DNA of 64,000 bases from Selaginella moellendorffii (lineage: Eukaryota; Plantae; Lycopodiophyta): positions 6,413,729-6,477,728 of the forward strand of contig NW_003314261.1 of NCBI RefSeq assembly GCF_000143415.4. The letters are read 5' to 3'. The position numbers were made by a program, and so were the translations under genes. The notes under the pieces are model-generated. The model made no database searches and was not told where the DNA came from. It worked only from the letters and a program-made list of their open reading frames with translations. Of the stretch, positions 1-64,000 are shown piece by piece. The first letter of the stretch is position 1. Every line of letters starts with the position of its first letter.

Positions 1-2635
1 TTTGAAGGATCCGCAACCAATCCTCCCCTCTGTGACACCATTGGTGTTGGATTCAAGTGTCGGTTTTGCAAGAATGCTCCATTGTGTCGTGCCATCTGCG
101 GGGCCAAGATGTACTATTTTCTTCCACGGGATGGAGAGGTTGGTAGAGCTGCAGTACATATTGGCACGCACACACATCCAATGCAAGAAGGGATACAAAG
201 GAGTTCAGTCAACCATTTCAAAGATGCAGTGTAGATAGAGACTGTGGGAAACTCATCTGCAACTCCGAAGCATGTTCAGAAGACAGTGCTCAAGGATTTT
301 ATCGCAAATACTTTACTTGATCCGGACTACAAGAATACTCAACTGGATGAGGCTAGCTTGCGGGAGTTACTACGACATGTGCAACCTGCAACTAGCCTCA
401 GGAGGTATGAAAATATTATTACATACTTTTCAATAATATCTCTCTTACATTTTGTTTTATTTAGGATAAAGTCTTGGATGTGTGAATCTCGAGAGGGGAA
501 ACTCCAATAAAAAATTGACTCAATCCTTGAACTAAAACGGACTTGTCCCTATGAGTTTATCCATGGGAGTTTATTTCCAGATCAAGTCGTTAGTGAGCAA
601 GAGCACCCCTTCGTTTTCAAAATGTCTACCATGGGCCCTGCCTCTGGTGTGGATCTTATTTCCCAAATGGATATGTCTGGGTCGAGTGACCTTGCTAATG
701 CATGGGTACATTTTGACCATATGGAGCGGGTGGCAGGTTGGACAACCATGGGAGCTCATGTGTATGATCCAAGGTAGTTTTTTTTCTCATTATCTTAAAA
801 TGATTTTAAACATTGCACTTTTCACAGGCTACGTTGTAACTTGACAATTGCAACGGCAGAGTTTAAAGTACAAGACCAGATGGCTCAAGAAATATTTTGG
901 AAGTCCCTCTCCGACATTGTATTGAAGCGGACTGGTAAGCCTGCCAACTTTCGCGGTTTCATGGCAGATGGGGCTGGGGCTAATTGGAATGGTGTCCGGG
1001 CAGTCTTTGGGAATGGTCAACCATTGGAAGGTCGTGAGAGGACTTGTGAGTTCCATTGGGCTCAGAGCCTAAACCAACACTGCCATCTTATCAAGCCAGA
1101 TTTCCAATTAGCATTTAAGGAGTTGTGCAAACAATGGCAGGCTGCACCTTCTGAAGAAGAGCATGAGGCAAAAGCAAACGAGATCCGAATGTGGTGGCGT
1201 GAAGATGGCCATACTGACGTAAGTTGTCTACCACAACTTGAGTCGTGGTTGGGGTGGTGGGAAGTTAGAATGTTCCAATGGGGACATCACTCTTTTCAGG
1301 TTGGTTTTTCTTTTTTTCCTCTCTTTTTATTGCTTTTTAATATCATCTTTTTATAAGGATCAACCACTTGAGGATCTTGCATACACCCCAACTGTGAATC
1401 TTTCAGAGAGTAAACATTGGAGCTGGCGTTCCTCTGAGGCAGGGAAAGGGAAGATGAGTCTATATGAAGCATGTCTATCAGATTTGATACGCGCTGTAGA
1501 GCAGTCTTCAAAAGCCTTGGCATTTGAGGAAGGAAGATACATAGGAACAGGACCTTCGGTTGAGATGTTACACGATCGGATGAAGAAGAAAGTGACTCCA
1601 CCAGCACGAACAATGGCAACTGCAGTGGAGGAAGTGGTCCGTGGCACATCTATGGAGTACACTCCTCGGGCTTCTATTGGTGATATGAAGACCGTCCGCT
1701 CAAAGCATCGATTTTCCTTTGCTGGTGAAGATGTTGGCACAGATCTTGGAGCAAAAAGCTCTCACAGGCCTGATGTTGAGTATCATTCTGCTCCAAGACA
1801 TCGCCCCAGAACCAAACCACCTCAAGTGGCTGATGAAGAAAGTGCATCACAGCAGGTTGAAATTGCTTATCGTAGTGTGGAGCCGAAGCAATAGGCAATC
1901 CGTCGAGTGCCAGCGAAATCAAATGTAAGGTGTGTGGGGATGCTTCCAAGGGGCAAGTGTTGGGCTTGGATCCGTGGTGATAAGTCTGCTTCTGTTCCAG
2001 CCCCATGTTTCCATGGGGAACGAAAGCAAGCAGGATTTTCAAGATGGTGTTGGTTATATTGCTGCAACTCTGATGTCAACCATACAAAGCGGCTTGAAGA
2101 CACTATAGTGACTAAACCTAATGCAGTACCTAAAGAATGGCCGGTTGCTAATGGGGTTGCGCTCACCTCGGATGAGATTGAAAACCTTGAGAAATCTGGT
2201 TTCAATCTTGAGAGGAGAGTTGGAGATATGAGTGACAGAACCAAGACTATTCCTACAGAGATGCACAGGAGGCCAGCACGAAAAGGTAAGGCAGTTAAAT
2301 TTATTGGTACCGTCTCCAAGCAGAAGCAAGGTAAAATAAACTTGGCTCAAACACTTGAGTGTGAGATTCTCTCCACGAAGTACATCACTGCGCTCGCAAA
2401 GGAGTACACAGTCAAAACAGAAGGTGGAGAGTACACAATTGCCATTCAAGACTTTCCTTCTTGCACATGTCTAGACTTTACGAAGTGCGAGGAACATGGG
2501 AAGGCATATGCTCCTTGCAAGCATATGTACTACATCTTCATCAACATCTTGCACCAGGATCCTAAAGTGGATATTCATATACACCAAGCAAGCCTTACTA
2601 TTGCCGAGTTGCAGAGAACTTTTGGAGCTAATTAG
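1..2635 (+). mobile_element. Mutator-like (MULE) transposase pseudogene with C-terminal SWIM zinc finger, 5'-truncated by the window edge
   Basis: Spliced frame (introns ~405-464, ~774-828, ~1301-1357) gives a Cys/His-rich N-terminus (CRFC..C...C..HIGTHTH), WVHFDH, FMADGAGANW, CEFHW (CxxH) and NLSESKH DDE-type motifs, and SWIM CTCLDF..CKH. In-frame stops at 232-234, 508-510 and 1892-1894. Confidence 0.8.
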
Positions 2636-3999
2636 ATTTTCCAGCACTATCGATGTTTATTCTCTATCAATAATATAAACTACTTATACCTTATATAATT
2701 AATAAAAATATTTTATTATTTCACTTTTCATTTCATATACTTGTGAGGTTCTTTTCGCAATATTACCCATAGTATTTGTGAGTCTCCATTTTTGTCTTTA
2801 CCTTCTCAAAAAATATTTCGAGATAGTCTTTCGGGTGTATGATGTTACAATGTATTGTGAGAGCATATGTACCATCACAGTTGTTTTTTTTTCCTTTCAA
2901 ATGGTTATATGGCCTTATATAGAATCTTAAGTCAAATTTAATAATTTTAAAATTCTGACGAACCTGACATTTACTAGCTAGAAAGCACAGTGTACAAATT
3001 TAAAGAAGTGACAAGAATACTCTTTTTGCAAACATTTTATTTTATATTCTAACAAACGTCTCTATTATTGCATGTAGTAAATATTTAAATTATTAGAACA
3101 AGAAGTGTCATTTAGAACATTTTTATCTATATAATATATAGAGAGTTATGAAATTATTAAGTTCGCCATAACTTTAAAATTTTAAAGTTTATAATGTTTG
3201 TACTAAATTACAATTGAAAATTGAGCTCAACTCGTGAACTCAACTCTTCAGCTCGTGAGCTCAAGTATGGTCCACGCTCTACTTGAGCATGAGGATGTTT
3301 GTGGTGATCAACAGCCACCCAACACTAAAGATGGAGGCCCAGGAGCTCCAAGAGTATGTGCTTGCTTATGCATCTTTTTCGCAAAAGTTCTCACTTCTTT
3401 CCATAAGACTGGATTAGTAGTGAAGCACTATAACCAACACTCTAGAGTAGTGGAGCACCAAGTGTGCTATGGTTATCCAACAGCCAAAGTGCCATGGGAA
3501 ATTGAGATTGCTCTCAATTCTCTAGTGAGTGTTTATCATTTGAATTTGTAGGCACAGATCTGAGAGATAAGGTACTAGGGCACAAGCCATGGATAGCAGG
3601 TGACAAAAAATGTTGCTTGCTAGCCCATAAACTTCCTCAATCAATTAATATAACTAAGATGGCATTTACTTTGTCATATAGTTTTCTTCTTTATATACAT
3701 TATTTGGTTGATAGATAGAGTTGCCCCTCACCAATTGATAAAGGTAATTCTTTGTCTGTACTGATGTATTGATCAGGCAATTATAGCAATTCCATATATA
3801 TTACCTCTCTTTATATATGAGACTTACATTTCAAACATGAGGATGACACTCTAAAGCTTAGTCTTAATACAAAGAAATTAAACACACTTAAAAATCTTTT
3901 AGCATAGTTTATTAATTTTATGATTTTGAATTTATAGTTTGTATCTAACATATATTAATAAGAAATTTTTATGTAATACTTTCCTTAGTTTTACCTAGG

Positions 4000-4918
4000 T
4001 ATGGGTAGTAGTATTAGTATTGTTGGTATTTTCCAGATTGGCAACCTCTATTTCTTGGGTAGAAACCTCGACGTCAACAACATTCTATTGGTGTAGTTAT
4101 AGTAGAAGGTCTAGATAATGAAATGTTTCTTGGAAACAAAGAGTCATGCAAGTAATAAAGGGTTCTTTTGTGAATAAGTTAATGACCCTTCTATTTTTCT
4201 TTTGGGAGTATCATCAAGAAGTTCATTCGGCACCAATTCATCTAGTGTTTACTTTCCAAAGTCATTTTTATAAGAAGTCCCCTATTAATTTCTTCATTTT
4301 AGTTGATACAGCTTCAAGTTTATCTTTTATTGCTCGACTTGTTACCACATGTTACCATCTATATTTGAATCCCAATTTTCATTCTTTATAGCAATGGTTA
4401 TATACACAGATGAGGTAAACCTAATTCTGCATGTAGGTGATCTTGAGCTTGAGCTGTAATTATTGTGGGTGATGTCGAGTCAAATTTTTAATCTCATCCT
4501 TGGTATAGATTGGTTGTAGTGCAATCATACCAAGTGTGATTTTGAGGTTTCTTCCCCTTATTTCATACTTCTTTATATTTCTTCCATTTCTCTCACTTTT
4601 GTTTTTCTTTATTTATTTGTTTCTATATTTTCTTCCATCACTTTTATCTCCCCATTACTTCCTTCTAAGTTTCCATCTTGTTCTTCTATTTCTTTTTTAA
4701 ATCCCTTTGATAGTTTTCATGTTGCAGTGGTTTACAAATTCATGAAAGAGTACGCCAATCTCTTTGAATTTAACTTGTTGTCCAGGGCTAAAATTGCAAC
4801 ACATCATTCTATTCCAACTGGGGATGCTTGTCCAATCAAGGTTTCTAATTATTGTTAGTCACCAAAAGAGATCAAGATTTTATATATAAATATCAAGGAG
4901 ATGTTGGAAAAGGGTGTT
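4000..4918 (+). mobile_element. Degenerate gag-end/protease/RT-start remnant of the short-LTR Ty3/gypsy family
   Basis: Collinear similarity to the reverse complement of 45480-46410 (FFWEYHQ, ILVDTASSLS, KEMLEKGV), with many stops. Confidence 0.8.
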
Positions 4919-6130
4919 CCACTTTGGTTTATTTGACTTTGTTTGGTTCTGCCTCAGTCTTCGCTGAAGGGTCCATGCATTTTACACTACTAGCATTTGT
5001 AGTCTTTTGCTTTTTCTTCCTCTTTTCATGACTTTTTAATTTGCGTACGAGAGTTTATTGGTCTGTGCCAATTGTCTTTCTAGAACATCTAATCAAGCCT
5101 TGAACGACCAAACCTCATCACCGAACTCCTATTTGGAAGTTTCCTCATTGGAGTCCTCCTCATGTAAGGATTCCTTATCCATAGCTTTTTGTTCAATCGG
5201 AGGCTCCAGCTTTGGAGGAGATTCCATCTCCACTTTGGTTCTTTTACACCCTACCTTTACCATCTCCCAGCAATCCACCTCTATCCTTTGTTAGAACTAA
5301 GGAAAACGCTCAGATACCAAATTGTAAGCCATAAATTTTTCATTTCCAATTTGCCAGTTTACCTCGTTTATCCAACTAACACTGCCTTGGCCTTATTTAG
5401 GTTCCCTCACCAAAGTTCTTGCCTATTATACTAGCTCCGACTTGATCCTATTTGGTTTTAGCAATTCACTACACAATGGAGTGTTAGCCATCTATCCACG
5501 GATTCCTAAATCTCTCCCAATCCCCCTCCCTAGGTTAGACTAGATATAAAGTTTGGTTACACTCCTCGTACGCACAAGCAACCAAGCACACCAAGCCTCT
5601 AGGTTCTTAACATCCCTGGGTACAATAAAACTTGATCATGGGACCCTCTAAATCCCAAGCCTTGAGTGCAACACTTGCTTCGGGACACCGGGGGAAAACA
5701 CCATGGCCTAACGGCCTGGTATGGGTACTTTTACTCCTACACTACTATCTTGAAGGGAAGGCTTAAGCCCCTAGGAAGAGGCAAGGATTAATGAGCCACA
5801 AAGTACTCAAATGGGGCACCATTCTACATGAGTTGGGAGCACTGCAGTCGATTTCCCTTTCGAGAGTGGGAGCTACTTTTGAGCACTTCCTTGGGTGGCC
5901 CCTCCAGCACCACCTAAGTCCATGCTCACTCGCACCCAAGGCCCCTTAGCCCTAGTTTCAACCTCAAATCAGTTTAGAAGCACCAGTAAAGAGTTCTTTC
6001 AAGACTAGTTCCTGGACCTCATTATCCCTACTATACTTTTGGAACCCCTTGCAAGCCCCCCCCCCCCTAGGCGACACACACTTTGGGCTTTCACCCCTCA
6101 ACCTATATTAGGATTCAGATATTCATGCTC

Positions 6131-6380
6131 GGTCTCGAACTCAACCTCAGACTCAATCTTGGACTTGACCTCAGATTTAGTCTCGGACTCGATCTCAAAC
6201 CCGATCTTGGACTCTGTCTCGGACTCGATCTCGGACTTGGTCTCAGACCCAATCTTAGATCTCAGACTCAGTCACGAACTTAGTCTTGAACTTGGTCTCG
6301 GAGTCAACCTCGGACTTGATCCTGGACTCTGTCTCGAACTCGGTCTTAGAGTTGGTCTTGGACTCAATTTTAAACTTAAT
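6131..6380. repeat. Degenerate 12-bp minisatellite (consensus GRTCTCGGACTC, ~20 units)
   Basis: Periodic ctcggactc/cttggactc/ctcagactc visible by eye. It produces the spurious SDSISD/LGLDL ORFs. Confidence 0.75.
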
Positions 6381-6399
6381 CCCATCTGATGAACTTTTT

Positions 6400-7870
6400 A
6401 TAATTTTGGTCATGCCTTTGGGGATTTTTTAGCCTACGACACCTTGGGGAGTTGGTTTTTTACACAATATTGCCTTAAGGACAATATTTTTTATTTTGTG
6501 GGGACAAATGTTAATGATCATTTATGGCTAGTGGTGCTTTCAATCTTTATTCCACACTTTCTCTATGCCTACCATAATTTTCTTATTTTAGAGAGGTATA
6601 TAGGACATCGTTATGTGACTAAGAAGCTGTGTAGGTCTTTCTATTAGCCGGAGATGTAATGTGATATTATCTAGTATATGAATAATTATGTTTGGTCCTA
6701 AGTTCGTAATACTCCCCTTATGGACGATTAGAGTCAATTGCAATTTCCCATCCATTTGAGTTAGTGGCATTTTATCTGATGGGGCATTTTCCATGGTCGA
6801 TTATTAGCAATGAATATGTCATTATTGTTTTTGCTCATTTGACTCGCTAAGTGGAAATTGATACTTTTGCTAGTCCATCTACAATTGTTATTAGATACTT
6901 CCTCTTCAATTGTATAGTGTCCCAACATTTATGTTTGAAGCGAATTCTTTCGGATGATAGTCCCACATTTATGGTTAAGGAAATTCATGTTTTGACGTCT
7001 TGATTAGGGATACACCACACTTTCATGAATGCTTATCATTTATACTCAGATGGTTTGGTGGAATGGCTCATTCGGACTTTCAAAGGGATGATCGTGAAGT
7101 ATGTAAACTTTTAACATTCAGATTGGGATGGTTATTTGCTGTCTTTTCGGTATACATATGTCATAGGGGTGTAAAGTTCTATTGATGTTTCATTATATAA
7201 ACTCTTATATGGTCATGATCCAATATTATCAATGGAGTTGAGTTTACCTTCGCGATTGCTATGAGTTGTTGATGCTAAATCTTGGGATTAGTATTTGACA
7301 AACATTCTTCCACTTGTTTGAGTAACATTTGCTAAACACCCAGGCCACATACAAGTGGGACAATAATGGCACTACAACTCCCATCATCGTCCATATATAG
7401 AGTACAAAATGGATAACTTAGTGTTAGTCAGTTTTCTTAATCTTACGGTATGTGGTTCCTTACTCAATGGAAGGGACTATATAAGGTGTTATGGTAAATT
7501 AGACCACAAGTTTATAAAGTTTGGCATGACGTCTAACAAGTTAATCCTCCAAAAATTGTGCATATGTAGCAGTTGAAATGCTTCGTACAAAGGGATCAGG
7601 AACAACTTGAATCATATAAATCCATTGATTCCTCTTCTTGATGTTCCTCTAAATCCCAGCCATGCACAAAAAAACATTGATTGTTTCCATCATTCAGGAT
7701 GATATGAAGTCTAAATATACAATTAAAATGCTATATATTAATATTAGTGTTGTGGGAGTTTAGTAGCTGTTAGATAGATTAAATAGGAATTTAGTAGTTG
7801 TTGGATTGATTTCAATCTAGACCACTCACTCTTGTATATACACTAAGGTTTTTGGGCTAATTGATATATA
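6400..7870 (+). mobile_element. Degenerate integrase plus PPT plus partial 3' LTR of the short-LTR gypsy family
   Basis: Similarity to the reverse complement of 42600-44100 (DHLWLVV, GHRYVTKKLCRSFY). LTR-like text at ~7720-7870. Confidence 0.8.
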
Positions 7871-8097
7871 TAAAATATAAACCATATATTTAAATCATTA
7901 ATATATTCAAAAGTGAAAAAAAAAGTACTATGTAAATATTCTTGTAAAAGATATTATATAGAAAGTACTACTCATTAAAGTATGAATAAAACACTATATT
8001 CATAAAAAAAATTACTTTTTAAAAAAGCTATTGACAATTAAAACAATATTTGCTAATTGGGCAACATATACCAGGCAATAGCTAGACAGTAGCAACA

Positions 8098-8186
8098 GTG
8101 CATCAGAGAGATTCCCATTTTTAAGTGATCAGCACGAAAGAGATTTTCAGCTGTCCCTATCTAGACGATTGAATCATCATCTGCAC
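8098..8186 (-). ncRNA. Box C/D snoRNA, snoR44 / SNORD79+SNORD74-like double guide for 25S rRNA
   Basis: Terminal stem GTGCA/TGCAC, C box ATGATGA, D' and D boxes CTGA. Guides TAGATAGGGACAG and TGGGAATCTC are complementary to the conserved LSU rRNA stretch GAGAUUCCCACUGUCCCUAUCUA. Confidence 0.88.
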
Positions 8187-8237
8187 TTCGAGCTGCGAAA
8201 AAAACCTGGAGAGAAATGGACAAGAATCACAAAACAA

Positions 8238-8316
8238 GGCCTCAGAGATCTTGGTGAACAAAGCGTCATCATCTAAGCAATCAAGAGTAGCAAGTATTAA
8301 GATGTCATCACAGGCC
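8238..8316 (-). ncRNA. U24: Box C/D snoRNA U24 (SNORD24/snR24-like)
   Basis: GGCC terminal stem, C box GTGATGA, C' ATGATGA, D' TTGA, D CTGA. Guides CACCAAGATCT and AATACTTGCTACT are complementary to LSU AGAUCUUGGUG and AGUAGCAA(A/G)UAUU. Confidence 0.88.
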
Positions 8317-9005
8317 GATCGAAAAGTATCACTCGCTGCTGTTGGATTCGAATGGAGCTCGATGAACGTAACAAGTCACAAGGAGCTACGATTAAATCCT
8401 CTGAAAGAGACCTCGCATGAAAAGCCGAGTGAAAACCACAGAGCTCCACAGCGAGAACTCACCAGATCAATCTTCCATACGTGTAACGGCTGAGAACCAT
8501 CATAGAAATTTTTTTTTCCTTGGCAGCAGCCTGACTAGTATGCGTAAGAACTACAAAAAGAAAGAGAATTTGCCAAAGCAAATAAAGGCACACGCCACAG
8601 AGACGAGACCCCAACTTAGCCTGGCCCAAGTTCCTCTCGGCAGAAATTTCCAAGAGCAAAGCGAGTACACATACCAGCGCAGCGCTCGTGACAAGAGAGA
8701 AATCTCGCCGATTAGAATCCTTTGGAGCTGTGAATCGATTATCGGCCTCGTGGGGCACTGAAGATTGGCGCAATCGAATCGGCAGTGATCACAAGGCCAT
8801 GGAGCCATTCTCGCATTCTAGAATTTGTGCCCGGCAATGAGATCCATGCCGGCCACAACTCAACGAAGAAATGCTTTCCCCAAAACCCCAAGAACCCTAG
8901 CCGCAACTAGGGCTCATAAGAAAATTTCTTGAAACGAATATACCAAGAGATGCTAAAAGAATATGCTCAGAGGATTCTTCTTTAGACCTAGATTTTGGGC
9001 GACAA

Positions 9006-9835
9006 ATGGCGGACAAGAAGGAGGTGTGCCTGACAATGCATCAGCCTTGGGCGTCGCTGCTCGTCCATGGGATCAAGAGGATCGAAGGCCGATCCTGGAG
9101 CTCCTCGGTGCGCGGTGAGCGCCAATTGCTCTTGAATTTCTGCCAAACTCTCTCTTGAATTTCCTAGGCCGTTTGTGGATACACGCAGCTGCAAAGGTGC
9201 CCGAGCCAGAGACAATTCGAGAGCTGGAGCGCTTCTACACTGAGGTTTACGCTGCACAAGGGATCAAAGACATCAAATTTCCCGAGTTTTATCCAACGTC
9301 GGTGTTGCTCGGTGAGAAACGAAAAGGTTTGTTAGAACTTCTTGACAAGAACTGTCCAGGTTGCGTCAATGTGGTGGATTGTGTGAAGCTCGAGGAGCTC
9401 GTCAGCCGCGAAGAACTTCCTCAAAGTGTAAGAGAGTAGCTTTTTCTCGATTGAAGCTTAGTTTTTCTCTTTCGACTGTACAGATACGCATGGAGGCGCT
9501 GAGTGAGTGCTGCTGGCTCTGTGAAGAACCCCAAGTGAGTACTTAACGGAGTTTTTTGCTTCTTTCCTGTTCATGGCTCATGGTTTTACCACTTCCAGAA
9601 GCTGGTGATCCCATTCCAAATGCGTGGGTGGCAAGGCGTCTACAATCTCGAGAAGAAGGTAAGATCAAAAACAGCGTCGATCGACTGAAAAAACTTCTTT
9701 CTTTTACGTTTCTCTCTCCAGATCGCATCAGCAGCCGTGGGAGGCTTGAAAGCTGTGCAAGGTCCCGGTCCAGTCAAGTTCTCGGGCCTTGGAGTTTCTT
9801 CCAAATCTCCAGGCAAAGCCATCAAGAACACATAA
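9006..9835 (+). CDS. ASCH-domain (ASC-1 homology) RNA-binding protein, 6 exons
   Basis: MADKKEVCLTMHQPWASLLVHGIKRIEGRSW..RGRLWIHAA..YPTSVLLGCV..MRGWQGVYNL; ASCH GxKxxExR motif; short GT-AG introns. Confidence 0.9.
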
Positions 9836-9924
9836 GTGGAAGAGGTACCTTCGATCCATCTTTCCTTGTCAGTCTCTAAATCGACGTTTCTTTTCCATGC
9901 TCCGATAAACAAAAGAGAACTCGA

Positions 9925-12816
9925 TCACCAGTAGTCACCACAGGAGCAAACGCCATCCTCGCAGTGATGAAACCTCGCGCTGTCCCGCACAACAATCCTC
10001 CTCCCAACCATCCTGGAGACGAGCTTGATCGTGGTGTGACACTCGACGCAAACTCTGAGGTTCTTGGTCACCAGCAGCGGAGTTCCGGGAGGTGTGGCGA
10101 TCAGTCCAAACGCCATCGCCAGCTTCTCGCTGTGGTGAGCCACCATCTCCTCCTGGACGCCATGGATCCCGAGCTTGCTCTCGATCATCTGGAGCTCGGC
10201 GTGGATGTGATCCTGGAGAGGATGCGTCTTGTCCCCAGCCACAAAGACGTGGAGAGCTCCATCAATCTCGATGGAACTGTAGCCGGGCTCCTTCTTCACT
10301 CCTCGCAGCTCCATCATCTTCCTCAGCTCGGCCACCTTGTCCTTCTTCCCGCTCGCCGCGTAGATGCTCGAGAGGAGGAGATACGGAGCTGCGCCGTGAG
10401 GATCCAGCACGAAGAGCCTCTCCGCCGCTCGAGCTCCTCGCTCCTCGTCCCGGTGACTTTTGCAAGCCGCCAGCAGCGACATCCACGGCATGGCGATGGC
10501 GTCCGTGTCGAAAGGCATGGTCTGGATGAGCTCCTCGGCCTGCTGCGTCTGCCCGGCCCTCCCGAGAAGATCCACCATGCAGAGGAAGTGCTCCATTGTC
10601 GGGACGATTCCAAACTCGCCTCTCGCGAGGAGGAAGCTCTCCCGGCCCCGACGCAGCGTTCCGCCATGGCTGCAAGCGACGAGCAAGCTGACGAGCGTCA
10701 CGTCGTCGAGCCCGACTCCTTCGAGGCACATCACCAGGAAGAGCTCGTCCGCCACCCCGGGGTGCCCGTTTTGCGCGTACGCCGCGAGCATGGCAGTCCA
10801 GGAGACGGTGTCGTGCCTCGCCATGGCATCAAAAACCGATTTTGATTGCTCCAGTCGGCCACACTTTGCGTAGAGATTGATGAGAGCGGTGTTGAGCACT
10901 ACGTCGGATGCAAGCTCGCTGTCTATGGCGGCGAGCGTGGAGTGGATCCTCTGGCCTTGCGTAAGAGCCGCGAGACGAGCGCAGGCGTCGAGGGCGATGA
11001 CGAAGGTGACGCGGTTGGGGCGGCAGCCATAGCTCTGCTGCTGCTCCATCGCCGCGAACAGGCGAAGAGCGTCGCCATCTCGGTCGTGCTCGACGTACCC
11101 AGCGAGCATGCAGTTCCAAGTTACGACGTTTTTGCTCGCGGTGGAGTCGAAGAGGCTGCGAGCTCGATCCAGAAGCGATGGCTGCTGCGAGTAGGCCATG
11201 ATCATGGTGTTCCTCGACACCACGTCCGGGCGGGGCATGGAGTGGAAGAGCTTCTCAGCGTGGGCGACGTCCCCGGCCTGGGCATTTGCGGTGATGAGGA
11301 GGTTCCAGGAGAAGGTATCGCGATCACGGATGGTGGCGAAGACTGCGGTGGCGTCGGCGATGCGGCCGTTTAGTGCGTAGGCCTGGAGCATCGCGTTGGC
11401 GGCGTGGGTATTCTTGAGAGGCATTTGATCGAAGGTTTTGCGAGCTTGCAGCAGATGCCCGAGTTGGGCATATCCGGTGATCATAGCGGTGAAGGTTATG
11501 GAGCTTCTTAGCGGCATTTTGTCGAAGATCTTGGCGGCTTGGGTGGGATCACGGGAGTGGAAGAAGGCGGACATGAACACCGTCCAGGAGATCACGTCCC
11601 GGCGGGGCATTGCAGCGAAGACTTCCTTCGTTTCGTCCATCGCTGTGACGCCTGCTTTGGTACACTGCTGGCTCAGGCCTTGGAGGAAGCCATTGAATGA
11701 AACAGTGTTCCACTGTGGCATCTTTTTGAAGATTTTTCTTGCGTGACTTATGTTCTCGTCCTGGCCGTAGGCGGACACGACGGTGTTCCACGACACCTCG
11801 TCCCGTTTCGGCATCTGAACGAAGAGTCTCCATGCTTCCTCCAGATGCCCATTCTCCGCATTTGCTGCAACCATAGCGTTCCACGACACCGGATCTCCCG
11901 TGAGATTCCCCTCGAATATTTTACAAGCCTCATAAAGGTAGCCATTTGCGGCATACGCCGAGAGCATCGTGTTCCAGGTGAAAGCGTCCGGATTTGGAGC
12001 TCGATCGAAGAGATCCTTGGCTTGCTCCAAGTAGCCTTGCCGCTGTGCGTATGCCGCGATGATGGTGTTCCATGACAATGTCGATTTCTCCGGCATTTCG
12101 TCGAACACTTTTCTTGCCTCCTCCAGATTGCCACTCCGCGCGTACCCCTCGATCAGCCCATTCCATGACGCTGCGTCCTTCTCCGGCATCCATTCAAACA
12201 TCTCTCTAGCGCGATCCAAATCGCCATCTTGCGCGTATGCATGAATCATCACGTTCCAAGTTACGACGCTCCTGTCCCTCGTCTCGTCGAAGACCCTGCG
12301 CGCTTCAAGTATTTGCCCGCTTTGGGCATTTGCGGTGATAATCGCGTTCCAAGAGACAGTGTCCCGCACAGGCATACGATCAAGCGTCTGTCTTGCTTCG
12401 TGAACAAGATTGTTCTTGATAAGCGCGGCGATAAGCAGATTCCACGACACAATCCCTCGCCCTTGCATTGCATGGAAAGTTTTCCACGACTGCTGTGGAT
12501 GCCCGTTCTGGGCATATGCCTGGATCATGAAGTTCCAGGTGTGTGGCTCCTTGTGCGGCATTCTCTCGAACACTGCGCACGCCTCCTCGATGCTGCCGCA
12601 GCTTCCATACATCTGGATGAGGAAATTCGAGAGAAAAGGGCCCTGCCCAACGCCCCATCGCGCCATGTCTGCGTGGACGCGCCGGCCCAGCGCGAGCGCC
12701 CGCGCCTTGCCACATTGCCGGAGGAGCGAGGCGTAGCGATCGGAGGAGCTGGGCGCCGCGGCATTGTCCAGGCGATTGATCGCTTCCAAGACGCCCGCCT
12801 CCAATTTCCCTCGCAT
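9925..12816 (-). CDS. PLS-class PPR protein with E and DYW deaminase domains (organellar C-to-U editing factor), intronless, 963 aa
   Basis: ~20 tandem ~31-aa VSWN-type repeats, PG box (PGYSSIE), HSEKLA, CVECH and terminal CSCGDYW. Confidence 0.96.
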   Translation of the reverse strand: MRGKLEAGVLEAINRLDNAAAPSSSDRYASLLRQCGKARALALGRRVHADMARWGVGQGPFLSNFLIQMYGSCGSIEEACAVFERMPHKEPHTWNFMIQAYAQNGHPQQSWKTFHAMQGRGIVSWNLLIAALIKNNLVHEARQTLDRMPVRDTVSWNAIITANAQSGQILEARRVFDETRDRSVVTWNVMIHAYAQDGDLDRAREMFEWMPEKDAASWNGLIEGYARSGNLEEARKVFDEMPEKSTLSWNTIIAAYAQRQGYLEQAKDLFDRAPNPDAFTWNTMLSAYAANGYLYEACKIFEGNLTGDPVSWNAMVAANAENGHLEEAWRLFVQMPKRDEVSWNTVVSAYGQDENISHARKIFKKMPQWNTVSFNGFLQGLSQQCTKAGVTAMDETKEVFAAMPRRDVISWTVFMSAFFHSRDPTQAAKIFDKMPLRSSITFTAMITGYAQLGHLLQARKTFDQMPLKNTHAANAMLQAYALNGRIADATAVFATIRDRDTFSWNLLITANAQAGDVAHAEKLFHSMPRPDVVSRNTMIMAYSQQPSLLDRARSLFDSTASKNVVTWNCMLAGYVEHDRDGDALRLFAAMEQQQSYGCRPNRVTFVIALDACARLAALTQGQRIHSTLAAIDSELASDVVLNTALINLYAKCGRLEQSKSVFDAMARHDTVSWTAMLAAYAQNGHPGVADELFLVMCLEGVGLDDVTLVSLLVACSHGGTLRRGRESFLLARGEFGIVPTMEHFLCMVDLLGRAGQTQQAEELIQTMPFDTDAIAMPWMSLLAACKSHRDEERGARAAERLFVLDPHGAAPYLLLSSIYAASGKKDKVAELRKMMELRGVKKEPGYSSIEIDGALHVFVAGDKTHPLQDHIHAELQMIESKLGIHGVQEEMVAHHSEKLAMAFGLIATPPGTPLLVTKNLRVCVECHTTIKLVSRMVGRRIVVRDSARFHHCEDGVCSCGDYW

Positions 12817-13855
12817 CGAGCAGGACGAGGCATATTCCTGGCATAGTTCCCCGCGGTGGAATGTGCACTGGTATATTCACCTTTCTTCTTCGCCCACCTG
12901 GGCATTAAATGAAAGAGCAGGGGGTGAGGGAAGCATTGGCTATGGCGACTGGCGACTTCGCTGGTGGATCGAAATGAATGAAAGTAGTAGGGTTGTTGCG
13001 GTACAAGGGACCCACGAAACCATTTTCTTTCTCTCGATCGCTCCAATCCTGAGATGCCCAGCAGCGGGCATTTACCCATTCTCTCGCAGAGCCTGTCGGC
13101 GGTAGCATGATTGAGTGCGAGCGATCAACGCTCAGCCCAACGAATCGACCCAGCAATCCAAATTACGCCCAAGAATCGAATCGGTCGATCCAACAAAAAT
13201 TCATCCTTTTGTGGTTCTTGTTCTTGATATCCGCGAGATTTCCTCACACACAGGCAATCGAGCGAGCAAGCAAAGATGGATCCGGAGTTACAAGCCAGCC
13301 AGACGATCAGAGGATGTGAAGTGGGGATTTAAAGGGGAGCGTTTTTTGGTGGTGGTGTGTGTCTGTAACGACGAAGAACAGATGGAGATGGAGCAGTGGG
13401 GCAAATAGCAAAGGAATAAAACGACACAGCACGCATCAATCGATCATAGGGCTAGCATTTGGTTGCTTTCTTTTGTTTTTGTCTTTCTTTTCTTTCTTTC
13501 TCTCAAAGCGAGCTCTTCTCCTGTAAGGCTGCACTGCGCTCTCTGTGCTTTGTCTCTCCATCTCTCTCATTCTCTTCCTGTCTTGTCGATCTGTGGGCCT
13601 TTAGTTCGTTTCATCGTTTAGTTTCGCGACGCTCGACAATCTTGAGTGGACGAAACAGTAGCGCGAAAGAGATCTTCCGCAACTTGGTCCCAAGCTTCTT
13701 CCTTTTACATTGGGATAGAACTCACAGAATTCGTCAAGGTCGTGTGGAAAAGCTAGCGTGTGAGCGTTTCTCTCGCAATTCGAGGCGAGATCGATCGAGA
13801 GCTTGAAAGCGTTTCTTTCGGTGCCACTGTTTTCCTTCTTGGTGTGGTTTTGGCG

Positions 13856-14499
13856 ATGGGGAATTGCCATGCATCGGATGCAGTGGCTGCAGTGGTGGAG
13901 TACCCAGGAGGACGAATCGAGAAAATCTACTGGAGTGTGACTGCGAGGCAGCTGATGCTGCAAAATCCGGGTCATTACGTTGGAATGTTCGTGTGGCCAA
14001 AGGCATCGCCCAGTTCCGGCTCGCAATCTTTCAAGCCCAAGCTCAAGTTGCTTCCGCCGGCAGCGATGCTGAGCATTGGGAAATGCTATCGTCTTGTCAC
14101 GTATGAAGGTAACTACACTCGTGTGTTTTCTCCTCTGATGACACCATAGGCAGAGTGTTTGTGGGACAAGTGATCTTATAAATCGGTTTGCAGAAGTGAT
14201 TGGAGATCTCACTGAAGGCAAAGGAAACATAAAGATCCCCAAGGATGCGATCAAGCAAAGCATTGCCGCGTCCAAAGTCACCCCTGAATCAACCCGGACT
14301 TTCAAGTTCAGCAATGTACTACTTCAGGTACCACTTGTAATCTTTTTCTAGAAAGGAGCTTCACAGAAACTTTTCTTCTCTTCATCAGCAGCCGCAGCAA
14401 GCTGCACCTGCAGCCGCCACGGATCTCAAACCTCTCAACAGCAGGCCTGGGCAATGGAGGCCATCTCTCTACAGCATTTCAGAAATGGGAGGCAGCTGA
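13856..14499 (+). CDS. DUF4228/PADRE-family protein
   Basis: MGNC N-terminus, YPGGRIEKIYWSVTARQLMLQNPGHYV, LKLL..L.IGKCYRL, and C-terminal WRPSLYSISE. Confidence 0.85.
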
Positions 14500-15725
14500 G
14501 ACACCACCTTCATCTTTTCAGACACACAAACACACCAGAGTAACAGAGCATCACCAACTTGTAAAATCAAAAGGTGATAGCTAGGTGATCAGATCCAGCC
14601 AGTGTACATTGCTTGAAACCTTGGTCCAGCAGAGTTCTCTCTGAACCTAGTAGCCCATGGAATACCATGATCAACCAAAAAACAATCGGCCCGTCAAAAT
14701 CAATCAATCAATCAATGGGCACCAGGGGTTGCCTCTGGCAATGACAAAAACAGAAGAAAAAAAAAAACAGAGAGAGAGAGAGAGAGAAGGAAAACCTCCA
14801 AGAAAACAAACATGTGACTCTGTGATGATCTCTTTTTTATTTTCTTGTTGGCCTAAATGGGTGTCCTGCCCCTGCTCACATGGGGCCTGGCTGGCATCAT
14901 TTGAGCCACAAACCACAGAAAAATGCACAGATTCTTTCTTTATGATCATGTTAGCTAGCCATGTGACACTTCAAACATACAGCCTCCCTCTCAACCCAAG
15001 GAATGTTTTTTTTTTCTCCAGTTGTCCAAAACCTGTGCCTCTCCTCCATACACATTACCAACACAATCATGCTGTAACACATAATGCTCCAACACAAAGC
15101 AAGGACTGGCATCATGTTTGGCATCTGGCTATGGTCAACATCCACCTAGACTGCAGGCAAGCAGTGGTGGCTGACACACTTTGGGGAGGGTTACCACCTA
15201 CATGGCTGGTGAGCTGAGCTCACACAGCAAGTTGCCACTGCTGCAAAAAGCTCATATCCTCTAAATGCTGGAATGCAAATAAGTACCTAGAGAGAGGAGA
15301 GTGGACCTTGATAACACCAGCACCAGCAGCAACACCAAAGGAGGAACAAAATCTGGGAACAGCTGCCTGCAAGAGCAGCAGCATTATCGAACCGCTACTA
15401 CAGTGACAGATCTGCGTTCACAGCTTCTCTCCAATGTAGTTAACAAAACAAAAGAGCTTTAGTAGCAGCGGAACACTAGCTGTGTAGCAAGACTGCTGAT
15501 GTAAAGTTCATGCCTACCTCCTCCTCCCTCCTACTCGTCGTCGCCCAGCAGCGGGGCAGCGGTGCAGCGGCACAGGTCTCGATGTACATGGATGGAAAGA
15601 AACCAGGAACACTGAAGTGATCGCAGGCGGCAGCTTTTCTCGCAAAAGAGACGTATGTGTGTCTGAGTGTCATGCGGTTCTTGTGTTTTCTGTCTCTCCG
15701 GCTGGCGTCTGAGTTGAGCCTTTGC

Positions 15726-18079
15726 TTAGACCTGTGGCGGCGGGAAGTACTTGTTCAGATTGAAGGGCAGCTTGTAAAACTCCTCGTTGGTGGCACTCGT
15801 CTTCCACTTGTGATACTTTTTCCACCAGCCGTATCCCCTGTTCTTCTTATGAGTCTTGAGCGCGTTGTCGAGGATGACTACAAGGATGAACCCCACCATG
15901 GCATTCGATGAAAATATTGTGTTGAGGATATCATTGAACTGCACGGTGGACAAGTTAGCGAAGTGTCGCTTTCTGACACAGCCAGAAATGAAAACCTTAC
16001 CCAGCCTGCTCCAGTATGTACAGGGCCGTGGCCACTGGAGATAGTGAATTCGTAGAAGTACTGTGGAATTGAGAACCCCATAAAAAGCGTGAAGCCCAGA
16101 ATGAATAAGTTGCGGATGATATTTAGATTCGTGAATTGAAGATATGAAAGACCAACGGCAGCTGAGGAAGGAAAGTAAAACAAGGTTGTGAGAAATACTT
16201 GTAAGGCTTACCAAGGACAGCGTAAAGAACAGAATTTATAGCAGCGACGATCGGCTGGGGAATTGAAGCAACAATAGCTCCAAATTTTCCTGCATGAAAA
16301 AACAAATGAGTGTAACAGATCGCGAGGTTGTCTGAAGGTACCAAAGATAGACAAAACTATCATAAACAGTGCTGCAATTTGAACAGTAAGCCTACTGCCA
16401 ACTCTGGTAAGACCAACAAGCCCAGCATTTTCCCTGGAAGAGGACAACAGATGTGTTGAAAAACGTTTTCACAAATTTCTAGCTTTCTACTTACACGGAA
16501 ACAGCGGACCCCGTGATGGTTCCAAAAAGACCATTCAAGAGAACACCGATACCCTGCAAACCAGAACGCGATAATCAAGATATGAAGGAAAACATTTTAC
16601 AAACCTGCCAACCGATACTTCGGCCCACGATGAAAGGCGGTGGCGGAGTTGCATTCGACAGCCTTGACACACCGTATATTGTCGCTGTGGACTGTTTGTC
16701 CATGAGCACGTTAGTTGCAGGTTTACAATCTACACTTTTGAGCGTACCTCAACTTGTGAAACAAAAGCCGATGCAAGAAAAGCGAATGCATCACCGGCAT
16801 TAAATGTTGGAGCACCCCATTCAAGAGGAAATGGAAGTCGCACCCTGAAGTCAGGCTTGATTTAACTCCAACATCAGAAACTTCAAATCATACCAGGGGG
16901 CAGTTTTCACGAAGTGAGCTCGGTCTGTTCGACAGTGATCTTTTCCAAGCTCTGTCGCGTGTTTATATGCACCACTGACGGTCAGTAGATGAGCATAAGC
17001 CCATATAATGGCCGCGCTTATAAGCACTGGAAAGCGCTCAAAGAAAGGCAGTTTTTTCTTAGCGCTTAGCCTCCCCAGGAACTACATAAAAAAGAACAGT
17101 GATCATCAGAAGCCAAAACAAGCTTAGAAAGCAACCTGGGAAATAATTATAAGGAGAATAACTTCGGGAAGTCCAATCTCGATACAGCTCGCAACCTGAC
17201 AAACAGGTTATTCTAGCGATTATTATGGGAAACAATGTTGCTGACCCCAGGAAACCCATACTCGAACAGTCCGAGGCCGACTAGAGCAATAACTGGCGCA
17301 ACAGAAAGAGGTGAAAGGTAGCTGTCAAGCAAGATCTCACACAAGTCATAACCCTGGAGTCGAGAGGCCAGAAGTTAATCACACTTACTGCAACAAAACT
17401 GCCCAAAGACCACTGAAGCCAAGGATGATCTGTATGATCGATGCGCAGATCAAAGCCCCTTGAATAGCTCGGAGTGTATGGTAGAACCTCTGTGAACACA
17501 CAGAAGCAAAGTGAGAGATAGGATAGAAACAAAGAAACTCTTAGGCGGTGGTCTCACCTCGTAATCCTCAAATATGGAGCGATACCTCGGCGAGTTCACA
17601 ATCCTCCATATTGGTATCACATACGAGAAGGACGCATTCATAACAATTGGCAGCCTCGTGCCAAAGAAGCTTTGCACGAGAGTCATAACTCCATTCACAA
17701 AGAGGAGCGTTTGAATCACTCGAATGAGCTGCTCCTGCGAGAGAAGCGAGCATGAGTGGAAGAATCATAAAAAAGAGAAAAAACAAAGGAAAGCACTGTT
17801 CGATTACCGTGTTTCCCCCCATTTCGTATACAAACAAGCTGGGAATGAGCACGGTTGTCCCGATCATAGTGACAAAATGCTGGAATCCCAAGAGAACGGC
17901 CTCGGCTGCGATGCAACAAGACAGAAGCAAGAAGAACAAGCTCGTTAATCCCTGGAAGAAACAAGAGAAAAAGGAATCCCCAAGCAAAGATTACCGATGC
18001 CGGGGCTATCGTTGGGGCAGTAGTCGATATCTGGCAGCTGATCGTGAACAAGGTGCTGATGATCCTCTTTCGCAGCCAT
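15726..18079 (-). CDS. NAT: Nucleobase-ascorbate transporter (NAT/NCS2), multi-exon
   Basis: DQLPDIDYC, LLGFQHFVTMIGTTVLIP, QTLLFVNG, FGTRLP, ENAGLVGLTRVGSR signature and C-terminal EEFYKLPFNLNKYFP. Confidence 0.93.
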
Positions 18080-18438
18080 ACCGCCGCCGCCGCCGCCCGC
18101 CACTTTGATGCGCTCCAAAAATCCAAGCCGAGAATCCAAGAAGAGCGCGGCAAGAATGCGGCCGCCAGACGCAAGAAGCACGCCCTAGGCTCCCTCCTCC
18201 CAAAGAACGAATGAAGAACCCTAGCCTAGCACGCACCAAACACGCAACTACTGTCTAACGCCGCCATAGCCAGGCGTTTAAATATGCCTAAAAACCTCGA
18301 GGGTTTTAGCTGGTATATTCGGTCCAATGGTCAAAAGATTCTTATAGTCTACCATGGTCAATATCTTGCAAGTTATAAAAGTCCATTCATTCGACTTATA
18401 ATGTACATATGAGCCGATACAAAATCCCGGATATTAAA

Positions 18439-20109
<1,671 letters not shown>

Positions 20110-20456
20110 ATCGCCTTTCCTGTCAAGAACCAAAATGCGGCCAAAAGGCATTTGCCCGTGAGAGATCGATCCTCGCTTCACATTTCCAATGACAAAACCT
20201 TGGCAAAGATCCCACGTCGCCGCCCCGCGCCGCGAGTGGAGAAGGCGAAGAATCGAGCGAAGAAAAAGCTCGCACACGGCGACAGTGCGATGCCAACACA
20301 AGATTTTGCGGTGCGCGAGCTCCGAGCAGATGATCCGCAAGAAAAAGAAGAGCTCACTCGACGCCGATCGATCGATCGATCGCTCGCTCGCTCGAGACAA
20401 AATAAAAAAACACGTTATCGCTGTGAAACCCTGGTTTCAAAGCGCAAAAAAGAGGG

Positions 20457-20645
20457 CTATATATCGGGAATAAGCGATCGCGCGTGCTAGAGCCCAATCC
20501 ACGTGGCCAGCATCCGCGCGGTGTCCACGTGGCACCATCCTGGCCGCCAGGAACACCGGGACGTCGGCCACGTGGAAGGGCGAATGGGAGCATGCGCCGC
20601 ATTATGGTGATTGCTAGCACGCGAGGTCATGGGAGCATGACGTGG
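20457..20645 (-). promoter_or_regulatory. ACL5 promoter: TATA-like box plus G-box/ABRE cluster
   Basis: TATATA at ~20458-20464; CACGTG at 20500, 20526 and 20569; TGACGTGG at 20638. Confidence 0.55.
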
Positions 20646-22098
20646 AGGAGCCAGACAGTTAAGCGTGGGGCATACAAAAAAATAATCAAACACTATGATA
20701 TGATCGATCTCCTCTCTTATTTACTTGCCCCCATAGTTGACATTCTTTGGGGTTGATAATGGAAGCGAATTTCTCTATTGGAAGATGAGGGGGCATATTC
20801 TCTATTCTCTAGGGTTTGTGGCGGTCCCTGTGGATGAGCCCTAACTTTCTTTTTCCTTTCCTTTTGGTTGTCTCCAAGGAAGCACGAAAGAGCTTTTTCT
20901 CGCTTTCTTTTTTGTCACGTAAGTTCTTTGTCTGTCCTAAATGTCCTCCTCGCTCGTGCTCGAGCACATTAGTGCTGCGCCACCCAAAAAAGCAGCGTGT
21001 TGGAATCGACTTCCATGCAGTGTATGTATCCGCGATCGATCAATTGGCACAAAAGCTGGTTGACCTCCGCTTTACTTTTGTCCAGCCTTTACCTAAACTT
21101 TTCTGTTTTGCGTATGCGTACTTAATTGTATATATGGGTATCATTGATACAGGGCGCATGCACCGTGATAAGTTTGAGGTCATGAGTTCGTGCGGAAGTT
21201 CCCAAGGTTCATGCCAGGATCATTTCGGTTGATGCCTTGTTTACGACCTCCCACAGTTTTGCTGGCAAGACTTGCCAGATCTCACGATCGTATCGAGGGC
21301 ACTTGAGTTTTTTCGAAAGCTATGTGTGTGTCTGTGTCTGTGTGTGTGGGTGGGCTTTGTAATCTTGTGGGGAGCTGCAAATCTCAAACTCCGGAAATGC
21401 TATGAAATGAAATGCTGGTGGTCACAGAGCACAATGCGGAATGATTGAGTTTCAGAGGGCCGCAATTGGTGTAGTGGAGCTCCTCTCAAATCTTTCTCTC
21501 TTTTCTTTAAGAAAATTTGGCCAAAATCTCCCAGATAACACGATGATCGGCTAAATCTCTCTCTTTTTGCCTTTGGTATAATATATCCTGTGTTGCAAAG
21601 AGAAAAGGGGGATCCTGCTAGCACTTATCAAGTGATAAAAATATCTATAAGTGGAGAACAAGTCCCAAACAACAAAAAAACATTGTCTCTTTGTGTAACA
21701 ACGTCAACCACGGGTGTCGAATCTTATATTTCTTAAAGAAAAGCTTTGCATTCGTTCTTTCAGTGAACTCCAACTTAAAAATGAAGTAACACACTATAGC
21801 TTTAGCCACTACATCACAGACAGAAAGGTTGATTATTAATAAATTAAACTGCCTTAGCAAGGATTCTAGTTCCAGGCACTGAAAAAGAATGACGCACTAT
21901 GGCTCTCAAAACGCAGACAGAAAAGCGAAGCTCTGCACAATCTTTCTGCACAATCTTCTTGCGCTTCTTCTCCCGATTCGTGATGATCTCTCTCCTTCGA
22001 GAAAAGGCGAGTATCTTGCTCTTTTCCATTCTTTTTTGGGCTCTTTTGCTTGAATCCCAATAGATACGATCCAATCGAGCATATATTCCGGGCAACAG

Positions 22099-22840
22099 TC
22101 AGAAGTAAGGCCTGTATCGCATTGCCCTTCGGAACCTCGGAATTTTCCTGGCAGAAGAATGTACACCCACGCGTGAGCCAGAGACAAATTCCGGAAAGGA
22201 GCTTTGCTCTCGATTCTTTACCCGAATCCGTAAGGAGCGTAGGCATAAGGTGGCATGTACGCTCTCCGTGTCATGTAAGCGTAGGATGGATCAAATCTCC
22301 TCCCCCGGTATTGTTTCATCCCGGGAACATTGGTTCTCTTCGCAGACACCTGATACAAAAATTTACAGAATCCAAATTCAACTTTGGAGGAAACCTTATA
22401 TACCTTTAATGGACGTCCATGGAGCTCCGATTCATTCAGCAAAATCGCATTTTGGACGGCTTCTCCTTCGAGAAACTCAACATACGCGTATCTGACAGGA
22501 AAACACAAGGCCTCAACTCAAGATTATCACAAAAGTTTGCAAAGTACCCCTTCGGTTGTCCAAACTTGTCTGTGAGAATCGTCACCCGGTTCACAGTTCC
22601 ACAAGATTGGAAATGCTGCTGGACTTCTTCGGGAGTGCACGAGTAATCCACCTGAGTAACAAGCAAAGCTGATATATTTTTTCTCTCTTTTTTTTCCAAA
22701 GGAAACAGGAAGATAAGTAAAGATCGAAAGAAACTCAACGTGAAGGGCGAGAGACTTACATTGCCAACGTAGACGGAGCGAGCATCAGCTTCCTCTTTTC
22801 CTGCTTGAGAGGCCGCATTAGCATCTGCAAAACAAGAAAA

Positions 22841-22876
<36 letters not shown>

Positions 22877-23218
22877 AACTCCTGTCAAGATCTCTGTATG
22901 GTATGATTTTTTCTAATGAGAAGAGATTGATTCTTACCTTGGCCAGCACCCATTTCTTTCTCGACCTTGGCTTGCATGTCTCGCAGAGCCGCTGCTTCGT
23001 CCTCCATTTCTTTCAGCCTCTTCTTCATGTCCTCGAGCTCCTTAAACTCCAAGAAAGCTCGCAGATCGAGAAGAGGAATTTAAGAAGAGAAAAACCTTGG
23101 CAGATCCATCGTCTCTGGCGGGCCCTTCGGCCTTTTCGTGCGCTTCCTCCTCGACCTCGTCAGGGATCTCGGCACCATACACCTCGTGCTCCTCATCGAT
23201 CGCGGCTGCCGCCTCCAT
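22099..23218 (-). CDS. PABN: Nuclear poly(A)-binding protein (PABN, single RRM)
   Basis: [25 protein letters not shown] coiled coil, [33 protein letters not shown] and terminal RYRPYF. Confidence 0.93.
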
Positions 23219-23596
23219 CGCTCAAAGATTAGGGCTTCTTGTCATTTTTGCAAGAATGGGTCAGTCAATGATACCGTTGACCAGAACAGTTTGACTTGAC
23301 CGAAAGTATGTGATAAGAGAGAATCTAGAAGAGTTCTCTAGCTCTAGCTGTCGTGTGCGATTTTTGCGGAGCTTTGGATCTTGCGTTACCATCAGCTTGA
23401 GCTCATCAAAATCCTTTGCCAGCTTCTCTGGACTTCTTCCCGATTGCTTGATCGGCAAAGGAAAAGCTGAAAAGAACGCAGCCCAAGATCCTGGAACCGG
23501 ATCTTTTTCCGTGGAAATAAGTGAATTACAATTTAAATTGAGGAAACAACGATTTCCTGGAGCACTCGAGAGATTCTTTCGCGATCCATGATGATC

Positions 23597-24076
23597 CTAT
23601 TCTTCTTGAGTGGATTCCAGCACTGTTCGTGGAAATCTGCTCATCGCACTGTGGCTCACGCTCCGGGGGACGATCTTGCCGCGGTGCGCGAATTTAATCC
23701 CCTGTTCTTGGACGCTGGCGCTCCTCGGCAGCGTCGCCGGCCCCAAATTCTCCCCAGATCCGTGAAGACCGCTACTGCGACTCTTTCTCATGCTCGCCGC
23801 CCGGATCAACTGGTAGAGATCGTCCTCGTCCTCGCTCGCCGATCGGCTGGCGTTCCTGGAGAGCGCGCCAATGTGAGGCCCCTGGATCATCATGCCGCCG
23901 CTGCTAGCCGCGAAGCTATTCATCCCTCGGACGTAGGAATCGCGAGTCATGGCCAGGCAGCGGATGGGCGAGAGGAATTGGAGATGCTTCTTGAGCGATG
24001 CTAGCACTGATCTCCAGCTGCTGGGGGACCTCCCGGTGGAGCTCTTGCCATCACTGTGGTCGTCGCCTTGATCCAT
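23597..24076 (-). CDS. Uncharacterised plant-specific protein (RDSYV / DD.LIRAAS / VPRS motifs), 159 aa, intronless
   Basis: ATG-initiated GC-rich ORF with motifs recalled from a conserved land-plant family of unknown function. Confidence 0.7.
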   Translation of the reverse strand: MDQGDDHSDGKSSTGRSPSSWRSVLASLKKHLQFLSPIRCLAMTRDSYVRGMNSFAASSGGMMIQGPHIGALSRNASRSASEDEDDLYQLIRAASMRKSRSSGLHGSGENLGPATLPRSASVQEQGIKFAHRGKIVPRSVSHSAMSRFPRTVLESTQEE

Positions 24077-24786
24077 TTCCTGGTCCCTCGATAGAGAAAA
24101 GGGGGATTTCTCTTATCTAGCAGCGAAATTGGAAAAACTATTCTTTCTCGATGGATTCGAGAAGCAAAGAGCTGATCCGGTTGATTCCAATCCACTCCAA
24201 AGCACAGAGAAATTTCTTGTAGACTTGTAGGCTTGCGATTGAGCGCGCGAGTCATTCAATTCTTCTAGCGATAACTAAACTTTATAGCGCGATCCCTTAA
24301 ATAAAAACAAAGATTCTCGCGTTTGAAAGAGGGGATTGAATTGAAGCAGTCGCAATCTCACACCAAAGTGAAAGTCGCAGGGACAAATTCAACGCGCTAG
24401 AGATTCAATCGAGCAAGCGAAGAGTAGCAATCCCGGCGGTTCTACAGGGGAGAGTTAAAGGAATGGAGCAGCAACGTTTTAACGTTCCAGCTAACGCAGC
24501 GTGTCGATTGAATGCGTCAAAGTGGCGCCCTCTCTTTTTCTGCTGGGCAGGTTCCAGTCAATGCCGCAAGAAAAGCTGGCGGTTTGGCCGTCTCCATGGA
24601 TCCACTGACAGACACGGAGCTTCCCAACCCCGTCGACTTTGCTCACAACTTCGGACGTGTTCATGTCGCGGACACTTACAAGTGGATCTCGCACCAGGAG
24701 CTTCCAAGAGCTTCGATCACAGTACTCTAGCAACTTTCCAGCGCTGGATCTGACTCAGCATTGCCTCTCTTTTTGCAACATCTCGA

Positions 24787-25010
24787 GTACATCACTTCAT
24801 TGTTGTGACGATCTGAGCATTCATTCTGCTATCTCTGTGACTGTGAGAGGTGCACTTCCACCCTGGGCTGATGCTGCAGCTTAAGGGCTCCCACCAAATG
24901 CACAAACCGCAACAGTGGAGCAGTATTAGCCCTGGGTAGAATCGCACCTCTTACAGTCAGAGAGATGGCAGAATGAATGCTCGTATCATCACAGCAGTGA
25001 AGTGATGTAC
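24787..25010 (+). ncRNA. Long imperfect inverted repeat; candidate MIRNA/hairpin-RNA precursor
   Basis: Arms 24787-24877 and 24920-25010 pair over ~90 bp, and several arm differences are G:U-compatible on the + strand. Confidence 0.7.
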
Positions 25011-25259
25011 ATGGGCGACCAAATGTTCTTCAACTAGACTTCAACTGGATCAAAAAATGTCACTGAAATTGGCACCATGGCAGTGGAGATGATCAACACC
25101 TCCAACGCAGTCTTCACCATGAGAGATCAACTATGCCAAAGACTGCTCCAAGGGAGAACAACTCTACCACCTTTACTGACTTGGAGCCCAGTTTGCATTC
25201 TTTTCTTTTTTTTCCGTAACGTATGGGCTTTCTCTTTAGGGTTTCGTGATCTGGTGGCT

Positions 25260-26668
25260 ATGGCGCTCGCGTTCGGAGGTGAGATCTACCTTGATCTCCT
25301 GGGAATCGGGCTGAGAGTATCAAATTTTGCAGCTCAGACAGCGGTAGTGTTGTGCTCCACGCCGGCATTTTCGTCCCGGGTCACGATTTGCTGCCAGCGG
25401 CGGAATTCCGTGGTTGTCACCCGGGAGCGCGGCAAGAATGACAAGCTTATCAAAGCACTGGTGAGTTCTTCTTTGTTTCTGTGCTTATGAGAGAATTTGG
25501 AGCGAGAGGAGGAGATTTATTGGGTGTGGTTTGTTTGACGCATCACACCAAACGTTCTCTTTGATTTCTTTTTTTTTTCTTTATCAGCGTAATCACCAAA
25601 TAGAATGTTTGGAGCTCCCTTTGATAGAACACACTCCCGGTCCTGATTTACATCGATTGGCACTGACATTGCAAGGTGAGATATCTCTCCGAGTTTTCCT
25701 TTTAACGAAACAAAATTGTATGACAACTTAGAACGATCTTTCCAATGGATTGTGGTGACATCACCAGAGGCTGCTGCTGTCTTTGCAAATGAATGGAAGT
25801 AAATCATCAGCGAAAGCTCTTCTTGTTCTTGTTCTTGTTCCTCTCTTTTTTTTTCGATTTGAGTTTTTTTATTCACGTATTTGTTTTGTGGCCAAACAGG
25901 AACGCAGGCTGTCCCAAAGTCAAAGTGGCGGTTGTTGGTGACGGCACCAAGCAAGCGTTCCGTGACACAGTCAGTCAGCCAAACTTTGAAGTTGGATTCG
26001 TCTCCTCCCAAGGTATTCTAGAAGCGAAGCAGAGAATGTTAATGACATCTAAGAAGCTCTTCCAGAATCTTGACTCTTTTCCAATCCTCCAGCAACCGCT
26101 AAAGTTCTCGCGGAGGAGCTCCCAAAGCCGGACGGCGGCCAGTCCTTGGAAGTTCTCTATCCAGCATCACTAAAAGCCAGTGACGATCTTGGTAAAACGA
26201 GAAAATCTTTCTCGATCTTTATTCGTCACTGTATCTTTGTCTTCCAGCAAATGGACTATCTCACCGCGGTTTCAAGGTGTGCCGGCTCAACACGTACTCC
26301 ACTGTAAGCTTGCATTTTATTTGTCTTCTCGTTTCTATTTCTTATCACTTGTCTATGCCAGGAATCTGTGAAAGTCCTTCCAGAGAGTGATGTCCAAATG
26401 GCACTACGGGCCTCCGTCGTAGCCTTTGCTTCTCCCACCGCTGTCAAGTAAGCCAAACTAGAAAACTCCAAAGCTCAAAAAAAAGTGTTTGTCAAACAGG
26501 GCGTGGATGGAGCTCGTTGCGAAAACACACGACTGGAATGGAGCGGCGGCTTGTATTGGAGGCACGTCTGCCGCTGCTGCAAGGAAAGCCGGCATGGAAA
26601 AAATTTTCTACGCTCACAATCCTGGAATTGACGGGTAAGTTGGCCCCTTTTTTCTGTTTTTTTTTTCT

Positions 26669-26704
<36 letters not shown>

Positions 26705-26799
26705 TTTCTTTTCTTCAGGAGTTCTCAGAAATTTGCTTTCGCAGCTGGGTTGAGAGCGTTTTGGAGGCGCTAAAAAATGTATCTCCGGTGGCAACTTAA
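25260..26799 (+). CDS. UROS: Uroporphyrinogen-III synthase (HemD), plastid-targeted, multi-exon
   Basis: VVVTRERGKNDKLIKAL, LELPLIEH, WIVVTSPEAA, VLYPASLKA, RLNTYST, ASPTAV, ACIGGTSA and PGIDGWVESVLEAL. Confidence 0.92.
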
Positions 26800-26870
26800 G
26801 TGTCCTTTTGCATCAAAGCGCGAATGCTTTGTCCAAGCATAGATTCTCGACGCGTTTGCTAACATCGTGC

Positions 26871-26943
26871 GACTCCATGGCCCAATGGATAAGGCGCTGG
26901 TCTACGGAACCAGAGATTCTGGGTTCGATCCCCAGTGGAGTCG
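26871..26943 (+). tRNA. tRNA-Arg(ACG)
   Basis: 73-nt cloverleaf: GACTCCA/TGGAGTC acceptor stem, CTGGT-CTACGGA-ACCAG anticodon arm, GGTTCGATCC T-loop, and a downstream T-run. Confidence 0.96.
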
Positions 26944-27067
26944 ATTAAGCTTTGATCTTTATTTTTTCTTCTCTCTCTTTAAACGCTAGTTTTGTGCGTC
27001 TTCGTGTTTGAAGTTTCTCTCTTTTTGAAGCTTTTCTGTCTTTATTTTTTCTTCTCTCTTTTGCGGC

Positions 27068-27937
27068 ATGAGTTTAACGCTAGTTTTGTGCGTCCTGTTC
27101 TTCGTTTCAGTCGATGCTGGTGGCGGCGAATGGGACCAAGTTAGCAGCCTCGAGGATCTGGACGCTTCCAAGTTCAAGGAATTCGTGTCTCCCATCGTCC
27201 AGGTAGCAGCCAACACTTACAGGTATCCAATGCTCAAGCCCCTCGCTGGATGGATCCCAGCTCCCACTGTGGAGCCGCTCGCTCCAAGCTTCGGTGCTCA
27301 CGCTCTCGTCTACCAGAAGAAGAACAGCAGTGGTGGAGCTCTCATCGTTGCCTTCCGAGGAACGGACCTCTCGAGCCGAGCAGATCTGTGCGCTGATAAA
27401 GTTCTCTTCAATGACAGCCTCCTCGACACCAGTTGCGACGACTTCTCCAGCGAAACTCTCGACTACTTCTCCCAGGCAGTGAGCTACACCCGCAAAGTCT
27501 TGGATGCCAATCCTGGAGCACCAGTTCTTCTCACGGGACACAGCCTGGGAGCCGCTCTCGCGATTCTCGTCTCGGCTCACTTCTCCGCCAGCGGCAACGT
27601 CATTCCAGTCGTGAGCTTCAGCGCGCCTCCCATGGCCAGAGTTCTCGAGAGAAGATCGCTGGATCTGGGAGCTGCCAAGGAGAGGAAAGTTTACGCTGTT
27701 GGTGATGAGTGGGACTTTATCATGTGGCCAGCGAGGAACCAAGTTGGAGTTTTGTGCTTGTACGAGACTGTGCGGCCTTCCCAGTGCCAGAATTGTCACT
27801 CCATCAAGACCGACCACTGCTTCCAGTGCTTCGTGAAGACTCATTTCATGAAGCATGTCATCTTTCTGGTGGAGAAGAGCGTCAAAAAACCTCTTTGCAG
27901 GGACCTGGGAGTGAGTCTGGTCAGCGAAATCCGATAG
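27068..27937 (+). CDS. Secreted class-3 lipase-like alpha/beta hydrolase, intronless
   Basis: Signal peptide, IVAFRGT, LTGHSLG nucleophile elbow, downstream Asp/His, Cys-rich tail. Confidence 0.88.
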   Translation: MSLTLVLCVLFFVSVDAGGGEWDQVSSLEDLDASKFKEFVSPIVQVAANTYRYPMLKPLAGWIPAPTVEPLAPSFGAHALVYQKKNSSGGALIVAFRGTDLSSRADLCADKVLFNDSLLDTSCDDFSSETLDYFSQAVSYTRKVLDANPGAPVLLTGHSLGAALAILVSAHFSASGNVIPVVSFSAPPMARVLERRSLDLGAAKERKVYAVGDEWDFIMWPARNQVGVLCLYETVRPSQCQNCHSIKTDHCFQCFVKTHFMKHVIFLVEKSVKKPLCRDLGVSLVSEIR

Positions 27938-27978
27938 TGTGAAAAAGACTAGCTACCTCTGGCTAATGCATAGAAAGG

Positions 27979-29668
27979 CTAGTTTTTCAATGGTGCTTTC
28001 TTTTCTCTGTCGGAAATTCTCGCCGGTGCATTGGAATGCGATTTAAATCTCCCCCTGGCTCCATCTTCCTCGGTCTCCTGCTTAAAAACCGGGAGCTTAG
28101 CCAACTCGAAAGACATAAAGAGAGCAAAGCTCACCTTTTTCTTCACTATCTGGACAACGTCTTCGTCTTGGAGGACATGCGTCACTCCACAGCGCTGTGG
28201 ATAATGCTTGGCGCTTGTCCCCCACACGAGCACATACTTCACGTCTTTGAGTAAGCTGCGATGGATATGGTTGCAAAAATCTTCCACACAGCAACCGCCT
28301 CGATCCTGCAGGCCCATAAGATCGCTGAAACGTCGGCGAATAACTCATGGACTTACCGTTGACAACACAACGGGCTCCGAGAAATCTGGTTGCTGACCTT
28401 GAGGCTTCGTATAAACTCTTACAAGACCCATGGCCTCCCACATTTTTGCGAGTAGTCGATCCAGGTTTAGCTGTAGGAGTGGAAGTTAAGCTCGTCCAGG
28501 GAAAGAAAAAACTAAAACTTTCACTTCTCTCACCTTCAAGTTGCAGCTGATGACGATGGAGTTTGGCTTTCTGGACAATCGATCCACATCGTCAATGCCA
28601 ACAACGTCGATTTTGTTGTAGACATAGACGCATTTGATATATTTCCTGTTTCCCTCTATAACGTCGATGAAGTCATCCACCGTCGCGTCCTCCCGGAACA
28701 AAACCTGATGAGGAAGAGAAAATGGAAGATGTTATCGGTTTGAAAGCCACAAACATACCTCAGCGTTATGAATCTTATACTCGTGGAGTATCTGGTAGCA
28801 GAGCTTCTCGTCAATATGAGATAAAGGCACAGTTGTGTTGAAAGCAATTCCTCCGGTTTTTTTCCTTTTGAAATAAATCTACCACATGAAAAACACAATG
28901 AACACAAGAGACTGCACGGTACTGCAAACTTACCAAAGGAGGTCTTTTGTTTAAACGCAGACCAACAGCCTCTAGCTCCCTCGTGAGAATTTGTCTATGC
29001 CCTTCACTCTGTGAAGCATTTTCAGAGTAAAGAAACTTGAATCAGACATGGCAGTTTACCTTTGAAGCGTCCAAGACCATCAAAACCAGATCAGAGGACT
29101 TAGCAACAGCGATAACCTGCAAGTATGGACGTTAGCAGCTGTGGAACTTTTCTCTAAAAAACGAAGATCACCTGACGCCCACGGCCTTTCCCTTCAGAAG
29201 CACCTTCGATAATCCCCGGAAGATCCAAAAGTTGGATCTTTGCATCGTTGTACAAAATGATTCCAGGAATGCACGTCAGTGTCGTGAACTCGTAAGATGC
29301 TGCTTCGGAGTGTGTCCCAGTAAGCATTGTTAGCAGCGTCGATTTTCCAACACTGCAAGGAGAAAGAAGAAAACTCGACTCAAGGAAAGAAAAAAGAGAT
29401 TTTTTCACCTTGGAAAGCCAATGAGAGCAACGCGACCATGGCCAAATTTCGTGACTTCAAATCCATCGCCGCCAGCGCTGGATCCCTTTGGAGGCTCCAG
29501 GAGCTGAGTCCTCAGCTTCGCAAGCTTGGCCTTGAGCTGCCCCAAGTGATACTCTGGAGAAATTCAAACATAAGAGAAATTTCACTAGAATGCGGTACCT
29601 GTGGCCTTGTTCTTCTGCGTCCTGGCCATCTCGGCCTCGATCTCTTTGATTTTCTCGATGATGCCCAT
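27979..29668 (-). CDS. DRG: Developmentally regulated GTP-binding protein (DRG2 subfamily), multi-exon
   Basis: [57 protein letters not shown] domain, and C-terminal [13 protein letters not shown]. Confidence 0.95.
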
Positions 29669-29831
29669 CGCGATCGAAAGGAGGAATCACTGTAGGCGAT
29701 GAATCGTGAGTGCCAGGAGGACGAATTTGTGCCGCGCAGCGCTAGGGCAGAATTTAGGGTTTATGATAAGTGAGAAAGTAAGATTCCTTTTACATTGCCA
29801 CCTTGGATACATTTTTAGGGTTCTTGAGAGA

Positions 29832-31193
29832 ATGGAGGATCCGCATACTACCTTCCATAAGCAGCTTCCGGTGGCAACTCTCAAGCAGACCATGAAGATG
29901 CCCTATCCCGAAGTCCCTGATGCTGTCAAGAAGAGGTTGGTTAATGAGGTGCTAGCACCGCTTGGCGAGTTGATGCATCGCGGCGGCTATAGTGTGAGGA
30001 GCTGGGACATCCCAGCGGTCATGGATTCGTGGTTTGAGCAGCTGCCCGATCAATCCGATCCCACCGGCTCGTTCTTTAGGATCTATGGCTGGAACTACCT
30101 CTTCTACATGGTAAAAGTTTTCTGCGGTGAAGGCGAAAGCTTTGGATCCCTCCAATCGGGCACCATCGCGAGGCCGGAAGGATGTCTGTTTCGCCATGGC
30201 TTGGACGCTCCGGTGGTGCTCTTCCTGCTCGACTTCTTCAACCTGCCCGAGAAGCTGGAGCTCGTGCAAGACCGGCTCGTCAACTACATGGAGATAACGG
30301 GAGCTCGCGTCGGGGTGCTCACGAATCTCAGCTCGTCGTGGCCGTGCTATCGAGCTGCCGCGGATGAGCTCCTGGTCTCGCCGCGCGTGGATAATCCGCT
30401 CATGGCGTTCGGCTTCGCGATGGAGGTGGCGAGGAGCTTGCATGGACTGCCACTGCTGACGCCGGAAGTGAGGAGCTTGCTGCCTAAGCTCGACTACTCT
30501 CCAGTCCTGGAGATCCTGGGGCACGTGTGCAAGCAGAGCAACATCGATCCACGCAAGATCGTCGACAAGGCAGTCACGGACGACGGATTCAAGTTCGAGG
30601 ATCTGAGCGACGTGGAGACGCTGCCGCTGCATCGCTGTGGGAACACTAACCGCACGGTGGTGGCCGTTCGAGCAAAGTACGCTGGACAGGACGTGGTGGT
30701 GAAGATCAGGGACTTGACGAGTCAGTTCAGGGCCGGTACCAATCTCGCTCTGTCCAGGCTTGCCCTGGAGGTGGATTGCTACATGAAGCTCAGGCACATA
30801 CAGGGGTCTGCGGTTCCCAAGCTTCTGTCGTGGGGGTTCCTCAAGGGGGCGATGTTCGTCTTCGTTATGATGAGCGACGGTGGCATCAGCGAGCTGGAGC
30901 AGTGGTCCAATCCTTCCAAGGCCATTTTCAGCGACCAGGAGGAGACTCTGAGACAGGCGATGGAGTGCTTGCGCGAGATTCACAAGCGGGGGATTGCCAT
31001 CTACGACATGAACACGTCCAAGGTTGTGAGCAAAGTGGACGAGGCTGGGAAGCTCCGTGTTAAGCTGGTTGGATTTGGCAGAGCCCGAGTTACGCAGGTT
31101 TTGTCTCAAGAGTGGTATGAAGCTACTGCCCGTGACCTTGCCCTGCTCAAGAAAGCGTGCCATGAACTGAAGAAAAATTCCGAGAAGTTCTAG
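29832..31193 (+). CDS. Intronless protein with degenerate REase-like N-terminal region and atypical (pseudo)kinase domain
   Basis: VVVK, E..Y..L..IQG..VPKLL, L.EIH.RG, YDMNTSK catalytic loop and GFG in place of DFG. N-terminal RPE...LVNYM....RVGVLTN..W. First ATG in good context at 29832. Confidence 0.7.
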   Translation: MEDPHTTFHKQLPVATLKQTMKMPYPEVPDAVKKRLVNEVLAPLGELMHRGGYSVRSWDIPAVMDSWFEQLPDQSDPTGSFFRIYGWNYLFYMVKVFCGEGESFGSLQSGTIARPEGCLFRHGLDAPVVLFLLDFFNLPEKLELVQDRLVNYMEITGARVGVLTNLSSSWPCYRAAADELLVSPRVDNPLMAFGFAMEVARSLHGLPLLTPEVRSLLPKLDYSPVLEILGHVCKQSNIDPRKIVDKAVTDDGFKFEDLSDVETLPLHRCGNTNRTVVAVRAKYAGQDVVVKIRDLTSQFRAGTNLALSRLALEVDCYMKLRHIQGSAVPKLLSWGFLKGAMFVFVMMSDGGISELEQWSNPSKAIFSDQEETLRQAMECLREIHKRGIAIYDMNTSKVVSKVDEAGKLRVKLVGFGRARVTQVLSQEWYEATARDLALLKKACHELKKNSEKF

Positions 31194-31758
31194 CTTCTAT
31201 TAAAAAAAGTTGAAAACGCAAATCTTGAATTTTGCAAATAAATGCAATATAAATATGACAATTGGTAGTGTTTGAAAAGATTAAGAAAGAAATATATTAA
31301 AAGAAAAAATATTTTCAATTATTAATTGACAATCCACAGTGCAGATAGAAAATTCTTTGCACTCGACTCAAGTTTTCACCCTTAGTTTGCTCAGTAGGTT
31401 TTTAATAGAAAGTTGTCAGCAATTCTGGTGCATTGATGGTTTGTCTTTCAACTAGGTAATGTATGATCTCATGGTGAGGAATCCAACAATTTAGATGTAG
31501 ATATGACAAAGAGTGGTTAGATGAGTATAGGATTATTACATTTAATTAATATGATGAAGTATGGTTTGGGTTGCCAAATTTGAGCTTTGAAAGTCAATTG
31601 CCAGGGTCTTACATGAACTCTAGAAGATTATCAAGTGAGTTTTTCTTGTACACTCAGAAGAAGATTTTCAAGTACACTACAATTTTTTTTTTCTTTTTCT
31701 CTTTGTTGTTGGGCAAACGATGTCATTCTTATTAACGGATGCTAAACGACCCCGCAAT

Positions 31759-34700
31759 TTATAACTCTACAGTGTCCATTACCAGTTGCTGGAGTATTTG
31801 CTTGAAGCCCTGCATGTGCTTGGCAGCCTGTGAGCAGTGTTAATACACTTGCAGTTTTAAAACCGACTACATTCAACCAACCTTTTGGACGGCAAGAATC
31901 TTGGATTCTGCTTCGCTGAGAAGTTCTTCGCCCCTCATTTGCATTTGCGCAATCAATTTTCTCTGTGTTAGCTCTGATTCAAGAAAACACTCGTTTAGTA
32001 AAAACAAGCAACAGAGGGAAAGAGCCTACTTCGTTTTTCCGACAAGGCGTTGAGTTCGTCGTCAGTACATTCCATCTGAGTCTGGATTTGCTCTAATTGT
32101 TCGCTGTGGTGCTTGAACAAGTTGTCAAAATCTTCACAGAGCTTCTTGAAGCTCTTGGCTTTCTCTGTAAATGATATCAGAAGCGAGCCTAAACCAGGTT
32201 TGCTCCACATTAACATACCATGCAGGTCCAGTTCTATCCGACCAAGCTTGTCTCTACATTGTTGAGCATAATCATCCCTGTAGTTTAAAGGAGTTACACA
32301 ACCTTACCAACAACAAATAAAGAGCTTACGTACGTGCCCTTCTTAATCTGTAACTCAACAGAGGCTGCCTCCGATTTGATCGCCTCCGAGGTGGAAGTTA
32401 TTATATGAGCAGTTTTATCACGAACTCGAGACTGCAACTTCTTCTTGAACTTGTTCAGCATGTTCGCAAAGAGCACAACGACCCTGAAAGAAGTTTCGAT
32501 CAGTACAAATCCTGAGGTGCAAAGAATTTTTACCGATCCATGTCATCATCATCGCAGGGATCGCAAATTGGAGACTCTGGAGTAACACTGTTGTCCTTCT
32601 CAAATTTTGGACGCTTTGTTTCTGAAGCCAAATTCACGTGTTCTATGCCGCTTGTCAACTCTGCAAGTGTATACCGCCTGCGCCGCCGGGTCTTGATCTC
32701 TGTCATCTCTTTCGTGGCGCTAAACAATGGCTTGCCAAATTCAACTGGTGGTGCAGCGTCATTGCTTGGTGCTGGAGGAAGCTCCCTCTCACGGAACAGC
32801 TTGGCGGGTCTGTCATTTTCTGAGAGCTCGACTGCACATTAAACCTTAGCGATCTTAAAGACAAGTACTCCAAGATTACCTTCTACGACCATCTCTTTCG
32901 TGGCGCTAATCAATGGCTTGCCAAATTCAAGTGGTGGTGCAGCGTCATTGCTTGGTGCTGGCCTCTCACGAAACAGCTTGGCGGGTCTGTCATTTTCTGA
33001 GAGATCGACTGCACATAAAACCTTAGCGATCTTAAAGACAAGTACTCCGAGGTTACCTTCTACTACCATCTCTTTCGTGGCGCTAAACAATGGCTTGCCA
33101 AATTCAAGTGGTGCAGCGTCATTGGTTGGTGCTGGAGGAAGCTCCCTTTCACGAAACAGCTTGGCGGGTTTGTCATATTCTGAACATAAAACCTTAGCGA
33201 CAAATCGAGGATAATAATCAGAGGTTACCTTCTGCTATAATCCCTTTCGTGGCGCTAACCAATGGGTTGCCAAATTCCAGTGGTGGTGCAGCGTCATTGT
33301 TTGGTGCTGGAAGAAGCTCCCTCTCACGAAACAGCTTGGCGGGTTTGTCGTCTTCTGATAGCTCGACTGCACATGAAACCTTAACAAGAAGTCAAGAATA
33401 ATAATCAGAGGTTACCTTCTGCTATCATCTCTTTCGTGGCGCTAAACAATGGCTTAAGTGGTGCTGCAGCCTCTTTGGTTGGTCTTGGAGGAAGCTTCCT
33501 CTCACGAAACAGCTTGGCGGGTTTGTCATTTTCTGATAGCTCGACTGCACATAAAACCTTTTCCTCTGCAATGTAAAGCATTCAGCACTATCAATAGGTA
33601 CCTGATTCGCCTACCTGGCTTCTGTGTTTTAGGCGCCGCTTTCTTTCTCGGCCGACCTGCAAATAGTGCTGTTAAAGAATGATAATAAGCTGGCATCGTA
33701 GTACCTCGTGCTCTAGTGTGAATCGGGGCCTGGATCTGCCTTTGCACGCTGGGACTTCTCTCTGCCACAAGAAAAAACAGAATTACCAATGTATTACAGA
33801 ACTTCTTTGATACCTTGGATGACCTTGAGTTTCTCGATCGCTTTCTTTGTTGGTCCATCAAGCATAGCCTTCAACTTGCTACGAAGGTGGCCAACGTTTT
33901 CTTTTTCCTCAACCTCTGCTACATCGGGAATTGAATGAGAGGGTACCTCCGGCGAATGCGGAACTTTCACGTTGTCTAAGGGTAAGTCAACAGCCGCTGG
34001 CACCAAACAGGGATATTACAAAAGACCTCTACCTTTAGTGTCCGTATCAAGCCCTGGTACTACGTTGTCGATAGTCGTTGGTACAAGCACATCTACAAAT
34101 AGAAACTTGAGAATTTAGAAGAAAACCTTTCTCGGAGAAAACCGCTACCTCTTGTAGTTCTGTCGTCTGCGCAACCGGGCATGATTGGGAAGTCTGTAAT
34201 TCTTGGCAGAGGCACCGCAATTCCTATTGATGTCTTGCCCGTCCAAGGAATCTGACTACTTGATGGTGGAACTGTTGCATTTAGCGAGGACAGCCTTCCC
34301 CTGCAGCACTCATAAGCGAGCCTTGCATCTTCATCCAGGCAAAAGACTTTAGAACCGCTCATTCGATAAACCAACGCATACCTTCTGAAGAAAATCGAAA
34401 GCGTGCTATAGTTCTTGTTGGAACGGCAGCATCGTCCTGAGGCTTCCAAATAACGAGCTCCAAAGATGACGAGGAGAGCACTAAATCATCATAGCTAGCT
34501 TAGCCGTACTTGTGAGTGTAACTCACCTTTGATCTCTTTGATATTCTTAAAATCAAAATCCATTATCTCTGCAGCGCCTTCAAACTCCTGTTAAGTTTGA
34601 CCTCAGAAACAACTTTGATTGTAATTGCACTCTCTTACTTTGCTTGGTGAGTTTGTGTAGTAGCTGATATGATCCACTCCGATATGCACCCATACTTCTT

Positions 34701-35720
34701 CGTGAGGAGTATGTTCGTTGCCATCGATGAAAACTTGTAAGGCTCGAAAGGAATGAACGCTACAGCATAGAAAAATCCGCACAGTGAGTCAGAAAGTCAG
34801 CACTCTGCTCTCACCTTCTCGATGCTCCCAGGGACTCATTGACCAAGTTAACGAAGGTCCTAATGCCGGTCTTGACATCTGGCCTTTTCATCTCGTGCAT
34901 GGATAGCATTGCCCTCTTCGCAGCATCGTCATCGACTATATCCAGGAGCCTCTTGTGTCTCCTTGTTAATCGAAAAAGTATCTCCGCAGCACTAGCTTGA
35001 AGTTGGAAGTCTCCACACTTCGGGAGAAAAACCTTGAAAAGCTTGTAGCTGCATGAAAACGTTAGAAACGTAAACTGGAATGCATAGCCGAACTCACCAT
35101 CCAGTCACGTGAAGTATCAGAAACTTCTGGTTCTCGGCCGATCGAGTAATCAAGGCACAAAGAGTCTCCACAGAAGCCCGCTTGAGTTTTAAAGACCCCG
35201 ACTTAGCGCAAGCCAACGTAAGAAGCCTGGTGATGAAGTGCTTCCCAGAAAGAACTTTGCCTGTGTAACGAAAGAGAAAGGAAAATCACTAAGGCCTCAT
35301 CTCTACATACGACCGCTCACCTTGAGGATGATCGCTTAGATCTTCGATGACAAACAAAAGCTGCAAATTCAACGACAAAACCTCCCTCCGAGTGAAATCC
35401 CCAGTGACAAGATTATCATAGAGCTTCGCCAGCGCTTCGAAAAACTCCTCAGTCACGAGAATTTCAGGACGCTGAATAGATTGGAGCCGCTTCAGCAATT
35501 CCTCCAAACGCCCACAGTGCCGCCGCTGGAAGCCATGGATTTGGACCTGAAGAGCGGCCACTGCTACTGTGAAAAAGAATCGCCTATACCAAGAAACACT
35601 CACATTCTCCAGGACGCCGCGTAGCCGCGCGAGGTCCAGCTCCACCGACGAATTCGGATCCAATGCGTTGATAATCTCTTCGACATCCCCGGCAGCCGGA
35701 TCCATCCGTGGCGATTCCAT
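31759..35720 (-). CDS. ASY3: Meiotic chromosome-axis core protein (ASY3/PAIR3-like C-terminal coiled coil, SYCP2-like N-terminal domain), about 20 exons
   Basis: C-terminus VVLFANMLNKFKKKLQSRVRDKTAHIITSTSEAI..QRKLIAQ..AESKILAVQK resembles ASY3. PPSSSQ..GKTSIGIAV resembles the ASY3 closure motif. CGDFQLQASAAEILFRLT and IRTFVNLVNESLGASRSVHSF resemble SYCP2. Confidence 0.8.
32706..33560 (-). repeat. Five tandem exon+intron units (~170-190 bp) within the ASY3-like gene
   Basis: Repeated tttcgtggcgcta..ggtgcagc..tcacg(g/a)aacagcttggcggg blocks separated by ~48-nt GT-AG introns. Confidence 0.92.
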
Positions 35721-35864
35721 CGCGCACTCATCCAGAAAAACCCTAGCTAGCTCAAATACCCTGGACTGGGCGGGAAAACGATAGTACACGTAAAAGAATC
35801 GTGGCCGTCAAAGTGTGCGTTGGTCAATTAACGGTAGAGATCGTAGAAACGATAGAGTGATATT

Positions 35865-36720
35865 CTCATGGCCAGAGTTACACAAGGTGTGTCCAACGAT
35901 TGCTCCCAGCGTAAATCCCACAGCGTTTTTGTGAGCAGCAAGCTAGAAATCTAAGGAAGAAATTTCTAAGTTGGATCAAGCAAAAAAAATGTAAACTTAC
36001 TGGCAATCGTTGCGATCTGGCTTCTATCTCCCATCCGCCAAAAGGGTGAAGGCTTGATTTTGATCAGCCAGAGAATGAAACCTTGGATGTGAGTATACCT
36101 CCAAAAAGATTGGAGCGCAGAAAAATTTTCGGATTCTTGACTTTCCATGCGTGCTGCCTTCCAGTTTCTCCTCGACCTGCGGGAACGAAAGAGGAAAGCT
36201 TGTATATAGCCCGGCTTCCACGCTATATACAATAGCCGCAATCCAAAGAAAGTATACAACACTGCAACAAGGAATAACTGAGGAAAAGAAAGGAACGAAG
36301 AGAAATCCATACCAGTGGCAAAACTATTGATGTGCCTTCGCGAGATAAGATTCTTCCAAGAACGGTGCAGAAAACCTGTTAGCAAAAGAATAAAAGCACC
36401 TGAGTAAACAGGAAAGAAAGCTTACGAGAACTTACAGTCATGAGAGCAAGCACGGTGAGAGCTCCAGAAAGAACTATGGCTCGCGGATGCCTCATCGCCA
36501 TCAGAGCTGCGATGATGAAAGTCTCGTCTCCAATCTACCAGAGGAGCACAAAAGAATTAGGCCTAAAGCAGCAAGCATTAGCAACGGAGAGTTCCGGGAA
36601 GAGCAAACGTTATCTTGCTGACAATAATCATAGCAAAGCTCGAGAACACAACGTCCAGCAAGCCATACCCGCTGAAAATCTCCGGTGCTTGGATCAAGAC
36701 CCCAGTACAATTTCATGTTC
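35865..36720 (-). pseudogene. GDT1/TMEM165 (UPF0016) family pseudogene
   Basis: EIGDETFIIAALMAMRHPR, LYTFFGLRLLYIAW, EVEEKLE, a frameshifted (W)GDRSQIATIA and GHTLC, then truncated. Confidence 0.8.
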
Positions 36721-36766
36721 TCATCCATAGAAATCTAGAAACGAACACAAGGAAGAAAGCATCTTA

Positions 36767-37935
36767 CCTGTGCATTTCGCCAGCCTTTCCAGGTGACAAC
36801 GCTCCTGGACGGGATCTTGCCGAAAAGGGCGATTGTCGCTGCTCTGGGCGTAAGACGCAATCGCGATGTTCCAGGAGACGACGTCGCGGTGTCGCATGAG
36901 CGAGTGGAAGATCTCTCGAGCACCGTTCTGGGCGAATGCTCGAAACATTGCGTTGCCAGACGAAGTTCCTCGCTGCGGCATTCTCTCGAAGATCTGGAGG
37001 GCGCTCTTGGCGTCGCAGGAAAGGTCATAGCCGGCGTTGCAAGAGAGCACGGGCATCTCGTGAAAGAGTTTGCTCGCGTGGTCCATATGCCCGGCTCGGA
37101 CATCAGCGTGGATCATAGAGTTCCAAGTCACGACGCTCTTCTCTGCCAGGGAATCGAAGAACCACCGAGCTCGATCGTGCTCGTCACCGTGAATTAACGC
37201 CACCATCATCGAAGAGGAAGTGATAACATTGCACTGCTCCATGGGATCAAACACCGCAATCGCTTTACCTAGATGCCCATGCTGGGCATATGCGCCCATC
37301 CTCGCGTTTCCAGCCACAACGTCTTCTTCGGGCATTCGATCGGACAGCGTTTTGACCTCTTCCAGATGCCCTTTAGAGCATAGCCTTGGATAGCAATGTT
37401 CCAGGAGAGAACGCTTTGAACGCTGAATCCTCTCAAACACAAGTCCCGCGCGATCATCTTGCCCGCTCCGCACAAAAGCGTTTATCAAGACGTTCATGTA
37501 ATCCCTGTGAGGAAGAAATCGATGGCGTGGTCGAGATCGCGTGGCAATCCTGTCTAAAAGCCAGAGGCAGCAACCCATATGCCCGTTTCAAGCATACGCT
37601 TGGATCATCGTTCTCTGTGGTGTGCTCTCGATCTCTCGCCGAATCCACCATGCCGGCGGGCGACGATCATGTTATTCCACGAGAAGACATTGCGTCGCTC
37701 CAGCTTCCTGAAACCTCTCGCATTTGGTGTACATGTGAACGAGGAGATTGCCCAACAGGGTCTGTGAATCCATGCCATGATCGGCGAGCACGGAATGGAT
37801 TCGCCGCCCCTCGAGCAGCGCCTTGGATCCGCACTGCCGCAAGAGAAACGCGCAGAGATCTCCATCCGGATCGCATCGCTGCTGCTCGATTTGCATCACG
37901 GCCTCACGCAAATCAGCTCTTTTCAACCTCGCCAT
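36767..37935 (-). pseudogene. PLS-PPR pseudogene
   Basis: LLRQCG..ALLEGRRIH, LGNLLVHMYTKC, NVFSWN and VVTWNSMI repeats spread over several frames, with deletions. Confidence 0.85.
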
Positions 37936-38535
37936 TCCTCAAGAAGAACAATGATATAAAACAGTGTTCAGGGTTTAGTGTTTTCACTTGGCATAAGTAA
38001 ATTTTATAAAAATGTACACTTTACCTGAACTTTCGTTATAATATACAGTATAATATTTGGAGTGATTATAACATAGTATAATATATTACCTATTATCGTC
38101 ATTTTAAATTTAAATTTTGAATCATTTTTGAGAATTTTTTAAATTAAAAGGGTTGTTTAGAAGATCTTCTCTTACTAACGCACGAACAATCGGTAATGGC
38201 ATAAGCACAAAATTAATCACGCTACACGATGCGCATTTACAAGCTTTGGGAAGAACTTATCAGGCTAGAATACATATCCTTGAGAAAACAATGTGCGTGA
38301 ATCCCTTCTTCTGTCCATTCAGGGCTTGGATTCGAGCCGGGGACGTTCTGTTCCTGGTGGCTCGTCTTGCGTACAGCAGGAAACTATATATATGAATTCT
38401 CTCCAATACCAAGCCTGAAACTGAGTTTCAATGTCAAACCGAGTTCTATCACTGCTGAGTTTCCCTTGGAATCATCCAAGTTGCAACACTAGGCAATTGT
38501 CGGCAAACCTAGGCACAGGTCTTAGAATTCACAAC

Positions 38536-39993
38536 TTAGAGGGATGATTCAATACTCATTCTCGTCCAAACCGCGAGGTTTTGCCGGAGGAGCTCCATGA
38601 TCCGGCTGGTTTCCCTCCGGGGCTCCTTCCCCGACGCCTCCACTTTGGCCTGTGCCTCATCAATAGCCTGAAAAAACAATGCAGCAGGATTAGCACAAGA
38701 AACAACGTACGCTTGCATACCTGCTGTGCCACAAAACAAGCCCGATCCAGAGAGTTGAGATGCTCGAAGCAAAACGCCGACAAGTTCAGCGCGAGTCCCA
38801 GTCGGAAGGAGTGCGTCGGAGGAAGCTCCGCAAAAGCATGCTCCTGACACATTCAAAACCAGATGTTGTCAAAACCAAAAGAAAAAGAGCTATGAAAACC
38901 ATAAAATAAAATAAAAAATACCTGGGCGATCTTGAAGGCCATGAGGGTGGCTTGTTCGGCCTCCTGGCGTTGTTGGCCGGTCTTCAAATCAACGAGGTAG
39001 CGATTGTAGTCGGCCTTCATCTTGAGATACAAGACCAACGACTCGCCGGTTGAGGACGTCGACATGAGGTGTGCGTCGACGACAGCGAGCATGGCCTTGA
39101 CGGTGTCCTCGTTGCAATTGTTTTGCTCAACATACGACGTGATCCGCAGCAACCCACTTCTCGCTCCCCCTGCCAGCGCCATGAATGTCAGCAAATACCG
39201 CTCCTCTTTCTCCAATCTGGAGAACTCTCTCAACAAGTGGAGATCGTTAAGATACGGGCAGCTTTGATGGCGCTTGTCAACAATGCTCTCAATTCTGGGG
39301 CTTGGGACATATCCTTCTTTCACCATCTCATCAGCAAGCTCTGCTATGTATTCCCCTTTGCGACCAGCCATCCTATACAGTCCCAAGCGATTCAAGCCAT
39401 CACTCATATCACCCCTCCTGACTCTCTTGGTATATCTTTCTTCCTCTGCCGGGAGGAGCACATCAAATTCTATGATGAGCTTCTCAAACATCTCCTTGGT
39501 GCGCCTGTAGCCCAGATCCTTCATTAGTCTGAACACCTGTATAAACTCAACCATGGCCATCCACATCATTGGGCTCTGAATGAACTCTGCATATGTTTCC
39601 TCCTTGCACCTATAAAGTTTAGGCTCCAAAAGCATGGAGGCTGCCCTATTGGGGAATCCTTCTCTAAGACAAGCGCGTACCACTCTATCATACTCACAGT
39701 CCAACGCCAAGCAGAAGCCGCTAAGATCTGAAGCATTTAGCTTCTCCTGTAAAACATCCCAAACGCGCTCTGGAAACATCCTACAAAAGATGTGTGTATA
39801 CTTAATCTTGAACGTTGACTCTTGCTTTCCCATACCCTACCCTTAGGGTTGTCAGCAAAAACAATTTATTTAAAGCCAACAAGTAATTACCTTTTTCCTT
39901 TTCAACATCTGAATGCCATATGGCAGCAGCATCTCTCTGATCAGTACTCAGCACGGCTGCCGCTGTGGAATCCAATGCCGCTGCAGAAGGGAT
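38536..39993 (-). CDS. Chimeric gene: PPR-like helical region fused to a divergent, N-truncated 14-3-3 domain
   Basis: [42 protein letters not shown] and [13 protein letters not shown] across 3 exons. Upstream in the same exon: FRLMKDLG and [13 protein letters not shown]. Confidence 0.75.
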
Positions 39994-40378
39994 ACTATTA
40001 AAGCGAAAACCTCACTTTAAAGGCAGCATAGTGAAGCTTTTACTTGTTTCTGTTGATCACAGTATCAACTGCAGCCTTTACGTCTCTGGAACATTGTGAA
40101 AAAGATAAACAAGCTGTTCGGGATCGCGACTACGGCACTGATGTACTGGAAACATGTACCAAACGAACAACCTTTCCAGACGTGATGACAATGTGGCTAG
40201 AGAGAAAAGTCGAAGATCTTACCGAGCAAATACCGTACCATATGCAGAAGCTTGCCAAACCGTTCTCCACCCCGGCCTACAAAGAGAGGTTGGAAAACAC
40301 ACAGAGAGCAAGGGGATGATGGCAACGCGCAAAATCAAATTTTGCGAGTGGAAAGAAATTTCTCTGGGAGAATGATCG

Positions 40379-40810
40379 TCATTCATTATTCAATGACTTA
40401 CATCTACTTAGAGGCAAGATCCTCCTCTCAACCTGGCCATTCTGGACTCTCTGGCGAGCGAACGCTAAATCATTATCTAGGATAGAGCCTGATTTCCCTC
40501 GATACTCTGGAGGATGCTCCCTGCTACACAAGAGATCCGAATCATCAAATCCACAGCGCCCATAGCTAACCCACGTGGAGCAAATAGTGCCAAATACATT
40601 TCCATGGCTGTGCAATTCCCACAGCTCCTTCTTCTTCCTGTCAATCTCTTCCAACTCCTCATGAGATTTAACCTGTTTAGGCCTACAATCCTTCTGTCGA
40701 CGGATGCCATAAGGCCCATACTCTACCTCTATCCAGTCAGGTTTCACGCCTGTCCTTGAGAATTCCACGACTGCTTTAAGGAACTCCACGGCCGCTTCCA
40801 CCTCCTCCAT
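40379..40810 (-). CDS. ORF with atypical CCCH-like zinc finger; possibly the first exon of the 14-3-3 chimera
   Basis: ATG-initiated 143-aa ORF containing C-x8-C-x8-C-x3-H (CSTWVSYGRCGFDDSDLLCSREH), with a TATA-like sequence just upstream. Confidence 0.45.
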   Translation of the reverse strand: MEEVEAAVEFLKAVVEFSRTGVKPDWIEVEYGPYGIRRQKDCRPKQVKSHEELEEIDRKKKELWELHSHGNVFGTICSTWVSYGRCGFDDSDLLCSREHPPEYRGKSGSILDNDLAFARQRVQNGQVERRILPLSRCKSLNNE

Positions 40811-40965
40811 AGCTTTTCCCTCCCCTAGAAAACTCCTGTTATATAAAAGACAAGTAGGACTTTACTCCAATCTCTCGGGAATATCTGATTTCGGGTTTGT
40901 TTTGGGTGCATACAAAAACAGCAACAGTCGAGGACTTCACATATAGATGCACGAGACCAAACACG

Positions 40966-41300
40966 TCACGTCCTTGTTATATAGTTTGAGCTCGAGCTCA
41001 AGTCATCCCTATCTCCAGAAACTTTAGCTTGATCTTGGTAGAGAGATTGGCATTGATCTCCATTCCAGCCTCTTTCTCGGCTTGAGTAGCACAGGCCTTG
41101 ATACCAGCAACAAAACTTCAAAGCCTTCATCCTGTCAAAAAGTTCCACTCCCAGCTCTTCCTCCCCATTCTCCACACAGCCGAGCATCAGCACCATTTAA
41201 GAGATGACGTTGTGCTATGGCATCCTCTCAAAAACCATGCTAAAGCGCCCCGACTTGGAGTACATATCGACCACAGTATTTGGAAGTTTGATATCTTCTT
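40966..41300 (-). pseudogene. PPR gene fragment
   Basis: VFERMP*HNVIS*MVLMLGCVENGEEELGVELFDRMK..GIKAC with stops. Confidence 0.7.
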
Positions 41301-41365
41301 TGTGCTGATCGCGTCCTCTTCTTCTCAAACTTTTTGCGTGTATATCCACGTAGAGTGCACCGCTT

Positions 41366-42360
41366 TCACTCCCTCTTTAACGAGATGCGAGAAGGGAAGG
41401 GCAGCATCGCCACGAGACGTAGCGTCTGTTCATGGAGCGCGACACCGGACTGATCACTGCTTCTGGGTGGGAAGACGAGTCTGCTGCTGGCGCTTGCCGG
41501 AAGGCTTGATCCATCCTTGAAGGTAATGTCCTCGTGGATGTAATGCACCCCGAGCTGAACGCGAAGCAAGTCACTGAGAACATCAAGATCCGGGGCCTGT
41601 TCCAAGCCATTCATCCAGACGTGCACGGTGAGCGTCTCAAACTTGAAGTGATCTACATCACCCTGAAACCACTGCAATGAGAAGAAAGGATCAGCGATTG
41701 AGTGGTAAGAACGAGCAAACCTTTAAATCTATGCACCTGACACCGAAATGGATGCTTTCCAGGTGACAGGCGGGCTCAAAATCTCTGCCAATTGGAATGG
41801 CAATCCCATTGGTGGTCTCCAAAGGATAGCTCGGTGGTGAGACTCAAAACGTGAAGACGCTAGCATGCTCCCAGTTCCTAGCGATCTTCAGCTTCTTGAG
41901 ATTGTAGATGATCCAGCACGAGAGCTCGAGCTCACGCAAGCTTTCGGGGTGTGAGATCCCAATAGACATTCCGTCCAAGCTGCCAACTTTCATAACACCA
42001 AGCTTCTGAACGCCAAGATCAATCAAATATTAAACTTTCTCGTTCTCGCTGCAACCTTGAAATAACCCGAGAAATGGAAACTCTCGAGGCTAGCAGTCTT
42101 GAGCGTGGCTAGCGTCAGGCCTGCTGCAGGGAGCGCCTCCAGACACACTCGTAGCTCTTCAAAACTGGCAGCTTGCAAATGGCGACTGATCGAAGAGGCT
42201 CTTAGAACTGTAGAAGTCTCCAGCCATCCGGAAGCACTTGAGCTTGCGGAAGCACGGGAGCAAGCTCCACATGGCCGGTCCCAATTCAAGGCTGCCCCAC
42301 ACCTCGAGGTCTAGAACCGTAAGAGACTCACATGAGCCAGTGGCCTGTAGCTTCAGATTT
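41366..42360 (-). pseudogene. LRR/RNI-like (F-box-type) gene remnant
   Basis: LxxLxL repeats (ESLTVLDL, RKLKCFRM, SLESFHF, SLRELELSC) in shifting frames, with the 5' end lost. Confidence 0.45.
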
Positions 42361-42587
42361 TTTGAGGCAGGAGAACAAGACCTTGAGCTCCTCAAGGCAG
42401 CCGGGAGCCATCTTGGTGGTGCGATGGAGATGGTGTCTTCTTTCTTCCTCAACACGGTCTTGTCCCTCACAATGAAATTGAAGTGGAGGCCGACTTTACT
42501 GTAATCAGCCCATAAAGCTATTATATAGGTTAGTATAATATGTACAATTGGAGTACATAATAAGTTAATCATTTTAAATATAAATAT

Positions 42588-45500
42588 TGTGAGTGTTTGG
42601 AATATGGAAAGGGAATTCAGAAATGTGCATATCAATTAGCCCAAAAACTTTAGTTTATATATAGGAGTGAGTGGTCCAGATTGAAACTAATCCAACGGCT
42701 ACCAAAATCCCACTACGTTAATATTAATATACGGCATCATAGCCATACACTTGGCCCTCACATCATCCCCTCCCCTCGGAATAATGGAAGACCATCAGGG
42801 TTCTCTTGTAGACGGGCCGAGATCTGCAGGAACATCAGGAGGAGGCATCGGCAGATTTGTAGATGGTATTAACTGCTCCTGATCCCTTTGTATGAAGCAT
42901 TTTAACCGCTGCACATGCACAATCTCTAGAAGATCGGCCTGTTGGACGTCATGCTGAACCTCATAAACTTGTGGTCCAACTTGCCACAACACTTGATATG
43001 GTCCTTTCCACTGTGCAAGGAGCCCCTTAGATAAACCACGTACTGTAAGATGGGGAAAACGGACTAATACCAAATCATCCACTTTGTACTCCGCAGGTGG
43101 ACGATGATGGGAGTTATAGTGCCGTTTTTGTCCCACTTGTACGCGGCATAAGTGTTTGGTAGACTTCACTCAGACAAGTGGAAGAATGCTTGTCAAATAT
43201 TGATCCCATGACTTAGCATCTGCAGCTTGTGGCAATTGCGAAGGTAAACCTAGCTCTGTTGGTAATATTGGATCATGACCATATAGGAGTTTATATGGTG
43301 AAGCACTAACAAAACTCTGCACCTCAGTGACATATGCATACCGAAGAGATGGCAAATAACCATCCCAATCCGAATGCTGAAAGTTCACATACTTCACAAT
43401 CATCCCCTTGAACGTCCGAATGAGCCGTTCCACCAGACTGTCTGATTGTGGATGATAAGCACTCGTGAAAGTGTGGCGAATCCCCAACTGAGATGTCAAA
43501 ACATGAAATGCCTCAGCCATAAATGCGGGACCATTATCCGAAAGAATCCGCTCTAGACAAGAATGCTGGAACACCACTCGATTGAGGAGGAAGTATCCAA
43601 CAGCAGTTGCAGAGGCGCTAGCAAGAGCACCAACTTCCACCCAACGAGTCAAATAGTCAGAAGCAATAATAACATACTCATTGCCAGCAGTTGACCGTGG
43701 AAAAGGTCCCATAAGATCAAATGCCACCAACTCAAACAGACGGGAAATTGCAATTGACTCTAACCGTCTTTCCGCAGCCCGAGGGGGAGTATTACGAGTT
43801 TGGCACCAAATGCAACTATGCACATACCGGATAATATCACGTTGCATCTCCGGCCAATAGAAAGACCTGCGTAACTTCTCAATTACACGATGATGTCCCA
43901 TATGCCCACCTAGAACAGAAGAATCATGGTAGGCATGGAGAAACCGCGGAATAAAGATAGAAGGCACCACCAGCCGTAAATGATCATCAGGATCGGTCCC
44001 CACAAAATAAAGAAGGCCACCTTCAAAATGATATTAAGAATGTAAATGCCAGAAAGGCAAGTCATCAGCAAGTGATGTAGAATTCTCAAACCCATCTCGA
44101 AGCCTTCGAATCCATGGCTCAATCTTTTGAGCCTCGCAAACCTCATCAAGCGAAGGTAGATCTTGCTCTGCACCTTGTGGACACTAAACGTTAAGTACAG
44201 CAACCATCGACGGCACAGAATCCTCATCTAGAAAATCCACAAATGTTGGAACAACAGGCTCATCAGAAACATGAGAAGAGAATGAAGAAGGAAGAGGAGC
44301 TCGAGAAAGGGCATCAGCATCAACCATAGAACTCCTTAGGCAGTGAACAACATCAAAATCATATATCTGAAGCTTCAAAGCCCACCGAGCAGTACGGCCA
44401 ACCAGGTTCTTCCGCTTTAATAACGAAGTAACAGCAATATGGTCACCTTCAAGTAACGTCCGAGAACCATGTAGATATGCATGAAGTTTCTCGAAACCCC
44501 AAACTGCTGCTAAACACTCCTTCTCTATTGTGGAGTAGTTCATCTCCGCTAGTTGTAATGTACAGCTTATATATGCAATGGGATGGCGTTGACCAGGCAC
44601 ACTCGAGCTCTCTTGCATTAACACAACTCCAAAACCAATGTCAGAAGTATCCACGCACAAAATAAAAAGTTGAGTGTAGTCAAGATATGCCAAAACCGGA
44701 GGAGTTGTTAATAACTTTTTGAGATCCCCGAACGCCCGCTCACAATCCGGAGACCAGATGAAAGATGATGTTGATGACTTCAGCAACGCTCATAATGGTG
44801 TAGTGCAATCAGAAAGATGATCCACAAAATGCCCGAGATACTGCACCTTGCCCAAGAAGTGCTGCATATCATTCACACACTTCGGAGTAGGGAACTTTAG
44901 AACAGCCATAAGTTTGTCAGGATCAACTTGCAAACCCTCACGAGAAATATAGTACCCAAGATAAATTGTGTCCTTGGATCCAAACATGCACTTTGACCGT
45001 TTCAGCTTTAAACCAACGTCGCGTAGCCGATCCAACACTTTACAAACATCACGAACGTGCTCCTCCCACGTCCCCTCCAAGTGGAGCAAGACATCATCAA
45101 TGAAGTCAGCAGTCACCTCCGGCATATCACAAAGAACCTCGTCCATCATTTGTTGAAAAGCTACTAGAGCATTGTTCAAACCAAATGGAATCACCAAGAA
45201 CTCATACAAACCAAATGGTGTACGAAAAGTAGTCTTAGGAATATCTTCTTTGGCCATCGGTACTTGCTAGTACCCAAAAGCAAGATCTAGCTTGGTGAAC
45301 CAACGACTTCGCCCTAAATGATCCAAGAGATCAGCAGTGTGAGGAAGAGGGTACACATCCGAGATCGTTACGTCATTTAATGGACAATAATCGATGCAGA
45401 AACGAATACTCCCATCAAGCTTCGTCACAAGATGAGGTTCACATGCCCAAGGACTTCGCGACTTCCGAATAACACCCTTCTCTAACATCTCCTTAACATT

Positions 45501-47596
45501 TGCACGTAAAATCTTGATCTCCTTTGGTGACCGATGACAAACAGGAACCTTGATTGGACGAGCATCCTCAGTTGGAATCGGATGACGTGTAGCAATCTTG
45601 GCTCCAGATGATAGGTCAAAGTCAAAGAGACCAGAATACTCCTTCATGAACCAGTCAACTGCTGCAACACAAAGATCGTCGGAGGGATTGGAAAAGGGAA
45701 GAGCAGAACAAGATGGAAACACAGGAGGAAATAGTGGGGGAACAAAAGTAATGGAAGCAGAGGTAAAAGTAAAGGGACGAAGAGGTACGGAAGTGAGAGG
45801 AATGGATGAAAAATAAAGAAGTATGAGACAAAGGGGAGAAGCCTCAAAGTCACACTTGGCATGATTGCGCTGCAACCAATCCATACCAAGAATGAGGTCA
45901 AAAGCTTGACTTGGCACCACCCGCAATGACTGCAACTCAAGCTCGAGATCGCCCACACGCACAACTAGGTTTGCCTCATCCCATGCACATGCATGTGTAT
46001 GGCTGTTGCCATAAAGAATGAAAACTGGTTCAGCCGCACGACGCAAGTGTAGACGACAACATGTGGCAACAGGTCGAGCAATAGAAGATAAACTCGAACC
46101 TATATCAACCAACACGGAGAGAATAATAGGAGACCTCTTGTTATAAAGATGAGCTTGGAAAGTAAACACTAGATGAACTGGTGTCAAGTGAACCCCTTGA
46201 TGATACTCCCAAAAGAAAGATGGAGGGGTCACTGACTTATTCGCGCAAGGTCCCTCCGTTACTCGTGCGACTCCTTGTTTCCTGGATGCATCTCGGTGTC
46301 CAAACCTTCCATTGCAGCAGCACCAACGGGACGTTGTTGACGCCAAGGTCTCCACCCAGGAAATAGAGGTCGCCAATCCGGAAAGCGCCAACAACGCCGA
46401 TAAGTATGACCAACTTCATCACACGCCCAACAACGAACATCATGGCCACGACCACATCCTCGCCCTTGTCCTTGGACTCAAGTAGCAATAGCATCAACCT
46501 CCATTGGAACAAGACCATCACTCATAGGAAGTGGCGTGGAAGGACGTGCAGCGAGAAGTGGAAGAGGCGATGTCTCATAACGTTGTGCCAAGCGAAGAGC
46601 ATTGTCAAGGGTGGTAGGAGCAAGTGCATGCACAAGGCCGACAAGATCTTGACGAAGTGCTGGCCACAACATTCCTAGCTTGATCCGCTCCAATATATTG
46701 GGCTCCGCATGAAGCAAAAAACTTCGGAAACGAACGCGAAATTGCATCACCGACTCAGATGGCCCTTGGCGAAGATGATGCAATTGTTGGAAGGCATCGT
46801 CACAATCGTCGGCATGTTCGAAGGCGCATTTGAAGACATCTGGAAGAACACTCCAATCCTCACAAGTGGCCGCACTCAATCCATTGTACCACTGCAACGC
46901 CATCCCTTGGAGACACATGGGAAACTCACGTAAACGTCGAGCATCATCCCAAGAATGATATGTGGCAATCACCGTGAAGTGATCGAACCAATGGTACACA
47001 TCATCCCCAGGATTCCCACGAAAGAACTCCGGCCGAACGCGAGGATTGGCACCAAGAGCAGGAGGAGTTGGGCCACGTGCCGTGAATGCCACCATCAATT
47101 GAGTTTGGTTGTTCAATTGCAAGCGCATAGCATCAAGCAATTGGACCAACTACTGCTCTAGAGTCAAAGGAGGAGATTGTTGATCTGCTATGAAGACGGA
47201 CAAAGAAAGAGCAAAAGAAGAGAAACGACAAAAAATGAGAAGGAAATGGGAGATCTAGACAATGCAAAAAGCTAGATCTAAACCAAAATCCTGAAAGGGA
47301 AGAACAAAAGAAAAGAAATGGAAAAAGCTAGATCTAGACAATGCAAAAGCTAAATTTAAACCAAAATCCCAAATTCAAGCACTCCTCAGGGACAATCAAA
47401 AGTGCCCCTCATCTCCACCAATGTGAGTGTTTGGAATATGGAAAGGGAATATAGAAATGTGCATATCAATTAACCCAAAAACCCTAGCTTATATATAGGA
47501 GCGAGTGGTCCGGATTGAAACTAATCTGATGGCTACCAAAATCCCACTACGCTAATATTAGTATACGGCATTGTAGCCGTACACTTGGCCCTCACA
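42588..47596 (-). mobile_element. Near full-length (5.0 kb) Ty3/gypsy LTR retrotransposon with 175-bp LTRs, no chromodomain, inactivated by stops
   Basis: TG..CA LTRs 42588-42762 and 47422-47596; PPT 42763-42776; PBS 47405-47420. gag with CWACDEVGHTYRRC, then PR (LVDIGS), RT (FIDD), RNase H (DALSR) and IN (HHCC, DDE, GPY). Confidence 0.96.
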
Positions 47597-47712
47597 TATA
47601 GGACTTTTTCCACGGTCAACTGTTGGCAATGAATATGTTATTATTGCTTCTGACTATTTGACTGGTCGGGTGGAAGTTGGTGCTCTTGCTAGCACCTCTG
47701 CAACTGCTTTCA
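47597..47712 (+). mobile_element. Short inverted integrase fragment of the same gypsy family
   Basis: Translates FPRSTVGNEYVIIASDYLT..VEVGALAS; matches the reverse complement of ~43603-43712. Confidence 0.85.
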
Positions 47713-50008
47713 TTGTCCCTCACAATGAAATCGAAGTGGAGGCCAACTTTATTGTAATTAGCCCATAAAGCTATTATATAGGTTAGTATACAATTGGAGT
47801 ACATAATAAGTTAATCATTTTAAATATAAATATGAGTTTAAATGGACTTTATAATCTTTTTTCTTGGTAAAATAATTTCGTTTCCAATTAGACTAGCATA
47901 AAATATCATTATCAAAATTATTAATATTTATAATAATAAGGAGGATGCATATAACTATTAATATTGTACATTTTAAAGTTTTTGAAACCTTGAAATTAGT
48001 TTATTTTATCCCTTATCTAATCTCTTATCCCTTATCCCTTCCCTTATCCCCTTATCTAAATCTGCTATTTACATCTGGCATCTAGGTGTCATATATTCCT
48101 TTTTGAATATTATCTAGGAATATGATCTAATGGATTAAAGTTAAAAACTTTCAATATGCTAAAAAAGGGCGTTTCTGACTTTTGAAATGTTAGTGCTACA
48201 ATATCTTCATTAGGTCCAAATCCAAATGGGAAGGGAAATCTATGCCAAGTGTAATTAGCTTAGCTATTCTTGGAGAATGTGCTTCAAGTGCCCAAGCATC
48301 ATAGAAGTGCACTAGATCTTTAGAGGCATGGATTGTTATTAGTGCAATATTGGCTTCATGGACATCACTCATCTTTGGCTACATTGAGAGTGGTAAGAAA
48401 TATATGTATGAGCATTAAGGGATATTTATAATGCATTTGATTTGTAGTTGAACTCTAAGCCTATTACACTATAAAACAAGGGACTAGTGTGTACTTAAAA
48501 TCCTTTATGAGCACTGGTTCCCCATATCCAATCTTGCATGCAAAATAGTGTTAAATGGTGTTTAGCATAATTTTGGTATACTGGTGGTATAATGTGAGGG
48601 GGTGGGTATCCCACCGAGTAGAGCAGTATAAAACTTGCACTTAAGCATAAGCCAAATATAAAACAAGAAGAAACATAGCCAAACAAGAGTCAAACTAATA
48701 TTTCAAGTGGTCGGTCATGATTTCAACTATTATCCACTACCATTATTCCTAGTATATATTTGAAACTTTGAAACCCCTCATAGTGATTTTTTGAGGCAGG
48801 AGAGTGAGACCTTGAGCTCCTCGAGGCAGCCAGGAGCCATCTTGGTGGTGCGATGGAGATGGTGTCTTCTTTCTTCCTCAACATGGTCTTGTCCCTCGCA
48901 GTGAAATTGACGTGGAGGCCAACTTTATTGTAATAAGCCCACAAAGCTATTATATAGGTTAGTATAATACATACAATTGGAGTACATAATAAGTTAATCA
49001 TTTTAAATATAAATATGAGTTTAAATGGACTTTATAATCTTTTTTCTTGGTAAAATAATTTCGTTTCCAATTAGACTAGCATAAAATATCATTATCAAAA
49101 TTATTAATATTTATAATAATAATGGGCTCAAGATAAAGAGGATGCATATAACTATTAATATTATACATTTTAAAGTTTTTTAAACCTTGAAATTAGTTTA
49201 TTTTATTTTTAATATTAATATTATTTAATAAATACTTTTTCTATATTTTTCTATTTTTCATCACTATCATAATCATATCCCTTATCTAAATCTGCTATTT
49301 ACATCTGGCATCTAGATGTCATATATTCCTTTTTGAATATTATCTAGGATTATGATCTAATGGATTAAAGTTAAAAACTTTCAATATGCTAAAAAAGGGA
49401 GTTTCTGACTTTTGAAATGTTAGTGCTACAATATCTTCATTAGGTCCAAATCCAAATGGGAAGGGAAATCTATGCCAAGCTTAATTAGCTTAGCTATTCT
49501 TGGAGACTGTGCTCCAAGTGCCCAAGCATCATGGAAGTGCACTAGATCTTCAGAGGCATGGATTGTTGCCAGTGGAATATTGCTTCATGGACATCACTCA
49601 TCTTTAGCTACATTGAGAGTGGTAAGAAATATATGTATAAGCATTAAGGGATATTTATAATACACTTGACTTTTAGTTGAACTCTAAGCCTATTACACTA
49701 TAAAACAAGGGACTAGTGTATACTTAAAATCCTTTATGAGCACTAGTTCCCTATATCCAATCTTATGCAAAATAGTGTTAAATGGTGTTTAGCATAATTT
49801 TGGTATACCGGTGGTATAATGTAAGGGGGTGGGTATCCCACTTAGTAGAGCAATATAGAACTTGCACTTAAGCATAAGCCAAATATAAAACAAGAAGAAA
49901 CATAACCAAACAAAAGCCAAACTAATGTTTTAAGTGGTCGGCCATGATTTCAACTATTATTCACTACCATTATCCCTAGTATATATTTGAAACTTTGAAA
50001 CCCTTCAT
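47713..50008. repeat. Tandem duplication of an AT-rich ~1.1-1.2 kb unit, with a third partial copy at ~42357-42587
   Basis: 47713-48780 is collinear with ~48889-50008. The start of the unit (48785-49015) recurs just left of the LTR at 42588. Confidence 0.9.
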
Positions 50009-50366
50009 TGTATATCTAAAAGCACACTTTGAGTTTTCACCCTAGTCTTAGGAATTATTATCTAGGACAAGCTTTAAAATTTATTAAATATAGAATGATA
50101 CTAAATTGAGAACTGGGATGCGAGAGTAACACCATGGTGTTCATGATGTTCTTTACATTATGTAAATATGCTTATTAGTAGGTCTAAACATATATAATAA
50201 ATAACATATAGAACCAAAACAAGACTAATATATAAAGCATGATAGCAAAGGTTTACCTTCATCAAGTTTTCTCATCAAGTGGAGAGGTGGATGGTATATA
50301 TCTATAAATACATATATGTCTATATATGTATAGTATATAGACTACCTACTTAAGATTAAATTTGGT

Positions 50367-52143
50367 TGTGAGGTCCATGGTTATAATGTTGTATACTAAT
50401 ATTAACGTAATGGGATTTTAATACTTGTCTGATTGGTTTCAATTCAGACCACTCACTCCTGTATATAAGCTAAGGTTTTTGGGTTAATTGATATGCACAT
50501 TTCTATATTTCATTTTTATATTCTACACTTTAATAGGTGGAGATGAGGGACAATTTCAATTGAGGAGTGTTGGGATTTGGGATTTTGATTTAAATCTAAC
50601 TTTTGCATTGTTTAGATCTTTTTTTTCTTATAACTTGCCTCAACTTCTTCTTTTTTTCTCTTTCTTTTTCGTTCATTTTCATGGTAGAGCAATAACTTCC
50701 TTCTTTTTTGACTATATTGTATGTGATCATGAAATGAAATTTGGATATACTATCACTATAAATCCTTGGAACTTTGGGGGATAAATAAGGATAAAATAGC
50801 CACTAAGGGCTTTTTTATTAAGCAATTGCCCTTTTTCATGTTAGCTTAAGGGGAGAGAGATAGAGTGTATTATATTGACTCTAAAGCAGTAGCTAGAGCA
50901 ATTGTTTGAAGCTATATGCTTCCAATTGAACAATTAGACTCAGTTGATGGCAACATTCACGGCACATGATATAGCTCCTCTTGCTCTTATTGCAAATCCT
51001 TGCATTTGACCAGAGTTCTTTTATGGGAATCCTAGGGATGATGTGTACTATTGGTTTGATCACTTTATCGTGATTGCCACATATTATTGTTAGGATGATA
51101 CTTGGTGTTTGCATGAGTTTCTCATGTGTTTTCAAGGGACGGTGCTACAATGGTACAATGGTTTGCGTTGAACCACTTGTGTGGATTGGAGCATTCTCCA
51201 AATATCTTCAAATGTGTATTTGGAAATATTGATGATTGTGATGATGCCTTTCAACAATTGTTTTGTCTTTGTCAAGGGTCATTTGAGTTAGTGATGTAAT
51301 TTGGCATTCATTTCCAAAACTTCTTATTTTGTATGGAGCCAAATATGTGGGAGCGGATAAAATTAAGAATGTTATGGCTAGCACTTTATCAAGATCTTGT
51401 AGGCCTTATACATGCAATTGCTTTAGCCCCTTTTATGATGCTTTTTACTTGGCTTAATATTATGAGATGTTGCCTCTTCCACTTTTCATTACACGTCTTT
51501 CATCTCAACTTTCTGTGGGAAATAGTTCTGTTCCAATGAAGGTTGATGCTGCTACTACTTGAGTTCAAAGACAAAAGCAAGGATGTAATCGTGGCCATGA
51601 TGTCCATTACTGGGTATATGATGAAATTAATCACACTTATCAGCATTATTGGCATTTTCCGGAGTGGCAACTTCCATTTTCTAGGTGGAGACCTTAGCAT
51701 CAACAACATCCTATTGGTGCTATTGCAATAGGAGGTTTGGACACCAAAATACTTTCATGAAATGAGTAGTTGCGCAAGTAGCGAATGGTCCTTGTGCATA
51801 ACCCTTCTATCTTTCTTTTAAGAGTATCATTAAAGAGTTCACTCAACACTAATTCATTTAGTGTTTACTTTCCAAACTCATTTTTATAATAAAAGGTTTT
51901 TTATTATTCTCTCCATAAGTTTGAGTTTATCTTCTATTGCTTGGCCTATTGCCACACATTGCTATTTATATTTATGTTGTGCAGTAAAGTCAGTTTTCAT
52001 TCTTTATAGCAGCAGCCATACACATGCATATGTATGGGATGAGGTGGACCTAGTTATACATATGGGTGATCTTGAGCTTAAATTGTAGTCGTTGCAAGTG
52101 GTGTCAAATTGACCTCATCTTTATTATAGATTGGTTATGGCGC
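50367..52143 (+). mobile_element. Old copy of the short-LTR gypsy family (5' LTR, PBS, gag, protease), interrupted by a nested insertion and resuming at 62028-62250
   Basis: LTR-like 50367-~50533, PBS GGTGGAGATGAGGG, and degenerate gag/PR collinear with the 42588-47596 element. Confidence 0.85.
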
Positions 52144-55100
52144 TAAAGAGGTGTCGATACAAGAAGAAGAAGTGTATTGTGGTTGCCAAATGAAGAGGTG
52201 TCAATACTCCTTTTTGCTGGAAATCTATTATTAGTAAAAAAACAAAAGAGAAAAGGGCCCAATCTCCAAGGGTTGAGAAGAAGGATGAGTGAAAGAATGC
52301 TGTGAATTGATAAGAAAATGATGAATGGAGATAGGGATCCACAACTTGGATTCCCCCCTTTGAAAGGCTGGTGGTTCCAGCATATGCTATATGCTGGGCA
52401 TGATCTAATCTATGGCTCCAATGTAGCCTTGGGTTCAAGGTCGGAGTCCCTTGAGCTTGGTTTTGTTGATACACTTTGCTCCCCTGATAGAATTAGACAC
52501 TGTCCTTGGTGTGAACGTAGTCTATCTCCATTGCTTGTTGCTGCTGCTTCTCAATAGAGGTGACGTTTCTGTTGTGGGAGTGTAAGCTTGTGGTTGGGGA
52601 CATTGTCTGGTGGATCTGTCCCATCTTCCGGGAGGTTGGCTACCTCAGCCAAGAGGGCGGTGTGATCATCCTCAAGCTTTTGGTAGCGGGTGTTGAGCTC
52701 TTCATATTTGAATTTGTAGGTGAATTCATGAGTTGCTGATGGGGTTGATGGCTGCTTGGAGATGATCTTCCTAATGTCCCAGAGGTCGGTGTGGATCTAC
52801 TTCATCTCCTTGAGCTGAGTGTCTAGTCGGTGGTTTAAAGGCTCGTAGAACTCCTTCTTGACTGCTCCCCAGGTGTATATGAAGGAGTCTTGCTTGAGAA
52901 GATGTTGTGCGATGTCGGCTGGAGTTTATCCTCGTACTCCTTCCTGATCTCATCGTAATCACAACATACCTAACTCTGTAGCTGAGGCATGGCTGTTTCT
53001 CCTACTCCTGCACCGTGATCCTTGTGTTCCTCACTAGGGTTCGCTATGTTCTTGGTCTTGGAATTTGAAGTTGCTGGAGGCTTAATCTGCTTCATTGGAT
53101 GTGGGTGACGTGGTCGGGCCAGATTCTTTGAGGTGGTTGGAGAGGAGCTTTTCAGTTTGATGCTAGATGAACGGCCCAGGTGTGGTGCTGAAATTAATTT
53201 ATCTGTTGGCAAATTTTTTGCTTGGAATTTTGTTGAAGTGGCAGAAGTTTTGTTAATGCTGGTGGTGACATTTGCTGGAGGAGGCATGGTTCCCTTTTCT
53301 GCAAGTGATTGGCGAAGGCAGTTGATGTTTTCTTTTGTGGAACATGTCAAGGAGGTTAGGGTGGTGAGAATGTTGTTCTCAGCTGGTGGAGAAACTAAGT
53401 TCTGGGCAAGAATCTGACATTTTCCTTTGGCGATGTTGATGTGTTTGTGAGAAGTTGTTGGTTTTGGTGCTGATTTAAGTGGATTTGGGCTCTGGGGTGA
53501 GTGTGGAAACTGGTGTGAGTTGTCTTCATTGTCGCTGATGATGAGGTGCTCTCAGATCAGTGGTTTTGGAGCTGGATTCGATGGTGTTTTGCATGTGAGG
53601 CGGCAGCGAAGTGGAGTTGAACCGTTGGAGTGTTTGTTGCTGGTGTTGCTAGAGTGAGTTGAGCCTGATTGTTGAGATGCTGGCTTTGGTTTCTTGCTGG
53701 GAGTTGCTCCTTGTGATTCTGATTGTTCTTTGGAGCTGTCGCTTTGTTCTGCAGAGTTCGTTTGGGTTGTCCACGGTTGCTTGTTGGGAAGAGCTTGGTG
53801 TAGAGCTACCAGCAGTGGGAACATTACTGTCCACATGGTCTTTTTGTTGAGTGTGGCAAGGATGGCATGGTCAAGAAGCTTGAGAAGGAGCTCGTGGAGA
53901 TGATGAGCCAGTTCACACGTTTGCCATTGAGTAGAGCTCCGTAGACTTCTGCTGTGCACTTGCCGATGGTGTGATCTGTTGGGTGAAGTTTGTAGTAGAG
54001 GAGGAGGGCTTTGAGGCGATCCAAATGCTGCTCCTTGATGTCCTCCCATGTGAGCTCACCGGTAATCTCTTGATTGGCTTTGATGATTTGCTGTGGAACT
54101 TCTCCTAAGAATTTGAGCAGTCCCTTGTTGGAGATTTTAAAAACGGAGGTGATTCTTGCTGGATTGAGGGTGATCTCGTTGGTGCCGTCAGTTATGGTGC
54201 TGTTCTTGGGGTTGAAGGAGGTGTCACCAGTTTTTGGTGAGGGTGTGTTGAAAAGGCCTTGTGGAGGAGCTCGAATCCATGGTCCTTGAGCCAAGTGGTT
54301 GTGTCGTTGCTGGGAAGCCTACAAATATGGTGTATGACGTATCTGAGGCGCCGGGGTGGATGAGCTGGCATCTTTCTCTTCATTTTCTATGATTGAAGTG
54401 CTCACCCTGTTAGGGTTCTTGAGACCCGTAACTGTTGGTTGGCTGATCATGTGGCACTTGATTGCTGGTGATAAACGGTGGAGATTTGTTGACCAAATTG
54501 ATCTGGTTTGACTTGGCTTGATTGAAGATCAATGGTGGAGATTGCTGATGAAGTTAACTCAAGTTCAACTATTGATCTTTGCTGAGGTGGTGTTGATCCA
54601 ACGGTACCTTGGGACTTAGAGATTTTTGCTACTATTTGTTGCTGAAGTTGGTGGAAGAGTCAGTGTTGAGTCGAGTTGAGTTGTGTCAAACTGAGTTGAG
54701 TAAATTTTGTCTGCTGGGGTGATTGTCAATTGTTATTTTCGGGGTGTTTGTCAGTTCAGATCGGAAATTTGCTGAGGTGCTGATGCTAAACATGTTGACA
54801 TGATATGGTCAAAGCTTGTTGAGGTTGATGATCTCAGTGAAGTCTTCGGCGAGTGTGCTGACTTTGGCAGTGCCATTGGGGTAGAGTGTAATGATTTTGA
54901 AAGGTCCTTGCCAGTTGGTGTGGAGTTTTTGGCCAAGTTTGCCAATGGGTCCTCGGTACCAAAGAACATGATCATTGATGCTGTATTTCGGAATGTTGTG
55001 CCGGGATGCTTGTCAGTCATGTCGAGCTTTTCCTTATTTTTGGATGGCGTGAAGTGTCCAGAGGGTGTTGAGTTGAAGTTTGTTAAGACGTTCGAGTTGC

Positions 55101-58100
55101 TGAAGCCTTTCTCAAATTGTGTGTCGTGGTATCANNNNNNNNNNNNNNNNNNNNNNNNNNNNNNNNNNNNNNNNNNNNNNNNNNNNNNNNNNNNNNNNNN
55201 NNNNNNNNNNNNNNNNNNNNNNNNNNNNNNNNNNCACAAAGTCTTCTTTTGGTCGGATGTGATGTACTGATCTGGAACTTTTGCTGAGTTCAGGTAACTG
55301 AAGATGTCGTCGAGCCAGGTTGCCGGTATGGAAACTCGGAATAGGTTTGAGTCAGGTAAGTCGTTAGTGAGTCTTTCAGGTTTGGTGATCCGGCTGAGAT
55401 AGTCTGCTTGCTCGTGATTTTTGTTGGGTTTGTGGACGATCTCGAAGTTGTATTCTTGTAGTAAAAGGAACCATCTTGATATTCAACCAGATAGTATCGG
55501 CTTGTTGATGAGGTAAAGGAGTGCCTTGTGGTCAATGAAAAGGATGAATTTGGTTGACAGTATGTAGTGTCAGAACTTCTGAAGTGAGTAGATCATGCCA
55601 AGAGCTTCTTTCTCGGTGGTGGTGTAATTTTGTTCAGCTGGTTGAGTAGTTGGCTGGCATAGTAGATTGGTTGATCTCGGTTGTTGTGTTGAGTTTGGCT
55701 GAGAATTGTGCCAGTGGTGACGTTGGAAGTGTCAACATGAATGTGGAACTCTTGTATCCAGTCGGGCTTACCAAGGATTGGTGCTGTTGTGAGTTTGAGT
55801 CGGAGAGCGTCGAATGCTTGTTGCTGTTTGAACGTCCATGTCCATCGGGCATCTTGCTTCACTTTGCTGAGGAAGCGTCAAAGTTCTTTCTGATTCTTTG
55901 GCGGGTCAAGTTTGGAGATGATGTCGATTTTGTCCTTATCAATGAGAATGGTATCTTTGCAGACAACGTGGCCGAGAAGTACTCCAGATTTGACAAAGAA
56001 AGCGCATTTGTCTGGGTTGAGTGCTATGTTGTTTTCCTCACACTTGTCGAGGCATTCAAGATGTTGATCTTCCGAGCTTAAAATGCTAAAGTCATTCATG
56101 AATACTCTCATGAAATCGGTGAGGTAGTCTCGAAAAGTGTTGGTGACAAGCCTTTGGAAGGTGAATGGAGCATTGCAGAGTCCAAAAGGCATTTGTCAGT
56201 AAGCATAGGCTCCCCATGGACTGATGAATGCTGTCTTGTGCTGATCTTCTTCGGCGATGTGAATTTGGTTGTATCTGGAGAAACTGTCGAGGAAGGAGTA
56301 CATTTCATGTCTGGCAAATGCATCAAGAACTTCGTTGGTAAATGGTATCGGGAAGACATCTTTTTCGGTGGCGTCGTTGAGCTGTTTATAGTTGACACAG
56401 ATTCGAAGTTTTTCTTTAGTACAACCACTAGTGGGGAAAGCCAGATTGGATTCTGAATCGGGTAGATGTACTCAACTTGGAGAAGCTTGTCAAGTTCTTT
56501 CTTTACTTGTTCCATCAGATTCAGATTCATCCGGTAGGCTGCTTGTCTTCTTGGTTTTGAGTCTGGAAGAAGGGTGATGGTGTGAAGGTTGAGTGTTGGT
56601 GAAACTCCCTTAAGGTCTCGGTAACTCCAAGTGAACAAGTGTTTCTTCTTTCGAAGAAGTCTGATGCCTTTGTCTCGAAAACTTGCCGAGATGTCAGTGG
56701 CGAGTACAATGTTGTGTTCATTGCCGTCGTCAGCGAGGCTGACTTTTTGCAGTTTTTGGTCAGCTGGAATTGATGGAATGTAGGCGACTTTGTTGTGGTT
56801 GTCGACTGTGAATGCCAGTGGTGCTTCGAGTTTTGTATCTTGAGTGACTGGATTTTTCAGTGCTGATGTAATTGGTGGTCATTCTCGTTGGAAGTCGGCG
56901 ACGATTCGGAACAAGTCGATCTCGGCCAAAGGTTCAAGATCGAGGTAGGCTTTGAGGATTTGTTGTTCTTCATAGTCATTGAGGCCATCTTGAAGATTAT
57001 ATTCTTCCAAGTCAATAGGTCGGTTGTGGCTGGACAGCGATTTGTTCACTTTTGTCGACACAGTTGTCAGGCCATCCGATCCTCGAAGGATAAGATTGTT
57101 GTTGGGCCAGTCTTGATAAACTTGGGTAGTTCGGAGGTCGATCGAGGAGAATTGAATATCCATTGGTCTGCTCCGGTAGTTTGAGGATGACATAGTTGAC
57201 TGGTATTTTGATGCCTTGAATGGTGGTGTTCACTTTTCGGATGATGCCTTTGGGTTGAACAGATTGGTGGTTGGCCATTCGGATATTAAAAGGTGCCGGG
57301 TGGATTGGGCTGATGTTGAGTTGTTGAATAAGACTTTCTTCAATAATATTGACGCTGGAGCTGCCGTCAATTATGGCTCCGTGAACAAGGTGTTTGTTGA
57401 GTGGTAGATCGATTGTCGGAACATCATTGTTGCAATTGCCTGGTTGAATCTTGGTTCGAAATGTGTCAACAACTGTCCGTGTCAGGTTGAGTTTGGGCGA
57501 GTCTGTCGGAGTGTTGGTTAGTGCAAATGTCAGATCGGTGAGCTGTTTTGTGAGGTAGGGTGCAGTCTTCAGCAGTTGGCCAACAGTGATCTAAATATTT
57601 TGGTTGAGGATAGTCTTTGCTACTTCTTGGATTTCCTCAAAGTTTGCTGGATTGTGTTCAGGTGTCGGTGTCAATGTTGGATGATTTGTCTGTTGGTTTT
57701 CTGGTATTGAGTCTTGGCATTGTTGTCAAGCTAGTGATGGTTGAGCTTCATTGTTGGAGCCTAAAATCACTAACTCAGGTGGTTGTAGAGCAAGTTGCCA
57801 TTGTATCTTGGCGGCTAACTTCTGCTTCTTTTTCCATTCCCAGAGTTTTGTTGGGCTCCCCTGGCCCTTCTCTTCACGATCTCCGGAAATGTTGTCCAAT
57901 TGTTGTTGTTTTTCTGCTCAAATTTGTGCTCAGGTTTGTACTGCCATGACTTGAGGATCAGAGTCATCATTGTCGGCATAAGGTAGTTTGTNNNNNNNNN
58001 NNNNNNNNNNNNNNNNNNNNNNNNNNNNNNNNNNNNNNNNNNNNNNNNNNNNNNNNNNNNNNNNNNNNNNNNNNNNNNNNNNNNNNNNNNNNNNNNNNNN

Positions 58101-61100
58101 NNNNNNNNNNNNNNNNNNNNNNNNNNNNNNNNNNNNNNNNNNNNNNNNNNNNNNTTGGTATCTTCGGTTCTGGTATCTTGGGTATTGTTGGTATCTTTGG
58201 TTGTAGTTGTCTCAGTTTGCCAGGTAGTTCTGGTTCAGTGGGTATTGTTGATCACTGTAGTTGTTATTGTAGTCATTATTGTTATTGTTGTAGTTATTGT
58301 AGCGAGGTTGATCATTCCATTGTTGACTCTGTTGTTGGAAGTTGTTTCTCGGTGGTCTCCAGTTTGTCGGAGGTGGTGTCGGGTAGTTGTCGAAGTATTG
58401 ATTTGGATATGGTTGTCGAAACTGCTGTCGGGGATAGTTCGAGACTTGTCAAACTTCTGGAGAATTTTGAAATCTGCAAGTCTTGGCGTCATGACCTTCT
58501 TTGGCACAGATCTGGCATTTGGAGATTTGGAGCTTGTAGTCACTTGCTGAATGTCCTTCATTCTTGCACTTAGTACACCAAATTCCAGATCAAAATTCTT
58601 TGATGTCAGCCTTGGCTTTTCCCTTGAGCTTGTCGATTGTTTTCCTGGGTTTCCGAAGTTTTGACTTAGTGCTCTCTCCGAGTTCATCATCGGAGTTGTC
58701 ATTGGAACTACTGTCAAAATCTGAGTTATCCGTGTTGTCGACTTGTGCTGTCATTCGTCGAGCTTGAACATCTTGAAGGGCTCTTGCTAGTTCGAGGTAA
58801 GTGGTGACATTGATGTGTGTTGCTGCTTCCCAGAGGGATGTCGAAGGCCTTGCATGTACCATTGGTAAAGTAAAGTTTTGGTGGCACTGTTTTCGCATGT
58901 ACTAGCATGTCGAGTGAAGGTTTGAGTGGATTCGTCGATGGATTGACCAGACTTCTACTTGAGTTTTTGGATCTTGTGAAGTTGTTGGCTTTGAGTGAGG
59001 GAAGACTTGAATCGGTCAATGAGCTTGAGTGCAAGGTCGTCAAAACTTGTATTTTGAGGAAGCGTTTGAGCCCATTTGTTGGCTCTCTTTCGAAGGGTAC
59101 ATCGGAAGTAGTATGGGAGTTCGGTCACTTGGTTGTTGATGCAGATTGCTTCTCAGAACTGTTTGACATGTTTCTCTGCATCTTCTGACTTCAGACCATG
59201 AAATAGTGGATAGGAGACGTGTCTTCTGACAGGTATGTTAGCAACAGCGGTAGTGACTGCCATTTGCTGTTGGTAGTGATGTCGGTATTGTCAAGGTTGT
59301 TTTGTTGGATTCTCACCGTTGAGTCCAAAGGTGATTTGTAGCAAGGGGTTGTCAGGGTCGACGGCAAAGTTAGTGTAGGAGGAAGCTAGGGAATTGTTGT
59401 TGTTGTTTAGTGGACTCTCCTCTATTTTGTCTTCTGTGTTGGGACTGTTTTTGGGTGTGTCGTCGGTGTCGGGCTGCTTGCCGGTGTTGATCTCCGGAAG
59501 ATGGTGCTCGAACTTGTTGTGGACATACTTGTTGGAGTTATGTTGTATTGGTTGTGGTTGTTCTTCTAAATTGTTAAAGAGTTCTTCAAATGTCTAGTTG
59601 TGTGGTGATTGAGGTTGCTGTGGAAGATTGTTGTCGTCGACAATTGGTTCATCGATCTCGTTGTTGTTGGATGATTGTAGTTGTTCAGCAGCTCGGTGTG
59701 AGTTGTTGACTTGTTTGTCAAGTGCTTGACTATTGGATAATTCAGGTTGTTCTTCTTTATCGCTGTTGACTGGGTATATCGGAGTGCAACTGTAGTAGGT
59801 GAAGTCAAGTTGTTGTCTTGTCGGCGTATTGAAGTCGAAAGCGTGTTCGAAAGGTCTTGCTGATAGCAGGCTTTGGTAGATGTTGGAAGCAAATGTGGGA
59901 TATATTGGTGTTGTGAAGATTGGTCGGTATGGCAAAAATGGTACCGGTCTAGTGAAGTCTGTGAAGCCAGGCAGGAAACTTGGTTGTTTGTCATCACCGT
60001 AGATGGGGTTGGTGAATGTACCTTTGAAGTGGTTGTATGTTGCTTGAAAAATGTTTTGTTGCTCGGGCATAGTCTGTGTCAACTGCTCTAATGTTCAGTC
60101 AGGCTTGGGCACTTCAGTGGGTGCCATAGAGGGTGTTGGTTCAGGCTCAAGCACTTCAGTGGGTGCCGTCAAGGGTGCTGCTGGTGGTGTGTCCAATGGT
60201 GTTGTGTAGTTGTCATATTCTTCGCGGATGTCCGAGATTGGTTTGTCGGAGTTAGCTTGCGGTAACAATTCTTGTCAGATGTAATTCTCTCTCTTGGAGG
60301 GTTTGATAACTTGATTCAACTTCTCTTGGTCTTTCTTTCTCTTTGTTTCTAAATTCTTCAAATCTCTATCTAAACGTCGAATAAGCCGTTGTTGGTCTTC
60401 TTCGGACTTGCTAGATGTTCTTTTTGGTTTTGGATACATGCATTCTTCTACTTGTTGTCGGTGTCAGATTCGTGTCTGCAGTCGGTCATGGGATTCGAGC
60501 AGAACTTCAGGAAGACTGTCGATGGGCTGATTGTTGATAAAATTGTCAAGAATCTAGTAATGACGGATCTGGTCGACTTGTTTCTTGAGCTTGTTCTTTA
60601 TCGATGGTGGTGCGTGTTGGGTTGGGTTGTGTCGGGTGGTGGTTAGTCAAGTTGTGTTGGGTCGAGTTGGCTGGTGCAGTATGCAGACTAGTCTTCCACT
60701 TGCTGGTGCCGAGATGGAGTTCGATGAAGTACTTAGTTTGTCAGGAATAATTTCTTCGATAATGTCATCGAGTTGTTCAAGTCCGGATTGGGCGATGGCG
60801 TGATTGGCGAGAGTTGTTGCAGCAAACATGTTGATTTCAAACCGAGTTTAGACTGTCGTTTCGGTGCTGAGCTGCTGACTTTGTCGGAGGGGTTGCCGAA
60901 AAATCAGTGGTGCATTGTCAAGTTGTCCTTCGACGAGTTCTCTGATACCAGTTAACAAAGTGGTGGGTTCGTCGTTGGTGTAGGTTTTGAGGATGTGCTT
61001 CAGTATTGGGAGTGGGCGTGGGAGCTGGAATTGTGTTGGAGTGCTAGGATTGCCGGGTTGTCGACTGCGCGGAAGAGGGGTTCATTTCAGCAATGCTGTC

Positions 61101-62027
61101 GGTTTGTGTCAAGCACGCTGGTTGAGGGCTTGAGCTTGGAGTGTGTGGTCTTGTGCTCGGAGATGGAGTTTGGCAATGAAGTTGCCAAGGGCATCCGCTG
61201 ATGAAGGTGCTGGGTGACTGGAGTTTCTTGTCAAAGAGGGTCATTGGTGTCTCCGTCGATGATTGGACTTGGAGATCTTGAGAGAGAGCTTTCAGATTCT
61301 TCAAAGATCTCCTCTAGAAAGCATCTGTCTCTACTGCATTGGGTAGTGACCGCTTGGACGCCATTGATCCATGTTGGCAGTGGCATTTGCTTGTTGAATT
61401 TGGGTGAATTTACGAATTAGGGCGTAATTTGGGTGAATTTGGGCAAGGTGGGTAGATTTCTGAATTGTTCTTGCTATCTGCACACAGAGAATGGAGAAAG
61501 AATGGAAGAATTTGTGAACCTGAAGGGGAATTCAGAGGCCGTGGTCGCCAAATGAAGAGGTGTCGATACAAGAAGAAGTGTATTGTGGTTGCCAAATGAA
61601 GAGGTGTCGATACAAGAAGAAGAAGTGTATCATGGTCGCCAAATGAAGAGGTGTCGATACAAGAAGAAGAAGTGTATCATGGTCGCCAAATGAAGAGGTG
61701 TCGATACAAGAAGAAGAAGTGTATCATGGTTGCCAAATGAAGAGGTGTTGATACTCCTCTTCACTGGAAATCTATTATTAGTAAGAAAAAAAAAAAGAAA
61801 AGGGCCCAATCTCCAAGGGTTGAGAAGAAGGATGAGTGAAAGAATGCTGTGAATTGATAAGAAAATGATGAATGGAGATAAGGATCCACAACTCAGATTC
61901 CCCCCTTTGAAAGGCTGGTGGTTCTAACTGCCAACATATGCTATATGCTGGGCATGATCTAATCTATGGCTCTAATGCAGCCTTGGGTTCAAGGTCGGAG
62001 TCCCTTGAGCCTGGTTTTATTTATACA
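52144..62027 (-). mobile_element. Nested ~9.9-kb non-chromovirus (Athila/Tat-related) Ty3/gypsy element with an extra 3' ORF; contains two assembly gaps
   Basis: LTRs 52144-52473 and 61553-62027; TSD GGCGC/GGCAC; PPT 52474-52485; PBS TGGCGACCAC. RT WLSPLVVV and MPFGLCNAPFTFQR; RNase H NYTTTEKEALGM. Confidence 0.92.
61541..61755. repeat. 44-47-bp tandem array of PBS + LTR-end units (5 junction copies)
   Basis: TGGTYGCCAAA-TGAAGAGGTGT, with TGAAGAGG starting at 61553, 61597, 61644, 61691 and 61738. Confidence 0.92.
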
Positions 62028-62980
62028 GGCACAATCATGCAAGTGTGACTTTGATGCTTTTCCCTTTTGTCTCATACTTTTAAATATGTCTTTCATTCCT
62101 CTCACTTTTGTTCTTTTCTGTTTTTTTGCTTTTACCTTTATTTCCATCACTTTTGTTTCTTCATTATGTCTTTTTATGTTTCTATCTTGTTCCTCTATTC
62201 CTTCTTCAAATCCCTCTAATGGTCTTTTATTGCAATGGTTGAATTAACACTCAATCCCTATCCTCTATCTCTATTGTACTCTAGCCTATCACCAATGCAC
62301 ATCCATTTGCTCAAAACTCAGAGTATTCTATTGATGTCAAGCCTTCTTGCATGAGCCTTCTTGGGGATCGAAGGTCTTAGATTAGTTTTTAATTGATTCA
62401 TATGTTCAATAACATTTTTAGGGCGAGAAATACAGTGCCTACATAGAAATAATGACATCAAAAGCCCTTTAGTTTCTTGCAACTATAGTAGTGAACCATT
62501 GTAATAAATTCTCCATTGAATTCTCTTTCACACTTGCAATAAAACCATAATAGCCATACAACATCTTCTCCTAGTTTTCATTAACGACCATAGTAGGATA
62601 GAAGACATCACAATAAGAGCTAAAATTTGAGCAAGAAACACTAATAGTTGTGTTGCAACTAGAAGATCCTTGCTTAGAAAAAAAAAAAAAGTCAATAGCA
62701 ACAACATGAGAAGTAAATTTACTCCATAGTTGCAATTTACATATGAGCTATGGCCAAAATGTGCACTTATCTCCATTCCCTATCTTAGTGGCTTGCATAA
62801 TTGTCCCACAAGAATCATGCTCTACTCTCTTATATATTATGTCAATTGCCTCTTCAACTATTGTTAGTGAGGCATTAGATATAGAGCATAAATTAGAATG
62901 GATGGAAGAAGAAGTAAAGGAGTGGCACTCAAATGATTTGATTGATAGTGTGGTTTATATTACAATTTCTTATTAAACTC

Positions 62981-64000
62981 TGTGAGGTCTAAGTATATAG
63001 CTACGATGCCATATACTAATATTAGCATAGTGGGATTTTGGTAGCTGTCAGATTGGTTTCAATCTGAACTACTTACTCCTATATATAAGCTAAGGTTTTT
63101 AGGCTAATTGATATGCATATTTTCTATATTCCCTTTCCATATTCCAAACACTCATATTCATGGAGATGAGGGGCACTTTTGATTGTCCTTGATAAGTGCT
63201 TAGATTTGGGATTTTGGTTTAAATTTAGCTTTTGCATCATTTAAATCTAGCTTTTTCTATTTCCTTTCTTTTGTTTTTTCCTTTCGAGATTTTGGCTTAA
63301 ATCTACTTTTTACATTGTTTAGATCTCCATTCCCTTTTAGCTTTTTTTGTTTCTCTTCTTTTGCTCTTTCCTTTTCATTCATCTTTATGGCAGAGCAGCA
63401 ATCTCCTCCTCCTTTGACTCTAGAGCAGTAGTTGGTGCAATTGCTTGATGCTATATAATTGCAATTAAACAACCAAATTTAGTTGATGGTGGCATTCACA
63501 ACATGTGGTATAACTCCTCCTACTCGTGGTGCCAATTCTCATGTTCAGCCAAAGTTCTTTCATGAGAATCTTGGGGATGATGTGTATTATCGGTTCGATC
63601 ACTTCACAATGATTGTCATATATCATTCTTGAGATGATGCTCAACATTTGCGCGAGTTTCCCACGTGTCTCCAAGGGATAGCGCTACAATGGCTGGAGTA
63701 AGTGCATGCACAAGTTCTACAAAATCTTGATAAAGTGCTGGCCACAACATTCCCAACTTGATCTGTTCTGACAATTTGGCTCTGGATGAAGCAAGAGGCT
63801 TTGGAAATGAACACCAAATTGCATCACTAACTCAAATGGCCCTTGATGAAGACAATGCAATTGTTGGAATGCATCATCACAATTATCGGCATGTCTAAAT
63901 GTGCCTTTGAAGACGTCCAAGAGAATACTCCAATCCCCACAAGTGGCTACACTCAAACCATTGTACCACCCTTGACGATGCCTTTCTGTAGCGCACGTGG
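62981..64000 (+). mobile_element. Another short-LTR gypsy copy (5' LTR 62981-63156, PBS, gag with internal inversion)
   Basis: LTR matches the reverse complement of 47422-47596; TGGAGATGAGGGG PBS; degenerate gag. Confidence 0.88.

Follow-up and report, generated by a model that had tools for sequence, protein, structure and literature searches.

Gene structure

Within the window (the whole stretch of Selaginella moellendorffii DNA that was analyzed, 64,000 nucleotides), positions 35720 to 31759 on the minus strand hold a single gene of 22 exons with a coding sequence for 954 amino acids. The model was assembled manually from GT-AG sites, and its product is identical in every letter to RefSeq protein XP_024532214.1 (P0017) of S. 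moellendorffii LOC9633014, which RefSeq labels an "uncharacterized protein." All introns are GT-AG and measure 46 to 60 nt. The start codon is supported by an in-frame stop codon 30 codons 5′ of the ATG and by the alignment of the N termini of homologues. An earlier reading made from the sequence alone (here, the sequence-only reading) had proposed two exons outside the open reading frame track, at about 35048 to 34815 and 34760 to 34640; the hand-built model has the same two as exon 4 (35048 to 34815) and exon 5 (34759 to 34639), and spliced contigs contain introns there. Joined, these exons yield CGDFQLQASAAEILFRLT...KTGIRTFVNLVNESLGASRSVHSFRALQVFIDG..EEVWVHIG, as had been quoted. Older GenBank models of this locus and of its twin (P0001 and P0016) are mis-spliced chimeras with an upstream GDT1 gene.

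N-terminal ARM-like and PH-like module

The N terminus is predicted to fold into an armadillo-repeat-like helical subdomain (aa 8 to 241, exons 1 to 4, positions 34832 to 35699, minus strand), delimited by AlphaFold2 and by alignment to the mouse SYCP2 structure 5IWZ, and a PH-like or Spt16M-like beta-sandwich with a C-terminal helix (aa 249 to 349, exons 5 to 8, positions 34303 to 34755, minus strand), delimited by AlphaFold2, VIA-align, and an HMM alignment. The AlphaFold2 model of residues 1 to 350 (pLDDT 88.2, pTM 0.86) shows 14 helices in the ARM-like subdomain, mostly at pLDDT above 90, and seven strands plus a helix at residues 339 to 349 in the PH-like subdomain.

The likeness of this region to SYCP2 that the sequence-only reading had proposed was borne out by searches with sequence and with structure. 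A phmmer search of exon 4 alone against all PDB sequences returned mouse SYCP2 (5IWZ_A) at an E value of 0.065, with GDFQLQASAAEILFRLT opposite GDYELQVGIVEALCRMT and RTFVNLVNESLG also paired with a 12-residue block of 5IWZ_A. A profile of 16 module sequences searched against 177,635 PDB sequences matched 5IWZ alone (E value of 1.5e-11, 47.3 bits), with profile positions 89 to 288 aligned to chain residues 122 to 350; over the PH part, the HMM alignment places RSVHSF..EEVWVHIG..ISYY against a 5IWZ segment ending in ..LSFYI. Similarly, the best Foldseek match of the AlphaFold2 model was 5IWZ (E value of 8.2e-11, TM 0.66/0.62), with a second match at TM 0.22, while VIA-align superposed 310 residues of 5IWZ at 3.6 Å rmsd (Z 26.4, against 14.2 for the second match) in an alignment extending to model residue 350 and chain residue 385. 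Language-model neighbors of aa 1 to 350, which we treat as a lead only, included SYCP2, Red1/Rec10, and euglenozoan DUF8079/PH clusters.

The Pfam models for the same domains in SYCP2 behaved differently. Neither SYCP2_ARLD (PF18581) nor SYCP2_SLD (PF18584) gave an hmmscan match to the exon pieces or the 16 N-terminal sequences at E values up to 10, to nine phmmer relatives including six full-length homologues at E values up to 1, or to the Selaginella (P0017), Marchantia (P0021), and Papaver (P0023) proteins at E values up to 0.1. The label that Pfam 38.1 gives to the plant relatives is PF26290 (DUF8079). The profile check that had been proposed for the N terminus thus succeeded with our own 16-sequence profile and failed with the Pfam models on any single sequence.

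Given these Pfam results and an identity to 5IWZ of just 16%, the region might be viewed as a generic armadillo/PH interaction module, with a likeness to SYCP2 that is convergent or reflects a common fold without homology; generic ARM proteins come next against the AlphaFold2 model, and many of them reach VIA-align Z scores of 12 to 14. However, the profile search, which used sequence only, singled out 5IWZ from the entire PDB set, and 5IWZ is the sole structure that matches both subdomains in their relative orientation, far ahead of the second match by both structural measures. The module also occupies the same position as its counterpart in SYCP2: the closure motif follows it immediately, and a homologous coiled coil lies far downstream (PMC6349405). 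We therefore consider a nonhomologous origin very improbable and conclude that the Selaginella module is homologous to the SYCP2 N-terminal domain, yet lies outside the animal-centered SYCP2_ARLD and SYCP2_SLD models.

Short motifs, disordered middle, and coiled coil

An ASY3-type closure-like motif had been proposed downstream of the module at about 34270 to 34215, and we place it at positions 34275 to 34201 (minus strand), where aa 359 to 383 read TVPPSSSQIPWTGKTSIGIAVPLPR. By pattern match and likeness to ASY3, this is a predicted binding site for the HORMA domain of ASY1. Seven proteins match the pattern [RKG][KR]xS[IVM]G[IVLF], each of them exactly once: six from non-seed plants, at aa 371 to 400, and Papaver ASY3, at aa 33. 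The Calypogeia protein lacks a match. Arabidopsis ASY3 begins ..HPSSQSRKISIGVMA (PMC9957857), and its residues 2 to 50 bind the ASY1 HORMA domain (PMC6349405). The Selaginella motif would likewise bind ASY1.

Further downstream, aa 449 to 461 (GHLRSKLKAMLDG, positions 33854 to 33892, minus strand) match the Arabidopsis ASY3 peptide ..DVLRSKLWEILGK. Mutation of L196, L200, I203, and L204 in that protein abolishes REC8 binding (PMC12871700); in the Selaginella segment LRSKLKAML (aa 451 to 459), the corresponding residues are L, L, M, and L, all hydrophobic. The Papaver counterpart is SLKLKLWEMLG, and a regular expression for the motif had no match in the other non-seed homologues. From this likeness, we suggest that aa 449 to 461 may bind REC8. 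A third short element, found with the regular expression RGRP, is an AT-hook-like basic motif (aa 489 to 501, HTRARGRPRKKAA) that lies across the exon 11/12 junction (positions 33634 to 33720, minus strand). Both Selaginella loci (P0017 and P0014) carry it, while a regular expression search of the homologues found just a weaker GRPKR in Riccia fluitans.

Upstream of the coiled coil lies a disordered region, as had been noticed. It includes a series of tandem exon-plus-intron units (exons 13 to 17, positions 32704 to 33560, minus strand) that encode five copies of a 41- to 50-aa peptide, ..SENDKPAKLFRERELPPAP.NDAAPPLEFGKPLFSATKEM.., and that Tandem Repeats Finder (TRF) reports with a period of 177, 4.8 copies, and 80% matches. 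BLASTP of the repeat peptide and the disordered middle against homologues gave nothing significant past the closure motif. The five-fold repeat and the AT-hook-like motif are minor details that are possibly new. We can only speculate that, within a disordered linker, they might provide multivalent or DNA contacts. Together they could amount to a new array for multivalent docking or DNA binding within an axis core protein.

The C terminus carries the ASY3-like coiled coil that the sequence-only reading had described (aa 778 to 945, exons 17 to 22, positions 31789 to 32562, minus strand). It matches Pfam PF20435 (ASY3-like) at an E value of 2e-12 and 46.6 bits, against a gathering cutoff of 25.7, over profile positions 619 to 787 of 793, i.e., the coiled coil alone; Papaver ASY3 (P0023) matches over positions 3 to 792, i.e., as a whole protein. 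In BLASTP, the Selaginella and Papaver coiled coils align at an E value of 6e-17, with 27% identity over 171 aa.

Transcript evidence for one gene

Spliced transcripts of the gene appear in RNA runs from at least four studies. Spliced contigs from four runs, each from a different study, confirm 15 introns (1 to 5, 7 to 12, and 17 to 20), with joints at the modeled positions and CT..AC ends (GT..AG on the minus strand). A 2366-nt contig of run X1 passes from exon 1 into exon 13, so that the N-terminal module, the exon of the closure motif, and the first of the repeat exons are joined in one spliced sequence. Repeat exons 13 to 17 were spanned by no contig in the four runs, and de Bruijn contigs break there; continuity from exon 13 to exon 17 is supported by unbroken depth, the open frame, the architecture of the homologues, and the RefSeq model. 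The X1 contig also extends upstream into the neighboring GDT1-like gene, reflecting some read-through or an assembly merge.

Since chimeras do happen at this locus, both in the old GenBank models fused to GDT1 and in the X1 contig that enters the same neighbor, we asked whether the joined model might itself be an annotation or assembly chimera of two adjacent genes, an ARM-plus-PH gene at 34.3 to 35.7 kb and a short, angiosperm-like ASY3 beginning at the closure motif. The intron 7 joint (34328|34382), where the last exon of the PH domain meets the exon that carries the closure motif, is present in all four runs and contradicts a separate gene at 34.3 to 35.7 kb. Furthermore, the terminal helix of the PH domain and the closure motif both lie in exon 8, and both ends of the protein occur together in six full-length homologues of other genera. 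We therefore give two adjacent genes almost no credence. The spliced model that had been sought from RNA-seq is thus available for these 15 introns, with the N-terminal exons joined to the exon of the closure motif, and the gene model is RNA verified.

Distribution in plants and loss of the N-terminal head

The same architecture was found in Diphasiastrum, Adiantum, Marchantia, Riccia, and Calypogeia. An N-terminal match and a C-terminal Pfam ASY3-like domain are combined in six full-length homologues, which come from lycophytes, ferns, and liverworts, while fragmentary models from the zygnematophyte alga Spirogloea contain the N-terminal module only. Among the matches listed, protein searches for homologues returned near relatives and one angiosperm ASY3. 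A phmmer search with exon 4 gave no seed-plant match among named sequences, with three fragments (P0003, P0005, and P0006) left aside, a result that fits loss of the module in seed plants and is not proof of it. The survey of land plants that had been proposed is therefore partly filled: the module is present in ferns and liverworts, and no moss, hornwort, or gymnosperm sequence was among the matches listed.

The claim that angiosperm ASY3 lacks a globular N terminus agrees with Papaver ASY3, which starts ~30 residues before the closure motif, and with a 2026 preprint that describes the N-terminal domain as "missing in plant ASY3" (PMC12871700). Tromer et al. (2021, Open Biol 11:210049), who used Marchantia in their ARM-PH search path, reported that Spermatophyta ASY3 lost the ARM and PH domains, a statement that stands in figure legends only (PMC8131943). 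In the literature on ASY3 in non-seed plants, we found nothing past that study and a survey listing the presence of ASY3 only. An ancestral full-length architecture with the head lost in seed plants is thus supported here and was already published by Tromer et al. (PMC8131943). It has been in print since 2021, yet the wording of the preprint is simply "missing" (PMC12871700), which suggests that the observation is under-used rather than unknown. The patchy distribution noted above might also be read as a secondary fusion that added the module in non-seed plants, with the short seed-plant ASY3 as the ancestral state, but the module is found from a zygnematophyte alga through liverworts and lycophytes to ferns, its combination with the coiled coil also occurs in animals, fungi, and euglenozoans (PMC8131943), and a loss on the seed-plant stem is by far the more parsimonious reading, so we see scarcely any likelihood of such a gain.

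A more specific form of the loss is a clean truncation that fell between the PH domain and the closure motif and gave rise to seed-plant ASY3, with Selaginella retaining the pretruncation state, in which the closure and REC8-binding motifs are recognizable. We offer this as a tentative proposal and, taken jointly with the array reading of the repeat and AT-hook-like motif, think it rather unlikely to hold in full. If the truncation reading is true, Marchantia, which is transformable, and similar plants would offer a natural system for the role of the ARM-plus-PH head and its replacement in seed plants.

Identity and proposed function

Altogether, we conclude, with a probability of roughly 0.93, that this locus is the Selaginella orthologue of the meiotic chromosome-axis core protein (ASY3/PAIR3, SYCP2, and Red1), encoded by a single 22-exon gene with the ancestral full-length architecture. 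ASY3, SYCP2, and Red1 are highly diverged, and for a long time function and coiled-coil architecture were the only links between them. A plant protein with an SYCP2-type head, ASY3-type motifs, and an ASY3-type coiled coil provides a direct sequence bridge between them, with the head lost toward the seed-plant models. Each part of the sequence-only reading that could be put to a test here was upheld. Of the link to SYCP2/Red1 that it drew, the SYCP2-to-ASY3 part stands, while the Red1 part has only a language-model lead. What we add is the RNA-verified gene model, the profile and structural statistics, the collinear closure and REC8-type motifs, and the finding that the protein is named "uncharacterized" in RefSeq and joined to a neighboring GDT1 gene in older GenBank models.

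By analogy with Arabidopsis, mouse, and yeast, the C-terminal coiled coil would pair with an ASY4-type partner to form tetramers and, from these, axis filaments. The closure-like motif (aa 359 to 383) may be captured by the ASY1 HORMA domain, recruiting ASY1 to the axis as in other species. As in SYCP2 and Red1, the ARM-plus-PH head might serve as an extra surface for binding chromosomes or partners, one that would have been dispensed with in seed-plant ASY3.

Comparison with known axis proteins

Kinetoplastid KKT17/18 are kinetochore proteins and not part of the meiotic axis. Tromer et al. assigned KKT17/KKT18 and Red1/Rec10 to a single SYCP2-type family characterized by an ARM-PH head (PMC8131943). 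The correspondence of Selaginella aa 1 to 350 to Red1 (PF07964) and to euglenozoan DUF8079/PH clusters consists only of a shared Pfam accession and a similarity of 0.83 in the language model. Mouse SYCP2 is closer: its N-terminal domain (5IWZ; ARLD plus Spt16M-like domain) folds into the same two subdomains, set at the same relative orientation, and the two proteins have in common the blocks GD[FY].LQ....E.L.R, ..F.NL.N..LG..R.V..F, and E..WI.F. The HORMAD closure motif of SYCP2 directly follows the N-terminal domain (PMC6349405), as does the predicted Selaginella counterpart. However, identity to mouse SYCP2 is 16%, and Pfam places the Selaginella coiled coil in the plant ASY3 family, not in the animal one. 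In the same assay, ASY3 bound REC8, while SYCP2 bound neither REC8 nor RAD21L (PMC12871700).

Orthologues of the Marchantia polymorpha Mp2g06990 type (PMC8131943) resemble the Selaginella protein in having an ARM-plus-PH head, a disordered middle, and an ASY3-like coiled coil; the Marchantia protein (P0021) aligns with it over the entire N-terminal module and closure motif and carries the Pfam ASY3-like domain. Selaginella differs from its non-seed relatives in length (954 aa versus about 1130 to 1270) and in a lineage-specific five-fold exon repeat and AT-hook-like motif. In angiosperm ASY3 and rice PAIR3 (Arabidopsis AT2G46980 and Papaver), the coiled coil is homologous to that of Selaginella, and the order of the short motifs is kept, with a closure core [RG]K.SIG[VI] after PSS.Q followed by an LRSKL...L motif of the REC8-binding type. 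Angiosperm ASY3 has no folded head and starts about 15 to 30 residues before the closure motif, whereas the Selaginella protein carries 350 extra N-terminal residues made up of the ARM and PH domains.

Gene model and transcript evidence

We translated the minus strand of window positions 31000 to 37500 in three frames and joined open segments by hand at GT-AG introns, giving a meiotic chromosome-axis gene of the ASY3/SYCP2 family with 22 exons, GT-AG introns of 46 to 60 nt, and a 2,865-nt CDS that runs from an ATG at 35720 to a TAA at 31759 and encodes 954 aa. An in-frame stop lies 30 codons 5′ of the ATG, and the modeled start agrees with the aligned N termini of homologs. Two exons absent from the ORF track but proposed in the sequence-only reading are exon 4 (35048-34815) and exon 5 (34759-34639), and the spliced peptide is the one quoted there. 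With exon 4 (77 aa) as query, phmmer was run exhaustively over 1.84 billion representative proteins and gave 12 matches; cluster look-up identified the best as a Selaginella moellendorffii protein. The model is already present in RefSeq, where XP_024532214.1 (P0017; LOC9633014 isoform X1), named "uncharacterized protein," is identical to it at 954/954 residues. A second locus or haplotype, LOC9654595 (P0014), has 14 residue differences from the model. In the earlier GenBank models EFJ15601 (P0001) and EFJ38834 (P0016), the upstream GDT1-family gene is joined onto the axis gene, and P0001, the one of the two examined, is also wrongly spliced near exon 7. KDNV (aa 420 to 423; 33975-33964, exon 10 start) is absent from RefSeq isoform X3 and VDLS (aa 645 to 648; 33008-32997, exon 16 start) from isoform X2, consistent with alternative AG acceptors 12 nt downstream.

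Part of the axis-gene stretch is contained in 20 public runs, the best holding about half of its 31-mers, the value expected of fully spliced mRNA. Contigs from four RNA runs of four studies (X1, X5, X6, and X7) were mapped to 31400-36800, and introns 1 to 5, 7 to 12, and 17 to 20 showed CT..AC joints (GT..AG on the minus strand) at the modeled sites in three or all four runs. The exons at 34.3 to 35.7 kb do not form a separate gene: the 2,366-nt contig of run X1 spans exon 13 to exon 1 and so carries the first repeat exon, exon 8 with the closure motif, and the exons for the ARM+PH module spliced together in a single molecule, in keeping with the single-gene claim. Contigs of 642 to 769 nt connect exon 17 to the coiled-coil exons (18 to 21 in the joints listed). 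Repeat exons 13 to 17 were spanned by none of the four runs' contigs, as expected of de Bruijn assembly over repeats, and read depth is unbroken there. Intron 6 (34481-34526), whose 46 nt are not divisible by 3, is removed in X1 and kept in an X6 contig that is unbroken across 34382-34586. Three nucleotides of exon 6 at 34562 are missing from an X5 contig, and several SNPs common to X5, X6, and X7 resemble P0014, the second haplotype or locus.

The immediate upstream neighbor, also on the minus strand, is a GDT1/TMEM165-family cation transporter gene (~35880-36800); P0001 has a Pfam GDT1 match on residues 3 to 49. Coverage at 35744-35924, between the two genes, is essentially zero in three of four runs, and thus the GDT1-like gene normally has its own transcript. 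The X1 contig runs on into it, with many mismatches at 36099-36261, and this bridge indicates read-through or an assembly merge. A 285-aa PPR-repeat ORF (36724-37578, minus; Pfam PPR, E = 1.3e-22) is followed by more PPR-like ORFs upstream as far as ~38000. Just downstream of the axis-gene 3′ end is an intronless 495-aa ORF (29706-31193, plus) with zero Pfam matches at E 0.01, overlapped by a 403-aa ORF on the other strand.

N-terminal ARM+PH module

The N-terminal module is homologous to the ARM-like and Spt16M/PH-like domain of SYCP2, beyond mere class likeness. Exon 4 alone, searched against 177,635 PDB sequences, found mouse SYCP2 (5IWZ_A) at an E value of 0.065, in the same alignment as given in the sequence-only reading. 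Profile A1, built from 16 N-terminal sequences of plants and algae, matched 5IWZ_A at 1.5e-11 (47.3 bits; profile positions 89 to 288, chain residues 122 to 350), with a sole further match at 0.18. AlphaFold2 modeling on A1 (mean pLDDT 88.2, pTM 0.86) gave 14 helices at residues 8 to 241, then a seven-stranded sandwich and terminal helix at residues 249 to 349. Foldseek against PDB ranked 5IWZ first (E = 8.2e-11; TM 0.66/0.62), all others having TM of ~0.45 or below. The structural comparison proposed earlier bore out the likeness, VIA-align placing the model on 5IWZ at Z 26.4 and rmsd 3.6 Å over 310 residues (model 5 to 350, chain 19 to 385), followed by WAPL (Z 14.2) and generic armadillo proteins (~Z 12 to 13). 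These sequence and structure results establish the homology. The Pfam families SYCP2_ARLD and SYCP2_SLD, also proposed as a check, matched no single sequence. Relatives carry a precomputed Pfam label, PF26290, named DUF8079 (Pfam 38.1) in Atlas output, which a PH-like cluster from euglenozoans bears as well. The module's language-model neighbors, which serve as leads only, include clusters of SYCP2 and Red1/Rec10.

Motifs, repeat, and coiled coil

The ASY3-type closure-like motif noted in the sequence-only reading, TVPPSSSQIPWTGKTSIGIAVPLPR (aa 359 to 383; 34275-34201, minus), stands straight after the PH terminal helix, both being encoded in exon 8. A search with its core pattern gave a single site in each of the seven proteins matched: aa 371 to 400 in the lycophytes Selaginella and Diphasiastrum, the fern Adiantum, and the liverworts Marchantia and Riccia (both species), and aa 33 in an angiosperm ASY3 (Papaver, P0023). 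The Calypogeia protein had no match. Arabidopsis ASY3 starts with ..HPSSQSRKISIGVMA (PMC9957857), and its residues 2 to 50 bind the ASY1 HORMA domain (PMC6349405). Further on, GHLRSKLKAMLDG (aa 449 to 461, minus) agrees with the Arabidopsis REC8-binding peptide, ..VLRSKLWEILGK, at all four binding-critical hydrophobic positions, mutation of which abolishes REC8 binding in Arabidopsis (PMC12871700).

The AT-hook-like motif RARGRPRKKAAPK (33634-33720, minus) crosses the exon 11/12 junction and includes RARGRPRKK (aa 491 to 499); it occurs in both Selaginella copies and is missing from most homologs. A tandem array (32704-33560, minus; period 177, 4.8 copies), in which whole exon-plus-intron units are duplicated, encodes five copies of a 41- to 50-aa peptide, KPAKLFRER...FGKPLFSATKEM, rich in proline and acidic residues, with no counterpart in the Diphasiastrum, Calypogeia, Adiantum, Riccia, Marchantia, or Papaver homologs. 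The predicted ASY3-like coiled coil (aa 778 to 945, minus) scored 46.6 bits against the Pfam ASY3-like model (cut-off 25.7), covering profile positions 619 to 787 of 793, and aligned to Papaver ASY3 at an E value of 6e-17.

Proposed function and relation to published work

By homology, the coiled coil would pair with an ASY4-type partner to make the axis filament, ASY1 would be recruited by the closure motif, and the LRSKL motif may tie the filament to REC8 cohesin. Like its counterparts in SYCP2 and Red1, the ARM+PH head may offer an additional surface for binding. This analysis itself shows architecture and homologies only; every interaction is predicted.

Full-length proteins that combine the N-terminal match with a Pfam ASY3-like C terminus were found in a lycophyte (Diphasiastrum), a fern (Adiantum), and liverworts (Calypogeia, two Riccia species, and Marchantia). 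The zygnematophyte alga Spirogloea yielded N-terminal fragments, and named seed-plant proteins numbered 0 among the 12 exon-4 phmmer matches. The observation is confirmed, and the proposal that an ancestral plant axis protein lost this module later in seed-plant or angiosperm evolution is supported yet already in print. Tromer et al. published the same conclusion in 2021, reporting loss of the ARM and PH domains from ASY3 of Spermatophyta, with Marchantia polymorpha as one intermediate in their ARM-PH similarity path (PMC8131943). Modestly new are the RNA-verified Selaginella gene model, direct statistics linking the module to SYCP2, the closure and REC8-type motifs in collinear order, and the AT-hook-like motif and repeat specific to Selaginella. 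The retained plant head is still an under-used point, given that a 2026 preprint calls the domain "missing in plant ASY3" (PMC12871700).
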